Assembly (NCBI GenBank): GCA_016839605.1
Contig: JAEOTX010000222.1
Coordinates: 1-19,074, forward strand
Reading direction: 5' to 3'
Source: Candidatus Thorarchaeota archaeon
Lineage (GTDB): Archaea > Asgardarchaeota > Thorarchaeia > Thorarchaeales > Thorarchaeaceae
DNA: 19,074 nt
Shown piece by piece: positions 1-19,074 of this stretch. The translations under genes were made by a program, and so were the position numbers. The notes beneath the pieces are model-generated. The model was not told the origin of the DNA. It did not search any database and worked only from the letters and a program-made list of their open reading frames with translations. How positions within the stretch are numbered: the stretch's first letter is position 1; every line of letters starts with the position of its first letter.

Positions 1-1616
1 ACCACCATGCTGTCACTAAGGTAGTCAGCCATGAGAATTGAGTGCTCAACTACAAATGCGGTCTTCATATGAGTCTGAATCGTCCTACGGATCGCTCTGG
101 AACTTGCCATTCTCTGTTCAATGTCCAAGAAAGCGGAAGGCTCGTCAAATAGATAGATGTCTGCATCCTGAGCCAGAGTCCGCGCAATTGTCGCACGCTG
201 GAGCTCACCACCAGACAGCTCTGCCACGGTATGGTCGAGTAAATTCTCTAGCTCAAGCTTTCGTATCACTGAGCTATTGAAGTCCGCACTATCCATCGTT
301 GCGCCTCCAGCCTCACGAAGATACATCCTGACGCTTCCGGGGTAGTCTGCTTCAATGTATTGTGGCTTATAGGCTACTTTGAGATCGAAACCAGAGAGGG
401 TCTTGGTCGGAACTTCCCCCTCACTAGAGTCTAACTCACCTGCTAGCATCCTAACGAAGGTCGTCTTACCAATTCCGTTGGGCCCCAGAATACCAATAAT
501 CTGCCCCTTGGTCACTCTTCCACCCTTCACCTCGAGCGTGAAATCCTCAAACTCCTTTTTCAGATCGCCATACTCGACTAGGGTCTCCGAACCGCCGAAT
601 TCCACATCTTCTCCAGCCTGTCCTTTGAATGAGATAGCAGTGTCCCGGAAGCGCATGTTTTCATCTGGAATATATCCATCAAGGTAGATGTTGACGCCTA
701 CTCGAGTGCCGTGCGGATGCGATACAATGCCATAGGCACCAGGAGAGCCGTAGCATAAGCAAATCAAATCAGACACATAATCAAGGATAGAGAGGTCATG
801 TTCTACAACCACGACAGTCTTGCCTTGGTCAGAGAGATTTCGAATAGCTCGGGCCACTCTGAGCCGTTCACGCACGTCAAGGTATGCTGTAGGTTCGTCA
901 AAGAAGTAGATATCACCCTCGCGGACAATTGCAGCAGTCATGGCAACTCGTTGCAGCTCGCCTCCTGAGAGAAACTTGATTGGTCGGTCCCATATCTCAG
1001 TCAGGCTCATATCCTCTTTCAGGTCTTTGAGTCGTCCGGATGTGTCTGCGGCCTCGAGGAGTTCACTGATTGGCTTGTCTGCTACAGCCTTGACCTTAGG
1101 CAGGTCTGTTATGGTCTGAGGTTTATGAACGGGCACAATCTTGCCATCCTGAATACGTTCAAAGAAAGGCTGCAACTCTGAACCTCGATACTGTCTGATT
1201 ATATCATCCCACTCTGGAGGATTCTCTACGTTGCCAAGATTGGGCTTCAATTCACCTGCGAGTATTCTAATAGCAGTGGTCTTTCCGACTCCATTAGGAC
1301 CAATCAGCCCCAAGACCTGACCCTCTTTTGGAATGGGCATTCGGAAGAGTTGGAATCCGTTCACTCCATAGCGATGGCTTCCATCAGTATCAAGTTCCTC
1401 GGGAAGGTTGACAATGCTGATCACATGGTAAGGACATTTCTTCACGCAAATAGCTTCACCAGAGCAAAGAGCCTCCACTATTATGGGGGGCTTATTGGGG
1501 CCATCTGGAAATACGACTGTTTCATCACCTGTTCTGACTCGAGGGCAGAAACGTTGGCACTCATGAGTACAGTCCTTAGGCCTGCAACGGGAATGATCGA
1601 TTACAGCAATGCGCAT
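1..1616 (-). CDS. rli1: Ribosome recycling ATPase ABCE1/Rli1 (RNase L inhibitor homolog); 3' end truncated by the window edge
   Basis: Manual translation of parts of the frame from ATG at 1616: MRIAVIDHSRCRPKDCTHECQRFCPRVRTG...LCSGEAICVKKCPY (Fe-S domain); NBD1 GPNGVGKTT, LSGGELQR, FFDEPTAYLD, VVEHD; NBD2 GPNGIGKTT, LSGGELQR, LFDEPSAFLD, VVEHS. AGGTGA RBS about 10 nt upstream. Probably absent from the ORF track because no stop falls inside the window. Confidence 0.97.
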   Translation of the reverse strand, partial: MRIAVIDHSRCRPKDCTHECQRFCPRVRTGDETVVFPDGPNKPPIIVEALCSGEAICVKKCPYHVISIVNLPEELDTDGSHRYGVNGFQLFRMPIPKEGQVLGLIGPNGVGKTTAIRILAGELKPNLGNVENPPEWDDIIRQYRGSELQPFFERIQDGKIVPVHKPQTITDLPKVKAVADKPISELLEAADTSGRLKDLKEDMSLTEIWDRPIKFLSGGELQRVAMTAAIVREGDIYFFDEPTAYLDVRERLRVARAIRNLSDQGKTVVVVEHDLSILDYVSDLICLCYGSPGAYGIVSHPHGTRVGVNIYLDGYIPDENMRFRDTAISFKGQAGEDVEFGGSETLVEYGDLKKEFEDFTLEVKGGRVTKGQIIGILGPNGIGKTTFVRMLAGELDSSEGEVPTKTLSGFDLKVAYKPQYIEADYPGSVRMYLREAGGATMDSADFNSSVIRKLELENLLDHTVAELSGGELQRATIARTLAQDADIYLFDEPSAFLDIEQRMASSRAIRRTIQTHMKTAFVVEHSILMADYLSDSMV

Positions 1617-1664
1617 TGTATTCCTTCACCTTCAGAAGGGATGAGGAGGGGTCACCGTGCTCAG

Positions 1665-1679
1665 TATTTAGCGCTTTGG
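1665..1679 (-). promoter_or_regulatory. BRE/TATA promoter of ABCE1
   Basis: Minus strand reads CCAAAGC-GCTAAATA about 50 nt upstream of the ATG, followed by a short leader containing AGGTGA (1626-1631). Confidence 0.55.
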
Positions 1680-1709
1680 CTCTAGCCCGGATGTTCCAAT
1701 GAACAGATG

Positions 1710-1723
1710 ACAAACCTTTAGAA
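1710..1723 (+). promoter_or_regulatory. BRE/TATA-like promoter for ORF 1750-1992
   Basis: ACAAACC-TTTAGAA about 27-33 nt upstream of ATG 1750, the typical archaeal spacing; divergent from ABCE1. Confidence 0.45.
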
Positions 1724-1749
1724 CCAATGGCGTCAACAGAAACACAGAG

Positions 1750-1992
1750 ATGAAACTATTAGATCGATTACTGGGAGTGTTCAATAGACAGCGTAATCTA
1801 TTCCTCGGTGCGGTAGGACATCCAGACACTCTTGCAGAATATATTCACCAAGTCAGAGCCCAGACCTATCTTAGACTGACTGGGAAGAAACTCACACAGG
1901 TTTCTATGAAGGATGTCACAAGAAGTTCAGACTCAAGTGACCTTTCAGACAGTGTTTCCCGAGTTCGACGTATCACTCGTGGGCATTCGTAG
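1750..1992 (+). CDS. Small hypothetical protein (80 aa) with N-terminal amphipathic helix
   Basis: ATG start, correctly spaced TATA, fills the gap between ABCE1 and the next gene; no family recognised. Confidence 0.55.
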   Translation: MKLLDRLLGVFNRQRNLFLGAVGHPDTLAEYIHQVRAQTYLRLTGKKLTQVSMKDVTRSSDSSDLSDSVSRVRRITRGHS

Positions 1993-2076
1993 AGAATCTT
2001 GGGTTCGATAGCATTATAGCATTTCCCACGAATTAAACAATGGGGATTAGAGATTTCACTCACACAGCGGGACATA

Positions 2077-2691
2077 ATGGTGTCAAGCCTTCTTGTCATT
2101 GCATTTGTAATCCCGATAATCACCATTATCCAAATTCACCCAGACGGAATAGACCTCCAACTCAACTATCGGCACACGCACTCCCTCCAACAGGGAAGTT
2201 GGGATTCTGACACTAGCATCGCCTATTCTAACTACGAAATCTCATCAGTGGCGAAGCTAGACAACCTCAGTCTTGTCCTGATTGATATGGAGGTAAGAGA
2301 ATTTCCAGTTTGGGTCAATGTCAGTTCTTGGAGTCTAGGTGATACTGTCCAAATTGGCGACCAGATTGTTACGATTATGGGCGACTCCGAGAGAAATGAA
2401 TTACAATGCTGGGTTGGGCAGCTTCCGAATGGCACGGATGTGTATTATTCAAAGGAATTCGGTGTTTTTCTTGGCACATATTACCATGATTGGGACTGGT
2501 CAGGAACGATGTATATCTACTCTGAAACGTACAAGATTGAACTCACTTACCAGAATCTCATGGATCTCTATAGAGTAGAATATGAGCTCAGCTTTGACGC
2601 AATTTTACTCTCCTTTATTATCTTGGAGTTGGCAGCTATCATTTGGCTGATTGAAAAGGGTCGAGGAGGCGTGTTACTCCGAAAGTCTTAA
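2077..2691 (+). CDS. Hypothetical membrane-anchored/surface protein
   Basis: 204 aa; hydrophobic N-terminal segment (LLVIAFVIPIITII), beta-rich aromatic middle, C-terminal TM helix (AILLSFIILELAAIIWLI) followed by a basic tail. Confidence 0.75.
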   Translation: MVSSLLVIAFVIPIITIIQIHPDGIDLQLNYRHTHSLQQGSWDSDTSIAYSNYEISSVAKLDNLSLVLIDMEVREFPVWVNVSSWSLGDTVQIGDQIVTIMGDSERNELQCWVGQLPNGTDVYYSKEFGVFLGTYYHDWDWSGTMYIYSETYKIELTYQNLMDLYRVEYELSFDAILLSFIILELAAIIWLIEKGRGGVLLRKS

Positions 2692-2692
2692 G
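2680..2692 (+). promoter_or_regulatory. BRE/TATA promoter for the box C/D sRNA, overlapping the upstream stop codon
   Basis: CGAAAG-T-CTTAAG lies about 25 nt upstream of 2716, the predicted 5' end of the sRNA terminal stem. Confidence 0.55.
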
Positions 2693-2715
2693 CAAATTCA
2701 ATGATGGCTAATATT

Positions 2716-2788
2716 GTGGAATGATGATGAAGTAGGGATGGTGAGCGTCTCATCAACGTGATGACCCACTAAACCGCAGTCTGACCAC
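2716..2788 (+). ncRNA. Box C/D 2'-O-methylation guide sRNA
   Basis: Terminal stem GTGG(2716-2719)/CCAC(2785-2788); box C ATGATGA 2721-2727 with the 3-nt K-turn bulge; D' GTGA 2741-2744; C' GTGATGA 2758-2764; box D CTGA 2781-2784; two guides of 13 and 16 nt; intergenic, 73 nt. Confidence 0.82.
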
Positions 2789-2873
2789 TAATCATATCCC
2801 CGTTGCATAACAACATCGAAATCAGAACAATGAAGCAAAACAAACAACCTTACTCGGAGACCAATGCATCTTG

Positions 2874-3281
2874 ATGTCCATCGACTGTAATCATTTTTGC
2901 CCCGATGTGAGGATATGCTGCCAAGAAACTGAAATGACCCTTACTCGAGCCGATGCTAAAAGAATCAATGCTCTTGGCTATTCAACAAGTGACTACTCCC
3001 ATAGAGTAGATGGTGGCTTCTGTGAACTGAGGAATGTCGACGGTCATTGTTATTTCTATGACCAGTCCTCAAAAGAATGCAAGATCTACGAAGCTAGACC
3101 AGAAGGTTGCCGATGGTATCCAGTCGTGTACCATTATAAAAAACGCAAGTGTCTTGGCGATGGTGATTGTCCTGCGTCACCATCTCTGACAAGGATCAAC
3201 ATTAGAAAAGTCTGTCACAAGGTGAGAACACTAGTAGAGGAACTTAAGAGGGAGGCCACTCATGGTGAGAGCCCTTGCTGA
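2874..3281 (+). CDS. YkgJ/UPF0153 family cysteine-cluster (Fe-S or Zn) protein
   Basis: CNHFC..ICC, CYFYD..ECKIYEARPEGCRWYP motif. ATG at 2874; the track uses TTG 2871. Confidence 0.9.
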   Translation: MSIDCNHFCPDVRICCQETEMTLTRADAKRINALGYSTSDYSHRVDGGFCELRNVDGHCYFYDQSSKECKIYEARPEGCRWYPVVYHYKKRKCLGDGDCPASPSLTRINIRKVCHKVRTLVEELKREATHGESPC

Positions 3282-4119
3282 TCTTCACACACACTCTGCC
3301 CTCTCTGATGGCACTGATTCACCTACTGAATTGGTCAGGTTGGCAGACGAGTTAAATCTTGGCGGAATTGCTCTGACTGATCATGATACAATCAGAGGGC
3401 TCAGAGAGTTCATGGAGGCTAAAGCATCTCCCGACCTGTCAAGAGTATCTGGCTTGGAACTTAGTGCGGACTATGATGGCCAAGAGGTCCACATTCTGGG
3501 GTATTTTGTCCCTCTAGAGTCAAAGAAACTGGATGGCAAACTTGAGGACCTCAGAAATCGGAGACAATACAAGTTCTCTAAGATGGTTGACAAGCTCCAC
3601 AATCTAGGCATTGAATTGGAGCAAGGTGAGATAGGGGACATCCTAGTAGGAGTAGAGAGCCCCGGACGACCTCATCTCGCATCGCTGCTTGTAAAGAAGG
3701 AAATAGTCAGAACCACAGAAGAGGCATTTGACCTTTATCTAGGAGAGGGAAAACCAGCATTCGTAGAGAAGAAGAGAATGCATGCTTTCAAAGCAATCGA
3801 TCTTCTAAAATCAGTGGGAGCAGTCCCAGTCGTTGCACATCCATTGACTGTGAAGGTGCCTGACTTGCAGGAGTTCCTAGAAGGACTTGCTAAAGCTGGG
3901 ATTCTGGGTGTTGAGGTTGAATATGACTACATACCCGTTGGATTAGAAGCCAGCTTGGATGAGGTGAAGAGGGTCACACAAGACCTAGGCCTCATAGAAA
4001 CAGGTGGCAGTGACTACCACGGAAACACTTGGATGGCTAGTATTGGAAGCACCACTGTGCCTGTAGAAACCATTGACGCTCTCAAATCAGCAGCGAATAC
4101 GTTGAATACACAAGCCTAA
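3262..4119 (+). CDS. PHP-domain metal-dependent phosphoesterase/nuclease (YciV/TrpH/RNase AM-like)
   Basis: DLHTHS..SDG, TDHDT, GLELS, HILGY, GRPHLA, AHP, GGSDYHG motifs; 285 aa; overlaps the YkgJ stop by 20 nt. Confidence 0.93.
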   Translation: MVRALADLHTHSALSDGTDSPTELVRLADELNLGGIALTDHDTIRGLREFMEAKASPDLSRVSGLELSADYDGQEVHILGYFVPLESKKLDGKLEDLRNRRQYKFSKMVDKLHNLGIELEQGEIGDILVGVESPGRPHLASLLVKKEIVRTTEEAFDLYLGEGKPAFVEKKRMHAFKAIDLLKSVGAVPVVAHPLTVKVPDLQEFLEGLAKAGILGVEVEYDYIPVGLEASLDEVKRVTQDLGLIETGGSDYHGNTWMASIGSTTVPVETIDALKSAANTLNTQA

Positions 4120-4146
4120 TCTGTTAAGGCATAGTGTACCTGTCGA

Positions 4147-5064
4147 GTGGTTGACCAATTGAGAGTTATTGATGCTCACGTGCATACTTGGACTAGGGAA
4201 ATTATCAGCCAGAAGGACATCGAGGCTCGTCGGATTGCAGCAGAACGAGAAGGCATAGAGCCTCAATTGGACTCCCCCATTGAAACTCTGCAAGCAGCTA
4301 TGAACGAAGCAGATATTGAAAGAGCAGTCATCCTTCCAATTGATAGCGGTCTAAACCAAGAAATGCCTTTGACTATGAAAGAAAAGACCGATTGGCATGC
4401 TGATGAAGTGGATGGTAATTCTAATCTGCTCACCTTCGTGGGACTCGATCCTCGGAGGGGAAAAGAAGGACTGGAGGAGTTGGAGCGTGCTATCAAGGAG
4501 AAGAAATGTGGCGGATGGAAGATGTATCCTCCAAATGGGTTCTATCCGGATAATGAGGAGTTCTATCCTTACTATGAGTTATGTTCAGAGCTGGATGTGC
4601 CTATAGTAATTCATCAAGGATTCACCTCGCGATTCAAACATATCAAATACGGCAGGCCAGTTCATGTAGATAGCGTAGCCGTAGATTTTCCCAATCTGAA
4701 GATAGTCTTGGCTCATGTAGGGGTACCCTGGGTAGACGAGGCTTTGTCAATTGCATCAAAGAACCCCAATGTTTCCGTTGATGTTTCAGGCTGGCAGATA
4801 TTTGCATCCAGGACTCCTGATAGAGTCTTCAGTATGATTGCAGATGCCAAGTTGGTGCGTGTGTTTCCGAATCGAGTGATCTGGGGCAGCGACTTCCCAC
4901 TCTTCGAGCAGGCGATGCCACTGAAGGAATGGCGTGATTTCTTCGCCAATCTCCAGATGCCAGACTCATTGCTGGAGAAAGGATACCCCCAAGTATCTCA
5001 GGATGAGATTGAGGCTGTGATGTGGAAGAATGCCGCCCGCCTTTTCTTTGGTGAAAATCCATGA
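4147..5064 (+). CDS. Amidohydrolase_2 family TIM-barrel metal-dependent hydrolase
   Basis: IDAHVH, KMYP, IHQG, LAHVG, WGSDFP, NAARL motifs; GTG start. Confidence 0.92.
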   Translation: MVDQLRVIDAHVHTWTREIISQKDIEARRIAAEREGIEPQLDSPIETLQAAMNEADIERAVILPIDSGLNQEMPLTMKEKTDWHADEVDGNSNLLTFVGLDPRRGKEGLEELERAIKEKKCGGWKMYPPNGFYPDNEEFYPYYELCSELDVPIVIHQGFTSRFKHIKYGRPVHVDSVAVDFPNLKIVLAHVGVPWVDEALSIASKNPNVSVDVSGWQIFASRTPDRVFSMIADAKLVRVFPNRVIWGSDFPLFEQAMPLKEWRDFFANLQMPDSLLEKGYPQVSQDEIEAVMWKNAARLFFGENP

Positions 5065-5540
5065 CCCAATTCATTGTTGATGCAATGCTGGGCAAACTCG
5101 CGCTTTGGCTCAGGTTGACTGGCCACAACACAATCTATTCCCCAGAGATTCATGATAATGATCTCTTGGACATCGCTGTGAGAGAGAATAGAGTCCTTTT
5201 GACTTCTGATGCCGAGCTGCACGAACGGGCCCAGCAGAAAGAGATCAATGCACTCCTGCTTAGGGGTAATGTCGATGAGCGTGTGGCACGAGTTTTTGGT
5301 GAATTCAACATCCCGCCTCGTATCATTCCCAGTAATTCGCGTTGTTCAAAGTGCAATGGGCTTCTAGAGGAGCTGGACGAGACCAAGAAGGAAGAAATCA
5401 AGGATCTTGTCCACGAACAGACCTACAATCACTATGATAGATTCTGGCTTTGTGAAGACTGTCAGAGCGTATATTTTCAAGGCGGCCAGTGGGAGAATAT
5501 CAATGAGTACATGGACCGGATTAGAAGACTCCTAAGCTAG
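5061..5540 (+). CDS. Mut7-C RNase domain (PIN-fold, DUF82-like) protein with Zn ribbon
   Basis: FIVDAMLGKLALWLRL, RVLLTSD, SRCSKCNG, CEDCQSVYFQG motifs; ATGA overlap with the upstream gene. Confidence 0.92.
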   Translation: MTQFIVDAMLGKLALWLRLTGHNTIYSPEIHDNDLLDIAVRENRVLLTSDAELHERAQQKEINALLLRGNVDERVARVFGEFNIPPRIIPSNSRCSKCNGLLEELDETKKEEIKDLVHEQTYNHYDRFWLCEDCQSVYFQGGQWENINEYMDRIRRLLS

Positions 5541-5551
5541 ACGGCCTTCAC

Positions 5552-6004
5552 TCATCCCTCACGGACTGTAACATTATAGTCAATCGGGATACACTCACTT
5601 ATTGTTCGGGTCAAATGACAGAATTCTTTCATGAGCTGAAGACATCTCTCACCAGTTTCCAACTCGTCCTCACCAACAACTATCTCTCCCCAAACCGAGA
5701 GACCGACTATCTTGTAGCCTCCTCCATCGAATTTGGCAGTGGCCTTTCCATTCAAGTCTAAAGAGACAAGCTCCATCTCAAATTGGCGCTGAAAATCAAG
5801 GAACGTGTTGTTGAAGCAACCCAAGACTGCGGACACGAAGAGCTCGTCTGGACAGATTCCCTCTCCTCGGCCTCCGTAGGTGAGTGGAGTATCAATGGCA
5901 ACCTTGCGGTTTGCTGTCACATATGCTGTACAGCCGGTTCGCCCATCCCATGAGCTACTAGCGGTATACTCCACAGTTTCAGGGTATCTTGATCGTATCT
6001 TCAT
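5552..6004 (-). CDS. OsmC/Ohr family protein
   Basis: YGGRGEGICPDELFVSAVLGC and KEFCHLTRT carry the two conserved Cys; ATG at 6004, alternative GTG at 6013. Confidence 0.88.
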   Translation of the reverse strand: MKIRSRYPETVEYTASSSWDGRTGCTAYVTANRKVAIDTPLTYGGRGEGICPDELFVSAVLGCFNNTFLDFQRQFEMELVSLDLNGKATAKFDGGGYKIVGLSVWGEIVVGEDELETGERCLQLMKEFCHLTRTISECIPIDYNVTVREG

Positions 6005-6083
6005 TTGAAGCACTTGATAGGTGTCGACATCATGTTCAGATTAAGGATTGCGGTTGGGCTCTGAATTGTCAGTCAGTAAGTCA

Positions 6084-6091
6084 TTTAAATA
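6084..6091 (+). promoter_or_regulatory. TATA box of the dehydrogenase gene in the divergent osmC/dehydrogenase spacer
   Basis: TTTAAATA 33-40 nt upstream of ATG 6124; part of the palindrome ATTTAAAT. Confidence 0.55.
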
Positions 6092-6123
6092 GGCCAATCA
6101 TTGACGACGTGGAGTCTGACCTC

Positions 6124-7167
6124 ATGAGTCGAAAGATGAATGCTGCCATGTTCCATGGAGTTGGCGATGTCAGGTATGAAGAGACTGATGTCCCGGAGAT
6201 TGGCCCTGGAGACCTCTTGGTAAAAGTAGGCAATTGTCTCACCTGTGGAACAGATGTCAAGACCTACAAGAGAGGCCATCCAATCCTACTGAGACACACG
6301 CCGGCTCTATTCGGTCACGAATACGCAGGCACTGTCGAATCTGTTGGAAAGAGTGTCGAGAGTTTCAAAGTGGGAGATCGTGTCGTGGCTACTAACTCCG
6401 CACCTTGCGGAACCTGCTTCTTCTGCAAACGAGGCAGCTTCAATCTATGTCCTGAGCTGAAAGATACCTTCGTTAACGGTGCATTTGCGGAGTACATAAG
6501 GGTTCCAGAGCGGGTGGTCAGATGGAACACGCATAACATTCCAGATTCGCTCTCATTTCGCAATGCGGCTTTGACCGAACCTCTGGCGTGTGTTGTTCAC
6601 GGAATAGAAGAGGCAAACATTCAGCTTGGAGATACTGTGGCCATCATTGGTGCTGGACCAATTGGCCAAATGATGATCATGTTAGCGAAGAAGAGTGGTG
6701 CATCCAATGTCATTGTATCGGACCTAGCCGAGCTCAGACGTGATATGGCTAAACGTGCCGGTGCGGATGTCATCATTGACCCATCCAAAGAGGATCCAAT
6801 TGAGCGCGTGAGATCCGAAACTGAGGGACATGGTGCTGATGTCGTGATTGAGGCTGTGGGACTCCCAGCGACTTGGGAGCAAGCAGTGGACATGACTCGT
6901 GATGCAGGAATGACCGTGCTATTCGGAGGGGCCGCCTCAGGAACCAAGTTTGAGATCGACACAGTACGCTTTCACTACGGACAGCTCACAATCAAAGGGG
7001 TTTTTCATCTCACGCCCAGACATGTAGAGCAGGCTCTAAAGCTCATAATCGCTGGAGATATTGACCCTGACATTCTTATCACTCATACTATGCCCCTCAA
7101 GAGAGTGACCGAAGCCATCATGATGATGGGCAAGGGGGAGAGCATGAAAGTGGCTATTGAGCCATGA
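6124..7167 (+). CDS. Zinc-dependent medium-chain dehydrogenase (sorbitol/L-iditol/threonine dehydrogenase-like)
   Basis: CGTD, GHEYAG, structural Zn CGTCFFC..NLC, Rossmann GAGPIG. Start moved to ATG 6124 (MSRKMNAAMF). Confidence 0.93.
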   Translation: MSRKMNAAMFHGVGDVRYEETDVPEIGPGDLLVKVGNCLTCGTDVKTYKRGHPILLRHTPALFGHEYAGTVESVGKSVESFKVGDRVVATNSAPCGTCFFCKRGSFNLCPELKDTFVNGAFAEYIRVPERVVRWNTHNIPDSLSFRNAALTEPLACVVHGIEEANIQLGDTVAIIGAGPIGQMMIMLAKKSGASNVIVSDLAELRRDMAKRAGADVIIDPSKEDPIERVRSETEGHGADVVIEAVGLPATWEQAVDMTRDAGMTVLFGGAASGTKFEIDTVRFHYGQLTIKGVFHLTPRHVEQALKLIIAGDIDPDILITHTMPLKRVTEAIMMMGKGESMKVAIEP

Positions 7168-7179
7168 CCTCTGTGAGGA

Positions 7180-7674
7180 TTGATTTTGAGCGAAGACGAA
7201 AACAAGACGCTCCGAGATAAGGTTGAAACAATATACAGAGTGAGAGATAAAGCAAGAGAGAGCTCTCGAGGGCTACGCGAAAACGAGAAGTCACTGATAA
7301 AGCTCATTCAGAAGCTGGATAACTACGAGGGGCTTCTTGTTGTGGTGGAGGGAAAGCGAGATGAGCACATCCTCCGTAGTCTTGGGATGCGCGCCCCAAT
7401 ACTCAAGACTCAGCAACGATTGCCCAGGCCTGAACTCCTTGATGAGATTGCAGCCCGTGCAGGTCGTGATGGTCAAGTGCTTATCCTGACCGACTTTGAT
7501 GATGAAGGCATGGAGATCTGTAAGCATATTGAGAAGGGTCTAGAACCGAAACGGATCAAAGTGCGTCAAGGATTACGTTTTGAGATTAGAAAGGCCATGG
7601 GCAACTGGCGCTGTATAGAGGAGTTGGTAGCTCTCTTCAAGAGAAAGGACTCACCAGAGCCTAGTCCGTGCTAG
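7180..7674 (+). CDS. Stand-alone small Toprim-domain protein (UPF0292/RNase M5-like fold)
   Basis: VVVEGKRD and ILTDFDDEG Toprim motifs; N-terminal helical extension. Confidence 0.88.
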   Translation: MILSEDENKTLRDKVETIYRVRDKARESSRGLRENEKSLIKLIQKLDNYEGLLVVVEGKRDEHILRSLGMRAPILKTQQRLPRPELLDEIAARAGRDGQVLILTDFDDEGMEICKHIEKGLEPKRIKVRQGLRFEIRKAMGNWRCIEELVALFKRKDSPEPSPC

Positions 7675-7679
7675 ACCTT

Positions 7680-8714
7680 CTATGTTGAAACTTGTGAGCC
7701 GCAGTTCGGGCAGATGAACTTTCCACCAGGAATCTCTGTGCCGCATACTCGACAGTTGTGAACTCTCCTTATGCGCATACGGTCAACGATTTCTCCCAGC
7801 TGAGGTTCAAGAGTGAACCTGTTATCATTATAGCTGATTCTGAACTCCTTTGGATTGCCAGCCAACTCGAGGAGCTCCATTGGCATGGGAAGTCTGTGCT
7901 TGTCATCAAGCCTCACGATTCTCGTATCGTCTAGCATGTCAAGGTCAATTCCAGTCTGATGGAAACCTGAAATGACTCCATCGCGAATCTCGACAGTCAC
8001 ATCCGCCTTTGATGCGACTTGTTGACTGTGAGTGACTATGAAGAATGAGGTACCAAGAGTCTCATTAAGCTCTTGGAACAGGTCGAGAATCCTCTCACCG
8101 GTCTCAGGGTCTAGGTCTCCAGTTGGTTCGTCGCAAAGAACAAGCCCTTTTCCTTCTGTATCAATCAGATTGACTAGAGCACTGGCGATTGCCACACGAG
8201 ACCTCTCTCCACCACTGAGAGTCGTAGCCTTGTTTCTTCTACGTTCTTCGAGGCCCACTATCTTGATCAGTCGGTCGACACGGTCCTTACGAACGCGGCG
8301 GGGCACTCCTGCAATGCGTGCTGCCAGTTCTACATTTTGCCATGCGTTGAGATGAGGCAATAGATTTCCAAGTTGGAACACAAAACCCATCCAGGCTCGG
8401 CGGGCTTCAGTAAGGACACGTTCGCTGAGCTTCGTAATATCAGTATGCAGATTTGCCCAATAGACCTTACCAACAGTAGCCTTCGCGATTCCTCCAAGGA
8501 CATTGATGAGCGTCGTCTTGCCTGAGCCGCTCGGACCAACCACAGCCATGATCTTGCCTTCAAGAATCTGGAGAGAAACTCCACTAAGGGCGACTACCTC
8601 GAGCTCGTTCGTCTTATAGATCTTGTAGCAGCTGTGAAGACTTGCCACAACATCATCAGGCATGTCGCCAAATAGGTCAAGTTCATCAGCGGTTCCGTGT
8701 GTTGTTGTTACCAT
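7680..8714 (-). CDS. LolD/MacB-type ABC ATPase with C-terminal AbrB-like domain and Zn ribbon
   Basis: GPSGSGKTT, GFVFQ, LSGGE, LCDEPTGDLD, VTHS; C-terminal RIVRLDDKHRLPMP and CRVCG..CPNCG. ATG 8714 preferred; the track uses 8729. Confidence 0.92.
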   Translation of the reverse strand: MVTTTHGTADELDLFGDMPDDVVASLHSCYKIYKTNELEVVALSGVSLQILEGKIMAVVGPSGSGKTTLINVLGGIAKATVGKVYWANLHTDITKLSERVLTEARRAWMGFVFQLGNLLPHLNAWQNVELAARIAGVPRRVRKDRVDRLIKIVGLEERRRNKATTLSGGERSRVAIASALVNLIDTEGKGLVLCDEPTGDLDPETGERILDLFQELNETLGTSFFIVTHSQQVASKADVTVEIRDGVISGFHQTGIDLDMLDDTRIVRLDDKHRLPMPMELLELAGNPKEFRISYNDNRFTLEPQLGEIVDRMRIRRVHNCRVCGTEIPGGKFICPNCGSQVST

Positions 8715-8725
8715 TATTATTCGCC

Positions 8726-11632
8726 TCATAGGTTTCTCAATGTACTAGCAGGGTCTATAGCTCCAGCTCTCCGAGCAGGCATATAGCAGGCCACTACCAT
8801 TGCAATCGTTTCAAGAGCTATAGTGAGTATCATAACCGTCACAGGAAATGTCAAGATTTCCGGGAGAATTGGAAATATCGCATATATACCAAATGTCAAT
8901 AACGTCATTACCAGTCCAAAGACCAAGCCCAGCAGGAAGCTAATCAGAATTGCTGCCAGTACAATTCCCGCGAACTCTCCAAATACCATCGCTACGACCT
9001 GCTTCCTAGTTCCGCCAAGTGCTCTGAATATTGCATACTCAGACTCTCGCTCGCCAACGGCTGAGCCGAGGAACAGGACTATAGCAAAGAGTCCCATAGC
9101 TGCACACAGGATATAGGAAATCATAGTGAGCCCTTGAATACCTGACAGAAATGGACTCAGTCTAGGAATCTGCGTTATGTCTGTATTCTCGAGGGTATAG
9201 ACATTATTATTCTTCTCCAACTCAATATCGGTGACAAGAGGCGTTACCGTTTCGTAGTCGGTTATGTCTAGTAGGACCAAATGAGCATTCTCAATATACG
9301 TCAGCGATGACAAGAAATCTCTGTTGACCAAGCTAAATCCGCCAGTGGAAGCTATCTGGAATCCGAAATAGGATCCAAAAGGTGTACCCCTAAAACCATG
9401 TCTGGAAGCCAAACCGAATCCCGGTGCGCTTTTCATTATCCCAACAATTTGGAACTCTTGAGTAGTAGTCGAGTTTATTGTCTCTACACTGACTGCTATA
9501 GTTTGCCCGACAGCTTTCTCCCAGCGTGTTGCGTAGTGTTCACTAATTACAATGCCGTTGGGTGTAGAGTCTAATGCAGTGAGAACCTGTGTAGGAGTCC
9601 CGCTGACAAAACTATCAAGCGTAAACAAGCCAACTGCAAGATAATTGGATGCATCTACCCCCTCGAGAAGGAAATAGCTTGTATCTACTGCAGCAGAGGT
9701 CTCAATGATAGGGGCGACATCATTGACCCCAGAATAGCCGAGAAATGATGATACGTAGTCAGGAGTCAAACCGTATGACTCAACTCTCATGTCTGCACCG
9801 ATTGCGTATTCTAGCTCACGATTCATTGTCGTTTCAAGACTCTGAGTTTGAATCAGTGCCATCGTCGTGGTTGTTAGTGTGATCGTCAAGACAATCATAA
9901 GCGGAATGAACTGACCCTTTCGTCTTCTGAGACTCTGCTGCAGATAGAGACTCTTCTCACCAAGAAGTCGTTGACTTCTTCCAGAAACATAAGCTGTCGC
10001 TAAGCGCATCGCTCTTGAGCCTAAATACGATGCTGAGAAGAGCAGAATAGTAGCTGCAAGGACTTCCAGCATAGCAGTAGAGCCTGTTGGGGTAATGATT
10101 ACTGGCATAATTACTAGAGTCGTTAGCACAAGACCCAGACCAGACCAATAGAACCAAGGACTGGTCTCCTCTGGGGCTTCATATTCATTTCTCGTTGTTG
10201 GCTGGCCTATTTCAGACACATCAATTCTTCTGGACACGTGAAGAAGGTATGCAGACGGCAGATACATCGCAATGGCAACTGCAAGCACAACAGCTTGCAT
10301 TGGAATCACTGCATTGTCGAAGTAAAGCATATACAAAGATACATCGAATGAGAGCAATCCATTTGAGGAGCCCATCAATGGTGCCATCAAGACTGCCATC
10401 AAGAACCCGGTGCCTAGTCCTAGGACTGCCATAGCTATGGACTCCCAGATAACAGCAGAGAAGATTTGGTTGAAGGAAGCACCCTTGGCTCTCAGAGAAC
10501 TAATCTCTCCTCTTCTATATGATATCGACGTTTCTGAAGTGAAGACTGTAAGCATCAATCCCATGATGATGACTGGCAGTCCAAGAACGATTAACACCTG
10601 GCTTCGGAGATATATCGCTATGTGGTTTTCAAGCTCCTCAATAGTTTCAAATCCAGTTACACGGAGGCTTGGAAACCGCTCCTCAATCTGAACCTTGAGG
10701 TTTTCCAAATTAGTGATAACTTGCGTCGCACCAGCTGCAGCAAGGCCATCGCGGGATGCTCTGATGAAGCCTACTGGGGAGAAGTAGCCTTGAGTAGAAA
10801 CATCATCGAGAACTCTTTCGTCTACTTGTTCATCCAGCATTATCACTGCATCACTGATGCCCAGTACTGGTTCGCCACCACCTAATGCGTCCCAGTTCTG
10901 GCGCATTATGGATGGAAACGATTGGCCGACCATAGACACTGTTACAATACTGTAGATACCAACGACCTTGAGGCCACTTATTCTCATCCGACCTGCTTCA
11001 TCTGGAGTTGTCCAATCATCATCCGTCGGTCTCTGTTTAGCAGCAAATCGCAGCAGATCAATATCAATAAAGCTGCCCAGAGTTATCTCAATACCATGCA
11101 CATCATAAGCAGTGTCCACATAGTTCTGTGACACAACTACCTCTCCAACTTCAAGATTCATTTTCCCTTGCCACTCGACTTCCTTTGAGAGGGCATCGAG
11201 AATCTCGTTGTTTGCGAGGATTACCCTTCCATCCTTGATTCCTATTAGATAGTTATTTCGCTCAACCATGTTATACTCGGTCCAATCGGGCCAATTGCCC
11301 TGCAGAATACAAACCGAAGAGGGTATGACATGCGCGTATTCGGCAAAACCACTTGCCAAGGCGAAATCACGTGCCTCAGGCAGACTGGAATAGTCTGTTA
11401 TTCCTGATTTCACGTGCATATTGATCTGGTAGGCATTCTCGTCAAAATAGTCCTCAATGGCCAGCATAGATCCTGTGCCAGTCCATATGAAGACCGTTGT
11501 CGGGATGGAAATGCTCACAGCTAGTATTAGTGCAATCCCAATGTTTCGTGCCTTATGGGTCTTCAGCGAAGTGACTGCATATGACGGAGCCCACCAGATG
11601 TTTCCCTTCATGAATTTTCCTTGGTCACTCAA
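8726..11632 (-). CDS. Large FtsX/MacB-like ABC permease (two FtsX repeats)
   Basis: 968 aa; RRGEISSLRAKGAS and RESEYAIFRALGG FtsX motifs; ends PARRAGAIDPASTLRNL; GAGGTGA RBS before TTG. Confidence 0.92.
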   Translation of the reverse strand: MSDQGKFMKGNIWWAPSYAVTSLKTHKARNIGIALILAVSISIPTTVFIWTGTGSMLAIEDYFDENAYQINMHVKSGITDYSSLPEARDFALASGFAEYAHVIPSSVCILQGNWPDWTEYNMVERNNYLIGIKDGRVILANNEILDALSKEVEWQGKMNLEVGEVVVSQNYVDTAYDVHGIEITLGSFIDIDLLRFAAKQRPTDDDWTTPDEAGRMRISGLKVVGIYSIVTVSMVGQSFPSIMRQNWDALGGGEPVLGISDAVIMLDEQVDERVLDDVSTQGYFSPVGFIRASRDGLAAAGATQVITNLENLKVQIEERFPSLRVTGFETIEELENHIAIYLRSQVLIVLGLPVIIMGLMLTVFTSETSISYRRGEISSLRAKGASFNQIFSAVIWESIAMAVLGLGTGFLMAVLMAPLMGSSNGLLSFDVSLYMLYFDNAVIPMQAVVLAVAIAMYLPSAYLLHVSRRIDVSEIGQPTTRNEYEAPEETSPWFYWSGLGLVLTTLVIMPVIITPTGSTAMLEVLAATILLFSASYLGSRAMRLATAYVSGRSQRLLGEKSLYLQQSLRRRKGQFIPLMIVLTITLTTTTMALIQTQSLETTMNRELEYAIGADMRVESYGLTPDYVSSFLGYSGVNDVAPIIETSAAVDTSYFLLEGVDASNYLAVGLFTLDSFVSGTPTQVLTALDSTPNGIVISEHYATRWEKAVGQTIAVSVETINSTTTQEFQIVGIMKSAPGFGLASRHGFRGTPFGSYFGFQIASTGGFSLVNRDFLSSLTYIENAHLVLLDITDYETVTPLVTDIELEKNNNVYTLENTDITQIPRLSPFLSGIQGLTMISYILCAAMGLFAIVLFLGSAVGERESEYAIFRALGGTRKQVVAMVFGEFAGIVLAAILISFLLGLVFGLVMTLLTFGIYAIFPILPEILTFPVTVMILTIALETIAMVVACYMPARRAGAIDPASTLRNL

Positions 11633-11642
11633 TCATATCACC

Positions 11643-14528
11643 TCACAGATTCCTCAAAACAATCGCAGGATCGGTCCTTCCCGCTTCTCTAGCGGGGAAA
11701 TAGGCCCCAATAATCATGGCTATAATTTCAATGAATAGCACTAGGAACAGGAAGTTCATCGGGACAGTAATCGTTGCAGAGAGCGTCCTAGAGAATGGAC
11801 TCATTTGAAATAGAAAGAAGCCATTGACATATGCCAATATAGTTCCCAGAACCAAGCTGACTGCTAAGGATGCCAAGACAACACTCGAGAACTCAGAAAA
11901 CACCATGGTCACTAGTTGCCGTCTAGATCCTCCTAGCGCACGAAGGACTGCGTATTCCTTCCTTCGTTCTCGCACAACAGAACCCAAGAAGAGCGAGAGA
12001 GAGAACAGACTCATAACGAGACCCATGACAAATCCTATAGAGAAGAGTCCTTCAATTGTGTTCAGGAACAGTGCAGTGCCGTAGGAATGTGCCTTGAGGT
12101 CAAATGCTTCTGGCGTGAAGACAGTTACACCGCTGTCATTCATTAGAAAGTCAGCAAACGCAGCAGAATCAGCTTCTTCACCTAAGCTAGCTATAAAGAG
12201 GTCAGCTTCCGACTTGCCAAGCTCTGTTGTCACGAAATCGATGTTTGTGAGTACAAATCCTTCGTAACCCGACTGAAAACCAAATCCAGCCCCTAATTTA
12301 GAGGCGGGGACATCACCCCTCCATGAGTAACCGAAGCCAGGAGCAGAGTAGACAATCCCGGTAACGTTGAAGTATATCTCTCTAGTAATCGCAATTCCGC
12401 TCACTGCAATACGCACAAGATCACCAATTGTCTTGTTCCAACGTTGGGCATGATGAGAGCTTATGATTATTCCATTTTCCAGAGTGTTTAGATCTGCGAG
12501 AACCTCTTCAGCGTCTCCATCTGGAAAACTGGTCTCATCGAAGTGACCGATCGAGGAATACTTGGAAGCATCGAGGGCCGTGACGGTCAGCTCGTCAGAG
12601 CCAACTCTCCCGAGGGCGCGATACACAGGAGTAACTGATGAAACCTGTTCATAAGCCTCAAGTGTCTCACTGAAAGTAAATGGGAGAGAGTCAGTTTCGA
12701 TTCTCATGTCCACGCCCACAGCGTAGTCCACCTCACGTTCAAGATCGTAACGAAGACTTTCAGCTTGGACAGAGAAAGCAATCGTTGTGGACATTGTGAG
12801 TGCTAGCACAAGCATCAGCGGGATTATTCTCCCCCTTCGCATACGGAGATACGCCGCAGTGATACGATTCTTCTGACCCAGCACGAAAGAAAGTCTTGAT
12901 GATATTCCCGCCAGGCCCAAGCGTGAAACTCTAGAGCCATTATATGCAATGAAAAACCACGCTGCTGTAGCAAGTGTGAGGTTAAGCAATAGGATGAGTG
13001 GATTCCGTGGGAAGTAGATAGCTGCAAATAGAACTATGGCTAGAAGAGTGATTGAGGCACCAAATGTAAACCTATAGGCGACTTCTCCGGAATATGGTTT
13101 CTCAACTGAGTCCTCCAGCACTGAGCCAATCTCTGCTTGAGCTGCTCTCTTCGCCAGATAGAGGATGAAGAGCATCGGTGGTATAATGCATAACAGGACA
13201 GCAGTGATTAGAGTATCAAGTCTTACAACGGAGTTGAGCCAGTAAAATTCATACACTGCCCAATCAAATGTCATGAAACTTGTAGTTGCAGGAATTAATG
13301 CGGCAAATATGGTGGCTAAGACAACCCCAAGAACCAGACTTAGCAACGCTAAGAAGAATGATTCCCATAGGAATATTCCATAGATTTGACTCGTACTTGC
13401 CCCCTTCGAACGTAGGACTCCAACCTCAGTAGATCTCGGAGCCATGAAGGTGTCTGCAGCAAAGATAGACAGCACTAATGCGAGGAGGAAAATCGGCAGA
13501 TTCAGCATTGAATATGACACTGAGTCGAGATATGAATTAACTATCCACTGAAGTTGACGGCTTTTGTCTAGTCCTTCAGCTTCAACATAATACTGCTCTT
13601 GAACTCGAGTAGCCAGTATTCTGAAGCTCTGAGAAATCTTGCTTGGACCGTTCTCGAGGAGAGCATTTCTATCTGCGCGTATCAAACTATGTGCGGGAAA
13701 CCATCTATCAGAGTCTATGAACCCTGTTGGAACTGAACTTTCGAGAATCATCACGCTATCCCTAAGTCCTAGGACAGGAAACCTTGTGTTTGTGTAGTTC
13801 CAGCTTGCGCGCATATATGATGGAAATGCTAGCTCGGTAAGGGTTGAGAGACGCTTGGGATGATAGATACCCACAATTCTGATTCCCTCGACACTGTATC
13901 GATCCATGTCTCCAATCTCGATACCTTCCCTGCCGAGAATCTCCAAATCGATTTCATCACCTATAACCAAGCTTAGATTGAATACATCCTTGGTGTAGGT
14001 CACAAACTGGCTTGATACGATAACATCTCCTTCGTTGAGCGTGAATACTCCCTCATACTTGAAATCATTTGATGCAAGATCGAGAAACTCATTATTCACA
14101 AGAAGAACACGGCAGTCTTTTACACCTGCGGAGTATTGAGGGTCATCAATATCATATTCAAAGTCATCGGGGTAATCAGTTCCCCAGAGGAATCCCAAGG
14201 TTGAGTCAATTCTCATCACGGTAGCAACTAGAGGGTCATTCTGAAGGTAGTCGAAAGCTAAAGACCCCTGATCATCATTATCAGCGTATGTCTTGATTAG
14301 CAACTGGAATGGATGCCTTTCTAAGTAATTATCCACGCTCACCTGCACACCTGTGTCAGCCCAGACAATGTTAGAGGTCAATAGACTAATCCCAAGAGCA
14401 AGGGTAAGCGCTAAAGTGAGTGCTCGAAATGGGTTAGCCTTCATAGCGCTCAATGCATACGATAGCGAGTAGAGATGACTCCCCTGTGAGTATTTCCCAG
14501 GACTCGCTGATTTCTCCACAGGAGTCAC
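11643..14528 (-). CDS. Large FtsX/MacB-like ABC permease, paralog of the downstream gene
   Basis: 961 aa; RSTEVGVLRSKGAS and RRKEYAVLRALGG; ends PAREAGRTDPAIVLRNL; GTGA overlap with the ATPase stop. Confidence 0.92.
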   Translation of the reverse strand: MTPVEKSASPGKYSQGSHLYSLSYALSAMKANPFRALTLALTLALGISLLTSNIVWADTGVQVSVDNYLERHPFQLLIKTYADNDDQGSLAFDYLQNDPLVATVMRIDSTLGFLWGTDYPDDFEYDIDDPQYSAGVKDCRVLLVNNEFLDLASNDFKYEGVFTLNEGDVIVSSQFVTYTKDVFNLSLVIGDEIDLEILGREGIEIGDMDRYSVEGIRIVGIYHPKRLSTLTELAFPSYMRASWNYTNTRFPVLGLRDSVMILESSVPTGFIDSDRWFPAHSLIRADRNALLENGPSKISQSFRILATRVQEQYYVEAEGLDKSRQLQWIVNSYLDSVSYSMLNLPIFLLALVLSIFAADTFMAPRSTEVGVLRSKGASTSQIYGIFLWESFFLALLSLVLGVVLATIFAALIPATTSFMTFDWAVYEFYWLNSVVRLDTLITAVLLCIIPPMLFILYLAKRAAQAEIGSVLEDSVEKPYSGEVAYRFTFGASITLLAIVLFAAIYFPRNPLILLLNLTLATAAWFFIAYNGSRVSRLGLAGISSRLSFVLGQKNRITAAYLRMRRGRIIPLMLVLALTMSTTIAFSVQAESLRYDLEREVDYAVGVDMRIETDSLPFTFSETLEAYEQVSSVTPVYRALGRVGSDELTVTALDASKYSSIGHFDETSFPDGDAEEVLADLNTLENGIIISSHHAQRWNKTIGDLVRIAVSGIAITREIYFNVTGIVYSAPGFGYSWRGDVPASKLGAGFGFQSGYEGFVLTNIDFVTTELGKSEADLFIASLGEEADSAAFADFLMNDSGVTVFTPEAFDLKAHSYGTALFLNTIEGLFSIGFVMGLVMSLFSLSLFLGSVVRERRKEYAVLRALGGSRRQLVTMVFSEFSSVVLASLAVSLVLGTILAYVNGFFLFQMSPFSRTLSATITVPMNFLFLVLFIEIIAMIIGAYFPAREAGRTDPAIVLRNL

Positions 14529-15310
14529 TTCCCAATAGAGGCCTCCTCATCAGCCTGAAACTTTGCGCGAACCTCTTCGATGTCTATGCCGCTAGGCTTG
14601 AAGAATTCAGTAACTAGTTCCTCCACAAGCACACCGTTTCGAAGGAGGAGGATCTTGTCCGTCATCTTTGCAACTTCAGGATCATGAGTGACTACAATGA
14701 TAGCTCTGCCTTCCTCTTTCGCCAGACGTTTCATAAGCTGAATAATCTCGCCACCAGTGGTATGATCGAGATCCCCTGTCGGTTCGTCGCAGAGAAGAAT
14801 TGCTGGGTCATTTGCAAGCGCACGTGCAAGGGCGATGCGAGAGCGCATTCCACCAGAGAGCTCATGAGGCATGTGTTGAGCGCGATGGTCGACACCCACC
14901 ACTTCAAGGAGGTTCATTCCTCGCTTGTGGCGCTCTTCTGTGGGAACATTGTCAAGTAGCATTGGTACCTCAACGTTCTCCAACGCTGTAAATATGGGCA
15001 GGAGAAGTTGGTCCTGGAATAGAACGCCGACCTTGTGTCGTCTAACAGCCGAGATCCCTTCATCATTGAGGGCAGTAATGTCGGTTCCATCAACAATAAT
15101 CTGGCCAGATGTAGGTCGGTCTAGACCGCCGATGAGATTCAGGAGTGTGGTCTTTCCCGATCCTGAGGCACCTACTACCGCTACAAACTCGCCTCTATGG
15201 ACTTTGAGATTGGTCCCTTGAAGCACGCGGATGACGCGTGAGCCGTCTTGGAAATCTCTGTGAACATCTATGCATTCAACTGCGACGTGATTGTCTGCGC
15301 CCAATGGCAT
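14525..15310 (-). CDS. LolD/MacB-type ABC ATPase
   Basis: GASGSGKTT, LSGGM, LLCDEPTGDLD, VTHD. Start ATG 15310 preferred over 15364 because a TATA box lies at 15341-15347. Confidence 0.93.
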   Translation of the reverse strand: MPLGADNHVAVECIDVHRDFQDGSRVIRVLQGTNLKVHRGEFVAVVGASGSGKTTLLNLIGGLDRPTSGQIIVDGTDITALNDEGISAVRRHKVGVLFQDQLLLPIFTALENVEVPMLLDNVPTEERHKRGMNLLEVVGVDHRAQHMPHELSGGMRSRIALARALANDPAILLCDEPTGDLDHTTGGEIIQLMKRLAKEEGRAIIVVTHDPEVAKMTDKILLLRNGVLVEELVTEFFKPSGIDIEEVRAKFQADEEASIGK

Positions 15311-15340
15311 GTCACCCAATGCCTCACGAAGACAAAGCCC

Positions 15341-15347
15341 ATTTAAG
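15341..15347 (-). promoter_or_regulatory. TATA box of the ABC operon
   Basis: Minus-strand CTTAAAT about 31-37 nt upstream of ATG 15310. Confidence 0.5.
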
Positions 15348-15444
15348 GAGCATGCTTCGAGCATTTGTGTACGACTGAAATTTAGATAGTGCTGTTGAAT
15401 AAGAAGACAGAATAGCAGCCTGTCAAAGAATGAGATGAGGTTTC

Positions 15445-15942
15445 ATGAGAGTCTTTGCAGTTGCTGGATATTCAAGTACAGGTAAGACAACTCTGGTGGA
15501 GGCACTCATCAGGGAGTTGACAAGAAGAGGATACTCGGTCTCAACAATCAAGAGTACTAATGAAGATGTAAAAGACATGAAGGGCACAGACACAGAACGT
15601 CACCGAATGGCTGGTGCCAAGACAACAATACTCGCGGGACCTGAATCGATTATGATTCAATCAGAGAGATTGTCGAGTCTGAAAGAAATCCTGTCATCAA
15701 TTAAAGGGGATCTTTTGCTAATCGAGGGGATGAAAGAGAAGCCCATTCCTAAGATTTGGTGCATTGGTAAAGATGAGTTGCCGAAAGCATTGCCGGACGG
15801 AGTTGTAGCTGTATATACCTGGGATGGGTCACCAATCGACATGGAGGGGCAGATGATTTCGCGCTATACAATGGAACAGATAGGAGAGCTCGCCGACTTA
15901 ATTGAAACCACCTCAGTAGACTTGGCGGAGATTGATATCTGA
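15445..15942 (+). CDS. mobB: Molybdopterin-guanine dinucleotide biosynthesis protein B
   Basis: VAGYSSTGKTTL, GTDTERHRMAGA, LLIEGMK..IPKI. Confidence 0.88.
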   Translation: MRVFAVAGYSSTGKTTLVEALIRELTRRGYSVSTIKSTNEDVKDMKGTDTERHRMAGAKTTILAGPESIMIQSERLSSLKEILSSIKGDLLLIEGMKEKPIPKIWCIGKDELPKALPDGVVAVYTWDGSPIDMEGQMISRYTMEQIGELADLIETTSVDLAEIDI

Positions 15943-15996
15943 AAATTTCATGCCTAATCAAAATACTCTTCAAAGTTCTCAGTCCAGCTAGTTGCA

Positions 15997-16842
15997 ATGC
16001 GGACTATCAAGACAGAGCATTTCAACCTGACAGACACAATAGAGTGCGGTCAGACATTCAGCTGGATTAGAGATGGGAAAGGATACATGAACGCAGACAT
16101 CGGTCAGGTAGTATACGTAGAGCAAAATGGTAACACACTCCACTACGAAACATCCGACGAGAGAGTTGATCTTCGAAAACACTTCAGACTGAATGACCCC
16201 CTTCCTCTGATTCAGAAAGAAATCACCAGAGACGGATTCATGAGAGAAAGCATAGAATTTGCTCCTGGACTTCGACTGGTCTCGGACGAGTTCTTTCCAT
16301 GTCTGGTCTCGTTTATCTTATCAATACAAAGCAATATCCCAAGATTGCATGGTTGTATGCGGTCCCTCAGAGAGAAATACGGCACACCCTACAGGTTTCG
16401 TGGAAGAACTATCTATGGCTTTCCAACACCTGAGCAGTTGAGTAAAGCCAATGAGGAACAACTGAGAGCCCTCATGTTTGGCTGGCGATCTGCGTTCATC
16501 GTCAAAGCTACCGCATCCATCTTATCTGGAGATATCAATCCCAAAGAGCTCACAGAATCCTCCTATGAAGAGGCGCATCGAAGATTGAAAGTGATTCACG
16601 GTGTAGGTGACAAAGTAGGAGACTGTGTTTGCCTGTTCTCACTTGGCTTTCTTGAGGCATTCCCAATTGATGTTTGGATAGAGAGGGTAATTCAGGAGCA
16701 CTTCAATATGCTTACTTCATCAGGCAAATCCTACGCCAGAAAGTCAGAAGCAGCAAGGAAATACTTTGGAAGATATGCAGGATACGCACAGGAGTACCTA
16801 TACAATTATGCTAGATCAAAGAACAGTAGACCTGCAAGATAG
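15997..16842 (+). CDS. 8-oxoguanine DNA glycosylase/AP lyase (OGG1-type HhH-GPD)
   Basis: N-terminal TIECGQTFSW, SFILSIQSNIPR, FPTPE, HhH GVGDKVGDC (catalytic Lys), FPIDVW (catalytic Asp), YAGYAQEYLY. Confidence 0.92.
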   Translation: MRTIKTEHFNLTDTIECGQTFSWIRDGKGYMNADIGQVVYVEQNGNTLHYETSDERVDLRKHFRLNDPLPLIQKEITRDGFMRESIEFAPGLRLVSDEFFPCLVSFILSIQSNIPRLHGCMRSLREKYGTPYRFRGRTIYGFPTPEQLSKANEEQLRALMFGWRSAFIVKATASILSGDINPKELTESSYEEAHRRLKVIHGVGDKVGDCVCLFSLGFLEAFPIDVWIERVIQEHFNMLTSSGKSYARKSEAARKYFGRYAGYAQEYLYNYARSKNSRPAR

Positions 16843-16846
16843 TCGG

Positions 16847-17986
16847 TCAGAATCTCTGATGCTTCCTTCGCTTACGCGCATACCATGAATGATCCGTGAT
16901 TCCCTTTGAATTCTCCCAAGATCTGGTCTCGTAGAACTGAACTGGATGGACTACATATGGACACAGAGGATCGAATACGGTTCTAAGATAGACTGGACAG
17001 AGGGTGTGCTTCTGCATAGTCTCGCATTTGGGAGGTTCATACTCTTTGCCTTTGATATGGTCGATTTGATAGCTTGCAAGACTCCGCACAAAATCTGGTG
17101 CAGCTCTGAATATTCTCATCATATCATCTTTGCCCATTCCAATCTTGAGAAAGAATGCTGCCATCGCGAATCTACCGAAATGTGAAACGTTCTTCTGATT
17201 AATAGAGTCTTGATGTAGCTGCGCGATGCAAGGAGGGAACGATGTCACAGATTCCGCAGTGTATTCCATTGGTTCCCATTCCTTTCTTCTAGATTCCATC
17301 TCACTTTCGAATCGCTGGACTGCTTCTGTGATTCGCATTGGGAGAGTAGGAACTCGGATTTCACTCTGAACGATGAGATTCTTGAATTTCCCCGACATCA
17401 ATCTATGAAGCTCCGACTTGCGGACTGGCACCCAACCTGCATCGAGATGGCGGTTAATCAGCTTCCATTGCATGCTTCTGAAACTGGGAGCGACCTCTAG
17501 GAAGTCCTCGAATCGTATTCGGTATTCGAAGCTTCTAAGCGAGAGAGGAAGTCTTGACCTCTCGATGCTTGTGCCAGTGGACTCTATGCTCCATCCGAGG
17601 GAATCAGTACAGAGAGCCCTCACAACTCGGCCCCTCTCCGAAGAAAGGTGTTTATTGACAGCTTTGGATTCAGCCTCAGCTTGAATCCTCCTCAATCCAG
17701 GACTGTTTAGATTGAGGCACACTTTTTCAACAATCAGTCGCGCTGCTTGATACACAAGTACAGCTGATTCTCGATCAATCTCAGGTACTTTGACCTCTGA
17801 CTGCGTAATTGCTGCATAGACGCGTTCTTCAGCTTCTTCAATCAAATCATTGTTTCCAGACTCATTAAGGATGCTGATTAGGGAGCCAACATCCCTAGCT
17901 AGTTTTTGAGCGGCAGATCTGGCTTCCACTGAAAAAGGATATTTCAGATGCTCAAGTGAAACCGCCAAGATTCTCTTGCCTCTCAC
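16847..17986 (-). CDS. priL: Archaeal DNA primase large subunit
   Basis: KYPF N-terminus, WKLINR, FPPCI, HFGRF, YQIDHI, PPKCETMQKHTLCP..LCP..HP (four-Cys Fe-S domain). Confidence 0.93.
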   Translation of the reverse strand: MRGKRILAVSLEHLKYPFSVEARSAAQKLARDVGSLISILNESGNNDLIEEAEERVYAAITQSEVKVPEIDRESAVLVYQAARLIVEKVCLNLNSPGLRRIQAEAESKAVNKHLSSERGRVVRALCTDSLGWSIESTGTSIERSRLPLSLRSFEYRIRFEDFLEVAPSFRSMQWKLINRHLDAGWVPVRKSELHRLMSGKFKNLIVQSEIRVPTLPMRITEAVQRFESEMESRRKEWEPMEYTAESVTSFPPCIAQLHQDSINQKNVSHFGRFAMAAFFLKIGMGKDDMMRIFRAAPDFVRSLASYQIDHIKGKEYEPPKCETMQKHTLCPVYLRTVFDPLCPYVVHPVQFYETRSWENSKGITDHSWYARKRRKHQRF

Positions 17987-18020
17987 AAGTATTCAGTCAG
18001 ACTCGCCAAATAAACTGTCC

Positions 18021-18239
18021 TTAACGACTACTATCGTACCGACTGCCAAACGTCGGTCTATAATTATCGATTCCTCTTGTATAGTACTTCCTTCCACATG
18101 AATCACATTGAAACATCTGTATGCCTCTTAATCGCCCCCATCGATCAAAAATGCGATGCACATGATGACTATGGCATCGTGGACACTCTGCATCCGATGC
18201 TTCATATGCCCACGGAGAGCGATTTCGTTTCGTCTTCAT
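18021..18239 (-). CDS. Small C4 Zn-ribbon protein
   Basis: CPRCHS...FQCDSCGRKY; co-oriented between thioredoxin and priL. Start 18239, 18251 or 18260. Confidence 0.7.
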   Translation of the reverse strand: MKTKRNRSPWAYEASDAECPRCHSHHVHRIFDRWGRLRGIQMFQCDSCGRKYYTRGIDNYRPTFGSRYDSSR

Positions 18240-18274
18240 TAAAAGCCTCATACTAGTCATGATGGTGTGCCATC

Positions 18275-18814
18275 TTAGGTTCGACCCAAGACATAGTCAG
18301 ATCTCATCAGAAGGTTCATGAATTCGCCCAGACTTTGGCGCAGAATCTCAGAGTCACTGTATAAATTCCTGAGGGAAACCTTCCTGTCGTCTTGGGACGG
18401 CTTAGATTTCTCATTCACCTGTTTGTAAGCTGCATTTGGCCGCTCGACCCATCGGCAGAGCTCCTCATTCTCCGCACTCAAGAACAAAACCACAGGAGTC
18501 TTTCGCTTTCCATTCACCTTGTATTGCTGATGGAGATTGATGTTCTTGTCGCTATCCAGAATACGCAATTTCAGTCTTGGTGAGAGGGCGGTCATTCGGG
18601 CAAGCACGGGGATGTTGCCAGCAGAGTCGTCACAGCGATCTGCGCCAATTACAAGGATTCGAATCTCATTTTGAATACTACCAAGTACATCCTGTTCAGA
18701 CTCGTTTAGCAAAAGATCGGCATATCGGGCTTTCATTAACTCGACGTTCTCTCGAGCATTCTTCAGAAAGGCGTCATATTCCACAGCACTGTCCCAATCT
18801 GCAGTCTCACACAT
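18275..18814 (-). CDS. Thioredoxin-family protein (Thioredoxin_9-like) with CxxS motif
   Basis: ILVIGADRCDDSAGNIPVL, NGKRKTP (cis-Pro loop), RWVERP. Confidence 0.85.
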   Translation of the reverse strand: MCETADWDSAVEYDAFLKNARENVELMKARYADLLLNESEQDVLGSIQNEIRILVIGADRCDDSAGNIPVLARMTALSPRLKLRILDSDKNINLHQQYKVNGKRKTPVVLFLSAENEELCRWVERPNAAYKQVNEKSKPSQDDRKVSLRNLYSDSEILRQSLGEFMNLLMRSDYVLGRT

Positions 18815-18961
18815 GCTTTACCAACTCAATGTTATCGAAGAATTACGCTGGACATGCCAGCAGTTACAATTTGTAGTGTTCGAATAAAAGGATTGCTTGA
18901 TGTGCATTTCTGTGCAAGAAGTGGAGGCAAATCTATATTCAGCCATTCATGAATGAGTTGC

Positions 18962-19074
18962 ATGGTAGAAGCAACTCGCAGAGCCCTAGAGGAGGATCTC
19001 AGGAGTCGAATGGACAAAGAGAAAGGAAAGATGGTAGCTAGCTACATGAAGACGTCAAGTCTTCAGTTTCTTGG
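18962..19074 (+). CDS. DNA alkylation repair (AlkD-like) protein, 5' fragment
   Basis: Manual translation MVEATRRALEEDLRSRMDKEKGKMVASYMKTSSLQFLG resembles the family's YMK..FxG N-terminal motif; CAAA-TCTATATT promoter-like element at 18928-18939; open to the window edge. Confidence 0.65.
   Translation, partial: MVEATRRALEEDLRSRMDKEKGKMVASYMKTSSLQFL

Follow-up and report, generated by a model that had tools for sequence, protein, structure and literature searches.

A 73-nt Thorarchaeota RNA with the architecture of a dual-guide box C/D sRNA and two predicted target sites in 16S rRNA

Positions 2716–2788 on the forward strand of a 19,074-nt stretch of DNA from a Thorarchaeota (Asgard) archaeon, hereafter the window, hold a 73-nt conserved small RNA element. 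We read this element as a dual-guide box C/D sRNA, folded around two kink-turns, that would guide 2'-O-methylation of 16S rRNA at positions 952 and 1382 (E. coli numbering), and we put the probability of that reading at about 0.85. Judged from its sequence, the element has all of the defining features of an archaeal C/D sRNA that can be tested at that level. The original prediction had proposed a box C/D guide sRNA with its own promoter at this place, and the proposal is borne out by the discrete conservation of the element, its covarying stems, guides that are complementary to 16S rRNA, a BRE/TATA motif upstream, and genes for L7Ae, Nop5 and fibrillarin. The element sits inside a 179-nt gap between a 204-aa ORF upstream (2077–2691) and a 136-aa ORF downstream (2871–3281). 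No ORF of at least 40 aa overlaps it on either strand, consistent with the earlier expectation that protein-centred annotation would miss an intergenic gene of this kind.

When window 2600–2900 was used as a blastn query against 40 relatives, the closest relatives aligned over much or all of it. In 11 further genomes, belonging to the same genus and to four other genera, the matches covered only query positions 118/119 to 187/190, corresponding to window 2717–2789, at 81–89% identity and with the flanks unaligned; in one more relative (G022) the match extended over ~15 nt of the upstream flank as well. A covariance model (R1) built from 12 homologues scored 58–100 bits in 15 of 26 sampled genomes of the family f1, with one copy per genome. 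Elsewhere in the phylum (151 genomes) it gave only three matches, at 22–24 bits, which we found unconvincing as homologues. The 15-mer TAAACCGCARTCTGA, which spans the D guide and box D, was present in exactly one copy in 55 of 85 other f1 genomes. Outside f1 it was found in 2 of 314 genomes, versus one match for a reversed control pattern, and both of these matches were rejected as homologues, being without a box C. From these searches the sRNA appears to be confined to one Thorarchaeota family, and it is lineage-specific within that family, since five f1 genera that gave no match have no box C at the syntenic site, where the downstream gene is retained.

A strict genome-wide scan for the C/D architecture returned 25 candidates in the 3.08-Mb assembly, versus 10 in a reversed-sequence control, so the motif alone is no proof; the scan also yielded too few credible candidates to establish a typical sRNA length in this genome. 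Rfam, which the original prediction had named as a check, gave no family at the gathering threshold for the element. The best sub-threshold match was SNORD53_SNORD92 (16.3 bits versus a gathering score of 46, E = 1.2), and this weak match reflects the boxes only. A single-sequence minimum free energy fold was uninformative (z = -0.75), as expected for a protein-scaffolded RNA.

The secondary structure was examined across 40 distinct homologues, to which all position counts below refer. The terminal kink-turn would be formed by box C, box D and a GUGG/CCAC stem. In this stem, which is the C-stem of the motif, GUGG (2716–2719) pairs with CCAC (2785–2788), and three of the four pairs covary: terminal pair 1:85 is UA in 17 homologues, GC in nine, UG in four and AU in one, pair 2:84 is CG in 28 and UA in eight, and pair 3:83 is GC in 39 and CG in one. 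The 5' strand is followed by a 3-nt bulge, AAU (2720–2722), and by box C, AUGAUGA (2721–2727), which is invariant in 40/40 homologues. Box D, CUGA (2781–2784), is likewise found in 40/40, with CUGAC invariant, so that conservation of box C and box D in relatives, one of the checks set out beforehand, is complete. The termini have exact kink-turn spacing, with a 4-bp stem, a 3-nt bulge and GA on one side and, opposite, CUGA abutting the other stem strand. A 4-bp terminal stem with K-turn geometry had been predicted from the single sequence, and GUGG/CCAC, the AAU bulge and the covariation of the stem agree with it.

The internal motif required one correction. Among the boxes originally called, C, D' and D were retained, and C' was moved to another register. 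The box as called, GUGAUGA (2758–2764), implies a working GA at 2760–2761, and these two nucleotides (G2760 kept in 30/40 homologues, A2761 in 36/40) are replaced by CG, UA, AA, AG or UG in various homologues. They are less conserved than G2763 (40/40) and A2764 (37/40), the working GA, which lies 3 nt downstream. The functional C' (2760–2767) is made up of a GAU bulge (2760–2762; variants GAU, CGU, UAU, AAU, AGU, GAC and GAG), the sheared-pair GA (2763–2764), and the CCC of the non-canonical stem. Facing it is a non-consensus box D', GUGA (2741–2744), whose G2743 (32/40) and A2744 (37/40) take part in the sheared pairs at the internal kink-turn. Two further pairs, G2741:C2766 and G2740:C2767, are A-U and C-G, respectively, in G016, a compensatory change. 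The C-stem is an internal hairpin (2745–2759) in which GCG (2745–2747) pairs with CGU (2757–2759) across a 9-nt loop (2748–2756). Pair 2745:2759 is GC in 16 homologues, GU in 12 and AU in 11, with one mismatch, pair 2746:2758 is CG in 38 and UA in two, and pair 2747:2757 is invariant. Taken in order, GGUGA of D', the hairpin, GAU, GA and CCC of the shifted C' form a predicted complete kink-turn with its own C-stem, not a K-loop; closure by the 3-bp hairpin would take the place of the K-loop of archaeal sRNAs.

Over the whole alignment, 96% of the cells are paired and seven of ten pairs change on both sides; the observed covariation was reached by 0/500 shuffles and all slid registers collapse. 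These figures come from an alignment that had been fitted to the model and is therefore biased towards the structure. Covariation shows two predicted kink-turns in this RNA, one terminal and one internal. With C' in the conserved register, 3 nt downstream of the original call, the spacers are 13 nt each (2728–2740 and 2768–2780), instead of the 13 and 16 nt that the original register implies. It is the 15-nt hairpin, and not any lengthening of the guides, that accounts for the unusual size of the RNA. It had been described as long for an archaeal sRNA and closer to eukaryotic snoRNA size: the first part holds, as 73 nt is just above the reported range of 50–70 nt (PMC7994747), and the second was overstated.

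As the 16S rRNA reference we used the gene of G011, a relative from the same genus. Its sRNA does not differ from that of the window, and its 16S rRNA equals the family consensus at both target sites. E. coli numbering was fixed by alignment to K-12 rrsH. The D' guide UGAAGUAGGGAUG (2728–2740, N+5 nucleotide G2736) forms 12 contiguous base pairs, two of them G-U, with CGUCCCUGCUUC at 16S 1378–1389 of G011. Searched against 16S and 23S rRNA together, only 2/1000 shuffled D' guides did as well. The D guide ACUAAACCGCAGU (2768–2780, N+5 nucleotide G2776) forms 10 base pairs, one of them G-U, with UUGCGGUUUA at 16S 949–958 of the family consensus. Here the same search was equalled by 11/1000 shuffles for the A variant of the guide and 54/1000 for the G variant, a significance that is modest on its own (P about 0.01–0.05). 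The target nucleotides under the N+5 rule are C1382 for the D' guide and position 952 for the D guide, the latter being C in Thorarchaeota and U in E. coli, and the N+5 pair is Watson-Crick at both sites. Most likely, the D guide directs Cm952 and the D' guide Cm1382 in 16S rRNA, as predicted from these pairings. Yeast and human 18S rRNA, to our knowledge, carry no 2'-O-methyl group at either of these positions.

Within the D guide, UAAACCGCA[A/G]U is invariant in 40/40 homologues. Its position 2 is A or G opposite U949, giving A-U or G-U, and the D' nucleotide facing G1385 is U or C. This variation at U949 and G1385 looks compatible with the predicted pairing, and is not strictly compensatory. 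A compensatory change at D-guide position 2 was considered as proof of the interaction and discarded, as G011 has the G guide opposite U949.

The sole 16S gene in the metagenome-assembled genome (MAG) of the window (locus L003, contig C82:4569–6699 of G000) was not used as the target reference, since this copy is probably chimeric and has a mismatch in each target. It is 2131 nt long, and its nt 1–945 are 95.8% identical to the congener G011. A 611-nt insert follows nt 945, at about E. coli position 975, and over the 3' 570 nt the identity with G011 is only 74%, compared with 79% for another Asgard family. The gene is either a chimeric assembly or carries an intron and a very divergent 3' exon. 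The mismatches are U957C and U1388C, one per site, leaving 8 bp with the D guide and 10 contiguous base pairs plus one more pair with the D' guide.

No 23S gene is present in the MAG, and in the 23S rRNA of two other genomes (G012 and G018) either guide reaches at most 8–9 bp, and the D' guide 8 bp, so that a large-subunit target was rejected. Among 13 tRNAs found by Aragorn in intron mode there was no convincing match to the guides, and a genome-wide guide search with G-U pairs allowed was far too permissive. In the 16S rRNA of the same two genomes (loci L027 in G012 and L026 in G018) we observed a 30-nt insertion between E. coli positions 1386 and 1387, within the D' target and ~14 nt after GAATACG. 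Its first bases, AGGGGACG, resemble the D' guide and are able to pair with the same 16S segment; the insertion may be a mini-intron or an expansion segment.

The two guides differ in how well they are kept. The D guide is unchanged throughout, and the D' guide has been replaced in genera g4, g24 and g54. This replacement would suit an RNA that works through its D guide alone, with a D' guide that is an orphan, or is aimed at 16S 597–606 or at a site in the large subunit, as would the non-consensus D', whose GA is missing in ~3–8 of the 40 homologues (G017, G023 and G016, for example, lose D'). The D' guide can also form 10–11 bp at a second 16S site, E. coli 597–606. However, the rarity among shuffles of a 12-bp match as good as that at 1378–1389 argues against a single guide, and so does retention of the D' core GYAGGGA in most of the 40 homologues, with replacement in few genera; an 8-bp best match in 23S rRNA speaks against a large-subunit target for D'. 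We give the single-guide alternative only a small chance, and continue with the RNA as a dual guide. In three genera, loci L072 (G357), L073 (G360) and L060/L078 (G042) keep the D guide next to an unrelated D' guide, for which 23S or 16S rRNA offers weak 10-bp candidates. These loci are apparent cases of one-sided guide turnover.

The proteins needed for such an RNA are encoded in the genome: adjacent fibrillarin (PF01269, 294.6 bits) and Nop5 (PF01798, 226.3 bits) genes make up an operon on contig C207, and an L7Ae gene (PF01248, 94.2 bits) is found on contig C101. Following the known mechanism of archaeal C/D sRNPs, L7Ae would bind both kink-turns, and a Nop5 dimer and two fibrillarins would assemble on the RNA. 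The D guide would then lie on 16S 949–958, in the 5' strand of helix 30, for 2'-O-methylation of C952, and the D' guide on 16S 1378–1389, running into the 3' strand of helix 28, for 2'-O-methylation of C1382. The targets are separated by ~430 nt, and both belong to the base of the 3' major domain, so that the RNA may in addition keep the two sites together while the rRNA folds.

This last possibility can be taken further, to an RNA that is mainly or only an rRNA-folding chaperone, clamping the 5' strand of helix 30 and the 3' strand of helix 28, with methylation secondary or absent. The distance between the targets, which lie on strands of neighbouring basal helices, would fit such a role, and both guides are kept together in most genera; the same role, that of a long-range folding chaperone, has been proposed for N. 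equitans sR15 and sR17 (Dennis et al., 2015; PMC4644070). An RNA acting only as a chaperone is harder to reconcile with its canonical spacers, with Watson-Crick pairs at N+5 of both sites, and with the presence of a fibrillarin gene. Several genera have swapped the D' guide and kept the D guide, so bridging is not obligatory, and in the one genome checked (G019) from the five genera without the sRNA, the D-guide target is unchanged. We therefore consider the chaperone alternative quite improbable and prefer a methylation guide.

Upstream of the element, a BRE-like CGAAAG and a TATA-like TCTTAAGC can be read from the sequence at 2680–2693 (+), overlapping the stop codon of the 204-aa ORF. Their centre is ~27–30 nt before 2716, in keeping with the BRE-TATA originally placed about 25 nt upstream, and the position is conserved across homologues. 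In 39 distinct upstream regions of homologues the A/T content reaches a maximum of 82–95% at -30 to -27 from the 5' stem, where GAAAGCATATTTAG, GTATTTAAC and GTATATAAC are examples of the motif, and GAAAG precedes the A/T peak in many of them; apart from this positionally conserved BRE/TATA the regions are unalignable. From the placement of the motif, transcription would start near 2713–2716.

A pair of genes (2871–4119, +) always lies 3' of the sRNA, coding for a CxxCxxCC-domain protein (PF03692, 2871/2874–3281) and a PHP-domain protein (PF02811, 3262–4119). By tblastn, both are directly downstream in nearly all of 31 homologous loci, the CxxCxxCC gene escaping detection at L060 only. The distance from the sRNA to the next ORF is 82 nt in the window and ~20–106 nt across the homologous loci, with 20–35 nt in several genera. 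Where it is 20–35 nt, the next ORF probably lacks a separate promoter, and in some relatives the sRNA is probably co-transcribed with the CxxCxxCC/PHP pair. There, the sRNA promoter would drive the next ORF too, and the sRNA would be trimmed from the leader of the mRNA.

L7Ae-bound K-turn leaders are known in archaea. The strict synteny with the downstream genes, and the co-transcription implied by a gap of 20–35 nt in several genera, are also what would be expected of a cis-acting kink-turn leader that regulates the CxxCxxCC/PHP operon via L7Ae and has no guide function in trans. We consider this highly improbable. Conservation within the element is highest in the two guide segments, both of them complementary to 16S rRNA, and two kink-turns with 13-nt spacers are the architecture of an sRNP, not of a simple operator. 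Furthermore, the genera without the element retain the downstream gene. Synteny is no argument against a guide function, since co-transcription of archaeal C/D sRNAs followed by processing has been documented (PMC7994747), and a trans-acting guide remains our reading of the locus.

In most relatives the sRNA faces a divergently transcribed gene for ABCE1/RLI, the ribosome-recycling ATPase. In the window this gene occupies 3–1616 (-), divergent from the sRNA region, and encodes Fer4_RLI and two ABC domains; the protein is 80–90% identical across the family. The 204-aa ORF (2077–2691, +) encodes a predicted membrane protein that matches no Pfam family; in the subgroup of the window and in genus g5, such a gene separates ABCE1 from the sRNA. 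Clear similarity to this protein (46–65% identity) is limited to the closest relatives of the window, some of which have a second tandem paralogue, and the homologues at the same place in g5 are weak (24–34% identity). Downstream of the CxxCxxCC/PHP pair are an Amidohydro_2 gene (4147–5064) and, 3' of it, a gene for a Mut7-C RNase-domain protein (PF01927, 5061–5540, +).

The RNA described here adds one more example to a well-known class and does not represent a new kind of RNA; as a single locus it is an ordinary member of that class. The box C/D guides of Asgard archaea have hardly been catalogued; our literature search found no paper cataloguing them, and the Rfam models miss the RNA at 2716–2788. 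The two predicted 16S positions offer concrete sites for methylation mapping, and the covariance model can be used for annotation. A documented internal kink-turn closed by a stem also bears on the passage from the compact archaeal sRNA to the looser design of the eukaryotic snoRNA. It is conceivable, if doubtful, that the stem-closed internal kink-turn is a general Asgard trait, intermediate between archaeal and eukaryotic forms, and that at the same time the RNA is mainly an assembly clamp on helices 30 and 28 derived from an mRNA leader. If both were true, the clamp would be freed from the leader of a transcript whose gene lies beside that for the ribosome-recycling factor ABCE1.

How does this RNA compare with guide RNAs from other organisms? 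It shares with the archaeal dual-guide C/D sRNAs, such as the sR families of Pyrococcus, Sulfolobus and Pyrobaculum (PMC7994747), the 5' box C, the 3' box D, the kink-turn and the short terminal stem, as well as internal C' and D' boxes, spacers of ~12–13 nt, the N+5 rule and rRNA targets in the conserved core. A further shared trait is that the gene lies right next to an ORF, with which it is probably co-transcribed in some genomes. In contrast to the internal motif of archaeal sRNAs, which has been described as a K-loop (PMC7994747), the internal kink-turn of the Thorarchaeota RNA has as its closing element a covarying hairpin of 3 bp and nine loop nucleotides. The Thorarchaeota RNA further differs in its non-consensus D' (GUGA) and C' (AUGACCC register), in its length of 73 nt, and in belonging to no Rfam family.

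The nearest parallel for the targets is found in N. equitans, where sR15 and sR17 are double guides on strands of 16S helices 30 and 28, with sites around G930/G1218 and A915/U1371 in the alignment numbering of that paper (PMC4644070). Equated through approximate numbering offsets alone, these sites would lie within a few nucleotides of E. coli 952 and 1382. Each N. equitans sRNA addresses both strands of one helix, whereas the Thorarchaeota sRNA addresses one strand of helix 30 and one of helix 28. In sequence, the N. equitans RNAs are not homologous to the RNA described here.

Eukaryotic snoRNAs with an internal D'-C' stem have degenerate C' and D' boxes that are joined by a stem-loop and are over 70 nt long, as here, and by this analogy the stem-closed C'/D' of the Thorarchaeota RNA resembles that of many eukaryotic snoRNAs. 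Unlike them, the Thorarchaeota RNA has an independent archaeal BRE/TATA, is not intronic, and carries short, symmetric guides of 13 nt.
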